From a virus, in the IMG/VR virus record IMGVR_UViG_3300006802_000073, positions 1 through 64,000 of that record: a stretch of 64,000 bases of DNA; one strand, given 5' to 3'. Positions 1 through 64,000 of this stretch are shown here, one piece after another. Numbering within the stretch: the first letter of the stretch is position 1; every line of letters begins with the position of its first letter. The notes under the pieces are model-generated. The model saw only the letters and a list, made by a program, of their open reading frames with translations, was not told where the DNA came from and made no database searches. A program made the translations under genes and the position numbers.

Positions 1-607
1 CAGCATCTAGATTAGTACCAGCTCCATCAACTGTTATTAACTTACTCAGTACATCTGCTGCTGTATATGATCCTGCAGGTAAATAGTAGCTACCTTGTTG
101 ACCATCTAATAAATCAGCATCTAATCCAGAACTAGTACCATCAACATCTAAAATACTACTTAACAAATTAGCATTGGAAACTGCACCCGTGAAAGTACCT
201 ACGGATGTAGCAGTAAGAGAACCATTAACTTCTAATCCACCGCTTGTAACTTGAAGTGTACTTGTTCCACCTTTAATATAGATTGTATTTGTTAATCCTG
301 CAGTTCCAGAATAAGATCCTATAATTGTATTATCTGTACCCGTGGATACAGAACATCCAGCAGCAGTACCAAAAAAGTTATTACAACTACCTGTACAATT
401 ATTATATCCAGCCCGATAACCAAAAAAGTTATTATTAGAACCTGTGGTATTACAAGATCCAGCTAGATAACCAATAAAATTATTATAATTACCAGAAGAA
501 TTAGCACCCGCGCATTCACCTAAAAATACGTTACTAGAATTTCCTATAGAGTTAGTTTTAACTCGCCATTGTTCAAATGTGTCTGTTCTTTCTACAAATA
601 TAGACAT
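1..607 (-). CDS. tail fibre-like protein, runs off the window edge
   Basis: Manual translation MSIFVERTDTFEQWRVKTN...; repeated NxFxGxxAG units and the GLDADLLDG motif typical of phage fibres. Confidence 0.7.
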   Translation of the reverse strand, partial: MSIFVERTDTFEQWRVKTNSIGNSSNVFLGECAGANSSGNYNNFIGYLAGSCNTTGSNNNFFGYRAGYNNCTGSCNNFFGTAAGCSVSTGTDNTIIGSYSGTAGLTNTIYIKGGTSTLQVTSGGLEVNGSLTATSVGTFTGAVSNANLLSSILDVDGTSSGLDADLLDGQQGSYYLPAGSYTAADVLSKLITVDGAGTNLDA

Positions 608-620
608 TTTTCCCTACCCG

Positions 621-857
621 TTATTTTGTCTTATTATTTATTATTGTTATTAAACTAAAAACTAAATCTTTTAATTCTTTTAGTTCTTGTTTTATATCTG
701 AAATTTCACTTGCCGTACTAAAGTTTTGCTCTCTAGTACGGCGAAGTTGTTCACGTTGTAAAAGGTATTTTTTATATTCACCTGAATCAGTGCTAATTAT
801 GCCTTTAGAAAAATCATCTCTAATTAGACCAGGTTCATTTTTAACTTTTATGGACAT
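621..857 (-). CDS. small coiled-coil hypothetical protein
   Basis: 78 aa ORF coupled to the upstream structural gene. Confidence 0.6.
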   Translation of the reverse strand: MSIKVKNEPGLIRDDFSKGIISTDSGEYKKYLLQREQLRRTREQNFSTASEISDIKQELKELKDLVFSLITIINNKTK

Positions 858-3800
858 GCAATAATTCTCAAATCTTTAACTAATGGAATCCATGCTGATG
901 ATGTGCTTCTAAATACAATCTTAATTGCAACTATAGTGAATGCTGCAATATCATCTTCTTCATATTCAACATCTGTAAAATATGTTTGATCCTGTGTCTT
1001 TACAATTGATGAAAGAGGAGTCATTTGTTTCCAATTTTCAGATGATAAAGTATCAGTACCAGAACGATAATAAACATCAATATCACCTTGCGAAGGAACT
1101 GATGCTGAGAACATAACTTTTAAGAATTTTGAAGGATTTTTTAAATTTAGTTGTCTAGTTACATACTTTGCAGCTGCACTACCATTCTTTGGTGCTCTTT
1201 CATCAACAAAATTATCTTTTACTACTAAAGTAATAGAATTACCTGTTCCCTCTGTAACAAATGAAGAATATGTTGTAATATTGGCAGAACCATTTTCATT
1301 AACAACTGATGATATTATAACTTCAACATTATTTGAAGGATTACCAGCACCCGTAATTACAACCGATTTACCCGAATCAATAGTTCCTAATAAGTTTGCT
1401 GTAATACCATTTGTAGTACTAATTGTATTTCCACTAAATGATATCGTGGTATTTCCATCAACTACATTTCTATAAGTATGTGCAAAATTAATACTAGAAG
1501 CAGTTACATCATTAATGGAATTTTTAACTACAATTACAGAGTTTCTATTAAAGTCAATAACTGGCGATACACTATCATTTGATGATGAAAATATTGCAGA
1601 AATTTCTAATGATTTATCTGCAACCGATGGTGAATTTTGATTCTCATCCGAAAGAATAATTTTTTCTGTTGTGTAATAATTATTTCTATTAGGTACAAGA
1701 GAAACTGCAGTACCCATAGTCGTATCTGAAGAATTTGTTGTTTTACCTGTAAAATTAATAACAGTATCAGAGAAAGTTTGATATTGTATAATTGGTTGTA
1801 TTATACTATATTTTTTACTATTAGTTGCTCTAATAGAGCTTCCACCTACAAATGATGTAGTTGTAGCTGTATTTGCTAAAGTAATACTATAAGAATTAAC
1901 CTCTACATTACCTACAGTATGAGATTTGTTTACATCTGTTGTATGAATTCCACTTTGTGTACTAAATCCTGTTAACGTTACAGATGATCCATCTACAAAA
2001 CCATGATCAGTATGGACGACTGTAATTACATTAGATCCATTATAAAATAATAATGGATTTCTTTGTAACGTTACTGAAGGAACTTTTTCATTTACAAATG
2101 ATATTGTTGCATCAGAATTTGCAGTATCAAACACTGCTCTATACAATGTAAATTTCAAATCTTTAATTGATCTGCAGTCCATGTAGATGCATTTTGAGAT
2201 TTAAATAATGATCCTAAAGCTGGTTGTGCCGAAATAATTCTATCAGTTCCAACCATTGTTTCACCAACTTGTGAAATCCACATTCTATAATTAAATGAAT
2301 CTGTTAATACAACTATACAATATTCTACTCCATTCTGTAAGTAAATAGGACTATCAAAAGTAAATGTAGTGGCAACACTTCCATCTTCAGAAGTAGCAAC
2401 TTGTTCAGGAGTTTTGAATACTCTTCCAAAAGGTAGAACACGTTTTCCTGGATAGCCATTTACAACATCTCTAACTTCAAGTTTTACCGGTAATACATCA
2501 TCTTTATTAGAGAAGAATAAATCAACCTTAGTTAAGAAACAACCTCCTCGTTGATCTACTAAGAATGTTTGTGCTAATGGTTCATCATCACCACCATCAT
2601 CACCTCCATCTTCATCCGGTTCTTCTATACCCACAAATATGGGTACTTCTACATATACAGGAACTTCTCTAATTAGTTCATTTTCTATAATATTTGTAGT
2701 GTTTCTATTAGAAAATACTTTCTCATTTGTTTGAGTTATAGTTTGTTGCCCTGAAATATATTCCTGTGCAATCTCTGCTACTCTTGTTGAAAGAATAGTT
2801 CCTTGTCGTGTTTCTAATGTTCCAGATGCAGTATAAGTTGTTCTGCCTCTCGTTGAACGTGTTATTGAATTTGTAGGAGAATCAGATAGAGTAAAATCTC
2901 TTGTACCTGTACGGAATCTTAATTCTTCGGAATTTGGTATACTAAATATACCAGCAATATCACCATTGATATTTGTTACTAATTGATTGCCCTGTGTTTC
3001 AGCAGTTACATCTGAAACTAATGTTGCAGTTGCACCAGAAATAGAACCAGTAATAGGATTATTAGCTTTTAATTCTCCCTGTATATTGACCAAATGTAAT
3101 ATATTACCAGCACTACTATTTTCTACAAAAGCTACAACTGCAGAACCATTTGATGTTTCTATTGTATATGAATTTGAAGAAATATAAACTACATCACCTT
3201 TATTAAATGCAGGCTCTGAATCATTATTGGTTCTTCTTCTATTTCTAGCGGCAGCAGTATCATAAGTTTCAGCATTTGTTTGATAATCAAATGTACCAGA
3301 TACAGAAGTTAATGTTGCTTTTGTTGCAGGCGTAATATACGTTGAAACAGGTATATTATCAAAGAAACCATAGATATTAGAATTTGGTTTCATACCTCGT
3401 GTTAAGAACATAACATCACGAGCACGTATATAAGGTATTGCTGCTACAGAAACTACTCTATCACCTAAACTTCTTGTGTCTATTTTAGATACAACAGAAG
3501 TGCGTACTCCTGTTCTAGATTGTCCTATTTGTGTTGTCTCACGCTGTAAAATAGTTGAAATATTATCATTAGCATTTATTTGTTGTGTTCCGAGATTAAT
3601 AGTCTCAACTTGTGGAGAACCAACCCATTGTGTTTCCCAAGAATTCCAAACTGTACCTAAAGAATTATCTACAACTGATTTTATTGCATCAAAATTACCT
3701 TCATCATTTACAATTAAATCTGGTGTAGTTGTAGTTTCAAACCATTCATCTGATGATGGTGTTAATGTAAATCTACCAGTAAAATATGCAACTGAAAAAG

Positions 3801-6800
3801 GATTAACATTCTCAGTTTGTGATGCATAAGGTTGTTCTATTAATGGTGTATGAGAATAACGTAAAGTTACTAAATCTCCAGTAACTTGATATTTAGATGA
3901 TATTCTAGCAACATCAGTATTATTCTTTTCCACTAAATTAATATTATCCATGTAGAAAAGAGGACGTAACTGATTATTCTGCATATCAACAGCACATCTA
4001 TAATCAGGTGAATATACGTCACCTACTCCATGTCCTTCAAAATTATCTACAATAAATCCATTTTTAAATCTATATAAACCATCTGCATCTAATATAGTTA
4101 AAGATTTAGTTTCTTGTTCAAGTAAATTTAAAGCAGTATAATATTCGACTTGATTTAAACGTTTTTCCAATGTACCGATATCACGCATTGTATAACGTTT
4201 ATTATCAACAGGAGTAATAATTACATCTGGTGTAGAAGTAGATGCTGTATATGGGGTTAAACTTAATTTATATAAAGTCATCCCTAAATCAGGGTCATTT
4301 GGCTCAGGTGCAGTTATTGCGGGTGCTCCTGATACAACAAAAAAATCACCTGCTGGACTTAATGCAAGTTTATCTTTTCTACCTAAATAATAATCATAAC
4401 TAAAATTTGTTTGAAACCCTCTTCTTGGAATCTGTGTTAAAGATGCTCCCCCTGATGTTGAAAAGTTTAAATTATTGTCTGCTTTTCTTGGTCTAAAATC
4501 TAAAACATCAGTAAGTTTTAATGAATATCCTTCACCATAAAATATTGGAACATCAATATCTTGAATATTAATATAAGAATTAGCTGAGAAATAATCTCCA
4601 GCACCATGTTCAAAATATCTAAATGATACCGTGATATTTCCTGATGGAATAGGATAACTTGGTTTTCTAATCAATCTAGAAACATCATAATGAGTTAAGC
4701 GTTGCCCATTGTCTAAAGTAAACCAATCAGTGATATCTATTGTATTACCAGACATCTTTACACTATCAATTCTATAAACATCTGCTTCATTTAATAAAAT
4801 AGAATTTTGTTGATATGTATTAGCATTTGTTATAGTTAAAGACCCTATAGTTGGTGTCTTATCTTTTGCTGTTAAAGTTTTAACAATAGGCAATATAATA
4901 GTGAAATTATCTGAAGCTGTTAATCCAGAAAGAGTAACAGAACCTGAAGTTGTACCAATAGTTGGATTTTCAATTGCACCAGTATCTCTATTAATAACCA
5001 CATAATCTGTAGAAAGTGCAGATGCATTATAAGTATCACCCGTAATAGTTAATCCTCCACTACCCGATGATGTTCCTTCAACAACTTTAGTTACTGTATA
5101 AGAGGGTGAACTTGTTTCTTTAATTGAAACATAAGGTAATTCAAAAATTAATGGTTGTAGTTGAGGTTCATAAATAGATGTCTGAATTCTATAAGGAATA
5201 GAATTTGTTATAGTAACTGAAAGATCTACAGTTAAACTATAATCATTTGTAATTGATATAACTTTACGTTTATCGGTTGTTGGATTGTTAAAATATATCC
5301 AATCACCAACAACTAATTCTGTAGTAAATTTTGTACCAGAGCCTGTTACAGTAGTAGCTGCTGATGCTGTAATAGTTCCAGAAAGTTGTACTAATTCTGG
5401 TTCTATATCAGCAGTAAATGCTACTCCAGTAGCAACATTACCTAATTGTTTTACATTTCTAGTAAAAGACTTACCAGAATTCATTTTTATATCAAATATT
5501 GATAATTTAAATACTCCAGATGTTGCAGAAGGATTACCCGAATCGTAATATAAATCTCTAACTCTTGTTGTACCAACAACATTTGCTGTCACTGCACCTC
5601 TAGTTACTGTAAATGCATCATAAAGATTTACAGTACCAAATTCTGTAATACCTAATGTTGCAGTTGCATTTGCAAATACATTAGAAACTCTAACATAATT
5701 ACCTACAGTTGTAGGAACAATATCATTAGTAACTGAATTATAAGATCTTGCTTTTGAAACCGTGAGATATTGAGTAGCTATTTTTTCTATTTCATAACCT
5801 TCAACATATGCTTTACCGGGTTCAAGTGCTACTACTAATTTACTTTCATCTCCACCTGCATCTGCACTATAAAGTCCTTGATTATATGTAGGAGTTTCTG
5901 TATATAACCATTCAATAGATCCATCAGATGCTGAACCATAAGTATGTGTAGGTGCTGTGGAACCTGCTGTATATGTAGCCCCTGGATCATCAAAAGCAAT
6001 ATAAGTATTACCATTATAAACAATATTATCGCCAACTAAAATATTACCTTTACCTGAAGTCCATACTCCACGATTATTATTTCTATGCTCTTTTATTTGA
6101 ATTGCAAAAGGTCTTACTGTATAATTTCCTGATTCATCATATGTTCTACGTGCAAGTGTTTTTTCTAAAACAGAATATTCTGTTCTATTAACTAAATTTT
6201 TAATTAATCCATTCTCAATTCTAGATAATTCTATAAAATCTTGATCTAATGTAGATGTAAGAGAAAGTTTATCTAATGTTAAACTAATCTTATAACGATG
6301 TGCTCCTGGAGCAGTTTCGTTATAAGAACCTTGAGCATTATCTACTAATGAAGAATCATCTTCTTCAGTAATAAAATTTTCAGATAATGCTAAACCTACT
6401 CTATATGAAGGAAGACTAGAATATTTTTCTAAAACTATAGTTTGTGCAAGAACTTGTACAAAGTTATTTGCAATATAATAAACTCCGGTATCAATAGATG
6501 CTATAGAACTATTAGTTATGGCATCAGAGGAAATTGTAGTTAATGTAGAACTAGAACCGGAGATTGTTAATTCTTCTCCATCATCAAATGTAAGAAATTC
6601 TGTACCCGATCTTATAAATTTTACTATTATAGTTGGTGAATCAGAACCCTCTGCATTTATTCCTTTAAGAACAGTAGCTTTAACACCAGATGAAGAACCT
6701 GTTACAATAATGCCTTTTTCACTAAATACAGAAGGTAAATTAACACTGGTAGCTTCAAGTTTTACAGCATTGACATTGGTATCAATTGAAAGTTGTCCTG

Positions 6801-6987
6801 GTATGACCATAGAACCTTCTTTAAAGAAGTGTCTACCAAATCTTTCAATTTGTTTCTGTAAAATTGTTTGTAACTGCGTTAATTCTCTTGCTTGTACAGC
6901 TACACCTGGTTTAAACAAAACACGATGAAACCCCTTAGTTTCATCGTAATCGTCGTAATAGGGCTCTACATTAAAGTTAACTGTCAT
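848..6987 (-). CDS. giant virion structural protein (DUF4815/VrlC-like), split by a one-base frameshift near 2160 into ORFs 2155-6987 and 848-2182
   Basis: N-terminal NFNVEPYYDDYDE..FHRVLFKPG.AVQARELTQLQ motif; the motif SQNASTWTADQ/DLKFTLYRA is split across two frames; C-terminal VKDLRIIA. Confidence 0.8.
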
Positions 6988-6998
6988 TTATATCTCTT

Positions 6999-8318
6999 TT
7001 AAAATTCTAGAACAATATATAACGATTCTACTTGATCAGTAGAACGTGAAATTACATTTCTATTATCAACATATAAAATTTCACCAGAATTTTGTGCCAC
7101 TGTAGCAGTAGCATTTGCTGATATTGTACCCAAACTTGTGCCACTTATCTGAATTGTATCTCCATCCTTAATGGTAGCAAAATTTGCTTGAATATTAGAT
7201 GATGCTGTTCTTGTTCTAATGTAATTGATTACATCTGAACCCGCATAATTTACAACAATTGCATTTGCACCTGTAGTAGTATCCTTTAAAACTACACCTG
7301 GAAGAATACTAGCTGATTCAGCATCAGCTGATGTTAGTAGTAAATTACCATAGTTTCTTAATGTTGAAGCAGTTGCAATTGTAGTTGTACCATAATTATA
7401 AGGATCTTTGATTACTCCAACTTGTCTAAATTTTGTATTTGCAGGTATATCAGTATCAGTTTGCTCTAAACGAACATTAATCATTGAATATACACCACCG
7501 ACTTCATCAATAGCATCATAACCATGCCCATCTACTGGTGCAATAATTGGTTCAATTACTGCATTACCAATATCTGTAGTAATATTGGCAACAGTATAAC
7601 CTGAACCAGGATTTAATACATTAACTTTCCAAATATTACCGGATGTAACACGAATATTGGCAGTTGCTCCACTACCATCACCTACAATAGTTATAACAGT
7701 ATTATCTGCAAGTGATCCATTATCTACATTGGCAGATACTATATTATAAGCATAGATACCTTTAGTATTTGCGGCATTTGTTGTAACTGTAGAATCTGAT
7801 AAAACTGGAATAAATGTTGGTGTTGAAAATTTTAGAACATTACCTGTATCAATTGTATACATATACTTCCATGTATAGCCATCAGCAGTATAAACAAGAT
7901 TGTTACCTGTTAATCCTGTACCTGTGGGTTCTGTTGTTGAAGCTAAGGAAGCATTTGCATTATTTAAACATTTATAAACAAAATAACTAGAATTCATAAC
8001 AACAAAATTTGATGCAAATAAATTAGATGCAGTAATTGAGTCATTATATTGTGAATAAACTGTACCTGAGGTCCAAGAATTCCTTGGAATAACATGTGTA
8101 ATATCGCTATCCGTAACTTTCTTAAGAGCGATCATATTATCCCAAACATCTACCTGAGAACGATAAGTATCTATAGGAGTATCTGGTGCACTTTCAGTTG
8201 CCCATTCTTCTGGTTTTCCTACAAATACATATAATTTAGTATTTGCGGGTTCTGATACAGCCTCCACAAATTGTCTTGCATTGTGAAGCCTCATATCTTT
8301 TGTAATTATAGCAGCCAT
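6999..8318 (-). CDS. gp8: baseplate wedge subunit
   Basis: VYKCLNN, DGYTWKYMY, FRQVGVIKDP and GEILYVDNR motifs; synteny with gp7/gp6. Confidence 0.85.
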   Translation of the reverse strand: MAAIITKDMRLHNARQFVEAVSEPANTKLYVFVGKPEEWATESAPDTPIDTYRSQVDVWDNMIALKKVTDSDITHVIPRNSWTSGTVYSQYNDSITASNLFASNFVVMNSSYFVYKCLNNANASLASTTEPTGTGLTGNNLVYTADGYTWKYMYTIDTGNVLKFSTPTFIPVLSDSTVTTNAANTKGIYAYNIVSANVDNGSLADNTVITIVGDGSGATANIRVTSGNIWKVNVLNPGSGYTVANITTDIGNAVIEPIIAPVDGHGYDAIDEVGGVYSMINVRLEQTDTDIPANTKFRQVGVIKDPYNYGTTTIATASTLRNYGNLLLTSADAESASILPGVVLKDTTTGANAIVVNYAGSDVINYIRTRTASSNIQANFATIKDGDTIQISGTSLGTISANATATVAQNSGEILYVDNRNVISRSTDQVESLYIVLEF

Positions 8319-8343
8319 CTAAAATCTCCAAAACTATTTGTAA

Positions 8344-8351
8344 TATTTATA
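8344..8351 (-). promoter_or_regulatory. T4-type late promoter TATAAATA
   Basis: Exact TATAAATA on the minus strand about 25 nt upstream of gp8. Confidence 0.7.
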
Positions 8352-8354
8352 TAA

Positions 8355-10112
8355 TTAAACTTCTTCTATCGATATATAAATTGGTGGAGGAATTAATGAA
8401 GGTGTACTTTCTTTTATATCTTCAATTGTCAAATACTCTATATCATAAATTCTTAAATCATCATAATCGTATTTAAATCTTTCTAATGTTTCATATGATG
8501 GTCCAATTCTATATCTAAAATCTCTTGATAATCTAGCATATGACGAAATTTCAACAACAGTTGATGCTGTAGTTGGAATTCTAACAAAAGCAGATTCTGT
8601 TATTTGTTTTATTAAAAATATAATCGAATCATAAACATTCATTACTCCAGAATAAGCAGCCTCTGTAACATCGGGAGTAAATTCAACGTATACTTCACCA
8701 AAAAGTTCCATACCTGCGGGATGTAAAATCTTTTTAACTAAATCTTTCCAGTATATAGATGATTGAGTAGTGCGAATTACATAAGAATAATCTTGATAAT
8801 AATAACTATCCTGTACCTTTATTTTTTCATCTAGTTGACCTTCTTTTCCTGTATAATAACCTTCATAATTACACAGTGTACCAATAATAGGTGTTATATT
8901 ACCCTGTATACTATTTAACGAAAGATTACCTACTATTACATTTGAATTAGATAAAGCAAATCTAAATCTCTTTGTTGATGGTGCTGATATTACAGTATAC
9001 AATCCATCATATGAACTAGATAAATTTGATGTAAAAGTCACATTAATAGTATCATTTGCAGCTAAACCATGATTTGCTACATTACCAGACGAATCAATTA
9101 AAGTTGCTGTAATTACATTAGATTCTAAAGAATATTTACCATCCTGTATTGTAGTTGGAAGAGTTATAGATGCAGTTGCTGTTGAATAATCAGCTCCAAA
9201 GTTTGATATAGAAATTCTTTTTATTTTACCCCCATCACCTATAGCACCAATAGAACCAGAAAATGAATTACCTGTTGTTCCACTTACAGAAACTGCAGTA
9301 CCAACATTATATCCATAACCTGAATCTACTATATCAAAACCAGTAATTACATTTAGTACAACAGCTTCACCAGTAATATCTAAATTACCGGTAATCAAAT
9401 TACCATATTCAAATTTAATCGTTTCTCCACCAGAAAATGTACCATTAATAGTATCTTGCTCTAATGTTAATTCATAAACATCTTTATTAGGTATTTCATA
9501 ACCTAATCTTGAAACAGAATCCACAACAGCAGATGCACTAGAAGTTAATCCAGTAATTAAATTTGCACTATATGTAGATAAATCTACACTATTACCTGGT
9601 GCATAAATTTTAATAGTTTTTCTGGTAATCCATCTTCCATCAGAAGCTCTTAACATATCTTCTTTTGGATAATAAAAAGTTATCTCATCATCAAATAATA
9701 ATCTAAACAATAATCTTATAGCAGCTTCTGAACCTTTAGTTGCATATATTTGACCAATTTTTTTAGCTAAAGCACGTTTACTTTCAGTTTGATCTATATC
9801 AGAAAACAATGTATCATAATCGCCAGGATTTTGATCTGAAAAAATTGTTTTGGGTAAATCATATGCAAATTCTTGTAAAAATTTATCTACAAACGTATCT
9901 ATAGTATCATCTATATCAGCATATGCTCTAGCATTTTGAATTGCATATTGTGCTTCACCATCTTGTTCTAAGAATTCATAATATGCTTGAAGAAAGGCAA
10001 TAAAAGTTTGGTAATCACTACTTGATGTAGGATCAGATAAATCTACACGCAAGAATTCAGGTAATTGATTAATTACCTGATGTGATAATTTTTTAATTAA
10101 AGTTGTATCCAT
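8355..10112 (-). CDS. gp7: baseplate wedge initiator
   Basis: FLQAYYEFLE, YATKGSE..LFRLLF, QDSYYYQDYSYVIR and HPAGM motifs. Confidence 0.8.
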   Translation of the reverse strand: MDTTLIKKLSHQVINQLPEFLRVDLSDPTSSSDYQTFIAFLQAYYEFLEQDGEAQYAIQNARAYADIDDTIDTFVDKFLQEFAYDLPKTIFSDQNPGDYDTLFSDIDQTESKRALAKKIGQIYATKGSEAAIRLLFRLLFDDEITFYYPKEDMLRASDGRWITRKTIKIYAPGNSVDLSTYSANLITGLTSSASAVVDSVSRLGYEIPNKDVYELTLEQDTINGTFSGGETIKFEYGNLITGNLDITGEAVVLNVITGFDIVDSGYGYNVGTAVSVSGTTGNSFSGSIGAIGDGGKIKRISISNFGADYSTATASITLPTTIQDGKYSLESNVITATLIDSSGNVANHGLAANDTINVTFTSNLSSSYDGLYTVISAPSTKRFRFALSNSNVIVGNLSLNSIQGNITPIIGTLCNYEGYYTGKEGQLDEKIKVQDSYYYQDYSYVIRTTQSSIYWKDLVKKILHPAGMELFGEVYVEFTPDVTEAAYSGVMNVYDSIIFLIKQITESAFVRIPTTASTVVEISSYARLSRDFRYRIGPSYETLERFKYDYDDLRIYDIEYLTIEDIKESTPSLIPPPIYISIEEV

Positions 10113-12175
10113 TACTTAGGAATTGCCTGTGTACTTAAAGTAATACCTGCCAATCTATTTGTAGTATTATTTGCGGTTTCAGTATCTAATTCAATAATTT
10201 GATTTCTTGCAACAATAATATCTTGTGAATCTTTTGTTAATTTAAAATATAAATTTAATGTAGTCTGATCAGCAGGATAACCTGTTATAGTTAAACTTGT
10301 TAATTGTATTAACCCTGATTCATATGATATAAATCCAATATTATTATTTAATGTTGCATTATCAGAAACACTATAAACAAGTAATCTACCTCTATCTTCT
10401 GATTGAATAGACACTGTTCCAATATCATTACCTGTGTGTTCAGATATTACAGTGAATTTTCTTAAAGATTCTACTGTATTGATGGAGTAAATTCCGTCAA
10501 TAGAAGAACCGGAGAAATTTAAACTAATATTTTCACCTTCAGTTAATCCATGTTCTTGTTCAAATGTACATGTAATAATAGCACCAGATCTACGATAAGT
10601 ACCAGATAAACTAACTGTAGCTTCATCTGGAATATCTTTTATTCTAGCAGCATATATAGTACCTAAATAAGAATAATAAAATTGTGTAGAGGAAAAACTA
10701 TGTTCTTCAATCTTATTAGATAGTTTTATCTTATTAGAAATTCCAATACCTAAAGCGGGCTGTAATTTCTTCTGTACTGTAATCTCTGTAATATTTCCTA
10801 TAATAGAATCTCTTGCGACATCTATAGCTGCTAATAGTTTTGAGAGAGCAAAATCTTGTTTAAAATTTCCTAAATTTTGTGTAAAATAATTCTGTATAGA
10901 GGTATTTACTGCGGTCGTGATATCAGAAGAACCTTCATTTGTAATATTTGGATTATATTTAATTGCAGAAACAATATTAAGATAAAAGATATCTGGATCG
11001 ATGAAAGTTGGTGTTATAGCTAATGCTCTTTTCTCTCTAATAGTTTCTATTATACTATTTTTTCTTGTTGTTGTTAAGAATTGTGAGGGTTTAGGTACTA
11101 TAGAGATATATACTTTTCCATAAACTGGTGGATCATTATCTTCTCCACCCCAAACTGATACTGCATCAATGTAATTATAATTTTTGACTAAGAAAGACTC
11201 ATAATCGTATTTTGAAACTAATCTATTTTGTGCTGTAGCAGCTTTTGGAGCATTAAATCTAATTTCATCGATTGTTTCGGGATTTTGTCCATCTGTAGAT
11301 TTTGTTGCTGTTGTAACAGAAACATTTGTATAACCAATAGTTCCATCATAAATAGCTCCACCTAAGGTAAAAGATTGAGTAATCTTATCAGATACATTAG
11401 CATCTGGACCAGAGGTTGTCAAATATTCTATAGTTACTTGTTTTCCGGTAATTAATTTAGTTCCTAAAACGCCATCACCAAAATATATTTCATATAATCC
11501 ATTAATATTTTGATCTAGAAAAAAGATTTTGCTATCTTCTGTAACCTGTGTAATATCTCCGGCGAATAAATTGTATATAGTTCTAGTTGTGCTTGTAGGA
11601 TTATCTTGAACAGTTACAAGAATAGTAGTTGTATCTACATTTGCATTAGGAATTTCAAATTTTTCGCTAGGACCAGGATTTGAGCCAACGGTAAATTTAT
11701 TTACTATATAAGTACCTTCAAATATCTCAAGATTTTCTAATGAATACACACCTCCATTAGGTTCAATTGTTTGAGGTTCTATATTATAAAAAGTAAATGT
11801 AGTATTATTAATAGATGAAGTAAATGGTGTATAACGATTAATAATAAGTGAAGTGGGAGCTGCTCCTACATTATTTACAGTTAGATTTATTAAAGCGGAA
11901 GCTGCACGTATAGATCTTGGTGTATAGTTAAGCATTTTGGCGAGAGATACAACAGATTCTCTCTTCACTGCAGTGTCTAAAAATAACTCATTTAATGCCA
12001 TATTTAAATAGAATGCATTGTAATGAGTATTATATGCTAAGACATCTAAAAGAATAGAAAGTCCAGATCCTTCAAAGTCATAATCTGAGAAAGTTGATTG
12101 ACCTTGTAGATATGTTTTTAGATTATTTTTGATCTGATCAAAATCTAATTCTGTTACTCTTAAGCTATTTGCCAT
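10112..12175 (-). CDS. gp6: baseplate wedge subunit
   Basis: LDFDQIKNNLKTYL..DYDFEGSGLSILLDVLAYNTHY, QNRLVS..DY, VWGGEDNDPPVYGKVYI. Confidence 0.9.
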   Translation of the reverse strand: MANSLRVTELDFDQIKNNLKTYLQGQSTFSDYDFEGSGLSILLDVLAYNTHYNAFYLNMALNELFLDTAVKRESVVSLAKMLNYTPRSIRAASALINLTVNNVGAAPTSLIINRYTPFTSSINNTTFTFYNIEPQTIEPNGGVYSLENLEIFEGTYIVNKFTVGSNPGPSEKFEIPNANVDTTTILVTVQDNPTSTTRTIYNLFAGDITQVTEDSKIFFLDQNINGLYEIYFGDGVLGTKLITGKQVTIEYLTTSGPDANVSDKITQSFTLGGAIYDGTIGYTNVSVTTATKSTDGQNPETIDEIRFNAPKAATAQNRLVSKYDYESFLVKNYNYIDAVSVWGGEDNDPPVYGKVYISIVPKPSQFLTTTRKNSIIETIREKRALAITPTFIDPDIFYLNIVSAIKYNPNITNEGSSDITTAVNTSIQNYFTQNLGNFKQDFALSKLLAAIDVARDSIIGNITEITVQKKLQPALGIGISNKIKLSNKIEEHSFSSTQFYYSYLGTIYAARIKDIPDEATVSLSGTYRRSGAIITCTFEQEHGLTEGENISLNFSGSSIDGIYSINTVESLRKFTVISEHTGNDIGTVSIQSEDRGRLLVYSVSDNATLNNNIGFISYESGLIQLTSLTITGYPADQTTLNLYFKLTKDSQDIIVARNQIIELDTETANNTTNRLAGITLSTQAIPK

Positions 12176-12178
12176 ATC

Positions 12179-12580
12179 TTATCTAACTCTATATAAGAAA
12201 GTTGTTACTGTTATAGGTCTTGTAGTATTTATAGTCATAAATTCTATAGTAATAGCTATCTCGTTAGGATCATTAGTTTCTGCTACTCTAACATCGATTA
12301 ATCTAGCTCTGGGTTCATATGTAGAGATAACGGTTATAATAGTTTTCTTAACTAATTCAACAGTAATTGGTGTAAAATTTTCAAATAATAAATTAGTGAC
12401 CTGTGATCCGATTTCTGGATGAAAAGGTCGTTCAAAGTTTTTAGTAAGAACCAAGTTTTTAATAGAATTTTTTACAGCATCGTCATCTACTCTTGTTAAA
12501 ACATCTGCGGTTAGGGGATGTTTATCAAAAGTAAGATTTAGATCTGTAAATGTACGTACTTTTCTATTTATAGTAGCCAT
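12179..12580 (-). CDS. gp25: baseplate wedge subunit / sheath initiator
   Basis: SIKNLVLT...ERPFHPEIGS...YEPR motifs. Confidence 0.9.
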   Translation of the reverse strand: MATINRKVRTFTDLNLTFDKHPLTADVLTRVDDDAVKNSIKNLVLTKNFERPFHPEIGSQVTNLLFENFTPITVELVKKTIITVISTYEPRARLIDVRVAETNDPNEIAITIEFMTINTTRPITVTTFLYRVR

Positions 12581-12588
12581 GTAAATAT

Positions 12589-12882
12589 TTATCCTGCATC
12601 TACATCATTTGATGCTGTTATTATTGTTCCTACAAAACAACCTGCAGTAACATCTCCTAATCTAGCTATACCTCTACTATTAGCATATGTTTTTGTCGAT
12701 GCTGTTATAATAGTACCAAAATGTCCACAGGATGTAAAAACAATATCACCTAATCTAGCTACACCTCGACTATTAGCATAAGTATCTGTTGATGCTGATA
12801 TAATAGTACCCTTAACTGTTATAGGTACTATATGGCAATAACAAATACCAAAAGCAATATCTCCTAATCTAGCTACTTTCAT
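12589..12882 (-). CDS. PAAR-like spike tip protein (gp5.4-like)
   Basis: Three (V/I)ARLGD repeats with Cys/His ligands. Confidence 0.85.
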   Translation of the reverse strand: MKVARLGDIAFGICYCHIVPITVKGTIISASTDTYANSRGVARLGDIVFTSCGHFGTIITASTKTYANSRGIARLGDVTAGCFVGTIITASNDVDAG

Positions 12883-13520
12883 GATTCAATGCAAACATAA
12901 GCAGAAACATTAGGCAATCTTCGCATATTTAAAATACTAGATCTAACTGCATTTGCTGAAGATAAAAAATTACTTACATTTTGATTTCTTAATATATTAC
13001 CAATAATTGCATTAGTAGTCATAATTGCCGCTTGATCTATCATATAATTGGCAAATTGTACTCCTGCATTACCCTCTATAATACTTGTTGGAATATCAGA
13101 AACAGAACCACTTAAAGTTTTACAAAGAGCACCAGTAAATGTATTTAATGCTGTCTTTAAAGCAGATGCTGCTGAATTAATTATATCTGATAAAGTAGTA
13201 AAAGCATCATTTATGATGTTATACATTTCATCTATAGCATCTAAAAGTAAAGCCAATCCCTCGTCATATATAGAAACTAATGTACTAATTATATTATTTA
13301 TTCCATTAAAAAGATCAGATGCTGCCTTCATAACATATTTAAATGTAGACTCTACAGTAGATTTAATACCTAGATCTTCTAAAAAAGAGTCAAGTGATGA
13401 TAAAATTGAGCAATTTTGTCCAAAATCTTCTACAGCATTCGCAATTAATGCTTCTAAAGGTGTTAGATATGCCTGTAATCCCGCACCCTCAGATGATAAA
13501 TTTACACATATACTTGGCAT
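12879..13520 (-). CDS. hypothetical protein between gp5 and PAAR
   Basis: 213 aa ORF with RBS, co-oriented, overlaps the PAAR start. Confidence 0.6.
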   Translation of the reverse strand: MPSICVNLSSEGAGLQAYLTPLEALIANAVEDFGQNCSILSSLDSFLEDLGIKSTVESTFKYVMKAASDLFNGINNIISTLVSIYDEGLALLLDAIDEMYNIINDAFTTLSDIINSAASALKTALNTFTGALCKTLSGSVSDIPTSIIEGNAGVQFANYMIDQAAIMTTNAIIGNILRNQNVSNFLSSANAVRSSILNMRRLPNVSAYVCIES

Positions 13521-13530
13521 AGTTTCTCCT

Positions 13531-16500
13531 TTATACTAAATTCACAAATTTATCTTTTGCATAAATTTGATGATTTCTAATTGTTGCATAAGTTAATGGT
13601 GCTTTTTGTCCAGAAACATCAAATGCAATATGAATCCATGGATATTTTGCACCTCCTCCATATTCAAGTAATAATTGTTTATGGGGTACATTTTTTGCTA
13701 TATTTTGTATTATGATAAAATAATCATTAGGATTTGCATTTGTAAATTGTATATCAGCTGCCATGCCCGCACCATGATCTGTTGATATTCTTTCCGCTGT
13801 ATCTAGTCTAAAAGCATCTATTACAACCATATCAGGATAAAGATCTAAAATTTTATCTAAACAATTTACTGCTAATTGTTTGAGATTACATACTATCTCA
13901 CTAACAGAAAGCCCTCTTTGTGCTACAACTTTTTCTTTAACAACTTTTGATCTAGAAGAAAGATCACCCAAAGTATAATATCTAGAAAGTATTGCAGTAT
14001 CGGGTAATTCATTTAAACTTGCAAATTCACTACAATCACAAAGAATAATATTTTCATATGGTTCAGATACTACAGCTTCACCATTCTCTATTGGTATAGA
14101 TTCTATTATTTCTCCTGATGCAATCTGTTCATTATGTATAGCTATAGCTCCTGGTTCACCTGCATCTAATGTAAATGGTAAACTAGAAATTTCTGGTCTA
14201 TTAACTGTTTTAGGTGGTAATCCTCCAACACCTCTCAATGTAGCGGGTTTTGGCATTAAGAAATTTTTAAATGCATTTGTAAAAGTACTTAAAGGTATAT
14301 TGTTATTCTTTAATAAATCTCGTAAACTAGTATTTTTTAAATCTATTCCTACTTCTTCTGCAGTAATACCTTGATTTTGTAAACTTTCTTCCCAATCAGA
14401 CATATAAATGTTATCAATCTTATTAATAAAATCTTCTTCTTCTAATCTTTCTAATACCTCATCGGATAAAGAATCTTCATCAAACGCTTCACCTATACTT
14501 TCTGAAAATCCAGATATATCTAAAGTTCCTTCTTCAATTGCACTAGTAAATAACGGTTTAATATCTCCAAGAGATATATTTTCTTTTAAAAAATTGAATG
14601 CTTCATCTCCAACTGTTTTTACTACAGAATTTAAAGCAGGACCAATAACAGAACCTAAAGCACCCTTAAAATTACCATTTAATAAATTAACGCCAACTCC
14701 TAATAGATTTTTTGGAGTTAACATTTGTGTAAATGTAGATTCTAAATTTGTACCAACTTTATCTATTAACCCATCGAAAGAAAAATCTGATGCTCCATCG
14801 GCAAATCCCGCCCATTCTACAGTCATTTCTTCACTTATATCATCCAAAACTTCTGTCATATCGGCAGCTTCTACACCGAGTTCACCTAATTCACCCGTAA
14901 GAGTTTCCCATCCTCCAGATAATGCAATACCTGCAGTAACAGCAGAAAAAACAATACCCATTAATCCTGCACCATCATTAAGTCTAATAGCTCCACCATC
15001 TATAGATGTTCTACCTGAATGTAACTCATAACTAGATTTGGCACTTAATTTAAATGTTTTTGCATTGGATTCATATTCATTATCGATATTCATAGTTAAT
15101 GATTTACTTTGAATTTTTAGATCTCCGCGAACATTTAGATCCATATTTCCGCCAACATCAATTTTTACATCATCTTTAAATATCGCATTTGTTTTACCTA
15201 ATACTTGTAAATCTACATCATTTTTTATAAAAACTTGTGTAGCACCTTCAATAGTTAATGTATAACCACCTCTAACATAGAGATAATTATTGTTTTCAAC
15301 AAGTTCATAATTATCACCTGTAACTTTACGAACCATAGTTCCATTAACATCAATTTCTAAATATGTTCCTGCTTTATGATAAAGATGAATACGTTCTTGT
15401 CCAGGAGTACTATCAAATTCTACTAAATGCCCAGCCTCTGTTTCAAATGTTTGATTATACGGATATACTGCAGCATATGCGGGTGGAGGCTCTTCCCAAG
15501 TTTGTCCTTTTGCAGTTTGAATTTGATTAATAGAGTTTAATTTTTCTTCAACTGCAGTATCTGATGTATCTCCAACTGCTAATTTATTTGTATCCGGCAA
15601 AGTTTTACTTGTATAATCACATTTGGGATATTGATTATTTGGATCAGAAAATGCTTTAGTTATTAAAGAACCACTTGTATTTAAAATACCCGAGGGATTT
15701 TTATCTGCGGGTATTAATGCTCTATTTGAAACTACAGGTGGAACATATGGTCCAACAGCAGAAGCACCCATATTATAATATGAACTTCCACTTGTTTTAT
15801 TACCATCTTGTCCGTCTTTTCCATTGGCTAAGTCAATAGCCCCTCCTGCTCCAAGAAGATGTGCTGATGCTAATAAACCAGCTATTCTTTCAGGGCTATC
15901 ATTTGTTGTAATCGCGTTCTTGTTGTTCAAAACTCCGTAATTAAACTTTAAGTTTTGAAACATTATACTTTCTTGAACTTGTGGAGAATTAAAGAATGAT
16001 TCTTTTGAATTTATACCATCTTTACCCGTCCAATTCGATGGGTCATTTAAAGCATTATTGCCGAATGTTTTAGATGATCCTGCTTTTAAATAACCTAAAG
16101 TTTCTAAAGCCTGAGCACCAAATTGATATTTACCGATATAATTATATTGATTTACAGCGGAGTAATTTTGTTTACCTCCTGGTATAGAACTAGATTCTTT
16201 AGCTGCAATCGCATCCATTAATTTTTGTATTTGTTCTTCGGTTAATGGAGGTAAAGTACTACTTATAGCTGCGTTATCAGTTGGTTCAGGTGAAGTAAGT
16301 ACAGGATTACCTTGTGAATCTAAAACAGGAGAACCATCCTCAGTTGTTAATACATTGGGTGGATTTTGTGTTTTTTGTATATTTTCTTCAGCACATTTTT
16401 CACTTTGTTGTGGAATTCCTCCTATACTACCCATTACAATAGGTTGTTGCATATCATCAGAATCTAGAAAGAATCCTATACACCATGATCCTGGTAATAA

Positions 16501-16707
16501 TCCTAAAGGTGATGTTCCTATACCAGATATACCGGCAGAGGTTGGTGATTGTAAAATATAAGACCAAGGTAATTGCGCTGTAGGAAGAATTTGTTTATCA
16601 TCAGAATGAATTCCAATAATACGTACACGAACTCTACCTAATTTTTCAGGATCATCTCGATCTTCTACTACACCTATCCACCAATTAAATTTATTGTTGA
16701 TCAGCAT
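13531..16707 (-). CDS. gp5: baseplate hub/spike protein with lysozyme-like and C-terminal peptidase M15-like domains
   Basis: WWIGVVEDRDDPEKLGRVRVR OB-fold; ESS..NY...GKYQF lysozyme-like motif; YPYN..ETEAGH..ERI..HKAGT; beta-helix repeats; HxxGxAxD...WIH. Confidence 0.9.
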   Translation of the reverse strand: MLINNKFNWWIGVVEDRDDPEKLGRVRVRIIGIHSDDKQILPTAQLPWSYILQSPTSAGISGIGTSPLGLLPGSWCIGFFLDSDDMQQPIVMGSIGGIPQQSEKCAEENIQKTQNPPNVLTTEDGSPVLDSQGNPVLTSPEPTDNAAISSTLPPLTEEQIQKLMDAIAAKESSSIPGGKQNYSAVNQYNYIGKYQFGAQALETLGYLKAGSSKTFGNNALNDPSNWTGKDGINSKESFFNSPQVQESIMFQNLKFNYGVLNNKNAITTNDSPERIAGLLASAHLLGAGGAIDLANGKDGQDGNKTSGSSYYNMGASAVGPYVPPVVSNRALIPADKNPSGILNTSGSLITKAFSDPNNQYPKCDYTSKTLPDTNKLAVGDTSDTAVEEKLNSINQIQTAKGQTWEEPPPAYAAVYPYNQTFETEAGHLVEFDSTPGQERIHLYHKAGTYLEIDVNGTMVRKVTGDNYELVENNNYLYVRGGYTLTIEGATQVFIKNDVDLQVLGKTNAIFKDDVKIDVGGNMDLNVRGDLKIQSKSLTMNIDNEYESNAKTFKLSAKSSYELHSGRTSIDGGAIRLNDGAGLMGIVFSAVTAGIALSGGWETLTGELGELGVEAADMTEVLDDISEEMTVEWAGFADGASDFSFDGLIDKVGTNLESTFTQMLTPKNLLGVGVNLLNGNFKGALGSVIGPALNSVVKTVGDEAFNFLKENISLGDIKPLFTSAIEEGTLDISGFSESIGEAFDEDSLSDEVLERLEEEDFINKIDNIYMSDWEESLQNQGITAEEVGIDLKNTSLRDLLKNNNIPLSTFTNAFKNFLMPKPATLRGVGGLPPKTVNRPEISSLPFTLDAGEPGAIAIHNEQIASGEIIESIPIENGEAVVSEPYENIILCDCSEFASLNELPDTAILSRYYTLGDLSSRSKVVKEKVVAQRGLSVSEIVCNLKQLAVNCLDKILDLYPDMVVIDAFRLDTAERISTDHGAGMAADIQFTNANPNDYFIIIQNIAKNVPHKQLLLEYGGGAKYPWIHIAFDVSGQKAPLTYATIRNHQIYAKDKFVNLV

Positions 16708-18031
16708 TTTCTATTTCCAGTGAATCTTTAGAAAGTTCCATAATCATCTTATGTGATTTTAAATTTATTTTATGGTTAATTGCTGTAATTATATAATTAC
16801 CTGAATAACGTTTATCAATATACTCGTCACTAGATGAAGAATGATCAACAACATCAGGATAAATGAATGTAATCATTGATCCTGCTTCTAGATCTGTTCT
16901 TCCCGGTACTGTAAGTTGAATGATAAAATTATTAAGTTCATGCAATCTAGATGTTCTATTTCCATGTATATCTTTAATTCTTTCATCAACATTCTCACTC
17001 ATACCTGTATACATTTTTTTATTTACAGGATAAAACCTATTATATGTTGCTGGATTTCTTATTGTATCAAATGTAAATAATGGTACATGTTGCCCCAATC
17101 TATTCGTATGGTCATAGTCATAGAAATGATTTACATAATCAAAATCCGTTACTTCATATTTTTTATTATAAATGTCTAATGTATAGAGACGATTTGCTAG
17201 ATATCCATTATCATAATTTTTCAAATTATCTACAGTTTTTATTACTTCAAATTCTTCTACTGCAAAAAAATTATCGATTACATTATTTCTAGGTCCAACA
17301 TTGGGAGGATAATAGATATATACACCTTTATTTAGTCCTGATTCGATGGTATCAGAATAAATCTTTTCTATATTTCCAAAATAGAATGCTTGAGTAGATT
17401 CCCAAAAAAGATAATCGCATGCTTTACCTTTTTCGGGTATTGCTTTAGACGCTAACCAATTTATACATTTAGCTGAAGTCCATCCAGGGCTAATAAATTT
17501 TACTTTGTTTGATACATTATTTAATATGTTTAATGGAGTTCCTTCAGCTGAAGGCTGTAGAGAATTATTTGTAAATGTATATGTTCTTGGTAATTCTAAA
17601 AACTCCTTAAAAATATTTTCGATAACATCTGTTATTTTACCTTCAAAGGGCTTATATAGAGGGTTTGCAATATCAACAATAGCTTCTAATGAACAAAAAT
17701 GCAATACATATAATTGTGTATTATTATCTCTAACAGTTTTTCTATCAGTTATAGAATATACTTTAAATGTTTTACTAATCGCCATATCTAATGAAGGAGT
17801 TCTAAATTTTACAATTAAATATTCTTCTCCTATCAACGGCGCTTTAGATATTAAATTAAAAGAATCTGATAATAAGATTTGTCCATGAAGAAAATTACTG
17901 AATATATCTTCATAGATACTAATTTCAACTAAATAAGATTCTAGATCAACAACTAAAGAGGAAACAGAAACTAATCTCAGTTCCTCTATCTCAACCTGTC
18001 CAGCATAATCTAAAGAGTTAAATTCAGCCAT
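16691..18031 (-). CDS. baseplate hub protein (gp27-like)
   Basis: IYEDIFSNFLHG, YLFWES, VPG..DLEAG and YSGNYIITAINH motifs; synteny. Confidence 0.7.
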   Translation of the reverse strand: MAEFNSLDYAGQVEIEELRLVSVSSLVVDLESYLVEISIYEDIFSNFLHGQILLSDSFNLISKAPLIGEEYLIVKFRTPSLDMAISKTFKVYSITDRKTVRDNNTQLYVLHFCSLEAIVDIANPLYKPFEGKITDVIENIFKEFLELPRTYTFTNNSLQPSAEGTPLNILNNVSNKVKFISPGWTSAKCINWLASKAIPEKGKACDYLFWESTQAFYFGNIEKIYSDTIESGLNKGVYIYYPPNVGPRNNVIDNFFAVEEFEVIKTVDNLKNYDNGYLANRLYTLDIYNKKYEVTDFDYVNHFYDYDHTNRLGQHVPLFTFDTIRNPATYNRFYPVNKKMYTGMSENVDERIKDIHGNRTSRLHELNNFIIQLTVPGRTDLEAGSMITFIYPDVVDHSSSSDEYIDKRYSGNYIITAINHKINLKSHKMIMELSKDSLEIENADQQ

Positions 18032-19292
18032 TTATTTTTTTCTCAAACTCTGCTATAAATGAAGGTAAATATTCTTTTCTCAATACTTTAATTCTACGCT
18101 TCTTTTCATTTTGTTCTATCTCATAATCCATATTTGTAACCTCTACAGCATTAGCATAAGGAGTAGTTTCTCCTTGTTCATATATAGGAGATACAAATCC
18201 ACTAATAGTTGAATTTGTACTAATATCTGTAAGTAATGCTTGTAAATTTCCCCAATGTATATGAGAATCTGTCATATTATTTGTGAATGAAAGATACGAA
18301 ATATTAGCATCAGTATTTGCGATATTAACATTTCCACTTAAATATGTTGAACCTGTTATATCACCCTTTAAATAATATGTTTGTACATACTCACGTAAAA
18401 ACCCATATAATCCTGTAACATTGGAGCTGGCGGAAACAGATAATATAGCTTGGCTTAAAGAATTACTTGAAAGTGTGCCGATTTTTGGAAAATAATATAA
18501 ATTACTATCTGAGACATAGGAATAAGAAGCATATAAATTATTAACGGGGGTTGCTGATTCTATTAAGTAATTGTTAATTAAAGTTGCATTACCTGTTTCA
18601 ACCAAATCTTTAATGATATAATAAGTAATATGATCGGGCTTTTCAACTAATAAACTGGTGGATCCAACTTCAAACCTGAGCATATCAAGTGAATCCGCTG
18701 AGCTAATTTGTGAAGCTACAGAATGTGGAGTAATATCTCCTCGATATAATGGATATGGAAGAGGAGATGTTGTTTCTGTTCTTAAATAGTTTACAAAAGA
18801 TTTTTCGGGTTCTGATAAAAATATTGTAGATCTTCCATTAGCAGCAAAGGTAAATAAAGTGCTTACATCAGAACTAAATTTTAAATTACTTGAGGGTACA
18901 GGAACATTCGTTACCTGTGTAGGATCCACTATAGTATCATCATCATTTGATATTTTATAATGATGAGTAGCAAAGACATTAGCATCATCAGAACCATATT
19001 TAGCCTCTACATATTTTCGTAAATTAGATTCCGACAAGACCCAATCATAACGAGGATCTATAATATCGTTAAGTAATAAAATTATCCAATGATATTATGT
19101 AGTTCCATATAAATTAAATGAAACAATTTCTGGTGTTTCATCATCAGAGACATCATATTCATCATAAACTGTATATAATTGTTTTATCTCATCTCTAACT
19201 GCTAATCTTCTTGTAATATCAGTTACAATAGAATAATCTATATTATTATTTGAAAAATATGGAGTTAAAGGAAATCTGTTAAAATACGCCAT
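18024..19292 (-). CDS. gp53: baseplate wedge protein with one in-frame TAA at 19095-19097 and a long central insertion
   Basis: MAYFNRFP..ETPEIVSFNLYGTT*YHWIILLLNDIIDPRYDW continues in frame into ORF 18024-19037, which ends NEKKRRIKVLR. Confidence 0.8.
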
Positions 19293-19293
19293 A

Positions 19294-20472
19294 TTAATAT
19301 CCCTTCACGATACGTTCTTTGGTCAATAGTTCTAATTCCTTGAATGATAAAGTCATAGAAATTTCTGCGGGTGCACCATTAACAAACGTTGAAAAATATT
19401 CTCCTCCATATTTAACATCCATATCAGTAAGAGCACATGTAGAGATCTTATTTACAAATTCATTTTCTTTACCTTTATAGTAATATACTATATCAAATTC
19501 TGAAGGATAAATGTAAAACATTGAACCCGAAGATAATTCTGGATGCATATGGAATTTAAATAAATCTATTATATTCTTTACTTGAGTAACTTCTTTTTCA
19601 GATCTAGGCAAAAATGTATAAGAAAAATTAAAAGTTCTTTGATTAATTGTTTCAAAAGTAACTGCAGTGAATGGATTAGTTGCTATTTTTGCGGCTGAAC
19701 CAATTAATTGCATAGGACTAGCTTGTCCTAAAATTTTAGCTGCAATGGCAGCTTTAGGTAAACTAGCTAGAGCAAGACCTGCTCCTATACCCGCCTCTGT
19801 TGCTCTAGTACTAAATTGTGTTTCAATTGCTGAAGAACCACCTGCTAATCCAGCCAATATACCTAAATCTAAATCAGTATATTTCATAGAATACTTAACA
19901 GATGGTGGCTTTTCTACATGTAAAAGAATAGCATCTTGTATTCTTCTTGGAGTGTCAATCTTGACAATTGTTCCCATATTTGTAATTTTATTAATAGCAT
20001 AATATGTTGCTGCACCAGCTGCTCCACCCACAAGAGCGGGTAATCCTGCTGCTGCTAAAATTCCTGCTCTACTTCTAATAGAACCTGCATTTTTTAATGC
20101 AGATGCTATTTTGGCTACATCAACTCCCCCTAATGCTCTACTTGTTGCTGATGCTGCAGCTAATCCGACAGACAATCCTCCTCCTATGGCAGCGGCTTGT
20201 GTTTGATCTGTAGGATCGACAATATTTTTACCGGCATTAACATCAACATCTACTTTTTGCTCAGGTGCAAATTTTGTTTTTTCTCTTACATTAATATAAA
20301 AAGCGACATAATGTTGTAGATCTGGTTTTGTAGAAAGATCTTCTGGATATACATATTGATCTATATTATAAACCCCTTTAGAACCAGTAGAAATCTCTGT
20401 TGGATTTCTATTTTCTATATCAGCATATTTGCCTAAGTAATCGGAGGTTTTATATTTGTCTAGTATTGCCAT
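19294..20472 (-). CDS. gp48: baseplate tail-tube cap
   Basis: NP...F....RTFNFSYTFLPRSEKE...IIDLFK, YPSEFDI, CALTDMDVKY, LSFKELE. Confidence 0.85.
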   Translation of the reverse strand: MAILDKYKTSDYLGKYADIENRNPTEISTGSKGVYNIDQYVYPEDLSTKPDLQHYVAFYINVREKTKFAPEQKVDVDVNAGKNIVDPTDQTQAAAIGGGLSVGLAAASATSRALGGVDVAKIASALKNAGSIRSRAGILAAAGLPALVGGAAGAATYYAINKITNMGTIVKIDTPRRIQDAILLHVEKPPSVKYSMKYTDLDLGILAGLAGGSSAIETQFSTRATEAGIGAGLALASLPKAAIAAKILGQASPMQLIGSAAKIATNPFTAVTFETINQRTFNFSYTFLPRSEKEVTQVKNIIDLFKFHMHPELSSGSMFYIYPSEFDIVYYYKGKENEFVNKISTCALTDMDVKYGGEYFSTFVNGAPAEISMTLSFKELELLTKERIVKGY

Positions 20473-20502
20473 AAGAGTAATAAATAATGATTGATGATTA
20501 AA

Positions 20503-20510
20503 TATTTATA
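20503..20510 (-). promoter_or_regulatory. T4-type late promoter in the divergent gp48/gp4 spacer
   Basis: TATAAATA on the minus strand; an ATAAATA on the plus strand at about 20480 faces gp4. Confidence 0.65.
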
Positions 20511-20516
20511 TTGTAA

Positions 20517-20963
20517 ATGTATACAAAAGAAACATATAGAGGTAAATATAAGATTAAAAATCCACAGAAATATCGTGGTGATATAACCAATATTATTTAT
20601 AGAAGCTCGTGGGAACTTAAATTAATGAATTGGTGTGATAATACCAAAGCAGTTAGAGAATGGGGTTCAGAAATAGCTGTAATACCATATATATCTCCTG
20701 TTGATAATAAAGTTCATAGATATTTTGTAGATTTCTATATTAAGATAGAAGATAAACAAGGTAATATAAAAAAATATCTAATTGAAGTTAAGCCTAAAAA
20801 ATTTACAGAAGAACCAAAGAAACCACAAAGAATAACAAAAAAATTTATTGAAGAGGTTTATACTTATGGTATAAATCAAGCGAAATGGAAAGCAGCTGAA
20901 GATTTTTGTCATAAACGAGGGTATAAATTTTTAGTTCTAACAGAAAAGGAATTAAACGTATAA
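20517..20963 (+). CDS. gp4: head completion nuclease (TnsA-like)
   Basis: NPQKYRGD..IIYRSSWE, IPYISPVDNKVHRYFVDF, EVKP, NQAKWKAA. Confidence 0.9.
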   Translation: MYTKETYRGKYKIKNPQKYRGDITNIIYRSSWELKLMNWCDNTKAVREWGSEIAVIPYISPVDNKVHRYFVDFYIKIEDKQGNIKKYLIEVKPKKFTEEPKKPQRITKKFIEEVYTYGINQAKWKAAEDFCHKRGYKFLVLTEKELNV

Positions 20964-21535
20964 TGGAAAAAAATCCATTTGATGATTTAAGAATTAAGCC
21001 AGAACAAGTTGATAATTCAATTAAATGGTTTAGAACTCAGATAAATAATCTTTCAGCAGCAAGATCTCTATCTATACAAAGTTTAATGCGCCAGGAAGAT
21101 TATTTAACAAAAACTTTACGACCCGGAAGATTATATCTTTACTTTTATGATCCTAAATTCAAAGATTCTTTACCCTATTATGATACTGTTCCATTAGTAT
21201 ATCCATATAGAAAAACTTCCCAGGGTTTTATTGGATATAATTTACATTATCTTCCACCAGTAATACGGTTTAAATTGATGGGAGTATTGACGAATATTGA
21301 GATGTCCACAGATCTAGAGAAGAAAAAATTGGCTTATACATTTGGAGTTTTAAATTCAAATGAGATGAATAAATATTTTGCACCTTGTATAAAAAAGTAC
21401 TTGAGTTCGCATGTAAAGAGTAGATTTTTAGAGATTCCCTATGAAAGTTGGATGCATGCTGCTTTATTACCAACAGAAAGTTTCATGAAAGCATCTAAGA
21501 ATAAAGTTTGGAAAGATTCTTTAGGTAAAGTTTAA
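20963..21535 (+). CDS. gp2: DNA end protector protein
   Basis: YDPKFKDSLPYYD.VPLV, GYNLHYLPP, CIKKYL motifs. Confidence 0.9.
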   Translation: MEKNPFDDLRIKPEQVDNSIKWFRTQINNLSAARSLSIQSLMRQEDYLTKTLRPGRLYLYFYDPKFKDSLPYYDTVPLVYPYRKTSQGFIGYNLHYLPPVIRFKLMGVLTNIEMSTDLEKKKLAYTFGVLNSNEMNKYFAPCIKKYLSSHVKSRFLEIPYESWMHAALLPTESFMKASKNKVWKDSLGKV

Positions 21536-22225
21536 ATGGCTAATTTCACGATAGATAATTTCAGATCAGAAATACGTACTAGAGGTTTATCTCGTTCTAA
21601 TAGATTTGAGGTAATTTTACCATCTTTAAATATACCTGGATGGGATGATATTATCAAACTTTCATCTTTATTTTGTGAGAGTACAGCATTAGCACCTATT
21701 GCTGTTAGTACAAGACAAACTAAAATTCAAGGACCTATATATCAACGAGGAACAAGTGTAGAATATGGTGGTAATATACCTTTAACATTTTTTGTTGATA
21801 GAGATATGAATATTCGTGCATTATTTGAGATATGGTTATCATCTGTAATAAAGCCGGGCTCTTTTGAAGTTGGTTATTTTAATGATTATGCTAAACCTAT
21901 TGAACTAATTCAATTGGATGAACAGGAAGTTGGTGTTTATAAAATGACTCTAATAGATGCTTTTCCTGTAGCAATTGCACAACAAGAGATAAACAATTCA
22001 CTGCAGGGATTCCATAGGCTTACAGTAACATTTGCTTATAGATATTGGAATTCAAGTTATATCAATAATACTTATGGTGAAACACCGTCAATTTTAGGTC
22101 CTAGACAAAGTCTAGCAAGTTTTAAAGTAGAACAAGATCAACCAATGGAATTTAACCAACCCACCAACAGAACATTTGCTGAAACTCCCGCTGGTGCTGT
22201 AACTGGAGTAGCTAAATCAAAATAA
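21536..22225 (+). CDS. tail tube initiator / tail tube-like protein (gp54/gp19 family)
   Basis: RSNRFEV, LIDAFPVAI, LTVTFAYRYW motifs. Confidence 0.75.
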   Translation: MANFTIDNFRSEIRTRGLSRSNRFEVILPSLNIPGWDDIIKLSSLFCESTALAPIAVSTRQTKIQGPIYQRGTSVEYGGNIPLTFFVDRDMNIRALFEIWLSSVIKPGSFEVGYFNDYAKPIELIQLDEQEVGVYKMTLIDAFPVAIAQQEINNSLQGFHRLTVTFAYRYWNSSYINNTYGETPSILGPRQSLASFKVEQDQPMEFNQPTNRTFAETPAGAVTGVAKSK

Positions 22226-22249
22226 AAAACTTATTAATATGGAGATATT

Positions 22250-22945
22250 ATGTCATTACCGAAATTGGATGTTCCAACATTTGAATTAACATTACCTTCA
22301 ACGAGTAAAAAAGTATTATATAGACCATTTTTAGTCAAGGAGCATAAAACTTTACTTATTTTAAAAGACTCTGAGGATTCAGATTCCATAAGAATTATAA
22401 GTGAGATAGTAGATGTATGTACATTTAATAAGTTAAAAATTTCTGAATTGCCGAGTGTAGATTTAGAATACTTATTTCTTAATATACGAGCTAAATCTTT
22501 AGGTGAGATAGTGGAATTAATTATCAATTGCGACTGTGGTAATAAAATTGATTATGCGATGGATATTACGAAATTGAATATAGTAAAAGATAAGAATCAT
22601 ACCACTAAAATCTCAATTACCTCTGATATAGGTTTAGAGATGCGTTATCCTAAATTTGATGATACTATGAATATATTCATAACAAATGATCAGAGTAAAA
22701 TTTTTGATCTAATTATATCATGTGTAAAATCTATTTACACCAAAGAAGATTATTATGAAATTACACATGATAATAAAAAGGAATTAGAAGAATTTATATA
22801 TAGTATGACTAAAGAGCAATTTGAAAAAGTTGAAGAATTTTTTGAAACTATGCCAAAATTGAAACAAGAAATAGATGTTGTTTGTTCTAAATGTAATACA
22901 CACAACTATACTGTTTTGGAGGGTTTGCAAAATTTTTTCGTCTAA
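22250..22945 (+). CDS. gp26: baseplate hub assembly chaperone
   Basis: MSLPKL..P.FELTLPS..YRPFLVKE, DLEYLFLNIRAKSLGE, MRYP, FFETMPKL, LEGLQNFF. Confidence 0.85.
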   Translation: MSLPKLDVPTFELTLPSTSKKVLYRPFLVKEHKTLLILKDSEDSDSIRIISEIVDVCTFNKLKISELPSVDLEYLFLNIRAKSLGEIVELIINCDCGNKIDYAMDITKLNIVKDKNHTTKISITSDIGLEMRYPKFDDTMNIFITNDQSKIFDLIISCVKSIYTKEDYYEITHDNKKELEEFIYSMTKEQFEKVEEFFETMPKLKQEIDVVCSKCNTHNYTVLEGLQNFFV

Positions 22946-22968
22946 CTCTAGCGAACCACACGCTAGAG
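22933..22968 (+). promoter_or_regulatory. programmed -1 ribosomal frameshift signal
   Basis: Heptamer T TTT TTC (22933-22939) in the gp26 frame, 6-nt spacer, perfect 8-bp stem CTCTAGCG/CGCTAGAG with a 7-nt loop. Confidence 0.75.
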
Positions 22969-23121
22969 GAATACTATAAAACAAATTTTGGATTGATGCA
23001 ACATCATAAGTATAGTTTAAAAGAATTAGATAATATGATACCGTGGGAACGTGATATCTATGTTGCATTGCTTATTGCATATATACGTGAGGAAAATGAA
23101 AAGTTAAAATCCACTAAATAA
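22933..23121 (+). CDS. gp51: gp51-like hub assembly protein in the -1 frame of gp26; absent from the ORF track
   Basis: Manual translation ...LANHTLEEYYKTNFGLMQHHKYSLKELDNMIPWERDIYVALL...STK*; no start codon precedes the YYKTNF block. Confidence 0.8.
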   Translation, partial: FFRLTLANHTLEEYYKTNFGLMQHHKYSLKELDNMIPWERDIYVALLIAYIREENEKLKSTK

Positions 23122-23165
23122 GGAAGTATAATGTATCAGATTTTTATATTTCAAAAGATTAAGAA

Positions 23166-24815
23166 ATGAAAAAAGAAATTCCCGCACTTTTAAAACCTAA
23201 TTATGGTTTACCTAAAGGAAAAGGTACATTAGAACCTCTCTTTGATGATTCCGCTAAAAGTTTTAATACCGATAAAATTGGCGCTACATTATTGCCAAAA
23301 ACAAATATTAAAGTTGCTTCTAATGAACCTACATTTGGAACTTCTAATAAAATTGTTGGTGTGATGAAAGAAATTGGATTAGGTGTTTTAGATGCATTAA
23401 CAGGAAAAGTTTCTTTCAAATCTGGTGCTTTGCAAGATAAACAAAAGAAAGATTCTGAAACAAAAATAGAAGAAGGTAGAAAACTTATGTTTTCACCTTT
23501 AGAAACTTCTTTAAACTCTTTGTTACGTGTTTCTTCCGATTCTTTTTATTTACAACAAAAAACTAATAAGAGCTTTAAAAATATCGAAGATTATTTATAT
23601 AGAATAGAAGATTTACTCAAAGATTGTTGTATTAAGGATTATTGCTCGTGTAACGATTTTGACTTTAGAAGAACTCCTCGTGGTTCTCGCAGACAACAAC
23701 AAAGACAACAACAAAGACAACAACAAAGACAACAACAAAGACAACAACAAAGAATTCCTAATACAATTCCAGGAGTTTTACCAGGAGTTTTACCAGGAGT
23801 TTTACCAGGAGTTTTACCAGGAGTTTTACCAGGAGTTTTACCAGGAGTTTTACCAGGAGTTTTACCAGAAGTTACTACTCCACAAGTTCCAGAAATAGGA
23901 CCTTATCCTGAAACTATAACACCAAAAGTTACTACACCACAAGTTCCAGAAATAGGACCTTATCCTGAAACTATAACACCAAAAGTTACTACTCCTGAAG
24001 TTACTACTCAACAAGTTCCAGAAATAGGACTTTATCCTGAAACTATAACACCAAAAGTTACTACTCCTGAAGTTACTACTCCACAAGTTCCAGAAATAGG
24101 ACCTTATCCTGAAACTATAACACCAAAAGTTACTACTCCTGAAGTTCCAGAAATAGAAGATAAGCCATATTTTTCTGCCAAACCACGACAAAGAAAACCC
24201 AATCAACCAATTAGAGAAATTACAGAAAGAGAAAGAAATGTTCTAAATACAATAAAATATGGTTCTCTTATATTACCAGGTTTAGGAACAGTAGGAGCAA
24301 TGGGTAGAGGAGTTCTTGCAGCTGGTACTTTTGGTAAAGAGATGATAAAAAAAGGAATTACTTCTTTAACGAATCTTGTACCCAAAGCAGGTAGTGAAAA
24401 AATAATACCAAAATCTGCGGATATTTTTTCATTTCCAAAAAGAATACTCTCACCTGTAATTGCTGGAGGAACTGCAGCTGGTGCTACAATATTACCTTTT
24501 GCGGCTGCAGCTCAAGATCAAATACAACCACAAACAAATATAGAAAAATCTATATATGAAATGACTAACAATGCAACCGAAAGATTTTATGCGGGTAAAC
24601 CTGGAGTAGATATACCTAGTTTAAGTACTGAACTAAATAATGCCTCAATAGATAATACTGATCTATTAAGATCATTACAATCATCTACAACAGTACAACC
24701 AATTATTAATAATAACAATATGACCAATAATACACAAAGTATTATTCCTATAAAAGCACAAGTTAGAACAGAGTCATCATTTTCAAAATATATAGATAAA
24801 ATCTCATCATATTAG
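23166..24815 (+). CDS. repeat-rich tail protein in the gp29 (hub/tape-measure) position
   Basis: Follows gp26/gp51; C-terminal INNNNMTNNT low-complexity tail; internal tandem repeats. Confidence 0.5.
   Translation: MKKEIPALLKPNYGLPKGKGTLEPLFDDSAKSFNTDKIGATLLPKTNIKVASNEPTFGTSNKIVGVMKEIGLGVLDALTGKVSFKSGALQDKQKKDSETKIEEGRKLMFSPLETSLNSLLRVSSDSFYLQQKTNKSFKNIEDYLYRIEDLLKDCCIKDYCSCNDFDFRRTPRGSRRQQQRQQQRQQQRQQQRQQQRIPNTIPGVLPGVLPGVLPGVLPGVLPGVLPGVLPGVLPEVTTPQVPEIGPYPETITPKVTTPQVPEIGPYPETITPKVTTPEVTTQQVPEIGLYPETITPKVTTPEVTTPQVPEIGPYPETITPKVTTPEVPEIEDKPYFSAKPRQRKPNQPIREITERERNVLNTIKYGSLILPGLGTVGAMGRGVLAAGTFGKEMIKKGITSLTNLVPKAGSEKIIPKSADIFSFPKRILSPVIAGGTAAGATILPFAAAAQDQIQPQTNIEKSIYEMTNNATERFYAGKPGVDIPSLSTELNNASIDNTDLLRSLQSSTTVQPIINNNNMTNNTQSIIPIKAQVRTESSFSKYIDKISSY
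23691..23750 (+). repeat. 12-bp tandem repeat AGACAACAACAA x5 (RQQQ)
   Basis: Read directly from the sequence. Confidence 0.95.
23769..23864 (+). repeat. 12-bp tandem repeat CCAGGAGTTTTA x8 (PGVL)
   Basis: Read directly from the sequence; perfect copies. Confidence 0.95.
23865..24154 (+). repeat. composite repeat of QVPEIG(P/L)YPETITPK x4 interspersed with VTTP units
   Basis: Near-identical DNA copies, all in frame. Confidence 0.9.
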
Positions 24816-24843
24816 AAAAGGGGACTTAGTCCCCTTTTCTTTT
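24814..24843. terminator. bidirectional intrinsic terminator between convergent gene blocks
   Basis: AGAAAAGGGGACT-T-AGTCCCCTTTTCT inverted repeat with T tracts on both strands. Confidence 0.85.
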
Positions 24844-25021
24844 ACTTCTTTACATACTTTTTAGAATCTTTTAGTTCTTGTTTCTTTTTCTGTTCTCCTT
24901 TTTTCGCCTCTTCTCTTCCTTCTGCAACTGTTACGGGAATATCTTTAATTTTTTCAGCTGCAAATATATTAAAAGAAAAAAGAGTTAAAAGTAGTAAAGA
25001 ACAATACTTCTTTAATAACAT
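24842..25021 (-). CDS. small exported Lys-rich protein (59 aa, not in the ORF track)
   Basis: MLLKKYCSLLLLTLFSFNIFA signal-peptide-like start; AAGGA RBS. Confidence 0.55.
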   Translation of the reverse strand: MLLKKYCSLLLLTLFSFNIFAAEKIKDIPVTVAEGREEAKKGEQKKKQELKDSKKYVKK

Positions 25022-25033
25022 TTTTGTTCCTTA

Positions 25034-25945
25034 TTATTCCTCGTTTGCTAGTTTAGCGAAATAACTCATTGAATCTTCATCATCATCGATATCGATTTCT
25101 TCACGTTTAACTTGTTTTTTAGCTACTTGAGGTTTAGATACAGTTTCTGTGACCATATCATCAAGATCCTCTTCAGCAGCACTTTTCGCTGGAATTGCAC
25201 CACCTGCCAATACCATATTAAGTTTCTTCTTTAACTCATCATATGATTTAAAATTCTTATCTTCTAAAAACTCTTGTAAAGAATATTGTTTTTCCCAAAT
25301 ATTTGAAATTTCTTCATCTGAATCAGCAATTTCGGATGAAGAATCGAATTCTGATTTATCATAATTACGATAACCTTCAACTTTACGAATCTTTAGTTTA
25401 AAGTTAGCCCCCTTCCAAAAATCGAAAGGATTAATAGGATCTTCATCTTCAAATTGTGGATCTGTAATATCTTTAATCTTATCAAAGATCTTTTTACCGA
25501 ATTTGAAGAGTTTAACTTGTCCTTCATTATCGGGATTTGCTGGATCTTTAACGATTAGAATATTAGCAATATATGTTAGTTTGCGTTTTTGTTTACGTGC
25601 AATTTCTTTATCAGATTCTTTACCTGAGTTCCAAAGTTCGGTATTATATTCGCTAACAGGATCATTTTTTCCAAGAGTAGTTAGAGAATTTTCGATATAC
25701 CATTTGCCTGTAGGACCTTGAAATCCATGAGACCAGATACGAACCCAGGGGATATCTTCACCTTTAGAGGGAGGAAGAAAACGAATTACTGCATAACCAT
25801 TACCCACTTTATCTACTACAGGTTGCCAAAAGCGATTATCTTCTGATTTACCACCTTCTGGTTTTGAGATCTTTTCTACTTCCTTCATTAGATTTTCAAA
25901 ACCACCACGAGCCTTCTTAAGTTCAGATAGAGATGTAAAAGCCAT
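25034..25945 (-). CDS. gp32: single-stranded DNA-binding protein
   Basis: DNRFWQP..DKVGNGYAVIRFLP, WYIENSLTT, PFDFWKGANFKLKIRKVEGYRNYDKSEF; acidic tail. Confidence 0.95.
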   Translation of the reverse strand: MAFTSLSELKKARGGFENLMKEVEKISKPEGGKSEDNRFWQPVVDKVGNGYAVIRFLPPSKGEDIPWVRIWSHGFQGPTGKWYIENSLTTLGKNDPVSEYNTELWNSGKESDKEIARKQKRKLTYIANILIVKDPANPDNEGQVKLFKFGKKIFDKIKDITDPQFEDEDPINPFDFWKGANFKLKIRKVEGYRNYDKSEFDSSSEIADSDEEISNIWEKQYSLQEFLEDKNFKSYDELKKKLNMVLAGGAIPAKSAAEEDLDDMVTETVSKPQVAKKQVKREEIDIDDDEDSMSYFAKLANEE

Positions 25946-25990
25946 AATATTCTCCTTATTTAAAATCGTATTTAGATGTATAACGCTGTA

Positions 25991-26167
25991 TTAACGTAGT
26001 TTTGTTTTATTTTGTACAACTTCATGCTCTAGATATTCATCAAAAGCATTTGAATCACCATTATAAATGGCTTTTCTATATTTGTCAATAAAACGCTTGC
26101 TCTTTTTGGGATTTTTAATCTTCTTTTCTTTATCCCAATCTTGTGCATATGATTTAGTATGACTCAT
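25991..26167 (-). CDS. small basic hypothetical protein (58 aa, not in the ORF track)
   Basis: Manual translation MSHTKSYAQDWDKEKKIKNPKK...; GGAGG upstream. Confidence 0.5.
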   Translation of the reverse strand: MSHTKSYAQDWDKEKKIKNPKKSKRFIDKYRKAIYNGDSNAFDEYLEHEVVQNKTKLR

Positions 26168-26185
26168 TATAAAATATATCCTCCT

Positions 26186-26452
26186 TTACTCTGATTGATC
26201 ATTTTTTCTGTTTTTAGGTTGTTTCTTTTGTGTAGGAACTGCAACATAAGGCCATTGTGCTACCTGTGTAGAAATTATTGCTTGGTTTTGTGCTAATTTA
26301 ATAAGAAATTTTTGTGTTTCTTTTAATTCAGCAGATAAAGATAAGAGTGTATCTTGTAATTCTATAATATTTCTACCTGCAGATTCAATATTTTTTTCTA
26401 TTACAACAATCTTCTCTGTAAGTAGATCAGTAGTATCCTCTAATGATTCCAT
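26186..26452 (-). CDS. coiled-coil hypothetical protein
   Basis: 88 aa ORF in the operon. Confidence 0.55.
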   Translation of the reverse strand: MESLEDTTDLLTEKIVVIEKNIESAGRNIIELQDTLLSLSAELKETQKFLIKLAQNQAIISTQVAQWPYVAVPTQKKQPKNRKNDQSE

Positions 26453-27029
26453 TGTATTTTTCTCTATTTATTTTTAAAAATGGTTTATACTTTCTAATCA
26501 ATATTGAGATATCTGACCAAATAATCTTTTCTTTAATATCTTTATCAAATTTTTCACAAAAATTAAATATTTTATCTAATATGACTAAAGTTTCTAATGT
26601 AACATTATTTGCCATATATTCTCTAATTATATATGGATGTTCTAAACAAGTAACTTGAAAAATTTTACTTTCATCAAATGTATTTAGATTTAATCCTTCA
26701 ATAATATGCTCTATATCTTTTTTAAAGATATATGAAAGAGAATCTATTTTGGTTTTCCAAAATATATATCGTTCTTTAGATTGGGAATCAAATACTCCAC
26801 CCCAACGATCTCCAGATATAAAATTAGAAACAAGGAAATTGATAATTTCTTCATCTTTATATAATTTAGTTAACTTTTTAAAAATATATGTATCTTTACG
26901 TTTTTCAAAAGAATCTTTAGTTGCTTTAACTCTACCTTTATTTTTTACGATATCATAATCTACTGTTGTAAAGTGTAATTTAAGTGCTAGGTAACATTTC
27001 CATGCTTGAAAAGGTTCCATTGTTGTCAT
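26427..27029 (-). CDS. gp59: helicase loader
   Basis: YLALKLHFT..YD, FEKRKD.YIFKKL, LETLVILD, KYKPFL; synteny with gp32/gp33. Confidence 0.85.
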   Translation of the reverse strand: MTTMEPFQAWKCYLALKLHFTTVDYDIVKNKGRVKATKDSFEKRKDTYIFKKLTKLYKDEEIINFLVSNFISGDRWGGVFDSQSKERYIFWKTKIDSLSYIFKKDIEHIIEGLNLNTFDESKIFQVTCLEHPYIIREYMANNVTLETLVILDKIFNFCEKFDKDIKEKIIWSDISILIRKYKPFLKINREKYNGIIRGYY

Positions 27030-27265
27030 AAAGCTAATCTACCCATTTTACGTAATAGATTCTTCTCAATTGCTTCATTTCTTATCTTCTCCCGTAAAGA
27101 TGTATTGATCAAAGGTTTTACTGATTCTATATCAAAATCAGCATCTTCGCAATATTCAATTATTGCTTCCATATAAGAGAGCTCACCTTTATTAACTTTT
27201 TCTTCTATATGTAAAGAGAAATCGTTTGGAGTTTTAAATTTTTCTTCTAAATTGATAGTATCCAT
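27026..27265 (-). CDS. gp33: late transcription co-activator
   Basis: FSLHIE..V...LSYMEAIIEYCE...LI...LREKI..EA pattern. Confidence 0.85.
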   Translation of the reverse strand: MDTINLEEKFKTPNDFSLHIEEKVNKGELSYMEAIIEYCEDADFDIESVKPLINTSLREKIRNEAIEKNLLRKMGRLAL

Positions 27266-27271
27266 ATTTTT

Positions 27272-27589
27272 TTAATTGAATAAAATAAAAGCCATTATAG
27301 TAGCATTAATCATAAATCCTAACCCTATTGTAACAATACTTACAAAATCTTTCAATATGATTGAACGCAAAAAGAATAATAATAAAGTGAACCAAATTAT
27401 AAGTACAATATCAATAGATGGTAATTTGTCGGTTAATCCATTGATTACTGCTAGAAAGGAAGGAATTGGTGCTGTTATAAGAAGAAGTAGACCAAACCAA
27501 CTAATTGTTTCTGCTGTATTAGGTTTTAGTTTAGTGTTAACATACTCATCAAGATATTTCTTTGCATTGCAAAGAACATAATAATTCAT
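27272..27589 (-). CDS. small multi-pass membrane protein
   Basis: About 3 hydrophobic helices; likely start MNYYVL rather than the ORF-track start inside the sleB-like gene. Confidence 0.55.
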   Translation of the reverse strand: MNYYVLCNAKKYLDEYVNTKLKPNTAETISWFGLLLLITAPIPSFLAVINGLTDKLPSIDIVLIIWFTLLLFFLRSIILKDFVSIVTIGLGFMINATIMAFILFN

Positions 27590-27593
27590 GCGT

Positions 27594-28112
27594 TTATCCT
27601 TTATAAAAGATATGTCTACCGATTTTAGTAATTCTTTGTTTCTTCCATTTTGGATTGACATAATCGGCATGATAGAATAATGCCTCATTGAGACTTTCTA
27701 GACGAAATCCTTCAAGTAATACTTTTTTAGCTACAGCTTCGGATTCTTTATAAGTTCCTGCATGAATAGGTCTAATTTTAGTATTAGTTTCACACCACCA
27801 TGAAAATTGACATAGAACAGAATTTTTTTGATAAACTACTTTACAAATATCATTAGGGAAATTTTCTGATTCTGCTCTATTTAATGTAACTTGAGCAACT
27901 GCAACTTTTCCTTCAAAAGATTCATTCCCCGCCTCATAATAGATATTCTTTGTCAAACAAAGTAATTGCCGCTCACGTTCTTTCATAGTGATACCAGTTT
28001 CTTGAGATTTAGATGTAAGAACTTTAAACTTATAATCAATATAATTATCAAACGAAATCACAAATATAACACTGAAGAAGAATATTAGTAAAAATCTAGT
28101 AAATTTATACAT
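27594..28112 (-). CDS. cell wall hydrolase (SleB/Hydrolase_2) with N-terminal anchor
   Basis: NIYYEA.NE..EGKVAVAQVTLNR, CQFSW, FYHADYVNPKW, IGRHIFY. Confidence 0.9.
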   Translation of the reverse strand: MYKFTRFLLIFFFSVIFVISFDNYIDYKFKVLTSKSQETGITMKERERQLLCLTKNIYYEAGNESFEGKVAVAQVTLNRAESENFPNDICKVVYQKNSVLCQFSWWCETNTKIRPIHAGTYKESEAVAKKVLLEGFRLESLNEALFYHADYVNPKWKKQRITKIGRHIFYKG

Positions 28113-28153
28113 AGACTATTCCTTTATCAAATAGACAAACACATAACAAAAAA

Positions 28154-28477
28154 TTATTTTTTAACTTTTTTAGCCAATTCTATAATATCTTCATTATTTT
28201 TTTCTGCTTTAATAAAAACATTAGCTACTAGAGAAAGAATACTCCAAGATAAGAACCCGATAATAAATCCAAAGAATAATTGGTATTCCCAATCAATAGA
28301 TAGTTCCATTATCTGTAGTAAGGGGGTTGAAAAGATAATACCTGAACCAGTTGAAATTCCACCACGTATAGTTGCATCAAGAATTGTTTTAGGTTTAATA
28401 AAAGTCATCATGGTTAATCCACCTAGAAGACCACCTGCAGCAGCAGCCAATTTAGCTGTTAAATATACACTTGGCAT
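28154..28477 (-). CDS. holin-like membrane protein
   Basis: 107 aa, 2-3 TM segments, charged C-terminal tail. Confidence 0.45.
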   Translation of the reverse strand: MPSVYLTAKLAAAAGGLLGGLTMMTFIKPKTILDATIRGGISTGSGIIFSTPLLQIMELSIDWEYQLFFGFIIGFLSWSILSLVANVFIKAEKNNEDIIELAKKVKK

Positions 28478-28478
28478 A

Positions 28479-28913
28479 TTAATTTTCCATTTTAATAACG
28501 CTTTTATCGCGTTTTTCCTTTTCTTTACAATACACTCGGGTTCTTAAATCGGTTGAACTATATGAGTGAGCTCTTTTGTTATAGTGAACAGTAATTAAAT
28601 CTTTTCCTGTAAAATCTTTATCTCTATATTCCTCACCAACAATTCTTACATCAATAGGTAAAGTTTTCAAGATAGTAAAAAGTTCATTTTCTGTTGTATA
28701 AACTATAATCTCATCTACATATTTACATGAGCTGACTTGAATTTGACGTTCAATAATAGATTGAACGGGTGAATTCTTATCAGGTCTATCTATTGTTGGA
28801 TCTGTTTGTATTCCAACAATTAGATGATCACATACCATCTTTGCCTCACGTAACATAGTTACATGACCCGAGTGAAAAAGGTCAAAAGTGCCACAGGTGA
28901 AACCTATTCTCAT
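28479..28913 (-). CDS. glycerol-3-phosphate cytidylyltransferase-like (TagD family)
   Basis: GTFDLFHSGH, ER..QV..CKYVDE and SSTDLR motifs. Confidence 0.85.
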   Translation of the reverse strand: MRIGFTCGTFDLFHSGHVTMLREAKMVCDHLIVGIQTDPTIDRPDKNSPVQSIIERQIQVSSCKYVDEIIVYTTENELFTILKTLPIDVRIVGEEYRDKDFTGKDLITVHYNKRAHSYSSTDLRTRVYCKEKEKRDKSVIKMEN

Positions 28914-28930
28914 AATATTTATTCCTTAAT

Positions 28931-28970
28931 AAAATGCTAGTTGATTCTGTTTCCAGGTTCAACTAGCAAA
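28931..28970 (-). terminator. hairpin ending the tmRNA coding piece
   Basis: TGCTAGTTGA...TCAACTAGCA stem followed by TTTT on the minus strand. Confidence 0.7.
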
Positions 28971-29247
28971 ACCCAGAAGAATTAAGCTGCTAGAGCGTAT
29001 TCTTCAGTATAGAATGCATCGTTTGCTTCTATTAATTTTGCTCTGCTTACGGCAGTCGCCTATCGTGCTGTCCACTCCAATACTCTTTGCCCTGTCGAAA
29101 CCAGGTCCGGCCCATTAGAAAGAACTCTTTAGTATAGTCTATAGCACTTGTCTGTCTCTATACAGGGTGAAGAATTCTTTCTGGTGGACCGGGCGGGAAT
29201 CGAACCCGCGTCCAAAACACTTTTCTCTTTGCTTCATACAGCAATAA
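28931..29247 (-). ncRNA. ssrA: circularly permuted two-piece tmRNA; tag ANDAFYTEEYALAA*
   Basis: Acceptor piece ~29247-29182 ends GCGGGTTCGATTCCCGC-CCGGTCCACCA; intervening hairpin 29181-29114; coding piece starts GGGCCGG at 29113 (G3:U70 pair); tag 29026-28982. Confidence 0.92.
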
Positions 29248-29316
29248 GCTAGATTTTGGATTCGAACCTTGTCCTAGTCTTGTCGATCTGCACTTCCCAC
29301 AGTACTGAACCTAGCT
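29247..29316 (-). ncRNA. tRNA-like structured leader upstream of the tmRNA
   Basis: Closing stem AGCTAGGTT/AATCTAGCT, GTACT/AGTGC arm, T-loop-like GGTTCGAATCC; no canonical anticodon arm or CCA. Confidence 0.45.
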
Positions 29317-29324
29317 TTTTATTT

Positions 29325-29353
29325 ATTATAATAAATCTGTTATAAATTGTCAA
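29325..29353 (-). promoter_or_regulatory. consensus sigma70 promoter for the tmRNA transcript
   Basis: TTGACA-N17-TATAAT, overlapping an ATAAATA late-like element. Confidence 0.85.
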
Positions 29354-29367
29354 TGAATTAATAAACT

Positions 29368-29568
29368 TTATTTTTTACCTGGAATAGCAGTTCCTTCAAG
29401 TTTTTTATGTGTTTTTATTGTTTTACAAACTTGTTTTACTTGTCCATTTTTTTGTCTTTCATCGACACATACTTTTTTAGTCTCAGGCTTTTTTGGAGTT
29501 TTATCTTCACCTCCATATACATTAAATGATAATAAAGCAATAACTAATAAAGAAATAATTCTATGCAT
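29368..29568 (-). CDS. small exported protein with a Cys pair
   Basis: Signal peptide; KKVC...QVCK. Confidence 0.6.
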   Translation of the reverse strand: MHRIISLLVIALLSFNVYGGEDKTPKKPETKKVCVDERQKNGQVKQVCKTIKTHKKLEGTAIPGKK

Positions 29569-29580
29569 AATAACTTTCTC

Positions 29581-30117
29581 CTATATTTCTGGTTGTGGAG
29601 GTTGAACGGGTGCTGGTTTTCCACCAAACCCTGTTAACACAGGAGCACTCTGTGAAGTAGAATCCATAACGGAAGCAACTATTGGTGCTGCAGCAACAAC
29701 TGCAGCAGTTGCAGCAGCAGTTGCAGGTGTTGAAAGAGGATTAGATGGTGTACTTACTCCAATTGGACTGATAGGTGCCATTGGTATTGAAGGTTTAATA
29801 GGAGCAGGAGTGGGTGCTGATGGTGGTGGTTTTGTTGCTGCATCCATTGCCTTTGCTCTTAAATCTTTATCATCACCCGCTAACATAATACCTGACAGGG
29901 TACCAGTTAAGAATGTTGCAATTGGAATAATTAATTCAAAAAATTTATTATCTACGGGACTCATTCCATTCATTGGTTGTGTAACAAAGATTAAACTATA
30001 TAAAACAACGAATACAATACCAAAAAGTGTGAGACCCAATATGATACCAATAAAGAATTTTAAACGAGCATTTAGTTCTTCAGTTGTATATTTTTCACCT
30101 AATAAAGTTTTAATCAT
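29581..30117 (-). CDS. two-TM membrane protein with Pro/Ala-rich tail
   Basis: Two hydrophobic helices, low-complexity C-terminus. Confidence 0.65.
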   Translation of the reverse strand: MIKTLLGEKYTTEELNARLKFFIGIILGLTLFGIVFVVLYSLIFVTQPMNGMSPVDNKFFELIIPIATFLTGTLSGIMLAGDDKDLRAKAMDAATKPPPSAPTPAPIKPSIPMAPISPIGVSTPSNPLSTPATAAATAAVVAAAPIVASVMDSTSQSAPVLTGFGGKPAPVQPPQPEI

Positions 30118-30368
30118 TTACACCCTCCTTTAACATTTTTTTGAGGTTGCTGTTGCTGTTGTTGGAGCTGCTGTTTTTGTTTTTCCTTATCCGTATCCTT
30201 TAAATAATGAGAAATATCTTCTGGACAAGTTCCATTTCCACTGCAAAATGGTTTTTTACATTCTTTAGTTTCCCAATTATTGGGGTCTTGACAAGGATAT
30301 CTATATCTTTCTTCACAGCCTGATAGCAACAGTGATACCAAAGCATAAATTATTATTAATTTTATCAT
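30114..30368 (-). CDS. Cys-rich lipoprotein
   Basis: LLSGC lipobox; RYPCQDP..C..PFC..GTCP; poly-Q. Confidence 0.7.
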   Translation of the reverse strand: MIKLIIIYALVSLLLSGCEERYRYPCQDPNNWETKECKKPFCSGNGTCPEDISHYLKDTDKEKQKQQLQQQQQQPQKNVKGGCK

Positions 30369-30534
30369 ATTAACCTTTTACTAAATAAACAATAGTTGAT
30401 AAAATCATAGCAACAACAATGATTGTTTTCCAATCTATATCTTCAAGTTTCATTTTAAACCATGGGCTTGAGACTTCTACGTCTGCACGATCATCATCAT
30501 TACTCTGGTTTATATTATTCACGATACTATCCTT

Positions 30535-31401
30535 TTATGTATCAGTTTTAGCGAATAATTTTTGTAATGTAACGGGTCCCGCAATACCATCCGCAGTTAA
30601 TCCATTTGCAAGTTGCCAGTTAATTAACGCTTTCTGTGTACCACGTCCAAAACTACCATCTGCATCAATGCCCAATGCTTGTTGTAATTTTTGAACTGTT
30701 GGACCAGAAGAACCTAATTGTACAGTTTCAAGAACAGTTTCTGTTGCTGTACTTGTATGTTCAGCATTTGAATCAAAGACATGTAAAGCATGTTTATAAT
30801 GTTTAATTCTATCATCTAAACCAATAGTTCCACCATTAATTCGTTTTGTTAGAGTAAGAATATCACCTGCATCTGCCCATTGATTTAGATTATTTGTTTC
30901 CCAGAACCAGCAAGCGGATTGTGCAGCACCCTCAAATGTTTGTAAATATTCTGCTGCCTCTTCAACAGAAATTCCTAAAGAGGCAGCAAACCATGAGTAA
31001 TTGCTTTTGCCAGTTAATTGAATCAATCCCCGCCCACAAAAACGATAACCATCTCCACTTGCTTCATCTCCATTACCCATTCTATCAGCATATGCACGAT
31101 TTGCTATAGCTTCTTGTTTATTGGGTCTTGATGCATAATCTCTTGCAACATCCGGTGGAAATAAACGAGGCCAAAGTCTTGTTAATGTTTCTGCTCTATA
31201 ATTAAGATTTTCTTTAAGAAATTTAAAATTAGCACTTTCATGAGCACATTGAGCAACAAAAGCTGCTACTCTATGTGGAGTATTAATTTCATATTCCGGT
31301 AACAATTGATTGAGAGCATCAAACCAATTTTGTACATATGGATTACCTGGAATACATTGTGCTAATTTTTGTTTTGTAAATTCAAATGTAAATTCAGCCA
31401 T
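30535..31401 (-). CDS. endolysin: GH19 lysozyme/chitinase plus C-terminal peptidoglycan-binding domain
   Basis: AQCAHES, ENLNY, GRGLIQLTG, TKRINGG; LQQALG..ADGSFG..T and GLTADGIAGP.T. Confidence 0.9.
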   Translation of the reverse strand: MAEFTFEFTKQKLAQCIPGNPYVQNWFDALNQLLPEYEINTPHRVAAFVAQCAHESANFKFLKENLNYRAETLTRLWPRLFPPDVARDYASRPNKQEAIANRAYADRMGNGDEASGDGYRFCGRGLIQLTGKSNYSWFAASLGISVEEAAEYLQTFEGAAQSACWFWETNNLNQWADAGDILTLTKRINGGTIGLDDRIKHYKHALHVFDSNAEHTSTATETVLETVQLGSSGPTVQKLQQALGIDADGSFGRGTQKALINWQLANGLTADGIAGPVTLQKLFAKTDT

Positions 31402-31410
31402 GATTGTACC

Positions 31411-31617
31411 TTATGCTAAAGCAGTTGCAATATTTATTGCAGTTAGAATAACATTTCTATAGTGAATATTATCTTCAAGATCTGAAGTTTGTTCATTAAT
31501 AGTTTCTAATAATTTCATATTAGCAACTAATTCTTTATATTCATCTGCAGAAATATTACCTGCTTCGTATTCTTTAACTATTTGTGCTGCTTGTTCTGCT
31601 AATTGTTGTATAGTCAT
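31411..31617 (-). CDS. hypothetical protein
   Basis: 68 aa ORF coupled to the lipoprotein gene. Confidence 0.55.
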   Translation of the reverse strand: MTIQQLAEQAAQIVKEYEAGNISADEYKELVANMKLLETINEQTSDLEDNIHYRNVILTAINIATALA

Positions 31618-32048
31618 GGTCGTGGTCTCTTCCCTATTGCTTTTTGAATTGATTCAGATGCATCAATGATTGATTGAATTTTTAATTCACAATAAGTTTT
31701 ACTAACTTTTTGTTCCTTTAAATATCTATCTCTCAAATCTGTTGACATTTTAAATACTAAATTTACAGGTTTTATAGTTTGATCATTTTTAGGAATATGT
31801 TGGCTATAATTTTTTAAAAGTAATGAGGTATTATAGAGAGAATCCACATAATTATAGATGATCATTAATGGATCTTTTTCCGTATTACAATTTGGTTTTG
31901 CTTGAATAGCGGTTGTTCTTAAACTATTTACTAATGCGTATTCATTTGCATCAAATGGTGCAATAGTAAATCTATCTACAATTGGTTGAACTACTGAACA
32001 TCCACTAAGAAAAATAAAACTTAATAATAATAGAATTTTATATCTCAT
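31614..32048 (-). CDS. lipoprotein
   Basis: FLSGC lipobox after a hydrophobic signal. Confidence 0.7.
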   Translation of the reverse strand: MRYKILLLLSFIFLSGCSVVQPIVDRFTIAPFDANEYALVNSLRTTAIQAKPNCNTEKDPLMIIYNYVDSLYNTSLLLKNYSQHIPKNDQTIKPVNLVFKMSTDLRDRYLKEQKVSKTYCELKIQSIIDASESIQKAIGKRPRP

Positions 32049-32082
32049 GTTACGATCCTCGCAAATACAAAGTTATTAAAAA

Positions 32083-32286
32083 TCATATTTCTGCCATTTC
32101 AATGGGTCCAATACAAGTTCCTTTTATAAATTTAGCCCCCATACTTTCCAACATTTTGTGATTTTCCTTCAATTGAATTACACATTCTATTTCCTGGTTT
32201 GTTTTTATCTTAGACATATAAAAATTACAAGATTTTTTATCTTCCATTAAACATATAAAAAAAAGTTGAATGAAAAATATATCCAT
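32083..32286 (-). CDS. small Cys-containing hypothetical protein
   Basis: 67 aa ORF abutting the spanin stop. Confidence 0.45.
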   Translation of the reverse strand: MDIFFIQLFFICLMEDKKSCNFYMSKIKTNQEIECVIQLKENHKMLESMGAKFIKGTCIGPIEMAEI

Positions 32287-32876
32287 TATTTCACACTTTC
32301 AAAAATTTTCTTTTGTTCGTTATACCAGGTTTGCCAAGCAATTACTTGTTCTCTGGTTTGGTAATAGATGGAGTAGTTGTCGTTGATTGTTTTGAGGAGT
32401 TCACTGATTTTAACATCGGAGGCACCTTCATCAGTTCCTGTGGTACTTCGGGCCACTTCATTTTGACTGGCGCTGTTATGCACCCCGATAGCAGCATTAG
32501 ACAAAGTACACATGTTATCATATTTAGTAACAACCTTCTCAATATATTTAACATTATCTTTACCTTTTTCTTTAATAATTTGTACTCTATCAACATATAC
32601 TGTTTTTATTCTTTCATTAACTTCCTTTGATTTTCCCTCTGCTTCCTTTATCTTTTCGTTGAAAGCGGCTACTGCTTTAAGATAATTGGAAGTACCATTT
32701 AAATTTCCCTCTAGATATACTCCAGCAAGAAATAAAATGTAAAATAATGGTGCTGCAAATTTTGCAATATAAGAAAATCTTTTTACAAATTTAATTATTA
32801 TAGATCCAACTAATCCTATTATAAACAATATATGAACTAAATAGGATATGTTATTTAACAAAAACCATTCAAACAT
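32286..32876 (-). CDS. Rz-like inner-membrane spanin
   Basis: N-terminal TMs, coiled coil, YVDRVQII..C.LSNAAIGVHNSA; embedded lipoprotein ORF. Confidence 0.75.
   Translation of the reverse strand: MFEWFLLNNISYLVHILFIIGLVGSIIIKFVKRFSYIAKFAAPLFYILFLAGVYLEGNLNGTSNYLKAVAAFNEKIKEAEGKSKEVNERIKTVYVDRVQIIKEKGKDNVKYIEKVVTKYDNMCTLSNAAIGVHNSASQNEVARSTTGTDEGASDVKISELLKTINDNYSIYYQTREQVIAWQTWYNEQKKIFESVK
32342..32554 (-). CDS. Rz1-like outer-membrane spanin embedded out of frame in Rz
   Basis: MLNILRRLLL...LLSGC lipobox followed by a Pro-rich mature region. Confidence 0.7.
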   Translation of the reverse strand: MLNILRRLLLNMITCVLCLMLLSGCITAPVKMKWPEVPQELMKVPPMLKSVNSSKQSTTTTPSITKPENK

Positions 32877-33531
32877 TTTTCTCTTCTCTATAAAGATTTC
32901 GATAATATAATAAACTTTTTACAAAATTATCACGTTTCTCAATAAAGATCTGTGGAATATCATCTTCAACCGCTATAATGATAACAATTTTCTGTATAGG
33001 TATTCCAGTCATTTCTTCATACATAATAGCATATGCAGAACATTGCATGAAATAGTTTTCTATATTAGATTTTTCTTTAGTTTTTGACGATGTTTTAAAA
33101 TCGATTACACTTAATCTATTCTCATGTTCTGCAATACAGTCAACAGTACCCGCAACTTTTAAATGTCTAGAAAATAAACGTTGCTCTAAACAATGTATAT
33201 TATTTATATCATCTAACAATGGCTGTATACTGTTAAATAATTCTTGTTGTCTAAATGATACAAATGGTACAGTGCGATTACTTAAATAATGTTCTACATT
33301 TTCATGTAATATAGTTCCTCTTTTAGCTGCCTGTGATGCTATCTTATTAGCATATTCTTCACCCACTCTAGACTTCCATTCAGTGATGTACTTTTGATTA
33401 TAAAGACTTAATACTGTAGTGATAGAGGGAAATTTTTCTCCCTCTATCGTTTCATAAAATCTACCTGTATCCGTATTAATTTGATTCAATAACGGCAGAT
33501 TCAAGTTATTTACATGATTAAAATGTTGCAT
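32869..33531 (-). CDS. PD-(D/E)XK exonuclease
   Basis: PSITTVL, RGT..H, AGTVDCIA, IDFKTS, Q..AYA. Confidence 0.85.
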   Translation of the reverse strand: MQHFNHVNNLNLPLLNQINTDTGRFYETIEGEKFPSITTVLSLYNQKYITEWKSRVGEEYANKIASQAAKRGTILHENVEHYLSNRTVPFVSFRQQELFNSIQPLLDDINNIHCLEQRLFSRHLKVAGTVDCIAEHENRLSVIDFKTSSKTKEKSNIENYFMQCSAYAIMYEEMTGIPIQKIVIIIAVEDDIPQIFIEKRDNFVKSLLYYRNLYREEKNV

Positions 33532-33533
33532 AA

Positions 33534-34271
33534 TTAAGTTTGTTTTTCCTCATATTGTAATCTAGCTAATATATATTCTTTCACTAAATCAGATCTAACT
33601 ATTTCATCAACAGAAAACTCTATCATCTTAAATGAAGATATTAATTTAGCTATAGCTAAGAATTTCTTCAAACCTGAAAGATCACTTTTCTTACAAAGAT
33701 CTGTCTGTCTAAAGTCTCCACAAAAAATTATTTTAGAATTTTTACCTACACGAGTCATGATTGTATTAAATTCAGAATCGTTTAGATTTTGTGCTTCATC
33801 AACAATAATAATACTATTATCTAATGTAACTCCTCTAATAAAAGAAGTAATAATAAATTCTGCTATATTTTGTTCTTGTAATCGTTGGAATGCATCTTTG
33901 CGATTGAATAAATCAGTACATATATCTATATATGGTCTTTTGTATACCTCAACTTTTTCTGATTCATCACCGGGTAAATGACCTATCTCTCTCGCCTGTA
34001 CTGCAGATCTAACAATAATTACTTTTTTAAATGAGTTACCTTTATCTAGTACTTCTTCAAGGGCTTTATATAACGCTATATATGTTTTTCCTGTTCCCGC
34101 TACTCCATGTAACATTATAGCTTTTTCTTGATTTTTATAATACTCAAAAAATTTCTTTTGATTTGTAGTAAGAGGATTGATAATTTTTAAACTATCAATT
34201 GTTACTGTTAATCTATTGTGAGCTAATGTTAATCTTGGTTTTTTTTCTAGTTTCTCTGCTCTTTTTGTCAT
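33534..34271 (-). CDS. phoH: PhoH-family ATPase
   Basis: GVAGTGKT, IGHLPG, RGVTLD, DEAQN, TRVG, GD.RQ.D. Confidence 0.9.
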   Translation of the reverse strand: MTKRAEKLEKKPRLTLAHNRLTVTIDSLKIINPLTTNQKKFFEYYKNQEKAIMLHGVAGTGKTYIALYKALEEVLDKGNSFKKVIIVRSAVQAREIGHLPGDESEKVEVYKRPYIDICTDLFNRKDAFQRLQEQNIAEFIITSFIRGVTLDNSIIIVDEAQNLNDSEFNTIMTRVGKNSKIIFCGDFRQTDLCKKSDLSGLKKFLAIAKLISSFKMIEFSVDEIVRSDLVKEYILARLQYEEKQT

Positions 34272-34287
34272 TACAGCCCTCGAAAGT

Positions 34288-34318
34288 AAAAAAGGATAGG
34301 CTGAATCAGCCTATCCTT
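34288..34318 (-). terminator. intrinsic terminator upstream of phoH
   Basis: AAGGATAGGCTGA/TCAGCCTATCCTT stem plus T run on the minus strand. Confidence 0.75.
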
Positions 34319-34351
34319 ATGTTGTTTAACTGCAAAGGGTGGAAAGAGAAA

Positions 34352-34612
34352 TCATCGTGATAGTTTATCTCGCATATTACTCTTTGGAACTTTTTCAGCT
34401 ATTTTTGATAATACCTCCCTAAATCCATCATCATGAGTTCTTAACCCTAAACGAACTGAATCGCCTAAAGCAGGAGCTCCAATCTGTCTCTTGATTGTCT
34501 TTTGTTCACATTTCTCACAAGATTCATTCTCAGGATCATCCCGAGTAGAAATATTACTAATACGTGTAAAAGAATTATCACATGTACTGCATCTGTAATC
34601 GTAAAGTGGCAT
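34352..34612 (-). CDS. FmdB-family zinc-ribbon protein
   Basis: MPLYDYRCSTC...CEKC. Confidence 0.8.
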   Translation of the reverse strand: MPLYDYRCSTCDNSFTRISNISTRDDPENESCEKCEQKTIKRQIGAPALGDSVRLGLRTHDDGFREVLSKIAEKVPKSNMRDKLSR

Positions 34613-34614
34613 AA

Positions 34615-35172
34615 TTATATTGTAGTTAGTTGATTAAACCAAATAGGCTTTGAACGATTCTTCCATTTCGCAAACCCATTCTTGGCACCTATATAATAAT
34701 TTCTATATGATGCAATAGAATTACCATATACTTTATATTTATCAGGCATCGCAGGTGGAGGCTCAATAAATTCTTTATCAGAAATATTTCTCGGAATATT
34801 AATTGTAAGAGTATTCAATAATCCAGATCTCTCTACTTTATGAATCTTTTCATAGCGAAAAGTATATTCTTTACATACTGCACACAACAAATCTATTAAC
34901 CAATTATAATTGTTCACTGATTGCCTTACCCATATAGCAGATGGATGATTAATATGTGTAGCTTTGTATAAAGAAGAATCTAATAGCTGATCTTCTAATT
35001 TCCATATCTTGACTTTTCTATTATTTCTTTCTTCAATTATTTGTTGCCCATCTAAAACACGATGAGCAGTAGATAGCAGTTGTGCATATTCTAAAATCAT
35101 CTTCACTACATGTTTATCTAGATGCATTCTAGCACATTCTTCATGATCTTTACTTAAATAAAATATATTCAT
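34615..35172 (-). CDS. pyrimidine-dimer DNA glycosylase-like protein
   Basis: MNIFYL...DKHVVKMILEYAQLLSTAH, THINHPSAIW, AMPD.YK. Confidence 0.75.
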   Translation of the reverse strand: MNIFYLSKDHEECARMHLDKHVVKMILEYAQLLSTAHRVLDGQQIIEERNNRKVKIWKLEDQLLDSSLYKATHINHPSAIWVRQSVNNYNWLIDLLCAVCKEYTFRYEKIHKVERSGLLNTLTINIPRNISDKEFIEPPPAMPDKYKVYGNSIASYRNYYIGAKNGFAKWKNRSKPIWFNQLTTI

Positions 35173-35432
35173 GTCCGCTCTACAGTTTCTAAAATTTTTT
35201 TGCACATATCTTGTTCTTCAACAGAGAAGAAAGCAAAATTTATTCTCGCCATATTGAGACAATTAATAACATGTAAAGGTTCTACAAAAGGTAGACTTCG
35301 TTTCGTTACTTTACCCTTAATAGATGAAAACATATTAACTGCTTTTAAAGTTAATTCTATTTCTTTATCTGTAAAAAGAGATAACTTAAAGGTATATGGT
35401 TTTTCTTTAAGTTTATATATTTTTGCATTCAT
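35169..35432 (-). CDS. hypothetical protein
   Basis: Coupled ORF in the operon. Confidence 0.5.
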   Translation of the reverse strand: MNAKIYKLKEKPYTFKLSLFTDKEIELTLKAVNMFSSIKGKVTKRSLPFVEPLHVINCLNMARINFAFFSVEEQDMCKKILETVERT

Positions 35433-35716
35433 AATACATAATAATTAAACAACCCCGATAAGTATATCACACCTAAAAAGATACTTACAATAACAAGACT
35501 AGCCTTTTTCCATATTATACCAATAATTATCCAACCAGTATTACCTAAAAAAGCAACCCAGATATTGGCAGGAAAAATATTATAACTTGTCAATATTACA
35601 CCCAAAATCAAAAATATAGTACTGACCCATTCAATAACTTTTTCATTAAAAATTTTCTTCTCCAATCCATGCATAGGTTTCTTCAAAAATACTTTTCTCA
35701 CATGAATAAAATTCAC
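35429..35716 (-). CDS. small membrane protein (true start may be the internal MHGLE)
   Basis: Three hydrophobic segments. Confidence 0.55.
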   Translation of the reverse strand: MNFIHVRKVFLKKPMHGLEKKIFNEKVIEWVSTIFLILGVILTSYNIFPANIWVAFLGNTGWIIIGIIWKKASLVIVSIFLGVIYLSGLFNYYVL

Positions 35717-35876
35717 CCCTCACACCTTTAATCAAATAATCACCCGCAGAACCTTTCATTAAACCCTCTAGAGTATTTACAACAAAATCTTCACTCATTT
35801 GTACTGCATGAACTACAATCGGTTTCTTTCTACAGGGTTTCATAGTTTCAATAAAATCATTATTAATCACTCTCAT
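35646..35876 (-). CDS. conserved phage protein (PGDYG-like)
   Basis: RKKPIVVHAVQ..TLEG..GDYLIKGVRGEFYSC...FEETY. Confidence 0.65.
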   Translation of the reverse strand: MRVINNDFIETMKPCRKKPIVVHAVQMSEDFVVNTLEGLMKGSAGDYLIKGVRGEFYSCEKSIFEETYAWIGEENF

Positions 35877-35878
35877 TT

Positions 35879-36649
35879 CTATACCTCCAATAATTGATAT
35901 GTATATCCCAGTTCAAATACTTCATATTGCCAGTATCCTCGAGGATTACAGACAACCCTAGTCCCTCCAATCATATAATCAAACGGTGCATGAGTATGAC
36001 CATGAGTCCAAAGTTTAATTTGTGGATTGTCAAGAATCAATTCACTAAGATCAGAACAATAGGCACCATTAATCAAATGTTGATCAGCATACTGAGGTTT
36101 TACACTAAGTGTAGATGGTGCATGATGACCAACCACAACTACTTTGTCACTTTGATGCTCAGATAGAGACTTCTTCAAAAAATCAATTGTCCTTTGATGC
36201 TCTAGTAATGTATCCTCTGGAAGAAGGCGGCGATAGTTTTCTTTGGCAACTCTAATAATTTGGTAATCATTCATTGATTGCCGACACTGCCACATTGTAA
36301 TAGAATCTTTATTATTATAATCTGTCCACAATGTACCACCCATAAACACTACATCATCTATCTTTTTAATCTGCTTTTCGAGTATGTGGATGTTGGAAAA
36401 CTTTGCTAGTGATTCACGTAGAATATTTTCTGTTTTATCAAATTTACCATTATAATGCTCATGGTTGCCCATGATATAGATGATATCTGGAAACTCTGCT
36501 GCAATACGTCGGAAGAATTCTTCGAACTGAGACATCTTTCCAGCAATACAAATATCACCACCGAGAATAAGTGTGTCAATATTTTCTTTATTCGGAAGAT
36601 CTAGATCTCCAAATTCTAAATGTAAATCTGACACAAGCCCAATCTTCAT
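35879..36649 (-). CDS. calcineurin-like metallophosphoesterase
   Basis: SDLH, GD, GNHE, HHAP and HGHTH motifs. Confidence 0.9.
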   Translation of the reverse strand: MKIGLVSDLHLEFGDLDLPNKENIDTLILGGDICIAGKMSQFEEFFRRIAAEFPDIIYIMGNHEHYNGKFDKTENILRESLAKFSNIHILEKQIKKIDDVVFMGGTLWTDYNNKDSITMWQCRQSMNDYQIIRVAKENYRRLLPEDTLLEHQRTIDFLKKSLSEHQSDKVVVVGHHAPSTLSVKPQYADQHLINGAYCSDLSELILDNPQIKLWTHGHTHAPFDYMIGGTRVVCNPRGYWQYEVFELGYTYQLLEV

Positions 36650-37941
36650 TTAATGTTTTCCGATGAATCAGCCACTGTTTTATCTTCCCGAATCTCTAGA
36701 AACACAGGAAGAAACAATGACTCTGGTCCGCCATTCTTATCCTGAATCCGAGCATTATATTTAATAGCTACGATTTTACCGACTACATTTTTACGCTTGA
36801 TTGAATCACGATCTGCATCAGTAAATCCAGTACCAACGGATACTCGAATCTTTCCATCTGCAGATTCTAGTACAAGATTACCTAGACGATTAGCATTCTT
36901 GCCGGTACCTTTTTCCCACTCTACGCACTTTAGATCGCACTCTAGTTCACCCTTAAATTTCACTTGATGCTTTGCACGTTTAGCTTCCCAAGGTGCATTT
37001 AGATCTTTAAGAATGATACCTTCTTCACCTCGCTCTAGGTAGGATTGAAAAATTTCTTGAGCTTCATCTAAAGAATTTACTTCATGTGAAGTAACAAGTC
37101 CAACTCGTGGAGTGAATTTTGCGTCTTTAAGAGCTAGATAAAACCGTTTTTTATAGGTAAAGGAAGATTTTTCTTTCTTAAAATCGTCTAAAGGAATAAT
37201 ATCCCAAAGTGTTGCACAAACCAACATGGCTTCTTTTTTGGAGATAGTACCTTTCACTGCTTTATTCAGAATACCATTACCAGTTTTACGATCAAGAATC
37301 CCTGCTGCATCTTTTACCAACAATTCACCATCATATACTACACCTTTACCCGCTTGCAACTGAAATAGTTGTAGAAAATCTTCCTCTAGTTCGCCAAGAA
37401 GATCGATGGGTTTACCATTACGTGAACGAAATTCTACTTTTCCGTCTTTGACGATTGCGTTAAAGCGCATGCCATCCAACTTGTGTTGGACAACGGCTGG
37501 GAATTTGATTTTATCAACTGCCTTCTGGTCGAATCCGGAAGCCAGCATAACTGGGTATTCTGGAATGAGATTCTTCCAAATCTTGTTTGCTGTTGCCTCT
37601 GATACTCCGCAGCGGAGATCTCGTTTAATGATTTTTTCAATGACACAAGCATCACTCTCCTTCAATGAACTAAGTACAAGTTGCAGATGTGAGATTGCAG
37701 CATTACCTGTCAACTCACGACTAGAAAATCGATTCAGCTCCGTCAAAGCCCAATTCAATGTCACGAGTGATTGAGAAGTATATTCCGGAATCTTCCGAAT
37801 ATAAAAATTAATCATCGGATTAAGAGCAAGAAAAAATACTTTCTTTAGATCAGCATCGTCACGATTCTTCCGTAGAATCGCCTCCTTCTCTAGACGAGAA
37901 GATGTTGCTGCAAGTGCTTCCAAAATATCATTGCAGTTCAT
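36646..37941 (-). CDS. gp30: ATP-dependent DNA ligase
   Basis: KLDGMR, DGEL, EGIILK motifs; OB-fold VGTGFTD. Confidence 0.92.
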   Translation of the reverse strand: MNCNDILEALAATSSRLEKEAILRKNRDDADLKKVFFLALNPMINFYIRKIPEYTSQSLVTLNWALTELNRFSSRELTGNAAISHLQLVLSSLKESDACVIEKIIKRDLRCGVSEATANKIWKNLIPEYPVMLASGFDQKAVDKIKFPAVVQHKLDGMRFNAIVKDGKVEFRSRNGKPIDLLGELEEDFLQLFQLQAGKGVVYDGELLVKDAAGILDRKTGNGILNKAVKGTISKKEAMLVCATLWDIIPLDDFKKEKSSFTYKKRFYLALKDAKFTPRVGLVTSHEVNSLDEAQEIFQSYLERGEEGIILKDLNAPWEAKRAKHQVKFKGELECDLKCVEWEKGTGKNANRLGNLVLESADGKIRVSVGTGFTDADRDSIKRKNVVGKIVAIKYNARIQDKNGGPESLFLPVFLEIREDKTVADSSENIK

Positions 37942-38071
37942 TTAGAGCTTCCTTTTGATTGCGATATTTACGCTTATAAACTTTTTTGAGAGAAACTACT
38001 CGTTGCTTATACTTTCCACTTGTCAACAGTTCACGAGCATACGGATCTCGGAGTTTAAAAGTCTTAGCCAT
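37928..38071 (-). CDS. 47 aa basic protein, possibly ArfA-like (not in the ORF track)
   Basis: MAKTFKLRDPYARELLTSGKYKQRVVSLKKVYKRKYRNQKEALNELQ; AGGA RBS. Confidence 0.55.
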   Translation of the reverse strand: MAKTFKLRDPYARELLTSGKYKQRVVSLKKVYKRKYRNQKEALNELQ

Positions 38072-38079
38072 ATTCTTTC

Positions 38080-38268
38080 CTAATTGATTGCGTAATTTTT
38101 AACTTCTTTTTGAGCAAGAGCGACTTGATATTCTTTCTCGCATTCAGCTTCTGCCTCAGCCAGAATTACAAAGGCGAAGTTCTCACAAAATTCCTGAAAC
38201 CATTCCTCCTTCAGGACTTGTTTCGGAGCCTTCGCTGCCTTAATCAACTTCAGAAGTTCTTTGTTCAT
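38080..38268 (-). CDS. small early hypothetical protein
   Basis: Likely start MNKELL. Confidence 0.5.
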   Translation of the reverse strand: MNKELLKLIKAAKAPKQVLKEEWFQEFCENFAFVILAEAEAECEKEYQVALAQKEVKNYAIN

Positions 38269-38300
38269 CTCTAATCCTATGACAGTAACTGAACTAAATG

Positions 38301-38462
38301 TCAAGCCTTATCAGTACGACAGATCATATCTAGATATACCATATCGAACCCAAAGTCAGAACGGAAACGATCCTCTGCTTCGTCTGCACTTTCACACTCA
38401 TATACTGCTTCCATATCTTTACCATCTAAACCAACATAAAAGTAAACGGTATATTCTTTCAC
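38301..38462 (-). CDS. small acidic early protein (53 aa, GTG start, not in the ORF track)
   Basis: MKEYTVYFYVGLDG...; GTGA overlap with the upstream gene; GGAG RBS. Confidence 0.5.
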   Translation of the reverse strand: MKEYTVYFYVGLDGKDMEAVYECESADEAEDRFRSDFGFDMVYLDMICRTDKA

Positions 38463-38620
38463 TTAGACACTCCGCAGGCTACATAAAACTTATCATAATC
38501 GAACCGAGGATTAAACTGAGCACAAGCATTAGCAACCGCAACTGCTGCATTCAATCTACAATCAGGATTCAACATAAGACTTATCTGATATGCCAATTCT
38601 TGATAATGTTTCTTACTCAT
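38459..38620 (-). CDS. small early protein (53 aa, not in the ORF track)
   Basis: MSKKHYQELA...NPRFDYDKFYVACGVSK; promoter and GGAG RBS directly upstream. Confidence 0.7.
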   Translation of the reverse strand: MSKKHYQELAYQISLMLNPDCRLNAAVAVANACAQFNPRFDYDKFYVACGVSK

Positions 38621-38626
38621 TACTTT

Positions 38627-38679
38627 CTCCGTGTCATCAACTTATGCTACTATTATACAGGTTTTACTCTAGATGTCAA
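38627..38679 (-). promoter_or_regulatory. early sigma70 promoter plus conserved leader
   Basis: TTGACA-N16-TATAAT; leader GTTGATGACACGGAG. Confidence 0.75.
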
Positions 38680-38993
38680 GCAGTATTTAAGTGAGGATCG
38701 AGTTCACGTATCAATTCGCGCTCACGAGAATGCGCTGGCTTACGTCCGCGCACAACTTCAACTAAGTCTATAGTGAAGCATTCCACTCCCCAAAAGCGTA
38801 TTGCGTTGCACAAATTCCAATCAAGATTCTCATTCAATGCACGATGAACATGCTTTTGCCAGCGTACTTTTAAACTACGCTTCACTGCTGCACCCTGGCA
38901 TACAGTAATACCAATATAAAATTCTTGAGACAGTATATTGGTGATCTTGTACACTGCGTGCTTTCGATCTTGTCTACGTTTTCTCTTCAGCAT
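38676..38993 (-). CDS. small GIY-YIG nuclease-domain protein
   Basis: VYKITN...FYIGIT...RWQKH...ERELI...LN. Confidence 0.75.
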   Translation of the reverse strand: MLKRKRRQDRKHAVYKITNILSQEFYIGITVCQGAAVKRSLKVRWQKHVHRALNENLDWNLCNAIRFWGVECFTIDLVEVVRGRKPAHSRERELIRELDPHLNTA

Positions 38994-39000
38994 GTAAACC

Positions 39001-39029
39001 ATTATACATGGTTCTACTCTAGATGTCAA
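39001..39029 (-). promoter_or_regulatory. early sigma70 promoter
   Basis: TTGACA-N17-TATAAT, near-identical to the 38652-38679 copy. Confidence 0.8.
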
Positions 39030-39045
39030 GAACTTTTTGCAAAGC

Positions 39046-39249
39046 TAACTCATTGATTTACCAGTACTTTTTTCTCATTAAAAATCAATGAGTTATGATA
39101 TACCTATCTATTAGAATTCTGACGTTCCGAGGGTCAGGGGAAATTCTGAAACCTCCCTCTAGCGCCCAAAAATTACTTAACTCATTGATTTACCAGTACT
39201 TTTTGGTTCTGTGGAGGTATTGAAAAAATGCTTAAGAATCAAAGAGTTA
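39046..39249. promoter_or_regulatory. four IHF-consensus boxes in two inverted pairs, with a ~27-bp direct repeat
   Basis: WATCAANNNNTTR at 39046-58(-), 39083-95(+), 39178-90(-) and 39237-49(+); TAACTCATTGATTTACCAGTACTTTTT occurs twice. Confidence 0.65.
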
Positions 39250-39444
39250 CTAGAATAGATCTGTATAGGGATGGATTCGAATCTCGATCTGTTTGCCGGG
39301 ATGCATATGTCGATTAACTGCTCGAATCTTTTCTACTGGTACAGATTCTGGAGTTCTCCATACGCCGATGATGCGAGATTTCTGAGCACGATTGAGAGAA
39401 TCATGTAGTTCGACTTCTACTATGTATCGAGTATCCCATTTCAT
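39250..39444 (-). CDS. hypothetical protein
   Basis: 64 aa ORF with ATGA coupling. Confidence 0.5.
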   Translation of the reverse strand: MKWDTRYIVEVELHDSLNRAQKSRIIGVWRTPESVPVEKIRAVNRHMHPGKQIEIRIHPYTDLF

Positions 39445-39713
39445 TCTGCTGTAGTCCCGGTAGTGAGAATATTTTCGTATAGTAGCTCGAACTCCTGATG
39501 TTCTTCTTGTTCCTGAGTATAATTCTGCTTATGATAAACCTTTGCCATTCGTCGAAAAGTTTTCTTAGGAATTTCATACTTTTCAGCTACATTAGCAATA
39601 GTTTCTTTAATGAGATCTCGTTCTGCCTCAATCCGTGTTAGTGAACCCGAGATCTCACGTAATGCGTTCTTGATTACATTTTTATCTGCTGGATTAGAAA
39701 GAAATTTGCTCAT
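39441..39713 (-). CDS. dsDNA-binding protein (T4 DsbA/GapR-like)
   Basis: IKNALREIS.SLTRIEAERDLIKE...IPKK.FRRMAKVYHKQ; next to rnh as in T4. Confidence 0.7.
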   Translation of the reverse strand: MSKFLSNPADKNVIKNALREISGSLTRIEAERDLIKETIANVAEKYEIPKKTFRRMAKVYHKQNYTQEQEEHQEFELLYENILTTGTTAE

Positions 39714-39727
39714 ATAAATCTCCATAA

Positions 39728-40237
39728 TTAAGTATTAACTTTTTTAGGACGGCCACGTCCACGTTTTACAGGTTGAATTGTTTCAACAATCTGTTCTTCT
39801 GGTTTCTTTTCTATTTTAGGCAATAGATTGGGATATGTTTTACGAACTAGATCTTCAGTCATTGTTTTATACAATGTTGATAGTTGTTTATCTTTCATTG
39901 CACAGAGGATATCGGCTTCTTTCCAATGTACACTTTCTAACATCTCAATAAATAAAGATTCTAGTTTAACTTTAGAAAGATTTGAGGGATTTAACCAGAT
40001 GTAAAATTTACGTGCTTCTTTGTAAAGATTGGTGGGGCTATATCCCATTGGAGTATCTTTATCTACTTTAAATGGTGGTTTACCTTCAGGCAAGCGCATC
40101 TTTGTGTCTGGATTAAAGCAGATTCCTAGCACTGTTTGCAGTACTGGGCTATCATTAGTTAGAAGAATTTTGATACGTTCTTCTTCACTTTTAGCAGTTT
40201 CAACTTTCTCAAAAATTTCTGGTAGTAATAGTCTCAT
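39728..40237 (-). CDS. conserved T4-like hypothetical protein with a C-terminal AT-hook-like RGRP
   Basis: LPEGKPPF, LYKEARKFY, FIEMLE.VH..EA, KRGRGRPKK. Confidence 0.7.
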   Translation of the reverse strand: MRLLLPEIFEKVETAKSEEERIKILLTNDSPVLQTVLGICFNPDTKMRLPEGKPPFKVDKDTPMGYSPTNLYKEARKFYIWLNPSNLSKVKLESLFIEMLESVHWKEADILCAMKDKQLSTLYKTMTEDLVRKTYPNLLPKIEKKPEEQIVETIQPVKRGRGRPKKVNT

Positions 40238-41113
40238 TTAAAACTCCTGTACACATTCTAAAAGCTGCTTCATTCTATTCTTCATAAAGAAATTTACAAG
40301 CTGGCTTCTATCTTTTTTGGGTTGATTGACAAATGTATTTATAATACTGTCCTTAATACCCTCAGGAATTTTTTCAAAATCTACTAATGTTCTATTACGT
40401 GAGAAATTACGTTGAAAAGTATCATCTAAGGGTAGTTCATTTCTCCATGTATTAATCCGCTTCATTGTAATAGGCTTTTGTCTGCTACCAGCAAAAACAG
40501 AATCATCTGATGATAGTACATTAGGAATACCATCTCCGGTATCACCTTTTACAATATGTTCAAATAAATATTCTTGTGGTGTTAGAGAAGATCTAAACAT
40601 CTTCTTCTGAATAGGATTATATTGTTTTACATTAGAAAATTTTTGCAATTGATAAAAATCATGATCTCCGGAGATAATTAAAAATGGTTTTGGCTCACTA
40701 TCAATTAGTGTTTCCTTTAGATCATTGGTTTGGCTCCACTCTGCTAAAACAGCAATAACATCATCTGCCTCTGCACCTTCAACATTCATTACTGTATAGG
40801 GAAAGAATTTATCTAGTTCTTCTCTAACCAAGCTCAAAGTTTCAAAAATAGATTTCCAATCAAACCCTGATGATTCTCTATCACGGCGCCTATGCGCCTT
40901 ATAATATGCAAACACCCCTCTACGCCAATAACTTCTACTATCACAGGCGATAACTATATCACCATATTCTTCATAAAATTTTTGCTTATAACCACGGATC
41001 GAATTTAAAATCATATGTCGAACTAAAGGAACATTAATATCTACATCTGTCCTTCCTTTAATCTCCATCATTAAATTAGAAATTGCTGTTTGGCTATAGT
41101 CTACTACTATCAT
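40238..41113 (-). CDS. rnh: T4-type RNase H / 5'-3' exonuclease
   Basis: YWRR..F.YYK, EADD, ISGDHDF.QLQ, GDTGDGIPN. Confidence 0.9.
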   Translation of the reverse strand: MIVVDYSQTAISNLMMEIKGRTDVDINVPLVRHMILNSIRGYKQKFYEEYGDIVIACDSRSYWRRGVFAYYKAHRRRDRESSGFDWKSIFETLSLVREELDKFFPYTVMNVEGAEADDVIAVLAEWSQTNDLKETLIDSEPKPFLIISGDHDFYQLQKFSNVKQYNPIQKKMFRSSLTPQEYLFEHIVKGDTGDGIPNVLSSDDSVFAGSRQKPITMKRINTWRNELPLDDTFQRNFSRNRTLVDFEKIPEGIKDSIINTFVNQPKKDRSQLVNFFMKNRMKQLLECVQEF

Positions 41114-42168
41114 GCTATCCTCACTATTAGTGTATCGGCATTCATTCTACCGCGTACCGGTTGAGCTTTCGCTTTAATATTATCCATAAACTTTCTTAGT
41201 TGAACCTTGCCTGCATTGACAAGATCTTTTAGTTGTGTTTCTGGTTTACGTAGAGTTTTCTGTGAAGAAAGTTCTGGTTCATAGTTTTGAAGAGTACTAC
41301 CCTTTACTTGAATACCAGAAGCACTTTCAGTTTTATATACTGCAAGTTTCCTTGTCTTAGTATTGAATACCCAAACCTGCATAGCACCCACAATATCAGT
41401 AACAGTTATCGAATTAATTTTCAATTCCTCATCACTCTTTTTATATTTAAGATTTTTGACTTGAGTAGCAGCAGGCTTTGCCTTACGTTGACGAGGTTTT
41501 CTATTCGCCTTCTTAAAATCACAGTACGATTGAACAGAAGGAATAAATGTACCTAGCACTTTAATAAGATTAACTAATGTCTTTCTTTCAATAGTATATG
41601 CCTCATCCTTAGATTCATATACATGAACAAATTCAGTAATCTTTTCTTTTACCCATACTTCGATCTGAGTATTGCATTGCTTTGGTAATTGTTTTGCTTT
41701 AAGATCAGAAAGCAGATCGAAAGATTTAATCTTTCCCTTGTATAAGGCATCAATAATAACTTCTAGTTCACCCAGATATTCATTAATCTTGTTAACAGTT
41801 GCTTCTTGAATAGAAATACGAGGTGTAGATGTTGTTGCTTGCTTTGTAATAATTTTCTTCTGCAAAGATTTAATATAAACAAGAATCCGTTCTGTATCTT
41901 TAGCTGTTAGAACGCCTCCTCGAGTTGCGATACGTGCTAACCAACCAAAAGTAGGAGTGATCTCGGAATCAGAAATTTGTGCAAGATACGGTGCATCAAT
42001 ATTTGACTTAGACACATATTGATGCAGATATTTCTTAGCATCTTTACGATCTTTTTCCAAAGAATACCAATTCAGAGCTTTAGTCAATTCTATTTTATAG
42101 TTCTCCATAGAACTATTTATAGTTGTTGCCTCAGGCTCTGTACTGGCAGAAATCACTACTTTGGTCAT
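41110..42168 (-). CDS. conserved T4-like hypothetical protein
   Basis: 352 aa; VFNTKTRKL, VKGSTL, KTLRKP, GRMN C-terminal motifs. Confidence 0.7.
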   Translation of the reverse strand: MTKVVISASTEPEATTINSSMENYKIELTKALNWYSLEKDRKDAKKYLHQYVSKSNIDAPYLAQISDSEITPTFGWLARIATRGGVLTAKDTERILVYIKSLQKKIITKQATTSTPRISIQEATVNKINEYLGELEVIIDALYKGKIKSFDLLSDLKAKQLPKQCNTQIEVWVKEKITEFVHVYESKDEAYTIERKTLVNLIKVLGTFIPSVQSYCDFKKANRKPRQRKAKPAATQVKNLKYKKSDEELKINSITVTDIVGAMQVWVFNTKTRKLAVYKTESASGIQVKGSTLQNYEPELSSQKTLRKPETQLKDLVNAGKVQLRKFMDNIKAKAQPVRGRMNADTLIVRIA

Positions 42169-42413
42169 ACAATCTCCACTTGTTGGATAGATTCTAGACG
42201 CACACTACGCCATTCTTGTTTATCAATATCAAACACAGGAACGACTTCATCATTGACCTTTCGCACACGAGAAGTTTTCTTCTCATATGCGATAACTTTA
42301 TCTTCCTGTAGAGTGCAATTCATAACTCGAATTGTATGATCTTTTTTCTCAAATGTCAAGCAAACTTGACCTGCTTTTAGTGCAGTCAATAATTCTTCTT
42401 TTGTAATAATCAT
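42165..42413 (-). CDS. WYL/SH3-like small protein
   Basis: LTFEKKD..R.M.CTL...VFDIDKQEWRS.R. Confidence 0.7.
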   Translation of the reverse strand: MIITKEELLTALKAGQVCLTFEKKDHTIRVMNCTLQEDKVIAYEKKTSRVRKVNDEVVPVFDIDKQEWRSVRLESIQQVEIV

Positions 42414-42640
42414 AGTTCTGATTCCATCTCAGTAATTTTCAATTCATTTGCTTCTGCTTCTGAATCGAGTAAGAAGGTAATTGCTTCTTCTTGTTCTCTG
42501 GACATAAACTCTTTTACTTCTTCAATCCATTCTAATGGAACAAAAAGTTTTTCTTGAATTTCTGTTGCACTATAACCATCATATAGCATATCTTCAATTG
42601 TAATTGCAATTTCAGACATTCGGGACATATGCTTCTCCAA
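42410..42640 (-). CDS. acidic hypothetical early protein
   Basis: ORF in the early operon; start probably MSRMSE. Confidence 0.5.
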   Translation of the reverse strand: MEKHMSRMSEIAITIEDMLYDGYSATEIQEKLFVPLEWIEEVKEFMSREQEEAITFLLDSEAEANELKITEMESEL

Positions 42641-42803
42641 TAATCTGTTTAAATTCTTTCACTGCTGTTTCACAAGAATCCATAATAGTTTTTATGCGAT
42701 TGAATGGTTGTGCTCGTTCTGTGATCTCATAGAAATAATGTCCCCGTTGCCACAAAACCGTATTACCTTTAGCCATAATGAAATGGGGAAAGTAACCCAT
42801 CAA
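42612..42803 (-). CDS. small early protein
   Basis: AAGGAG RBS and promoter upstream; resembles ORF 43376-43567 (F.P.FI...G..VLWQ.G..YF). Confidence 0.6.
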   Translation of the reverse strand: MMGYFPHFIMAKGNTVLWQRGHYFYEITERAQPFNRIKTIMDSCETAVKEFKQIIGEAYVPNV

Positions 42804-42806
42804 AAG

Positions 42807-42861
42807 CTCCTTGTTATCAACGATTCAGACTTAATTATAGAGGAATCTAACTATCTGTCAA
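42807..42861 (-). promoter_or_regulatory. early sigma70 promoter plus conserved leader
   Basis: TTGACA-N16-TATAAT; leader GTTGATAACAAGGAG. Confidence 0.75.
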
Positions 42862-42880
42862 GCATTTTTACTAAGAAAAA

Positions 42881-43297
42881 CTACTTAGAAATCAATGAGT
42901 AAGGTTTGTTCCATTTACCGATGTTAACATCGATATACCAGCCTACATCAAAGTAGTCGGTTTGGATGTCGCTATTATCATGGTTTCCGTTATTCATGGC
43001 AGGAATAACTTCACTAAGGAACTTGAGTGCCTTGCCATCAAAATGACTTTTGTAATGGTACGGGTTCACATCAATACAACCATTAGTCACTGGTCGGAAC
43101 TGGTTGTATGAAGGGCGTAGTTCTTCTTCGCCTAGTCGGTTAAACGATTCAACGAAATCCACCTTGCCACTCTTAATGTTTAGGCACAGGGTTCTATGAT
43201 TGCGAACTGCAAGCGAAGCCTTAACTCCGTATTTCTTGCAGATTGCTTTAATCTGGGGAGCCAACTTTGCTTTAAGATCTTGACTAACGTATGCCAT
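42881..43297 (-). CDS. conserved early phage protein
   Basis: MAYVSQ..., NHDNSDIQTDYFDVGWY..IGKW; strong RBS. Confidence 0.7.
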   Translation of the reverse strand: MAYVSQDLKAKLAPQIKAICKKYGVKASLAVRNHRTLCLNIKSGKVDFVESFNRLGEEELRPSYNQFRPVTNGCIDVNPYHYKSHFDGKALKFLSEVIPAMNNGNHDNSDIQTDYFDVGWYIDVNIGKWNKPYSLISK

Positions 43298-43303
43298 TTC
43301 AAA

Positions 43304-43389
43304 CTCCTTGTCATCAACAATATACCTACATTATACATGAATCTAACTATCTGTCAAGCATTTTCTTTGGGTTCGCTAACTCATTGATT
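43304..43389 (-). promoter_or_regulatory. early sigma70 promoter, conserved leader and upstream IHF box
   Basis: TTGACA(43357-52)-N16-TATAAT; leader GTTGATGACAAGGAG; AATCAATGAGTTA at 43389-77. Confidence 0.75.
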
Positions 43390-43567
43390 TTACAGTATTA
43401 AATATCATAATAGCTTCTTCAAAGGTATGATGGATCAGAACATGAGTAACTATCTTGTTATTTTCGATACGAAAATAATCAGGTCCATATTGCCAAAGTA
43501 CAAGAAATCCGTCTCTTGTAATAAATCTAGGCATAAAAGAAACGGATTTTTTGTAGTCAACTGTCAT
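43376..43567 (-). CDS. small hypothetical protein, paralogue-like of 42612-42803
   Basis: ATGA coupling; shared motif. Confidence 0.5.
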   Translation of the reverse strand: MTVDYKKSVSFMPRFITRDGFLVLWQYGPDYFRIENNKIVTHVLIHHTFEEAIMIFNTVKSMS

Positions 43568-43977
43568 AGATGAATATGTAGGCGTTTAATATGTGATGAA
43601 GAAACCTTGACAATGATCCATCCGTTGTACCAGAGATCGGGATATTCTAGAACTCCCTGTACAAATTGCTCTCTTGCCTCGAGATAATTTGCCTCACCTT
43701 TAGATTTACATAGATATAAAATTGTACGTCTAAAACTATTTTCACCTAACTTTGCTACATCTGTTTTAAGTTCATCTGATGATGACCAATATTTTTTCCA
43801 ATCAGATTGAACTATGATTTTTTTTCTTTTACCTTTTATTTGTTTATATTTTTTAGTCCAAAATAATTTTTTGCCGATATATTTTTTACCGGTAGGTATA
43901 CAGGTAATAAGATATACAAAACCTATATCATCTGAGTTAGGAGTTGTAAAAACTTGTCCATTATATAGCCAATCCAT
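43564..43977 (-). CDS. GIY-YIG family endonuclease
   Basis: FVYLIT..TGKKYIGKK, SDWKKYWSSS, YLEAREQF, YN. Confidence 0.8.
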   Translation of the reverse strand: MDWLYNGQVFTTPNSDDIGFVYLITCIPTGKKYIGKKLFWTKKYKQIKGKRKKIIVQSDWKKYWSSSDELKTDVAKLGENSFRRTILYLCKSKGEANYLEAREQFVQGVLEYPDLWYNGWIIVKVSSSHIKRLHIHL

Positions 43978-43998
43978 AAATAACCTCTTTTGGTTTAT

Positions 43999-44157
43999 TT
44001 ATGAATCATCTTCCTCATTATAATCGAATTCTTGTTCATCTGTTAATTCAGAGCCACAAAAAGCACAATACAGTACTTTATAATAATGATCATCTAGATC
44101 ATGTCTTATTTTAAATACTGCTTCACAATCGAAACATTCGTAACCTTTATTTGCCAA
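43999..44157 (-). CDS. zinc-ribbon protein with acidic tail (TTG start, not in the ORF track)
   Basis: CFDC...CAFC; AGGAG RBS. Confidence 0.65.
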   Translation of the reverse strand: MANKGYECFDCEAVFKIRHDLDDHYYKVLYCAFCGSELTDEQEFDYNEEDDS

Positions 44158-44166
44158 TATTAACTC

Positions 44167-44361
44167 CTATTTGCAACAATTTCTTTTTTCTTTTATAGAG
44201 GATATTTCTATCCATTTGTTAATTGGACAGCGAACACTTTTCATTAAAACTTTGCCAGGCATAAAGCAACCACATTCTTTGCAAATTTTAAGCATAGGAT
44301 TGAATCTGTCGCATTCCTTGCATATCTCCATACGAATTTGATTATAGGTCATTCCTATCAT
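44167..44361 (-). CDS. Cys-rich small protein
   Basis: R..IC..C...C.ECGCFM..K....CP..KW. Confidence 0.65.
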   Translation of the reverse strand: MIGMTYNQIRMEICKECDRFNPMLKICKECGCFMPGKVLMKSVRCPINKWIEISSIKEKRNCCK

Positions 44362-44362
44362 T

Positions 44363-44911
44363 TTATTTAGCTAGAGGATTGTTCAATGCTTCTTGTATTT
44401 TTTTAGCAACATTAGCATTAGATTCTTTAATTGCATTATCTAGTTCTTTGCGAGTTGCTCGAAGTTCTGTTTGAACCTCTTTGACGCTTATATCTGTCTC
44501 TCGTTGGCTTTGTTTAGAGCTACGTTCAACGGAATCGACTACTCCTTCAAGCCTTCGGATATCACTTTTTAAATCATTTTTAATATTGTTTGTGTATCCG
44601 GTTGCTTGATTTACAGTTTCTTTAGTTGCATCCATTTCTTTATTTAACACTTCAAGTTTTTTATTAATTTCTCCAAGATCTGGGGCAACATATTCTGTAA
44701 TAGCTTTTTTCATACCTTGATAATCTTTATATACTTCAAACGCACCATATAAACCACCAAGAACAGTTGAAACAAGAGTACCTGCAATCATGATTTTTGC
44801 AGGTGTAAAAGAATATCCTCCGATAGAAATCACAGTATTTTCGCTCATGTATTTTTCTTTAGCTGCTTCCAGCTCTTCTATTTTTGCATCAACGTCCTTA
44901 CCTTTTTCCAT
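44363..44911 (-). CDS. single-TM coiled-coil protein (exported cassette gene 6)
   Basis: TM IMIAGTLVSTVLGGLYGAF followed by ~120 aa of heptad-like sequence. Confidence 0.7.
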   Translation of the reverse strand: MEKGKDVDAKIEELEAAKEKYMSENTVISIGGYSFTPAKIMIAGTLVSTVLGGLYGAFEVYKDYQGMKKAITEYVAPDLGEINKKLEVLNKEMDATKETVNQATGYTNNIKNDLKSDIRRLEGVVDSVERSSKQSQRETDISVKEVQTELRATRKELDNAIKESNANVAKKIQEALNNPLAK

Positions 44912-44913
44912 CT

Positions 44914-45324
44914 TTATTTACCTTTGTTTTCAAACTGCATTCTTCTTAAATTTTCTAATTCTTGATTAAGTCTCATCACCTCTATTCGTCGTTTCGTTAA
45001 TTCTAATTGATAAAATAAATTACAATCGAGACGAGTTTTTGGTGCTCCAATTGGTATTATTATTCTACCATAAACACCAACCTGTTTACCTGTATTTGCA
45101 TTTACGTTTGATCCAATAACGGTTGTATTGTTATTATTATTTGCAATACCTAAAACACCAAATTCTATATTGGTACCTGAACCAATTGCCATAGAACATT
45201 CCATATTATCTGCTCTAATATGGTCATTTTGATATTGCCCAGGTGACATAGGTATAGACAAATTTAAAGAATCGACCGCATATGCATTAGCAGATAACAT
45301 AAGAATAACGAAAATTCTTTTCAT
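44914..45324 (-). CDS. exported protein with amphipathic beta-strands, Cys pair and C-terminal coiled coil (cassette gene 5)
   Basis: Signal peptide ending AYA; NIEFGVLG and VGVYGRIIIPIG strands. Confidence 0.7.
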   Translation of the reverse strand: MKRIFVILMLSANAYAVDSLNLSIPMSPGQYQNDHIRADNMECSMAIGSGTNIEFGVLGIANNNNNTTVIGSNVNANTGKQVGVYGRIIIPIGAPKTRLDCNLFYQLELTKRRIEVMRLNQELENLRRMQFENKGK

Positions 45325-45327
45325 ATT

Positions 45328-45705
45328 TCATCTTTTCCTTGAGCATATTTTAGATGCTATTACAGTCACAGTATTTTCAGTTACCATTATTTTTGATTCA
45401 CTACATATATAAGTAACTTTATCAACATTAGATGAATTCACAAATATCTCAATAGTTTTTCGTCTCAAGTATGGAATATAAATAATTCCACTTGGACTAG
45501 ACATAAAAAGTATCTTATTCCAATTTTTATCGTAAACTGTTATTTCATAATAATTAACATCTTTACGCATATTCAACAATTCCATTTTTGTACTGGATAT
45601 ACCAGATACAAAAGAAAAACTAAATCTAGGATATGTTGGTGTAAATTGATGAGCATGCGCCCACCCACTTAACATAATAAAGAATATCACGACATAACGA
45701 AACAT
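45328..45705 (-). CDS. exported beta-sandwich protein, possibly pilus-chaperone-like (cassette gene 4)
   Basis: Signal peptide ending AHA; FTPT start, beta-rich, C-terminal Cys pair. Confidence 0.55.
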   Translation of the reverse strand: MFRYVVIFFIMLSGWAHAHQFTPTYPRFSFSFVSGISSTKMELLNMRKDVNYYEITVYDKNWNKILFMSSPSGIIYIPYLRRKTIEIFVNSSNVDKVTYICSESKIMVTENTVTVIASKICSRKR

Positions 45706-45710
45706 TTATA

Positions 45711-46214
45711 TCACAATGCTATACATTCAGCCACAACAACAGCACGATAAGTACCACCTGGGAGTGCTTTTCCTACACCATATGTTGCAGTTGAAGATGA
45801 TTTAAACCATGTTGAACCTGCAAAGGTTAAATCAAATTCAGTTGTATTATTATAAACACGTTTATTGGTATCATATGCAGACATACCAGCTACAGAAACA
45901 CGGCTAACACTCGTATCTCCTACCCAATCAACAGTATCACTTAAAGTTGGAGAAGTAGAAAACGATATTGGAGTGCTGATAACTGCTTTATATGCATTTG
46001 CTGCAAATACATCATACCGAATAACAGGCATAACACCACCATCTGCAGGAGCTGTACTTAATTTATCAATAGTTGGGTTACCATAAATACCCGTTGTATC
46101 TGTTGTTATAATACATTTACTTGCTACAGTTCCAATAATTGGAACCTCAGAAGCAGTAGCAGTAATTGTAAGAGCAATCATTAATCCTACAAAACCTAAA
46201 ATCTTTTTATGCAT
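45711..46214 (-). CDS. exported fimbrial/pilin-like protein (cassette gene 3)
   Basis: Signal peptide; I.GTV.SKC.I N-terminal strand; LPGGTYRAVVV C-terminal strand; Thr/Ser/Gly rich. Confidence 0.55.
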   Translation of the reverse strand: MHKKILGFVGLMIALTITATASEVPIIGTVASKCIITTDTTGIYGNPTIDKLSTAPADGGVMPVIRYDVFAANAYKAVISTPISFSTSPTLSDTVDWVGDTSVSRVSVAGMSAYDTNKRVYNNTTEFDLTFAGSTWFKSSSTATYGVGKALPGGTYRAVVVAECIAL

Positions 46215-46229
46215 AAAATTCTCCGAGAA

Positions 46230-47108
46230 TTAGTTGTTATTAAAACGTTTATACTGCTCTTCTACCATTTTTTTATGTAAATTTTGTTGTGTTAAGTTTC
46301 CTCTTAACGCTTTAACATTATCTGGAAGTTTTGCATCTTGAAGTCTAACTGCATCTTTGTATGTGCCACCAGGCATACTGACACTATAACTTTCAAATCC
46401 TTTAATATTATTCATAGCAAAAAAGGCATCTGCTTGAGCTACAGCATTTGCCGTTAATAAAGTATTTTGTATTGCTTTATTAGCAATTTGTTCAATTTTC
46501 TTCTTCTTTTCTTCTGCAGCCTTTTTCAATTCTTTTTGTTTCTTTTCTTCTTCAGTTTCTAATTTTGTTTTATTTGCCATTACTTCTTTAATATATTCTT
46601 CTGTAGCAGTATCTGTTGCTATTGAAGGAGTGTCAATTGTTGGTGGAATATAATTTGGACAAGATCTATCTATTACTGGAGTAGCTGCACATGTATCAAT
46701 CTTATAATTATATATAATAACTGGATTTTTTACAGTTCCAAAACCAGTTGTGGCAATTTCACCATCACCCCATGCTTTAAAAGGAATATTGTCAACTGGA
46801 ACAGATTTAGCAATAGTATTTCCAGGAAGACCTGACCAATCATCGGTGCTTCTAAAAACAAACCCCGTCCCTGATGCATTCTTATTTTGTATTGAAACAG
46901 TAAATGCATCCGCTGGATTTTTTGTTACATTATAAGTATATATAATACCGGTTACAGAAAGACCTGTATTTTGCGGTATAACATTCGTCATAGTCCATTG
47001 CTGACCGGTTGCAGCAGCATTTGAACTTTGATTATATGTTGTCTCAGAGTAAGAATAAAAGGAACAAAATGCTAATAAGACCCCCACCCATCCAAGTTTT
47101 TTGTTCAT
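46230..47108 (-). CDS. exported protein with beta domain, Cys pair and charged helical region (cassette gene 2)
   Basis: Signal peptide; CAATPVIDRSC; EEEKKQKELKK stretch. Confidence 0.65.
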   Translation of the reverse strand: MNKKLGWVGVLLAFCSFYSYSETTYNQSSNAAATGQQWTMTNVIPQNTGLSVTGIIYTYNVTKNPADAFTVSIQNKNASGTGFVFRSTDDWSGLPGNTIAKSVPVDNIPFKAWGDGEIATTGFGTVKNPVIIYNYKIDTCAATPVIDRSCPNYIPPTIDTPSIATDTATEEYIKEVMANKTKLETEEEKKQKELKKAAEEKKKKIEQIANKAIQNTLLTANAVAQADAFFAMNNIKGFESYSVSMPGGTYKDAVRLQDAKLPDNVKALRGNLTQQNLHKKMVEEQYKRFNNN

Positions 47109-47589
47109 CGCTCATCCCTTCTAATTTTTTAGTTTCTTGTTTAGGTATTCTTTCTGGATTAGATTGCCATGCAGCTTTTGCTTCAGAACCTATCATACCA
47201 TCATAAGGACAGGGTGTTCCTGCCATAATCATAGCATCAAAAACACGATGATCTTGACAAAGTGTTGACACTGCAGCAACTTTCATTCCCATATCATATA
47301 ATGTTTTTGATAATTTTAATCTTTCACAATTCAAATCTCGAATTGTCATACCACCAGAAAGTCCTAATATTTGAGTTTGAACAGCTCCAGCAACTCCTGT
47401 TGTGCATAAGTCCGAATTAGTATTATTAATTGTTGGACTAATTGCAGATGGAGGAGGAGATTTTAAAGTTGTTACAGAATCAGATTTTACGGTGCTTGTT
47501 GAAGTCGATTCAGTTATAATTGGTTGTGCATAAACAGAGAATGATAAAAAAATAATAAAAAACACCAAAAATGGTAGCTTTTTTTGCAT
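47044..47589 (-). CDS. exported 4-Cys protein with C-terminal hydrophobic anchor (cassette gene 1)
   Basis: Start MQKKLPFLVFF..VYA; SPPPSAISP, DLC, NCERLKL, LCQD, GTPCP; ends LISILFLLFLL. Confidence 0.7.
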   Translation of the reverse strand: MQKKLPFLVFFIIFLSFSVYAQPIITESTSTSTVKSDSVTTLKSPPPSAISPTINNTNSDLCTTGVAGAVQTQILGLSGGMTIRDLNCERLKLSKTLYDMGMKVAAVSTLCQDHRVFDAMIMAGTPCPYDGMIGSEAKAAWQSNPERIPKQETKKLEGMSDEQKTWMGGGLISILFLLFLL

Positions 47590-47611
47590 TTTTCCTTCTA
47601 ACATTCTATTA

Positions 47612-48592
47612 TTAAGCCCAAACTTCATCCCAAGATCCTGAAAGCGCACCTTTTGCATAATCGGTTGCACGATTTTCAAAGAAATTTGTATGAATAGGCG
47701 CATTGATAATTTCCTCAACCCACGGTAGAGGATTCTTTTTTACTTTAAAAATACCTTTCATTCCAAGAGAAATTAATCTACGATCAGCGATATAACGGAT
47801 ATAGGTTTTAACATCATCTGAAATTAAATTCTGCATATTATCTATACCAAAAGCCAAATCAATAAATTTATCTTCTAGATCCACCATCTTTGTAGCTATA
47901 GTATATATCTTTCCTTTTAATTCATCATTCCATAATTCACGATTTTCTTCAATATAAGTTCTAAATAATTTTATCATAGATTCAGCATGCATAGTTTCAT
48001 CTACAATACTCCAGCTTATAATTTGACCCATACCTTTCATTTTACCATGTCTAGGAAAATTAAGCAACATAATAAAAGAAGAAAATAATTGCATACCTTC
48101 AGTAAAGGCAGAAAAAGCTGCAATATTTGTTGCAACCGAATCCTTAGTACCATTGTTATTAGAAAGATTCGTAAAATATTCATGCTTATCCTTCATTGCC
48201 GCATATTCTAAAAATTCATTATACATAGAATCTGGCATACCTAAAGTTTCAATAAGATGACTATATGCTGCAATATGTACTGCCTCTCTTGCAGCAAATC
48301 CAGATAACATCATACGTATTTCAGGTTGAGGAAAATATGGCAGATAGTTCTTAATATAACCACCAGCTACATCAATATCTCCTTGAGTAAAAAATCTAAA
48401 TATATGAGTAAGAAATAATTTTTCAGAATCAGATAATTTATTTTTCCAATCTTTAACATCTTCAATCATCGGTACTTCACCAAATAACCAATGTGCTTGC
48501 TCATGTGCTAACCAAGAAGAATATGCCCATTCATAACTAAAAGGTCTAAAATAGTCTCTTTCATCTGTTAATTTTAATTTCTTTTTAACCAT
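47612..48592 (-). CDS. nrdB: ribonucleotide reductase class Ia beta subunit
   Basis: FFTQGD, EAVHIAAY, EGMQLFSSF, DETMH, NFFENRATDY. Confidence 0.95.
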   Translation of the reverse strand: MVKKKLKLTDERDYFRPFSYEWAYSSWLAHEQAHWLFGEVPMIEDVKDWKNKLSDSEKLFLTHIFRFFTQGDIDVAGGYIKNYLPYFPQPEIRMMLSGFAAREAVHIAAYSHLIETLGMPDSMYNEFLEYAAMKDKHEYFTNLSNNNGTKDSVATNIAAFSAFTEGMQLFSSFIMLLNFPRHGKMKGMGQIISWSIVDETMHAESMIKLFRTYIEENRELWNDELKGKIYTIATKMVDLEDKFIDLAFGIDNMQNLISDDVKTYIRYIADRRLISLGMKGIFKVKKNPLPWVEEIINAPIHTNFFENRATDYAKGALSGSWDEVWA

Positions 48593-48743
48593 TTTTCTCT
48601 CTCACATGCTCCGCTACTTTTTTAAGTGTATTAAACACTTCTTTATATTCTTCCTCTGTTAAACCGTCCTTTTCACATGATGCAATAAATTCTGCTAACA
48701 TGTTTTCTTGATCATCTTCTGTAATGAGAAGTTTTTTCTCCAT
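48585..48743 (-). CDS. small acidic protein (52 aa, not in the ORF track)
   Basis: MEKKLLITEDDQENMLAEF...; overlaps the nrdB start. Confidence 0.45.
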   Translation of the reverse strand: MEKKLLITEDDQENMLAEFIASCEKDGLTEEEYKEVFNTLKKVAEHVREKNG

Positions 48744-48756
48744 TATCTAATTCCTT

Positions 48757-48936
48757 TTAGTGTTTTATTATTTCTTCTTCTATAATATGTATTATAGTAT
48801 CAGTTAGAATAATTTCATGGCGAACTAAATCCATTTTTTGTTGTAGTATACTCATCTGTTCCTTATAATATTCTAATTCTCGTTCTTGTTGCTTTTTTGT
48901 TTCATAAACTTCTTTAAGAAAAATTATTGTACCCAT
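48757..48936 (-). CDS. small coiled-coil protein (59 aa, not in the ORF track)
   Basis: MGTIIFLKEVYETKKQQERELEYY...; TAATG coupling. Confidence 0.55.
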   Translation of the reverse strand: MGTIIFLKEVYETKKQQERELEYYKEQMSILQQKMDLVRHEIILTDTIIHIIEEEIIKH

Positions 48937-49559
48937 TACTTTACATAATACCCCAGTCTTTTATTTGTAATCTCCCCATTACCATCTTCTTCACCCTCTA
49001 TCCACGTACAATCATCCGGTACCAAAACATTTGTTGTATTCTCAAAAACAGGATAAAGTTCAGTATAGTCAAGCATATGATCAAATCCCCCTCGCAAATG
49101 TACTTCAATAACTTTATCACCTATAATCTCAATATTTAATCTCTCTACATCTAAATTGAATAAAACTGTAGGTAAAGCAAATTGTTTATCTATTCTTTCC
49201 CATTTCAAAAAATAAGATAAGTCATTACAATTATTATAACCTTGAAAACATACTAACTGTTCTAATATTTCACCACGTTTTACATAATCTACAGAATAGT
49301 GTCCTCCTGTAAATACTTCACACCAAAAATGACCTGCAGGTAAATGTGGTATATCGTCTTTGTTATAATAACATATTTTTGCACCAGCACCCATACCCTT
49401 AAGATTATAAGTTGGTCTAGTTATATAATAACCATCTTCAGGTATAGGAACAGATGCTGGTCCACATTTATAACCAAAAAAATCTGCTACAAATAATTTA
49501 TTAAACCAATTTCTATACTGTGGATATTTAAACCATGATTCTACATCTTCATCTATCAT
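48936..49559 (-). CDS. ATP-grasp-like phage protein
   Basis: RP.YNL.GMGAGA, WCEVFTG.H.SVD, NIE.I..KVIEVHLR; start MIDEDV. Confidence 0.55.
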   Translation of the reverse strand: MIDEDVESWFKYPQYRNWFNKLFVADFFGYKCGPASVPIPEDGYYITRPTYNLKGMGAGAKICYYNKDDIPHLPAGHFWCEVFTGGHYSVDYVKRGEILEQLVCFQGYNNCNDLSYFLKWERIDKQFALPTVLFNLDVERLNIEIIGDKVIEVHLRGGFDHMLDYTELYPVFENTTNVLVPDDCTWIEGEEDGNGEITNKRLGYYVK

Positions 49560-50548
49560 ATATGTGTACTTAAAATCCAAAAAGCATAAGCTAATAAAGC
49601 AGAACAAGGAATAGTCAATAACCATGCAATTAAAATTTCACCTGCTTTTTTCCATTTTACTTTAGGATCTGGTTGACTTGCACCTACACCTAAAATAGCA
49701 CCCGTAATAGTATGAGTTGTACTTACAGGTATACCCATTGCACTCGCACCAAATAACATCATACTTCCACCTGTTTCTGCTGCACAACCTTGTCGTGAGC
49801 TTAATTGTGTTAACTTAAATCCTAAAGTTTGCACAATTCTCCATCCCCCCGCAAGAGTTCCTAATCCCATTACAATAAAACAAATTAATACTGCCCAATA
49901 AGGAATTGTTTCTGTTGCTTGTAAATAACCACCTGCAACCATAATAAGAAAAATTATACCCGCTGTTTTTTGTGCATCATTTGCTCCATGACCCATCGAA
50001 TAGCATGCACTTGAAACTATTTGTAAACGTTTAAACCATTTATTTTGTCGATCCGTTTCAATTGGAAATATATTTCTTATAATTGTATTTAATGATGCTC
50101 CTAATACAAATCCAATAATTGGTGCTGCAACAATAAAAGAAACAATTTTTATAATATTGTTTGTATATATTACATCAATTCCTCCACTTGCAATACTTGC
50201 ACCAATCAATCCACCTATTAACGCATGGCTACTAGATGTTGGAAGTCCTAGCCACCATGTAATAAGATTCCATGTAATAGCACCCATAAGACAACCAAAT
50301 ACTACATATAATGTAACTGCTTGTGGAATTACTATACCTTTTCCTATTGTTGCAGCAACTTTAAAAGTAATAAAAAACATAATTATAAAGTTACAAAATG
50401 CTGCCATTGCAACTGCCTGTATAGGAGTCAATGTCTTAGTAGCAACAATTGTTGCTATAGAATTTGCAGCATCATGAAAACCATTTGTAAAATCAAAAAT
50501 CAATGCGATAATAATAAGACTTATTACAACCAATAATGTAGATTCCAT
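49556..50548 (-). CDS. pit: inorganic phosphate transporter (PiT/PHO4 family)
   Basis: NGFHDAANSIAT, GLPTSSSHAL.G, HGANDAQK and GIPVSTTH signatures; multiple TMs. Confidence 0.95.
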   Translation of the reverse strand: MESTLLVVISLIIIALIFDFTNGFHDAANSIATIVATKTLTPIQAVAMAAFCNFIIMFFITFKVAATIGKGIVIPQAVTLYVVFGCLMGAITWNLITWWLGLPTSSSHALIGGLIGASIASGGIDVIYTNNIIKIVSFIVAAPIIGFVLGASLNTIIRNIFPIETDRQNKWFKRLQIVSSACYSMGHGANDAQKTAGIIFLIMVAGGYLQATETIPYWAVLICFIVMGLGTLAGGWRIVQTLGFKLTQLSSRQGCAAETGGSMMLFGASAMGIPVSTTHTITGAILGVGASQPDPKVKWKKAGEILIAWLLTIPCSALLAYAFWILSTHI

Positions 50549-50553
50549 TTAAT

Positions 50554-52350
50554 TTATCCTTCACATGCTAAACAAATTTCTTCATCTTGTGCTAGAGCTT
50601 TAAGATCTAATTCTTCAATAACCTGTCTTTCAATTTGTTTTGAAACTTTATCTGCCTTTCCAATCTTTTCAGAACGACAATAATAAAGAGTTTTTAATCC
50701 TTGTTTCCATGCTTGAAAATGTACTGCATGAATATATTTCACATTAGCATTTGGACGAAAGAAGAGATTTAATGATTGAGATTGATCAATATAATCTGTT
50801 CTATCAGCAGCATGTTGGACAATCCATCGTTGATCTAACTCCATAGATGTTTTAAAGATATCTTTTTCATAATCATCTAAACAATCCAAATGTTGTACCG
50901 ATCCATCATTTGCGATAATAGATGACCAAATCTCGGTAATCTTTTCATCAGTTAAATCTTTAGATCTAAGAACTTTATCTAAAAATTTATTTTTATTTAG
51001 ATGAGCCCCTGAAAGAGTATCTTGTCTATAAGCATTTGCACGATATGGTTCGATTGAAGGACTAGTATTCCCCATAATGATAGAACTTGATGCATTTGGT
51101 GCAATTGCCATAACATGCGAAAATCTTAAGCCAGTTCCTTTAGCATCGGGTGCTTCGCCTCTTTCTTCACCCAATTCAATATTTGCTTTATCTAAACGCT
51201 TTCTAATGTGTTTAAACATCGCTTTATTTGCTGATACTGATAAAGCGGATTCCCACGGTAAACCTTTTTTCTGCAGATAGGCATGAAAACCTAATGCACC
51301 AACTCCAATACTTCTTTCACGATTAGCAGAATATTTTGCTCTCTGTATACTACGAGGTGCATTATCAATAAAGTATTGCAATACATTATCTAACATCTCA
51401 GCAATATCTTTAAGAAATAGTTTATCAGACTTCCAATCATCATAATATTCTAAATTGACTGAAGAAAGACAACATACTGCAGTTCTATCTTTATCTGTTG
51501 GAAGAATAATTTCACTACAAAGATTTGATTGCCTAATTTTCAAACCAAGTGCTTTTTGAAATCCTGGCATTTTTTCATTACTTCTATCGATAAAGTGAAG
51601 ATATGGTTCTCCAGTATGCATACGCATCTCTAAAATTCTTTGCCATAATTCTTTTGCAGATACTTTATCTCTCACTTCTCCATTATGTGGATCTTTAAGT
51701 TCCCATGTATCATCTGCAGTAGAATCTAACATACATTTTTCAATAATCTCCATAAAATCATCCGTGATATTAATACCATGATGAAGATTTAAGCAACGCA
51801 TATTTTGATCACCTGTAGATTTTCTCATCTCTACAAAAAGAAGAATATCGGGATGAGAAATATCAAGGTAAGCAGCATAGCTACCCCTACGAGTCCTGCC
51901 TTGACGATAAGCCAAGCAACTTGCATCATAAGTTTTGAGATGAGGCATAACACCAACAGACTTGTCATCAGAACTACGAATACCAATACCAATTCCAATT
52001 CCACCTCCTAACATAGATAACCAATTCACTTCAGAGAGACATTCTACTAATCCATCTGCACTATCATGCAAATAAGGTAAAAAACATGAAATAGGTAGAC
52101 CTCGTTTCGTTCTACCAAAAGCTAAAATCGGTGTACTATAACTAAGCCAATGTTTACTTGAATATTCATAAAGCCTTTGTGCGTGTTCTTCATTTGATCC
52201 AAATTTAGATGATACAAAAGCAAATCTTTCCTGTGGCGATTCTTCATCATCACGCATATAACTTTCTTTAAGTCTCTTAATACCTAACTCATCAAATAAC
52301 TTATCTCTAGTATAATCTACTTTGATACCGTGAACAATATCTGTTTGCAT
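50554..52350 (-). CDS. nrdA: ribonucleotide reductase class Ia alpha subunit (no ATP cone)
   Basis: ISCF, QSNLCSEI, VCCLSS, APNASSS, KTLYYCR, C-terminal CLACEG. Confidence 0.95.
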   Translation of the reverse strand: MQTDIVHGIKVDYTRDKLFDELGIKRLKESYMRDDEESPQERFAFVSSKFGSNEEHAQRLYEYSSKHWLSYSTPILAFGRTKRGLPISCFLPYLHDSADGLVECLSEVNWLSMLGGGIGIGIGIRSSDDKSVGVMPHLKTYDASCLAYRQGRTRRGSYAAYLDISHPDILLFVEMRKSTGDQNMRCLNLHHGINITDDFMEIIEKCMLDSTADDTWELKDPHNGEVRDKVSAKELWQRILEMRMHTGEPYLHFIDRSNEKMPGFQKALGLKIRQSNLCSEIILPTDKDRTAVCCLSSVNLEYYDDWKSDKLFLKDIAEMLDNVLQYFIDNAPRSIQRAKYSANRERSIGVGALGFHAYLQKKGLPWESALSVSANKAMFKHIRKRLDKANIELGEERGEAPDAKGTGLRFSHVMAIAPNASSSIIMGNTSPSIEPYRANAYRQDTLSGAHLNKNKFLDKVLRSKDLTDEKITEIWSSIIANDGSVQHLDCLDDYEKDIFKTSMELDQRWIVQHAADRTDYIDQSQSLNLFFRPNANVKYIHAVHFQAWKQGLKTLYYCRSEKIGKADKVSKQIERQVIEELDLKALAQDEEICLACEG

Positions 52351-52359
52351 GTAACTTCC

Positions 52360-53361
52360 CTATTTAAAAATTTTTTCTTCTATTTGAAGAATTTTGTTAT
52401 CTAACATAGCATTTCTGTTTTGTTCACAAAGATTAGCCCATTCTATTTTTAATAAATCACTTAGAACTTTATCATTGTAATTTTTTGTGTTTTGCATTAA
52501 AGATAGAAATCTACCTTTTAGATTACAAAATTCGTTAACTAAAAATTCAGAATATTCACCTATCTGTTTCTTAATATCATCTCTAGACGGTTTTAATCCT
52601 TCATAAGTATAATATTCTGTACCATAGATAGAATGAAATAATCCCGCAATATAAACATCTCGCTCAAATTTATTTTTCTCTAAAATAATTGCTGTATTAT
52701 ATAAGTGTTCAAAGAAAGTTTTACTACTATGATTAAATTTTTGTGTCAGATTTTGTACATATGCTACTTGTGGATCTATATAATCTTTTGATATTGTTTT
52801 AAACACTAAAACAGATCTTAGAACAGGACAAGCTCTTGTAACTGGTCGAGCAGAATGTAATCTATTTGAATCAAAAATTAATACTCTACCTAATTTTGGT
52901 AATATCGATGCTACGATATCAGTAGCAGCTTCATTTAAGATAACAGTTTCTCCACCCCAATCATAATGCCATTCAGGATTAATATAAACTATTATAGTCT
53001 CAGATCTTGTATTATCACCATATTTTTCAGCAATCCAATTATCATCAGTATGAAAATAAGCATCTGTACCATATGTATAACCATTAATATAACATCTCAA
53101 CAAAGCTCTTTCTTCTATATTAGGTAAAATACTTTGCCATATAGAATCAATTAATGGGTTCTTTTTTATATATGGAGAACATGTGAAATCTAATACTAGA
53201 TTCTTATTTGATTTTAATATCTGCTTGTTCCAATGTCCATAGTCATAACTTTTACCGTTAGAAGATTTCCATCCATATTTTAAACCAGTGTTGACATAAG
53301 TTTTTACAACTTGCTCTAGAAGTTTTTCAGCTTTTATCAATTCTATTATTTTTATAGACAT
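52360..53361 (-). CDS. 2OG-Fe(II) oxygenase fused to an HD-like (DUF6817-type) domain
   Basis: HTD, WGGET, H.A....R motifs; HS.KTF.EHL and AGLFHSIYGT. Confidence 0.75.
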   Translation of the reverse strand: MSIKIIELIKAEKLLEQVVKTYVNTGLKYGWKSSNGKSYDYGHWNKQILKSNKNLVLDFTCSPYIKKNPLIDSIWQSILPNIEERALLRCYINGYTYGTDAYFHTDDNWIAEKYGDNTRSETIIVYINPEWHYDWGGETVILNEAATDIVASILPKLGRVLIFDSNRLHSARPVTRACPVLRSVLVFKTISKDYIDPQVAYVQNLTQKFNHSSKTFFEHLYNTAIILEKNKFERDVYIAGLFHSIYGTEYYTYEGLKPSRDDIKKQIGEYSEFLVNEFCNLKGRFLSLMQNTKNYNDKVLSDLLKIEWANLCEQNRNAMLDNKILQIEEKIFK

Positions 53362-53365
53362 TTTA

Positions 53366-53743
53366 TTATTTTAGTTTAAGAACTGCTTTAATATTTGGAG
53401 GAGAATATGTATCTGGTTTAAGAATTTTACCATCCTCACGTTTAAGAATTTTACCTGATGAACTAACTTTTGAAAGATTAGATCTTGCAACTTCCTTCCA
53501 TACTTGTTGTAGAGGAATACCTAAAGAATGACAAAGACCTTCAATAACCCAAATTAAATCAGCACAGGCATCTGCTGTCTCTACAATATCAAAATCTTTC
53601 ACTGCCTTTACTAATTCATAATATTCTTCTTTAACTAGATCCATATAAAGTAATGATTGATGTGTAAAAGCTCCATCTATTTCTCTCTTTACTTGATGAT
53701 CTGCTGCCTCCATAAAAATTTTTACATCATTAAATGTATTCAT
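53366..53743 (-). CDS. MazG-like nucleotide pyrophosphohydrolase
   Basis: EEYYEL, E.ADACADL, EV.RSN.SK, REDGKILKP. Confidence 0.85.
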   Translation of the reverse strand: MNTFNDVKIFMEAADHQVKREIDGAFTHQSLLYMDLVKEEYYELVKAVKDFDIVETADACADLIWVIEGLCHSLGIPLQQVWKEVARSNLSKVSSSGKILKREDGKILKPDTYSPPNIKAVLKLK

Positions 53744-54423
53744 GCAAACTCCTTAATAATTGGAAATACTTTTGAAAGAACTTTTGCACATTCAACCGCG
53801 ATCTCTCTATGCTCTTTTTGTGTACCATTGCCAGATCGAAGCTCAATATAATGAATCCATGAGCGTAAAGTTCCATTCATATATAGTTTTGATTCAATCA
53901 ATCCTTCTGGTAAAACTGCTCTTGCTTGTTCTTTAGCAATACCTTTAGAAATAGCTCTTTTATATGCTTCTTTTGCTGCCTCTAATACTCTATATTGTTG
54001 ATATTCCCATTCCCTCTGTAAGTATTCATTCTGAACTTCTATACTATTTTGTCTATTTTTTGTATCTTGTAGACGTGGATCTCTAAGTACAAATGAAAGT
54101 TCTTTAACTGGATCGGCATATCGTTGACTAAATTCTTGAAATGAAAAACTTCTATGTCTAAGAATTTGTCTAGCAATATCTCTTGTCGTTGTAATCTCTA
54201 AACAAGCGGAGACAAGTTCAAATGGACTCCAATGTTTGTTTTTGACCAAATATTTAAGTAGTTTATCAGATGTCTCTGTATTATGTTGATTTTGTGGATT
54301 GGATACACGGGCACAAAAAGCAACTAAGTCTTGTGGTGATTTAATAAATTGTAAAAAGGTGTTATCTTCATGTGTTTCTGGATCTAAATTTGGTTGTGAA
54401 TAAGAAATAAGTCTAACTTGCAT
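53740..54423 (-). CDS. thyX: flavin-dependent thymidylate synthase
   Basis: HWSPFE, RQILRHRSFSFQEFSQRY, EQARAVLP, TQKEH. Confidence 0.95.
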   Translation of the reverse strand: MQVRLISYSQPNLDPETHEDNTFLQFIKSPQDLVAFCARVSNPQNQHNTETSDKLLKYLVKNKHWSPFELVSACLEITTTRDIARQILRHRSFSFQEFSQRYADPVKELSFVLRDPRLQDTKNRQNSIEVQNEYLQREWEYQQYRVLEAAKEAYKRAISKGIAKEQARAVLPEGLIESKLYMNGTLRSWIHYIELRSGNGTQKEHREIAVECAKVLSKVFPIIKEFA

Positions 54424-54775
54424 TTTTAATAAACTCCTCAATTGTCATTCCAGTATTTGGTATTACTTGTACTGCTCGGTCATCCCACAATTCTACCATT
54501 CCATAATCTTTAATATTTGTAATAGGTAATACTTTGCCTAAATGGTTTAAACACCATTCTTCAATTTTTTTTCTAATAGGTTCTATAGAACGTTGTACAC
54601 CTTGTGTATTAATTTCACTTACTCTAGCAGTAAAGATTCTAACATCTTTACCTTCCTTTAACCATTTAATTACTTTCTCTTGCATTGGCTTAATAGGTTG
54701 TCCAATATCTCCATTTTTCCATCCATTATAATATGCAAGAGTTCCATCTAAATCTACACCAATCCACGAGTTCAT
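54413..54775 (-). CDS. HAD-superfamily phosphatase
   Basis: DLDGT, FTAR, K and WDD motifs. Confidence 0.8.
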   Translation of the reverse strand: MNSWIGVDLDGTLAYYNGWKNGDIGQPIKPMQEKVIKWLKEGKDVRIFTARVSEINTQGVQRSIEPIRKKIEEWCLNHLGKVLPITNIKDYGMVELWDDRAVQVIPNTGMTIEEFIKNAS

Positions 54776-54778
54776 ATA

Positions 54779-55810
54779 TTAACACCTTTTCCAAACAATA
54801 AAATTAGCTCTAGCTTCTAATCCTCTAAAAGTTCTTTCTTTAATCATCTTAAGAATAGATGCAGATGATTTACCTGACAATACCATTTCATTGATATCTT
54901 TTTCTTTTAAAGTTTGATTCCAAATAACTACATTATAATTTTTTTCGATAAGTTTTTCAATAACCTTGCAAACATCTTTATTTCTAGGTTGATTATCCAC
55001 AATGATCGTCATATTATCTTTAGAAATATTTAATGAATCTAATTTATTAAATGATGTTCCAGTTACTGCAATTGCATTAGGTAAAAATAAACTATCAATA
55101 GGACCTTCTGTAACGTATATATGTTTGTTAGAATTAACAGATTCTAAACCAAATATCATTGGAATATCATCTTTTATATCAATAGTTAGATAACGAAGTT
55201 TTTCATTACCCAATGCTCTACATGTAACACCAATTAATTGTAATTTATCATCAAAGAAAGGTAAAACTATTCTAGGTTCATTAGATGTTATCTTATCTTT
55301 TACTTTATCTGATAATTGTTCAATCTTCTTTATATCATCAATAAAATAAAGTCTTTTGTATTGATGTTCTGGAATCATTCGTTTTTTACAAAACTTTACT
55401 GCAATATGATCCTCAGATAAAGTATCGATTCTATCAAGAATAGAATCTAATGAAGTATCAGGTTTTTTTTCAGTTATTTTAGATTCTGTAAAGACTAATT
55501 TAGGTTCTTTTTTATGTGGTTTATTTGCAGCTACACCATCTGCATAACGCTCAAAGGAATATTGTGAATATAATGAACCATCAATCATCTTTAAAAAAGT
55601 ACCAAAGTGTACTGAAATTGCACAATTATGGCATTTCATAAACATATCATTTTTAACTTTATAGAAATAACCTCTAGTTTTTGTTTTCTTTTTAGAGGAA
55701 TCTCCGCAGATAGGGCATCTAAAGTTAAATAGATAATCGTTTTTACGTTTAAAGAATTCTAAACGTGTACTAACAAAGTTTATATATTTTAGATCAATGT
55801 ATAGAGACAT
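54779..55810 (-). CDS. gp61: DNA primase
   Basis: CPICGDS..CHNC zinc finger, EGPIDS, DNQPRN, KDINEM. Confidence 0.92.
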   Translation of the reverse strand: MSLYIDLKYINFVSTRLEFFKRKNDYLFNFRCPICGDSSKKKTKTRGYFYKVKNDMFMKCHNCAISVHFGTFLKMIDGSLYSQYSFERYADGVAANKPHKKEPKLVFTESKITEKKPDTSLDSILDRIDTLSEDHIAVKFCKKRMIPEHQYKRLYFIDDIKKIEQLSDKVKDKITSNEPRIVLPFFDDKLQLIGVTCRALGNEKLRYLTIDIKDDIPMIFGLESVNSNKHIYVTEGPIDSLFLPNAIAVTGTSFNKLDSLNISKDNMTIIVDNQPRNKDVCKVIEKLIEKNYNVVIWNQTLKEKDINEMVLSGKSSASILKMIKERTFRGLEARANFIVWKRC

Positions 55811-55852
55811 GGTTTACTCCTTTTAAACCATGTTAACATATTATAGTAAATT

Positions 55853-56422
55853 TTACAATGAATTTCTTTGTAGAAGTTTTTTTCTACGAAACAATCTAGA
55901 TTTACGTGTTAGTTTGTTTAGAGGGGGGACAGCAATATCATCAGAAGTTCTACCTATACCTGCAATACCAGGAGTAACGGTAGCTGTATTTGCTGGAGCA
56001 CCGCCATCTTCTTCATAAAATAAATGAAAAGGTATTATTTTCTTTCCTGTAAAAAATTCTTCAACGATTGTTGTGTCGTGTTCTAGAGTAAGAGTTTCTA
56101 AAAAGATTGATTCTAAATTTAAAGGTTCTTTTTCAGTTTGTATACATTCTCTAACTAATGCATAGGCAGCTGCATAGGAAGCAAATTTTTTATTTTCTGT
56201 TGGTAATTTTTCAATTATTCGTTTTAACCTAAATACTATTCTATGTAAGAATGTATAAGCATCTTTTTCTTCGGATGTTTTTAGTTGAGAAGATTTTTTT
56301 AAAATTTTACCTTTTTCATCTATAATACCCAATTTATATGCAGTTGTTTCATTAAAAGGAGTTACGAGCATACGTAAAATTCTATATGCAACAATATTAT
56401 CTGCAAATCTTGAAGTTGGCAT
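55853..56422 (-). CDS. conserved T4-like hypothetical protein
   Basis: YRILRMLVTPF..T.AYKLGIID.KG motif. Confidence 0.65.
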   Translation of the reverse strand: MPTSRFADNIVAYRILRMLVTPFNETTAYKLGIIDEKGKILKKSSQLKTSEEKDAYTFLHRIVFRLKRIIEKLPTENKKFASYAAAYALVRECIQTEKEPLNLESIFLETLTLEHDTTIVEEFFTGKKIIPFHLFYEEDGGAPANTATVTPGIAGIGRTSDDIAVPPLNKLTRKSRLFRRKKLLQRNSL

Positions 56423-56808
56423 TATAGAGTCCTTAATATTTTTGCTATATTATAATCTATGGGTATATCTGTATCTTTTATATCATTATAAAGAAATACA
56501 TTTGAAGGCATCATGTTAAGATAAACAAGAAATGTTTTAAGATATGACCAATATTTTTGATCTATTTTAAAAAATAACATTTTAACTGTTGCTTCTGCTC
56601 CAAAAAGATTATAAAGAACGATTATATGGTTTAATATTAATCGTTCTTTAAGATCATTTGCTGTACTATATCTATTAAATAATCTTTTTAGATATTTTAT
56701 TCTTTTTAAATCATCATAAAATTCATGTATGCTTTTAAATGAAGAAGCATCATAACATTTTATAGCGTATAATAAGAAATTATCATTAGTTAAGTCGAAT
56801 ACCATCAA
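56422..56808 (-). CDS. conserved T4-like hypothetical protein
   Basis: EFYDDLKRIKYLKRL...LKERLILNHII.LYN.FG. Confidence 0.65.
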   Translation of the reverse strand: MMVFDLTNDNFLLYAIKCYDASSFKSIHEFYDDLKRIKYLKRLFNRYSTANDLKERLILNHIIVLYNLFGAEATVKMLFFKIDQKYWSYLKTFLVYLNMMPSNVFLYNDIKDTDIPIDYNIAKILRTL

Positions 56809-57087
56809 TTACCATTCTGTTATACTAGCTCTCTTCCAAATATTGGCAGTTCCATTAGAATATGTTGCTGTACAGACATAGAAATATGTGCTATCAAAAG
56901 CAATCATACCAACCACATCACCTACAACACCTTTAGCATTTGCTGGTGCACTACTTATTTGTGTTAAACTTGCAATTAGATTGCCACCAGTAATACGTTT
57001 GCTGGCGTTAGACTGAACTATATAAAATAGATCAGTCTCGCCAACAGTTGTAGTCGATGTTAATTCAGATAATTTAGAATCAGCCAT
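56809..57087 (-). CDS. small virion/fibre-like protein
   Basis: MADSKLSELT start and G..G.IAFD..Y.YVC...WKR motif. Confidence 0.6.
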   Translation of the reverse strand: MADSKLSELTSTTTVGETDLFYIVQSNASKRITGGNLIASLTQISSAPANAKGVVGDVVGMIAFDSTYFYVCTATYSNGTANIWKRASITEW

Positions 57088-57635
57088 TATGAGTTAGGAA
57101 TTACTGTATCATCATTAGCATCTGTTTCAAGAGAACCTGTTGAAACATTACGATTAAAGTATTTAGATGCAGCTACAAGAACTTCTGTCTTAACTCGTGT
57201 TTGACCATATCCATCAACATATGTTGTATGATATGTCCAACCGGGTTGACTAAAGCCATTTGCTTTATTTGCTGTAACACCGACTTCAACATAATCGACT
57301 CCATATACATTTTGAATTGTATACATGCCGGAATCAGAGGTTGAACCTGTGTTATTAATTGCTTTAGGACCTTGTTGAACATTTGCTTTTACATTAGATG
57401 TAGAGCCTTCATAAACTCTATCTAGAGTTAAAGAAGTATCTGAATCAACAGTTAAAACATAATACTTAACATTAGAGTTACTTGTTACAGCACCGGCAAC
57501 AAAATAATCGCCAGGGTCTACTTCACTTAAGAAGATTGTAGTATTTCCTAAGGAATTTGAAACTGTAGCGCTGCCATTAGTAACTATAACATTAGCTGTT
57601 ATTTGTTTACTATCTAGTTTACCCCATCCTGACAT
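57087..57635 (-). CDS. virion structural protein
   Basis: MSGWG..D, YGVD..E, PGW...RVKTEVLVA. Confidence 0.6.
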   Translation of the reverse strand: MSGWGKLDSKQITANVIVTNGSATVSNSLGNTTIFLSEVDPGDYFVAGAVTSNSNVKYYVLTVDSDTSLTLDRVYEGSTSNVKANVQQGPKAINNTGSTSDSGMYTIQNVYGVDYVEVGVTANKANGFSQPGWTYHTTYVDGYGQTRVKTEVLVAASKYFNRNVSTGSLETDANDDTVIPNS

Positions 57636-57648
57636 TTATTTTCTCCTA

Positions 57649-58431
57649 TTAATCTTCGTCGGTTGAGTCAGGTTTAACGGTCTGACCAATATTTTCAACT
57701 CTTCTAATGTTACCATGATGCAAATAGCGGCGCTTCATACCATTTTTATCAGTCATTACATAACTGACATGCGGCTTTCCATTTACAATTTTAGTTTTGA
57801 GATCTGTTACATCTTTTCTATTAGCTAATTTACCAATTTCTTCCCATGATAATGCTTCAATAACTAAATCTTCTACTCTATTTTCATATGCAACTTCTAT
57901 TGTCTCTAAAGCAAGATGTAATTGCTCTTCTGATAATTCAGAAAATGAAGTTACTCCTTCAAGTGTTAGATATGCTTTTACATAATCAGAATATTCTAAC
58001 TTTTTTGGTAAAGTAACTTCAAACGAATCTTCTTTAATAATAGTTTCTTCAATAACACCTTCCGTCACATCTTTCACGGTATGACCTGCTCTTTCTGCTG
58101 CTCTTAATATAGCACTACGATCAGCATAACTACTCCGCTTGCTGTCAATTTTGTATGTACCTTTCTTTAACCACGGCAAATATTTACGACGGTGTTCTGG
58201 TTCAATATGTTTTAATACCTCGTCTGCATCTGGATGAATATCGCCTTTTAGTTCTTCTTTGACAGTCGCTACGGTCTTACCTTTACGTAGCATCTCAAAG
58301 TCTTTTGCTGTTAACTCATCTTTTTCAGGTTCGTGGATGTCAAGTTTTTGTTGATTTGGATGAAGTGGTTTCTTTGCTTCATCCAGTTTACCATTAAGTA
58401 TATCTGCTGCTGTTTCTACTAGAGTACGCAT
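57649..58431 (-). CDS. probable internal head protein
   Basis: Modular and charged; HPNQQKLD..DFEMLR; hydrophobic-x-E protease-like sites. Confidence 0.5.
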   Translation of the reverse strand: MRTLVETAADILNGKLDEAKKPLHPNQQKLDIHEPEKDELTAKDFEMLRKGKTVATVKEELKGDIHPDADEVLKHIEPEHRRKYLPWLKKGTYKIDSKRSSYADRSAILRAAERAGHTVKDVTEGVIEETIIKEDSFEVTLPKKLEYSDYVKAYLTLEGVTSFSELSEEQLHLALETIEVAYENRVEDLVIEALSWEEIGKLANRKDVTDLKTKIVNGKPHVSYVMTDKNGMKRRYLHHGNIRRVENIGQTVKPDSTDED

Positions 58432-58441
58432 ATTTTTCCTC

Positions 58442-58840
58442 TTAATCTAATTTACTAACAGGTGTTGATGACCAGTAACGACAGCTCCAGTAGTTCGCTT
58501 TCCAGCGGGGACCCGGATTATCGCAATTATGTCTTGCTCTATAATTTTTACGACGCTCAGGACTATCACGCTTAATTTCCATATTTGGATCACCAAAATT
58601 AACTTTTACAACATTTCCCTTATCATTTTTTACATAAACAGCACGTTTCTTAGGTCCAGATGGTGTTAAAAAAGGCTTGCCTAATTTTACTTTTTTACCC
58701 TGCACTTCAGCTTCTTCAACTAAATCATCACCCCAAGTTTCATATTCTATATCATCACAAATAATAAAACTTTCCTCCACAGAATCTACATCAGATTCTG
58801 CAATATAGAAGTCATTTTTAAAGGTTTTAAAAGTTTTCAT
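58442..58840 (-). CDS. conserved head-associated protein (DUF6321-like)
   Basis: KVKLGKP..GPKK.AVYV..VKVNFGD..RR..YRARHNC..YWSC. Confidence 0.65.
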   Translation of the reverse strand: MKTFKTFKNDFYIAESDVDSVEESFIICDDIEYETWGDDLVEEAEVQGKKVKLGKPFLTPSGPKKRAVYVKNDKGNVVKVNFGDPNMEIKRDSPERRKNYRARHNCDNPGPRWKANYWSCRYWSSTPVSKLD

Positions 58841-58871
58841 CCTGTTTATCTATTTATTGATTTATTATTTA

Positions 58872-59711
58872 TCATCTCTTTGATTTTAAGCGTTTACTTT
58901 CAAGAGAACGAATCTTTGGTATCAATCTTTGTGCAAGTATAGTACGTATATTTTTCATAGCTTTTATACGTGCTTCTAACGAATCTTTTTCTTGTGCTGA
59001 TAATTGCGCTTTATTTCTTCCATAAAGAAATCGTTTCATTAACAATCTTCTTGCAGCAACTTTAGCTCTATTCTGTAATTGCGACATAGTGGAAGGTCTA
59101 CTTAATTTTATAGAGGCTCCCAATTGTCTCTTTGGTGTTGTTCTTTTAAAATGCATTCTTTTACGTAATCTAGAAGCAGCAGAAATTTTTTCGTCTAAAA
59201 TCTCTTCTTCTAATTGCTCTTCTTCATAAGTATCGGAAATATCATCCCATTCTAAATCATCAATTATATCATCAATATCAAGTTCTTCTTCTTCTTTAAC
59301 CGGAACACAATTTGGAACAGTTTTACCATTCTTTTTCTTTACACCTACAGGTTTATATCCATTCCAACATGGATTATCTTCAGGATCTTTTAATCCCTCA
59401 TCTACACTACCATCAGGAAAAGAAGCAGGAATATGTGTATAGGGTTCATCAAAAAAGAAAGAATCTCCATGATATGGTAAAAATTTAGCCATATCAGATA
59501 TTATAGATTCTATATAAGCATTATGATTCTGTAAATCTTTAAGATGTTTTAATGCCTCCATGGCAATAGATAATTTTACAGTAAAATCATGGACTTGTTG
59601 TTGAGTAATAATCTTTGTACGCAAAGCGTCTTTATACATACCTAAATATGCATCTGTAGCTATAATAGCACGTTTTAAAATCTCAGCTTGTATTTCTTTT
59701 TCGTTGTTCAT
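58872..59711 (-). CDS. modular head-associated protein
   Basis: PCW.GYK.VG.KKK.GK.VPNCVP module, acidic linker, basic C-terminal domain. Confidence 0.55.
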   Translation of the reverse strand: MNNEKEIQAEILKRAIIATDAYLGMYKDALRTKIITQQQVHDFTVKLSIAMEALKHLKDLQNHNAYIESIISDMAKFLPYHGDSFFFDEPYTHIPASFPDGSVDEGLKDPEDNPCWNGYKPVGVKKKNGKTVPNCVPVKEEEELDIDDIIDDLEWDDISDTYEEEQLEEEILDEKISAASRLRKRMHFKRTTPKRQLGASIKLSRPSTMSQLQNRAKVAARRLLMKRFLYGRNKAQLSAQEKDSLEARIKAMKNIRTILAQRLIPKIRSLESKRLKSKR

Positions 59712-59765
59712 TTAAAACTAGCCCCTAGAAACTAACAGTAGTTTTCATGTATGATTGTTGTAATA

Positions 59766-60908
59766 TCATAATTCAGTATAATTCCTAAAATGTTGTCTAC
59801 GAACATGAGATGGGTCAGCCATTGCTCCTATATAATTCTGTATCTGTTTATTTCTACTTACATCATTGATATTAATGTCAACAGGTCCTAAAGCATCTAT
59901 TAATTTATCAAACAATTCTTTTGCTTTAGGTTCAATATCAAAATTTTTTGTCTCATAATCTAAAAAAGAAATTTGATTTAAAGATTCTGCATTTTTTGCC
60001 ATTTCAGCAATCTGTGCTGGAGACATTAATAAACGGGGTATTTCTCTTCCTTTTTTTGTTTTAAATGTAAATGATTCATTATAAGGACGAGGTGTTGCCA
60101 TAACAATTGAAGATTTCTTCTCAATAATAGGTGCTTCTTCCTGTATATCAGTTAACCATCTTTTTTCTATACTACCATCTAAAGTTTCAACAGTGACATA
60201 ATTACTATTACAAGAAATTATCATAACTTCATTCTGTTCAACAAAAACTATATCTCCAACATTATAAATTTCTTTATTGTAATATTGTTCTCTAACTGTT
60301 TTAGACGCAGATTTCATACCTTCTTGTGTATCATGAAAAAGTTCTTTTGCATGTGAATCTGATATATGAGAGGGAACACCTTTACGAAATTCTTTAAAGT
60401 TATTTGCTGCAGCATGAGCACGCATCTTAGATGCTGACATACCTTCAGCACCTTCAGCATCAGGATCTCTTTCTCCGGAGGAAACAACTTTAATTGATTT
60501 AAAATTAAAAAGTTTACCCTCACCTTCTCCATTATATTTGTGTAATGTTTTATGGAATTCTTCTACTCTATCAGATCCACCAACCATAATCAAATGTTTT
60601 GTACCACTTTTATGTAACTCTGCAGCATGAGTTAGATATGATGGAGATTGCTTAGAGGATGTTCTAAAGTTAACTTTTGGAAAAAATCTTTTAGCATGTT
60701 TTAATTTCTGCTCTGGACTTAAAGGATTTTTCTTCGGATCTTGGGAATGAGACATAACGATCAGATGATCTGCTTTATGTTCTTTGGCAAGAGATATTAC
60801 AGTATTAATCAATTTTTGATGACCAGTTGTAGGTCCTGGATTCATACGCCCAAAGGCGAAAACTGTTGTTTTTTCGCTTCCCTCTACAATAAAATCTCTA
60901 AATTTCAT
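59766..60908 (-). CDS. cytidylyltransferase-like (HxGH-class) nucleotidyltransferase
   Basis: FGRMNP.PTTGH, SQDPKKNPL, VGGSDRV, G.RDPDA..MSASKMR. Confidence 0.8.
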   Translation of the reverse strand: MKFRDFIVEGSEKTTVFAFGRMNPGPTTGHQKLINTVISLAKEHKADHLIVMSHSQDPKKNPLSPEQKLKHAKRFFPKVNFRTSSKQSPSYLTHAAELHKSGTKHLIMVGGSDRVEEFHKTLHKYNGEGEGKLFNFKSIKVVSSGERDPDAEGAEGMSASKMRAHAAANNFKEFRKGVPSHISDSHAKELFHDTQEGMKSASKTVREQYYNKEIYNVGDIVFVEQNEVMIISCNSNYVTVETLDGSIEKRWLTDIQEEAPIIEKKSSIVMATPRPYNESFTFKTKKGREIPRLLMSPAQIAEMAKNAESLNQISFLDYETKNFDIEPKAKELFDKLIDALGPVDININDVSRNKQIQNYIGAMADPSHVRRQHFRNYTEL

Positions 60909-60944
60909 TATTTTCCCGTAAAAAATAAAGTTATATATTATTTA

Positions 60945-62156
60945 TCAAATTATTTCATTCCAACCAATAATAGCACCAATATCCGCACCTGCAGTGTCGG
61001 TCATTACACAAACTGTTACAATATCACTAACATTTGCTAATGTTCTACCAAGTTGAAAATTAAAATCTTCCTGTACACCAATAGTAATAGAACCAGATTT
61101 TCCAGCTGAAAAATAACCAGATTCTAGTATTCGTCCATCAGAAATTTCGGTTGAGGTGAGAGTATATTCTACAGAACTATCGTCACTTACAGGTAAAAAA
61201 GTATTACCTGTAAGCGTACCATTTAATCTTACCTGATATTTAAAAATGGCATTATTTGTAGGTGAATAAAGATCGACAAAATTTGGTAAAACAATAGCCT
61301 CTAATCTAGTACTTTTCAATCGTATACTTAGTACTGGATACCATGTATTAGCTAACGTTAAATCATATAAAGGTGTTAAATCATGCCCCACTCTAGTATT
61401 TAAACTTCTTCCCTGAAATCCTCCATCTGATATAACTGTAGTACAAATTTGTTTCATAGTACTAGAACTTATAGTACTTCCTGTATTTTCTATCTCATAT
61501 CTTACAGGTAAACATGCAGTAGTCATATATGTGGTAGTATTTACATTATCATTGTGAAATGTATGTGCTGTTATGGGTTCGCCATGTACTATAAAACCAC
61601 ATCTTACATCTCCTACACCTAACCATTCAATATCAATCCAAAAAATATTAGCCTTACTTACATCTAATATTCTTCCTGAAGCTCCGGTTCCATCAAAAGG
61701 ATCATCTATCCAATCACTTTGCAAAACTTCTTGATTAACAACTGTTCCTGTAACATTTGATCTTAAAACTAATTTAATATCAGATCCATTTTGTTCTAGA
61801 TAAATACCATTTTTATTGCCAAAATAACCTACACGTTGCCGTAAATTTGTTTTTGCAGGTGCAAAAACAAAAGTTAACATAATACCTAGAGATTTTCCAG
61901 GTTGATAAGAAAAAACTCTTTTTGATTCTCTATAGACATATGAACCAGAATTTGCATCAACAACCATATCCAAAACACTTTCATTTGGTTTATGTTCTGT
62001 ATATGTACCTATAGAATTTGCTGTACTAAATTTATACCCCTCATTAAATCTCATTTGATTTTCAAAAAGGGTAAAAGGTTCTGAAGTTTTTAATCTATTA
62101 AACGCATCTACAGTACTGCGTATAAAGCCAACTCGATCTGAAAATAAGTGAGACAC
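60945..62156 (-). CDS. beta-rich virion structural protein
   Basis: DAFNRL..S.P.TLF, YQPGKS, WLGVGDVRCGF motifs. Confidence 0.6.
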   Translation of the reverse strand: MSHLFSDRVGFIRSTVDAFNRLKTSEPFTLFENQMRFNEGYKFSTANSIGTYTEHKPNESVLDMVVDANSGSYVYRESKRVFSYQPGKSLGIMLTFVFAPAKTNLRQRVGYFGNKNGIYLEQNGSDIKLVLRSNVTGTVVNQEVLQSDWIDDPFDGTGASGRILDVSKANIFWIDIEWLGVGDVRCGFIVHGEPITAHTFHNDNVNTTTYMTTACLPVRYEIENTGSTISSSTMKQICTTVISDGGFQGRSLNTRVGHDLTPLYDLTLANTWYPVLSIRLKSTRLEAIVLPNFVDLYSPTNNAIFKYQVRLNGTLTGNTFLPVSDDSSVEYTLTSTEISDGRILESGYFSAGKSGSITIGVQEDFNFQLGRTLANVSDIVTVCVMTDTAGADIGAIIGWNEII

Positions 62157-62897
62157 TTAGATAATTCTCCATCCGTTTTTGTTCACAAAAGTTAAGGAGC
62201 CATAGTTTATTGCTATATTAGCAGCATTTTTACCATCAATTAAATCACTATTACTTCCACGTACTGTAATCCAACGATTTACTCCATTAGCACAATTACC
62301 TGATTCGTCTTTAACTACAACTTTTCTTCCTTGTGCTGGTTTAGAAGGTAAATAAATGTTTACTGCTCCACTATAATTAACACCTACATAATAATCTTTT
62401 CTTCCCATAGTATAAGAATTTGATGTAACTGATACTACTCTATGTGTAAGATCTACTACATCACTAGCACCACCACCAGGTCCCGTAACTGCAATCTTAC
62501 TAATGGCTTGTTCTAAAAATTTTAACTTTTTTGTAATAGCATCAAAATTTGGTTGCGTAACTAAAGGATCTGGTTGTTGAAACGAATCTTGTTCTCTAGA
62601 AACTTGTTTTTCTATTTCTTGTGCGACTCTATCTACTAAACTTTTTTCTGGCACTATAACTGGTGGTGGTGTTTCATAACGAACTTCTTCTTGTATTGGT
62701 TCAGATATAGTAATCTGTTCTTCTTCTATATTTTTTAAATCAAAAAGATCTAATGCGGAATTCTTACGTACTGATTCTATAAGATTACGCTGCATATCTT
62801 TATAACGTGTTACTTCTTCCAATAGATCAGAATCAACAGGCATTCCGAGATCCTGTGATAACTTTACAAGCATTAACTTTTCTTTAATCGTTCTCAT
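62157..62897 (-). CDS. virion-associated protein with C-terminal beta domain
   Basis: GPGGG hinge; YVGVN...LP...G...VVKDESG...IDG...YGSL...GWRII. Confidence 0.55.
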   Translation of the reverse strand: MRTIKEKLMLVKLSQDLGMPVDSDLLEEVTRYKDMQRNLIESVRKNSALDLFDLKNIEEEQITISEPIQEEVRYETPPPVIVPEKSLVDRVAQEIEKQVSREQDSFQQPDPLVTQPNFDAITKKLKFLEQAISKIAVTGPGGGASDVVDLTHRVVSVTSNSYTMGRKDYYVGVNYSGAVNIYLPSKPAQGRKVVVKDESGNCANGVNRWITVRGSNSDLIDGKNAANIAINYGSLTFVNKNGWRII

Positions 62898-62973
62898 AAA
62901 CTTTTAAAAAGTTATCTTCTCTATTGATTAATCATTGACAACCATGTAAACTTCGCTATGTGGCGTATGATGA

Positions 62974-63591
62974 TTAAAAATCCTTTAATTCACCTGTATG
63001 CTGTACATGATGAGCATAAAAATTGGTATTAGGATAATCATGTTTTAAATCTTTAAATGTACTTAAGTTTTTAGTATCATCATCATACATATGAACATGT
63101 TTATATTTATGTTTGTTTATATACCCTCTAATAACTGTTGCTTTCTTCATATCTGATGATACAGGGGCATTTATATTACCAGCACGTATAATATGAATCT
63201 TGTTCATATTTAGTCCATGTGCTTTAAATGTATTTAAAAAAGTATTCTTATTATCCATATTTACTCTAGCAGTATTAAGAATAATATGATTATGAGGAGA
63301 TTTTTGTAAAGATTTTACTAGATTTAACGTGGAATGAATCGGATTAGATTCTTGTTTAAATTTTTTAGCATTTCTAAATTCTGTAAAATCATATTTTTCA
63401 GTTGATTTTAATAAATTATGAGTGCTATGATGAGCATATTCTTTACTAGATAAAGATTTTACTTTATTACCCGCGTTATCTACTACATTAACTTTTGCAG
63501 TAGGATGAAATAAAGTATCATCTATATCAAAAACATGTAGATGACTATATTTCTGATGTATTTCTTCTTTTAGTTGCCTTAATGTTTTCAT
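62974..63591 (-). CDS. HAD-superfamily phosphatase
   Basis: DIDDTL, TAR, KK and YDDD..NL motifs. Confidence 0.75.
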   Translation of the reverse strand: MKTLRQLKEEIHQKYSHLHVFDIDDTLFHPTAKVNVVDNAGNKVKSLSSKEYAHHSTHNLLKSTEKYDFTEFRNAKKFKQESNPIHSTLNLVKSLQKSPHNHIILNTARVNMDNKNTFLNTFKAHGLNMNKIHIIRAGNINAPVSSDMKKATVIRGYINKHKYKHVHMYDDDTKNLSTFKDLKHDYPNTNFYAHHVQHTGELKDF

Positions 63592-64000
63592 CTTGGTCTT
63601 GCTAAAAAATTAGCTCTACTAAATTCAGCTCTATCAACTAGTTTTGTGGGTCTATTATTTATCACTGCTACATGCCCCTCAGGCTTTGCTAATTGCCCCG
63701 AAATACTATGATGAAATTGTTGCTCAGATGCTGATAAGGTATTGTTTAATATATCTTTGGCTTTTTGTAGATGATGATGCAACTTAAATGTATGATCAAA
63801 TAAACTCTTATTAGAATCTACATGTTGTAGTGCTTCGTTTGCAATTTTTCTTTTTGCAGTTTTAGATGCTTCAGTCTTTACATCTGCAATTTTTTTATTA
63901 TGAAACGCTTCTAAATGTGATCTATATCCTTTTGTAGAGGGAGCTACTCCTTCTCTCACTGCACTATTTATATATGTCTTGACAGTATCAATATGTCCGT
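63588..64000 (-). CDS. C-terminal part of a DUF6267-like, possibly ligase-fold protein; start lies beyond the window
   Basis: PEGHVAV...TKLVDRAEFSRANF; frame is open to the window edge. Confidence 0.55.
   Translation of the reverse strand, partial: GHIDTVKTYINSAVREGVAPSTKGYRSHLEAFHNKKIADVKTEASKTAKRKIANEALQHVDSNKSLFDHTFKLHHHLQKAKDILNNTLSASEQQFHHSISGQLAKPEGHVAVINNRPTKLVDRAEFSRANFLARPR

Follow-up and report, generated by a model that had tools for sequence, protein, structure and literature searches.

The gp26 homologue in the window, which is the whole stretch of 64,000 nucleotides of viral DNA that was analysed, is very probably a tail assembly chaperone (TAC) gene with a programmed -1 ribosomal frameshift, yielding a short form of 231 aa and a long form of 290 aa. 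The basis for this reading consists of the signal at the 3' end of the gene, its conservation in relatives, the coding constraint on the -1 frame from the slippery heptamer onwards, the homology to gp26 and gp51 of phage T4, and a TAC-like fold of the short form. The elements of the gene are the following.

22250-22945, + strand: gp26 homologue, the predicted short form of the tail assembly chaperone (TAC-N), 231 aa
22918-22923, + strand: Shine-Dalgarno-like (SD-like) box GGAGGG, 9 nt 5' of the heptamer
22933-22939, + strand: slippery heptamer T_TTT_TTC in the gp26 frame, phase X_XXY_YYZ, one codon before the stop
22939-23121, + strand: -1 frame extension of 60 codons and a stop, the putative C-terminal part of the long form (TAC-NC); base 22939 would be read twice
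22943-22945, + strand: TAA, the 0-frame stop of the short form, within the spacer between heptamer and hairpin
22946-22968, + strand: hairpin with an 8-bp stem (62% G+C) and a 7-nt loop, 6 nt after the heptamer

The last codons of the gp26 homologue read GGT TTG CAA AAT TTT TTC GTC TAA, while an open stretch of the -1 frame extends from 22897 up to its stop at 23119-23121. The initial annotation had described this 3' end with its in-phase T_TTT_TTC, and the sequence at 22933-22939 bears it out. It had also described the -1 frame as open across the whole gp51-like sequence without a start codon before the conserved YYKTNF block, which agrees with the finding that no ATG, GTG or TTG occurs in the -1 frame between 22897 and 22992, the first start codons being TTG 22993 and ATG 22996, both 3' of that block. 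The junction peptide that it had predicted is correct and reads GLQNFF-RLTLANHTLEEYYK, with 230 + 60 = 290 aa for the predicted long form.

The peptide encoded in the -1 frame matches phrog_634 (the 'gp51' family) with 9e-27, as well as positions 236-276 of the 282 positions of phrog_150, that is, the C-terminal part of this profile, with 1.5e-5. In BLASTP, its residues 12-45 align with residues 212-244 of T4 gp51 (E 3e-4). Similarity to the relatives begins at residue 1 of the -1 peptide (tblastn), and the positional entropy of the first 54 nt after the heptamer in the related loci, counted in the -1 frame, is 0.50/0.41/0.94. Over the 18 codons that precede the first ATG, third-position variation is seen in the -1 frame only; several loci have a -1 frame stop directly 5' of the heptamer, and a premature -1 stop was found in none of the 79 metagenome loci. 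From these comparisons, the extension is conserved as protein from the slip site onward while having no start of its own.

This pattern bears on the reading in which gp26 and the gp51-like peptide are two separate proteins, the latter being made by re-initiation or from TTG 22993 or ATG 22996. GenBank records are in keeping with it, as they annotate a small 'gp51' ORF or nothing at all, and none of the ten GenBank/RefSeq records inspected contains a joined CDS. It is also favoured by the ATG that overlaps or adjoins the gp26 stop in phages S-PM2, phiM7, Marzo, KVP40 and K361; in the first four of these, an ATG or GTG stands a few codons away from the slip site at most, and separate initiation is therefore possible in those phages. 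However, the 18 start-less codons after the heptamer are conserved as -1 protein in the window and in about 240 loci, ATG 22996 has no usable SD (just GGA, 3 nt upstream), and separate expression leaves the invariant in-phase T6, the constant -1 phase and the single-frame T4 gp51 unexplained. Two separate proteins are thus considered very unlikely here, and the frameshift is retained as the preferred explanation.

The conservation of the slip site was followed in 241 related metagenomic loci that include the gp26 3' end. An in-phase T_TTT_TTN is present at the gp26 3' end in 241/241 of them (83/83, 79/79 marine and 79/79 metagenome), at a distance of 0-2 codons from the gp26 stop, and in every case it is the -1 frame that encodes the gp51-like peptide. 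In all of 80 IMG/VR loci with gp26 49-70% identical, T_TTT_TTY precedes the stop by one or two codons. The metagenome scan returned 80 loci, solely from a clade that is 47-56% identical, and TTTTTTC stands in 79/79 of those that include the gp26 3' end; the closest relatives (P0002-P0012, 63-73% identical) lie outside the DNA comparison.

The six T's are invariant in the 55 distinct sequences of the 83 related loci, whereas nearby synonymous sites vary, with four codons in use for a Gly and six for a Leu. The Asn codon that enters the heptamer is AAT in 53 and AGT in 4 sequences and never AAC (0/57), while an Asn nine codons upstream is encoded by AAC in 11/57. In the marine clade, whose loci were gathered with a 44%-identical representative (L091-L170, related to P0142), the heptamers of 79 loci are T_TTT_TTA (49), TTC (23), TTG (5) and TTT (2); the last residue is Phe in some loci and Leu in others, yet the T6 run is retained, so that it is the nucleotides on which selection acts. 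In line with this, T4 gp26, with no -1 ORF after it, codes the same FF as TTC TTT. The FF motif is a conserved protein feature too, and accounts for part of the T-richness in a genome of 32% G+C. As a separate observation, the seventh base in the marine loci L091-L170 tracks the first -1 codon (AGR/CGN for Arg, AGY for Ser, GGN for Gly).

Among ten cultured T4-like phages, site and phase are found in eight, namely S-PM2, Sinorhizobium phage phiM7, Stenotrophomonas phage Marzo, Aeromonas phage Ah1, S-CAM4, S-PRM1, KVP40 and HTVC008M, the two exceptions being T4 and Vibrio phage K361. Most loci have a run of T6, whereas phiM7 and locus L079 have T7 and HTVC008M has T8. In K361 (L086, OZ196085.1, 3040-3270), gp26 ends in TCA CTT TTC AAG TAA TG with no X_XXY_YYZ heptamer, and the homologous -1 ORF starts at an ATG that overlaps the gp26 stop (TAATG). 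In this lineage, the C-terminal piece may be expressed separately, or the shift may take place by another route.

The composition of the genome also invites the view that a functionless TTTTTTC with a hairpin came to lie near a stop by chance, as the window has 31.7% G+C, TTT makes up 84% of the Phe codons in this genome, and in-phase T_TTT_TTN occurs 16 times in the 19,058 codons of the window. Of 69 long ORFs, gp26 alone has an in-phase T6 heptamer within 3 codons of its stop. Window statistics of this kind are weak evidence by themselves, and it is the conservation across relatives that marks the signal as more than chance: the site, its phase and the -1 ORF are kept across lineages in which gp26 is 25-40% identical, including Marzo and phiM7 with their higher G+C, so that a chance origin is barely credible.

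Downstream of the heptamer, the hairpin consists of the stem arms CTCTAGCG (22946-22953) and CGCTAGAG (22961-22968) around the loop AACCACA (22954-22960). The perfect 8-bp stem, 6 nt after the heptamer, had been noted from the sequence at the outset and is upheld by folding, the minimum free energy being -12.5 kcal/mol against -2.6 +/- 1.8 in 200 shuffles (z = -5.4, 0/200 as good); compared with all 45-nt windows in 16 kb around it, the hairpin belongs to the best 1.7%. In the closest relative examined, L004, the stem is identical and the loop different. Scans of the region found no T-tract after the hairpin, no terminator-like site and no Rfam family.

The initial annotation had suggested that conservation of T_TTT_TTY plus hairpin be checked across T4-like genomes; in the loci and isolates compared, the heptamer held as T_TTT_TTN, while the hairpin was mostly absent. 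Non-homologous hairpins lie 1-9 nt downstream of the heptamer in L079/L237, L249, S-PM2 and S-PRM1, with registers that differ between lineages, and the large freshwater clade has no hairpin within 45 nt downstream of the heptamer. When each relative is ranked against its own background for downstream structure, the median locus comes out at the 72nd percentile, showing no more structure than the background, and just 5 of 60 distinct sequences reach the best 5%. A conserved hairpin as part of the signal was rejected on these grounds, since registers vary by lineage and most loci have none. The hairpin of the window is therefore regarded as a lineage-specific addition outside the conserved core, in which a conserved stimulator is missing, and it is likely to be the downstream stimulator in this lineage.

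Upstream, the SD-like GGAGGG may be a stimulator in the style of E. coli dnaX, with which the window shares the succession of an SD-like element (9 nt from the heptamer here), a heptamer and a hairpin (6 nt from it here). The box coincides with Glu-Gly codons (GAR GGN) that are kept across relatives, and AGA GGC is found at the same place in T4 gp26, though T4 gp26 has no downstream -1 ORF; any role of GGAGGG is consequently inseparable from the protein constraint. The two systems differ further in that the shifted product of dnaX is the shorter one, and in that the hairpin of the window is missing in most of its relatives.

The same gp26-gp51 fusion could be made by transcriptional slippage, in which the polymerase adds an extra U on the T6 run and a minority of mRNAs carries the joined frame. 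In accord with this, the conserved element is a homopolymer run (T6-T8), the seventh base is free to vary, and downstream structure is absent in most relatives. Runs that give efficient slippage in bacteria are usually 9 or more bases long, and no codon phase is needed. The T6 found here falls below a run of about 9 or more and is short for efficient polymerase slippage, while the phase X_XXY_YYZ is kept in all 241 loci and in 8/8 heptamer-bearing isolates, though the FF motif fixes the phase too. Strong hairpins at 1-9 nt in several lineages moreover have the geometry of ribosomal stimulators, and sites of T4-like phages are described as -1 frameshift slippery sequences in the literature (PMC12846349). 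Transcriptional slippage, which may occur at a low level on T6, is thus unlikely to be the source of the long form, and a slip of the ribosome is preferred.

The identity of the two parts had been given in the initial annotation as gp26 and gp51, and the profile matches hold with it. The gp26 homologue matches Pfam PF12322 (T4_baseplate) over residues 9-230 with 9.4e-58 and 195.9 bits against a gathering cut-off of 24.5, as well as phrog_150 over profile positions 5-232 (4.7e-63), and the -1 peptide falls into phrog_634 as described above. The PF12322 scores of T4 gp26 and T4 gp51 are 215.6 and 186.4 bits, respectively.

An AlphaFold2 model of the short form was built with 132 representatives of 32-54% identity and reached a pLDDT of 93.4. 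In an exhaustive VIA-align comparison with 48,161 PDB chains, residues 1-90 of the model matched 3fgx_B (Z 7.2, 85 aa, 4.0 A), the HK97 tail assembly chaperone 2ob9_B (Z 7.2, 84 aa, 4.0 A), YqbN 3klu_A (Z 6.9) and 5ir0_B (Z 5.5), followed by the next structural match at Z 4.5, the top Z values being moderate. Foldseek with the same model listed these entries weakly (E > 1) and nothing significant, and a PDB sequence search with gp26 gave no match. Residues 1-90 of the model thus have a TAC-like fold, resembling the HK97 and YqbN chaperones. Two Cys pairs, at residues 94/96 (CxC) and 212/215 (CxxC), are adjacent in the C-terminal half of the model, and C57, C212 and C215 are invariant or nearly so in 132 gp26 homologues. 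In the model, the Cys pairs look like a zinc-ribbon-like addition that is absent from small siphovirus TACs.

In phage T4, both gp26 and gp51 carry PF12322. T4 gp51 (249 aa) matches it over residues 1-201 (7.7e-55) and covers phrog_150 positions 13-280, while T4 gp26 (208 aa) covers positions 14-235; together with the BLASTP alignment, this coverage indicates that T4 gp51 is a gp26-like domain joined to a C-terminal extension in one frame, the extension being homologous to the -1 peptide of the window. The architecture of T4 gp51 is the one that a -1 shift is predicted to create here. Unlike in the window, genes 26 and 51 of T4 are separate and on opposite strands, gene 25 follows gene 26, and T4 gp26 has no heptamer, the sequence there being GAG TTC TTT with the conserved FF coded TTC TTT. 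A review of the T4 tail counts both proteins among the hub assembly chaperones and states that the particle contains no gp51 (PMC3004832). The relation proposed here offers an explanation of T4 gp26 and gp51 as paralogous 'hub assembly chaperones'.

The gene lies in a T4-like morphogenesis cluster with the following neighbours, and the late-promoter consensus TATAAATA was not found on the + strand within this cluster.

20517-20963, + strand: gp4-like head completion gene
20963-21535, + strand: gp2-like DNA end protector gene
21536-22225, + strand: gp54/gp19-like gene for a tube-like protein of 229 aa, immediately 5' of gp26, matching phrog_45 ('tail tube', 1.8e-26) and phrog_3629
23166-24815, + strand: repeat-rich gene of 549 aa at the gp29 (tape measure) position, assigned by position only

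Genes like gp54/gp19 hold the same position in KVP40, HTVC008M, Ah1 and phiM7. The 549-aa gene has no Pfam, PHROG or Atlas match; its last ~60 aa alone are conserved in relatives and the remainder is variable, while the gene at this position in HTVC008M is annotated as a putative tape measure. The order of tube-like gene, gp26/gp51 and gp29-position gene had been read from the sequence at the outset, of which the order itself and the tube (through phrog_45) stand, while the tape measure is given by position only. Three in-frame tandem arrays occur within the gene at 23691-24146, of 12 nt x 5.2 (QQQR), 12 nt x 8.8 (GVLP) and 72 nt x 3.1 (Pro/Thr/Val-rich). If 23166-24815 is the tape measure gene, gain or loss of repeats could alter the length of the tail.

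Between the -1 frame stop and this gene, the interval 23122-23169 holds a 12-codon mini-ORF from ATG 23131 to TGA 23167-23169 with a good SD (AAGGAAG) upstream. Its stop overlaps ATG 23166 of the 549-aa gene (ATGA), which is without a clear SD of its own, and the mini-ORF may serve as a leader that couples translation to this gene at the tape measure position.

The initial annotation had proposed that gp26 and a gp26-51 fusion of ~290 aa are the equivalents of lambda G and GT, and the conserved T6 with its -1 phase, T4 gp51 and the TAC fold support this proposal. Conserved -1 frameshifting in tail assembly chaperone genes reportedly goes back to Levin in 1993 for lambda G/GT and to Xu, Hendrix and Duda in 2004. 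Another such pair is E/E+E' of phage P2. Like the window, lambda G/GT has short and long forms with a common N-terminus, a -1 slip at X_XXY_YYZ near the end of the short ORF, a location between a tube-type gene and a long gene at the tape measure position, and a TAC fold. It differs in showing no detectable sequence similarity and in its heptamer, which is G_GGA_AAG against U_UUU_UUC here, while gp26 of the window is larger (231 aa), has the extra Cys-pair (zinc-ribbon-like) domain and belongs to a baseplate-hub cluster.

For the course of the shift, we infer that the slip is ribosomal; how efficient it is, what the hairpin and the SD-like box contribute, and which partners are bound are put forward in the same conditional sense. 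Most ribosomes would read gp26 to its stop and release the 231-aa TAC-N. A minority would pause with tRNA-Phe on UUU in the P site and on UUC in the A site of U_UUU_UUC, and both tRNA-Phe would move back by one nucleotide, where UUU UUU gives them perfect pairing again. Reading would then go on in the -1 frame from CGU for 60 codons, giving a minor TAC-NC of 290 aa whose extension is the 'gp51' of the databases. In this lineage, the rate of slipping is probably set by the 8-bp hairpin at its 6-nt spacing, and GGAGGG may help. If the roles are as in lambda G/GT, the protein made from the next gene, at the gp29 position, would be coated by the short form, the rare long form would connect the resulting complex with tube or hub proteins, and both forms would be absent from the virion. 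T4 has the same pair in two genes, the short form in 26 and the long form, in one frame, in 51.

The frameshift between gp26 and gp51 appears to have been published already for T4-like phages. As relayed in the PRFect paper (PMC10885494), some T4-like phages in the work of Vladimirov et al. (2022) have, in place of a frameshift, one short gene and another gene that is long and fused. The phage Adele paper (PMC12846349) cites the same work for the names TAC-N and TAC-NC and for -1 slippery sequences of the poly-T type that T4-like phages have in their TAC-N genes. Judged from these citing papers, its T4-like TACs belong to the same gp26/gp51 family as the window and have the same poly-T site at the 3' end of TAC-N; the explanation given here is therefore already in the literature, apparently since 2022 as far as the citing papers convey it. 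The window is thus an ordinary member, one more uncultured freshwater T4-like phage, of a published class.

With this class, the T4 superfamily falls under the rule for long-tailed phages that a short and a long tail chaperone are made from one N-terminus. The literature search turned up no experiment that demonstrates the long product for a T4-like phage, and experimental proof of the fusion is, together with its annotation in databases, what apparently is still missing. A further suggestion, which we regard as doubtful, is that the U_UUU_UUN slip is ancestral in the T4 superfamily, the two-gene solution of T4 being derived and the ratio of short to long form being tuned by lineage-specific stimulators; its novelty would depend on its not being described already by Vladimirov et al. 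(2022).

The annotation of many genomes is also concerned. The mini-ORF labelled 'baseplate hub assembly catalyst gp51', or the gap left after gp26, is most likely the C-terminus of the long form in hundreds of T4-like genomes. In the RefSeq records of S-CAM4 (L087), S-PRM1 (L088) and Ah1 (L085), the gp51-like -1 ORF is unannotated, and the 'baseplate hub' CDS is followed by a gap of ~170 nt.

Follow-up and report, generated by a model that had tools for sequence, protein, structure and literature searches.

The DNA analyzed here, a stretch of 64,000 nucleotides referred to below as the window, stems from a 149-kb record (87% complete) of a T4-like marine phage. Between positions 44363 and 47589, on the minus strand, lie six open reading frames packed end to end, which together with their translations were designated g1 (47044-47589; 181 amino acids), g2 (46230-47108; 292 amino acids), g3 (45711-46214; 167 amino acids), g4 (45328-45705; 125 amino acids), g5 (44914-45324; 136 amino acids) and g6 (44363-44911; 182 amino acids). 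Consistent with the original prediction of six contiguous and tightly coupled genes downstream of nrdB, g1 shares 65 nt with g2, the later genes are separated by 15 nt (g2/g3), 5 nt (g3/g4), 3 nt (g4/g5) and 2 nt (g5/g6), and 22 nt separate the start of g1 from the stop codon of nrdB, the identity of which is attested by a match to PF00268 (E 2.5e-73). This adjacency is peculiar to the present genome, neither nrdB nor nrdA being found within ~5.6 kb upstream in any of 85 related loci. Neither a late promoter nor a terminator was found between nrdB and the cassette, which appears to be transcribed by read-through from nrdB in this genome. In many relatives, a T4-type late promoter of its own precedes the cassette, and 30 of 66 distinct relatives carry TATAAATA at a distance of 27-91 nt ahead of g1, compared to an expected 0.014 occurrences per 150 nt.

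All six products bear export or membrane-insertion signals, as read from sequence and hydropathy. From g1 to g5, every N-terminus opens with basic residues that lead into a hydrophobic stretch and a cleavage-type small-x-small site, and all five proteins harbor conserved cysteines, in line with the Sec-type signals and paired cysteines anticipated for five of the proteins; the sixth, g6, displays the one hydrophobic segment expected of a single-transmembrane coiled coil. None of the six reached threshold against Pfam and NCBIfam, g2 matching no Pfam family and g6 yielding weak coiled-coil-type matches below threshold. Similarly, none of them was significantly similar in sequence to a component of pili, and no muralytic or holin family was detected in any. 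Since relatives at 35-65% amino acid identity retain the same features, g1 to g6 are considered to be genuine genes.

The cassette is widespread. Relatives of g3 are encoded on at least 596 IMG/VR contigs, and its metagenomic relatives number more than 700 (protein clusters). In all 55 loci with sufficient flanking DNA to be eligible, the six genes are present in the canonical order, upholding the earlier view that they are co-conserved as a unit, while the neighboring genes vary from locus to locus and the GC content of the locus ranges from 35% to 60%. In L086, L091 and L092, g6 has shifted to a position before g3 and is still linked to the cassette. Parts of the cassette are found elsewhere: cultured pelagiphages carry the g1-g2 pair on its own, and the g3-g4-g5 triad is present in cultured T5-like Vibrio phages, where three adjacent genes adjoining those of a holin and an endolysin match g3, g4 and g5 with HMM E-values of 1e-6, 3e-5 and 2e-15, respectively; relatives of g5 were found in 57 cultured Vibrio phages (HMM E 2e-15). 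Thus, the description of the locus as one six-gene cassette stands insofar as the six genes are co-inherited, but has to be amended in that the cassette is a composite of g1-g2 plus g3-g4-g5, with g6. It behaves like a mobile accessory unit carrying its own promoters of different classes. That the unit is kept intact while changing genomic context points to a selected, multi-part function on the host envelope.

The best-defined member of the cassette at the structural level is g4, which consists of a signal peptide followed by one PapD-like beta-sandwich (chaperone-usher chaperone domain 1 / MSP superfamily), as was originally predicted. Searching the PDB with its AF2 model (pLDDT 91.2) using Foldseek returned PapD, FaeE, Caf1M, FimC and SafB at E-values of 7e-5 to 1e-3, and 24 of the 25 PDB matches with E <= 1e-3 were chaperone-usher chaperones. 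With VIA-align, the model aligned to SafB (Z 11.0; 103 residues, 3.1 A), FimC (10.8), YadV (10.4), PapD (9.9) and CsuC (9.3), the alignments to chaperones spanning residues 18-125 and thus the whole mature protein; MSP and ASH domains, which are non-chaperones of the same superfamily, came within 1 Z of the chaperones. The nearest named cluster in the ESM Atlas was PapD_N, a weak lead with a score of 0.82. At the sequence level, neither g4 nor 51 family members matched PapD_N (PF00345) at E <= 1, and hhalign against six E. coli chaperones gave a probability of about 1%. The modeled structures nonetheless show the fold of g4 to be that of domain 1 of chaperone-usher chaperones. The second domain (PapD_C), which in PapD-family chaperones shapes the cleft where the subunit binds, is missing, g4 being 125 residues long (~107 when mature) in a family of uniformly 119-130 residues; no longer relatives were found, which is weak evidence. 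PapD anchors the C-terminus of the subunit through the conserved basic residues Arg8 and Lys112, and provides a donor G1 strand. In g4, R/K119 and K/R123 on the last strand are kept in 48-51 of 51 sequences, and a Lys or Arg occupies position 27, close to the N-terminus, in 33 of 51. Other features of the protein are an invariant C101-C121 pair, a long loop (residues 106-118) ahead of the last strand, a basic C-terminus, and the motif H-E/Q-F/W-T-P-T-Y-P, starting with His19, the first mature residue after the predicted cut, which is invariant (51/51).

g3, a single-copy gene in the record, encodes a signal peptide, an N-terminal extension and a beta-sandwich (AF2 pLDDT 91.8). The extension, of which residues 22-33 lie outside the modeled sandwich, presents alternating hydrophobics (V24-I26-G28-V30, G28 being invariant) upstream of C34; this cysteine and C164, both invariant, are located on the first and last strands of the sandwich, and the protein ends with the motif P-G-G-T-Y-R-A-V-V-x-A-E-C-I-A. 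The assignment of g3 to Csu/SCPU-type pilins could not be established. No Pfam family, Fimbrial (PF00419) and SCPU (PF05229) included, matched g3 or 79 relatives at E <= 1, the family profile matched no PDB sequence, and comparison with 16 E. coli pilins (hhalign, signal peptides removed) was insignificant (probability 0.9%, E 0.059). Where the profile of g3 aligned best locally with type 1 pilins, the match coincided exactly with their donor-strand motif, and was not significant. Foldseek retrieved the PapG pilin domain, CfaB, FimG, Caf1 and CsuA/B at E-values of 5e-3 to 4e-2 (probability 0.6-0.99, TM 0.3-0.45). None of the 50 best VIA-align matches, in contrast, was a chaperone-usher pilin, and the top rows were MSCRAMM adhesin domains with Z of 7.8 or less, a range typical of models without a clear relative. 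For the pilin reading, originally based on the terminal strands of g3, what remains is a short motif at the N-terminus that resembles a donor strand, together with weak Foldseek matches to chaperone-usher pilins. The N2/N3 domains of MSCRAMM proteins from Gram-positive cocci fold as beta-sandwiches and capture ligands through strand complementation. Those of SdrD, FnBPA and ClfB provided the best structural matches to g3 (Z 7.1-7.8 over ~105-115 aligned residues), but share 5-10% identity with it at Z-scores seen for unrelated common folds, and differ from it in cell-envelope context and domain organization. As far as predicted structures go, the model shows g3 to be an adhesin-like beta-sandwich whose conserved N-terminal extension remains outside the fold.

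The four remaining proteins are rich in conserved features. In g1, a signal peptide and a Ser/Thr/Pro-rich linker precede a highly conserved helical domain of ~90 residues holding four cysteines; 45 columns are invariant, including C62, C88, C111 and C127, and the C-terminal G-G-G plus hydrophobic tail may serve as a membrane anchor or sorting signal. g1 matches phrog_20531 (E 4e-12), and its domain is also present in cultured Pelagibacter and Roseobacter phages. g2 comprises a signal peptide, a conserved beta-rich N-terminal domain, a Cys-x9-Cys loop (C140 and C150 being nearly invariant, whereas the cysteine within the signal peptide is not conserved), a coiled-coil linker rich in Lys and Glu, and a conserved C-terminal domain that finishes with H..MV..QY. 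Its C-terminal half is matched by gp53 of HTVC115P (HMM E 5e-8), located just after the g1 homologue of that phage, and the N-terminal domain of the g1-g2 pair is variable among pelagiphages. g5, which matches phrog_37374 (E 3e-7), carries after its signal peptide two highly conserved amphipathic segments closed by an invariant C43-C101 pair and separated by a hypervariable Asn/Asp/Ser-rich loop of 11-32 residues (column entropy of 2.7, versus 0.8-0.9 in the flanking segments), and ends in an amphipathic coiled-coil helix. Finally, g6 has a charged N-terminus, one transmembrane segment (~residues 40-58) and a long charged helical coiled coil, predicted to be periplasmic, with a conserved A-L-x-N-P-L-A motif at its C-terminus. 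It is these sequence patterns that suggest envelope-scaffold roles for g1, g2, g5 and g6.

As in chaperone-usher systems, the cassette harbors adjoining Sec-exported genes, g4 for a protein of PapD fold and g3 for an Ig-like beta-sandwich whose N-terminal extension of alternating hydrophobics contains a conserved Gly and whose C-terminal strand reads G-x-Y-x-A-hydrophobic, and disulfide-stabilized periplasmic folding is implied. Unlike these systems, it is encoded by lytic phages, relies on a one-domain rather than two-domain g4 and a single subunit gene, lacks a PapD_N, Fimbrial or SCPU signature (profile-profile comparisons being insignificant), and comes with four further obligatory partners (g1, g2, g5 and g6) that have no counterpart there. 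The reported absence of an usher was verified: PF00577 had no match in the 149-kb record, in a search whose control retrieved the E. coli usher. A phage-encoded fiber secretion operon is known from pelagiphages, in which a curli (T8SS) operon encoding CsgG, CsgF and CsgA/B with FecR, an adenylate cyclase and a histidine kinase has been proposed to form a surface structure on infected cells for 'sibling capture' or exclusion (PMC7029224, PMC9599517). Like the present cassette, it is a multigene exported-protein module of marine T4-like and other phages that passes between phage families as a unit; the two share no sequence relationship, however, and differ in components and likely assembly chemistry. 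CsgG (PF03783) and CsgF (PF10614) were absent from the record, CsgG from five other large cassette-bearing records, and g3 from cultured curli-bearing pelagimyophages. The claim that no system of this kind had been described thus applies to the module itself, for which no description was found in the literature and no member belongs to a described family, but overlooks the known, unrelated curli/T8SS of pelagiphages (PMC7029224, PMC9599517).

Collectively, it is probable that the phage uses the cassette to assemble a structure in the infected cell's envelope. The explanation we favor, with a probability of roughly 0.4, is that of a mobile module assembling a protein structure in the periplasm and outer membrane around a core chaperone-subunit-type pair. 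Following Sec export, g4 would bind and stabilize g3 by beta-strand complementation, employing its last strand and basic C-terminus in a manner analogous to that of PapD, before g3 is passed, without an usher, to an envelope scaffold. In this scaffold, g5 would oligomerize via its C-terminal coiled coil, with its disulfide-closed hairpin and hypervariable loop facing the outer membrane or the outside, and the periplasmic coiled coil of g6 would tie the scaffold to the inner membrane; the separable g1-g2 pair might contribute another anchor in that membrane as well as an exported domain that is variable. As an outcome, g3 would be displayed or polymerized on the cell surface, altering the infected cell with respect to adhesion, aggregation or shielding against other phages. 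This interpretation draws on the export signals, cysteine pairs and topology of g6; on strict co-inheritance despite varied flanks and GC; on the fold of g4, the sandwich and outside N-terminus of g3, the variable loop of g5 and the triad of Vibrio phages; and on the precedent of phage surface-fiber systems in the same ecological group (PMC7029224, PMC9599517). It is weakened by the lack of sequence similarity to pili, of a second g4 domain and of an usher, by the single g3 gene, by the occurrence of PapD-like folds in non-chaperones (MSP, ASH), and by the best g3 matches by Z being MSCRAMM rather than chaperone-usher pilins.

A more specific version, which we deem unlikely, posits an undescribed usher-independent secretion-assembly system in which a one-domain PapD-like chaperone, a single Ig-like subunit, an oligomeric outer-membrane component of coiled-coil/beta-hairpin type (g5) and a g6 tether to the inner membrane would produce a surface polymer or coat. 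Such a system would be mobile in at least two marine phage families (T4-like myophages and T5-like Vibrio siphophages) and, if real, would be an alternative to the curli of other pelagiphages with the same ecological purpose. T4-like phages of the sea rank with its most abundant viruses, and no role is known for the majority of their accessory genes. Should the cassette build a surface structure, phages would have a second way, unrelated to curli, of altering infected plankton, whose sticking together, sinking or resistance to other phages would be changed, and the PapD-type chaperone principle would prove able to operate in systems that have no usher. The core formed by g3, g4 and g5 is also present in cultured Vibrio phages propagated on laboratory strains of Vibrio harveyi/campbellii, which makes its function directly testable at the bench.

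The neighborhood of the triad in these Vibrio phages, next to a lipoprotein gene and to holin-endolysin genes, would fit a role in lysis or exclusion equally well. Exclusion proteins such as T5 Llp and T4 Imm/Sp protect the infected cell or its progeny and, like the products of the cassette, are phage envelope proteins made in lytic infection. Were the exported proteins to block envelope receptors or DNA-entry routes of the host without forming any fiber, a possible though somewhat doubtful alternative, the infected cell would be guarded from competitors and its progeny from loss on cell debris, g3 acting as a ligand-binding adhesin-like domain, g4 as a folding helper, and the g5 loop and g2 N-terminal domain tracking variable host targets. 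The closest folds to g3 are indeed those of ligand-binding adhesin domains, the N-terminal domain of the g1-g2 pair varies across pelagiphages, and the cassette resembles a mobile accessory unit with promoters of different classes. Moreover, in Vibrio phage Bennett two large proteins immediately precede the triad, and a gene for a 67-residue lipoprotein (lipobox L-I-S-G-C) comes right behind it, a neighborhood comparable to that of T5 Llp and recalling the receptor-binding-protein/llp pairing of T5-like phages. To our knowledge, however, exclusion proteins are single small proteins; they have no sequence or fold relationship to the six strictly co-inherited genes found here, and masking would not need as much as two coiled-coil proteins, two membrane anchors and a partner of PapD-like fold. 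The conservation of g3 (61% mean column identity) would be unexpected if it tracked variable receptors, and the late promoters of many relatives would act late for exclusion, though they would suit the protection of progeny.

A lysis-associated envelope module, with g6 and g5 as a spanin-like pair or lysis timers and the others as accessory periplasmic factors, is distinctly improbable. Two-component spanins (lambda Rz/Rz1, T4 PseT.3/PseT.2) share with g6 the i-spanin topology of an N-terminal membrane anchor followed by a periplasmic coiled coil, and its conserved C-terminal motif would be suited to partner binding. The g5 homologue of Bennett, furthermore, overlaps the small lipoprotein gene and is located ~600 nt ahead of the holin and endolysin, as is typical of the way spanin gene pairs are arranged; the T4-type late promoter of many relatives fits lysis as well, and the record yielded no T-type holin match, control sequences likewise going unmatched in that search. 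What speaks against g6 as a member of a two-component spanin is that, from 43900 to 47700, the coding strand contains no lipobox-bearing open reading frame for an outer-membrane lipoprotein partner, and that the cysteine in the g2 signal peptide is not conserved. No PHROG spanin family was matched, no muralytic or holin family was detected in the six proteins, and g5 differs from spanins in its cleavable-type signal peptide and beta-rich conserved core. g3 and g4 are alien to known lysis systems, yet always linked to g5, and in the present genome no late promoter or terminator intervenes between nrdB and the cassette. Periplasmic metal or nutrient handling, in which g4 would be a small metal-binding beta-sandwich like CopC/YcnI and the other proteins would aid uptake during infection, is highly improbable. 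The invariance of His19 and a gene for a PHO4 phosphate transporter 2 kb upstream speak for it; yet the g4 family is missing the second invariant His, Asp or Met of a histidine brace, the g4 homologue of the Vibrio phage has Leu at the position of His19, and the top fold matches of g4, both in Foldseek and in VIA-align, are chaperones rather than cupredoxin- or CopC-like proteins.

The cassette comprises six minus-strand genes, here called g1 to g6, all encoding predicted exported or membrane proteins: g1 (47044-47589, 181 aa), g2 (46230-47108, 292 aa), g3 (45711-46214, 167 aa), g4 (45328-45705, 125 aa), g5 (44914-45324, 136 aa) and g6 (44363-44911, 182 aa). The start of g1 follows nrdB (PF00268, E 2.5e-73) after 22 nt, g1 shares 65 nt with g2, and the intergenic gaps within the cassette measure 2-15 nt. 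As judged from sequence and hydropathy, the N-termini of g1-g5 carry a signal-peptide pattern (basic, hydrophobic, small-x-small), and g6 displays a charged N-terminus, a single hydrophobic segment and then a long charged helical stretch. Rechecking of the open reading frames, spacing and N-termini showed the six-gene arrangement and its features to be correct as originally described. The C-terminus of g1 (47044-47100) consists of G-G-G and a hydrophobic tail devoid of a basic end, which we take to resemble GlyGly-CTERM-type sorting signals.

The six families were found in the same order across 85 fetched loci, and family HMMs recovered the complete set in canonical order in 55/55 of the loci extending far enough. 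That the six genes form a co-conserved unit, as had been proposed, is thus very clear. In a divergent version of the cassette (locus L086), g6 is relocated ahead of g3, still within the cassette. The flanks vary, with nrdB upstream in the window versus a thymidine-hypermodification cluster in locus L001, and TIG/Laminin_G proteins around the cassette in locus L004; neither nrdA nor nrdB was found within ~5.6 kb upstream of the cassette in any of the 85 related loci. In L004, a NUMOD3 homing endonuclease interrupts the cassette between g1 and g2, and a gene for a SegE-type GIY-YIG homing endonuclease (43564-43977, minus strand; PF19835, E 7.5e-37) lies ~400 nt downstream of the cassette in the window; both may contribute to cassette movement among phage genomes. 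An additional gene of 153-155 aa occupies the g5-g6 interval in L018 (8334-8792) and the same position in L020, L021, L030, L045, L063, L067, L069 and L071. Its product in this subgroup is helical, with a hydrophobic C-terminal tail anchor and no Pfam family, and may represent a seventh, optional component of the cassette.

More than 700 unnamed metagenomic relatives of g3 were found, and in IMG/VR the number of viral contigs with such a relative is at least 596. The GC content of the loci ranges from 34.5% to 59.8%, suggesting that the carriers probably infect varied hosts. Among 185,579 species genomes searched for bacterial homologues of g3, only eight MAG contigs matched; because these are short and mutually inconsistent in taxonomy, we take them to be viral DNA binned wrongly and bacterial genomes to be devoid of g3. 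No account of the six-gene cassette was found in the literature searched, and the cassette is a real, widespread and previously undescribed phage module.

The cassette is composite, its g1-g2 part and its g3-g4-g5 part each being found separately. Cultured phages of Pelagibacter and Roseobacter also have the four-cysteine domain of g1, with neither g3 nor the g2-type N-domains detected in them: in HTVC115P, the g1-type domain precedes a protein of 466 aa that matches g2 at its C-terminus (HMM E 5e-8), and in phage Mosig it precedes a 611-aa exported protein. A relative of g5 is present in 57 cultured T5-like Vibrio phages (Thalassavirus). One of these cultured Vibrio phages, Bennett (NC_055829.1), has an adjacent gene trio matching g3 (E 1e-6), g4 (E 3e-5) and g5 (E 2e-15), followed by a gene for a 67-aa lipoprotein and then by holin and endolysin. 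The existence of homologues in cultured Vibrio phages opens the cassette to experiment. The deposited starts of Bennett gp149 and gp150 (4142-4546 and 4465-4839 of locus L111) appear to lie too far downstream, masking signal peptides; in-frame upstream ATGs yield typical signal peptides, the new start of gp149 overlapping the end of gp148.

Searches of g1-g6 against Pfam, NCBIfam and PHROGs returned no match above curated threshold, member-by-member Pfam scans of five family alignments gave nothing consistent, and alignment profiles of g1-g5 had zero matches to PDB sequences. The only meaningful weak matches were to PHROGs 25895 (g3), 25455 (g4) and 37374 (g5), which are the Vibrio phage homologues, and to phrog_20531 (g1). 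Structure searches of the ESM Atlas and BFVD retrieved only the query family or uninformative rows.

The original prediction had assigned a PapD-type beta-sandwich to g4, and this fold holds. The predicted model (pLDDT 91.2) gave significant Foldseek matches that were nearly all to domain 1 of chaperone-usher chaperones (PapD, FaeE, Caf1M, DraB, FimC and SafB; E 7e-5 to 1e-3), and VIA-align of the whole mature chain ranked SafB (Z 11.0), FimC (10.8), YadV (10.4), CfaA (10.1), PapD (9.9) and CsuC (9.3), with MSP and ASH domains of the same superfamily close behind. No likeness to chaperones was detected at the sequence level, either by Pfam scans of family members or by hhalign against E. coli chaperones. 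The protein has one domain only, and a search for longer, two-domain relatives found none. As had been noted, there is no usher, none having been found in the 149-kb genome record. The mature g4 chain is predicted to begin with His19, which is invariant (51/51 sequences) and lies within the conserved motif H-E/Q-F/W-T-P-T-Y-P. A metal-binding role for g4 is very improbable, and the histidine-brace idea was mostly rejected on the basis of residue conservation and of the distant Vibrio phage homologue, in which Leu replaces His19.

The predicted model of g3 (pLDDT 91.8) is likewise a beta-sandwich, with invariant cysteines on its first and last strands; the conserved N-terminal stretch of the mature protein (residues 22-33, including the invariant G28) falls outside the modeled sandwich. 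Foldseek yielded no match below E 1e-3, its weak rows being a mixture of MSCRAMM adhesins and chaperone-usher pilins, and VIA-align reached a maximum Z of 7.8, to MSCRAMM domains, a value usual for models that lack a clear relative, so that the proposed identity of g3 as a pilin is not established. A 52% hhalign probability to E. coli pilins was due to the signal peptide and vanished once this was removed. An exhaustive profile HMM search of 1.8 billion representatives delineated a tight family (114 representatives) and turned up nothing linking it to known pilins or other known proteins. Co-prediction of three mature g3 copies, as in donor-strand polymerization, scored 0.30 against a mark of 0.42 and says nothing either way.

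Between nrdB and g1 in the window, we found no late-promoter motif, no sigma-70-like promoter above chance and no terminator; inside the window's cassette, scans with the consensus sequences of sigma-70 promoters, of terminators and of T4 late promoters likewise gave nothing above chance. Among relatives, the T4 late motif TATAAATA is located 27-91 nt upstream of g1 in 30/66 distinct upstream regions (background 0.014 per 150 nt), and a few others, including L015 and L049, possess a near-perfect sigma-70 promoter (TTGACA, 17 nt, TATAAT) ~60 nt ahead of g1. The cassette is thus usually equipped with a promoter of its own, frequently of the late type, and the differing promoter types suggest that the expression class of the same cassette varies from phage to phage.

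We prefer, at a probability of about 0.40, a reading in which g4 and g3 would act as a chaperone-subunit-type pair at the core of an envelope assembly, with g5, g6 and the g1-g2 pair serving as a scaffold in place of an usher; infected cells would thereby acquire an altered surface. The interpretation first put forward is partly supported: the co-conserved unit and g4's chaperone fold stand, and the pilin identity of g3, the barrel and the fiber remain putative. Beyond export, co-inheritance and two folds, all of this is what we infer. The Vibrio phage neighborhood and the late promoters are also consistent with receptor masking or exclusion, a possible but rather doubtful role, and with a role related to lysis, which we regard as unlikely.

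A CsgG/CsgF/CsgA-B operon is found in pelagimyophages and in podophages of the HTVC023P type, and its proposed roles are 'sibling capture', exclusion and import (PMC7029224, PMC9599517). Whereas that operon has CsgG and CsgF, both are absent from the 149-kb record, and identification of the cassette with the pelagiphage 'curli operon' was rejected on these grounds; CsgG was likewise missing from five further large records with the cassette. Comparison of the baseplate wedge protein gave 36-42% identity to its counterparts in HTVC008M, Mosig and the OM43 phage Melnitz, which places the phage among the marine T4-like myophages of this broad group.

Immediately downstream of g6 lies a gene for a 64-aa Cys-rich protein (44167-44361, minus strand) matching DUF6171 (E 2.7e-6), after which comes another small Cys-rich open reading frame (43999-44157). 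On the other side of the cassette, a PHO4-family phosphate transporter gene (49556-50548, minus strand; PF01384, E 7e-89) is situated between nrdA and nrdB and shares 70 nt with the start of an open reading frame of 229 aa (48936-49625) without a Pfam family.
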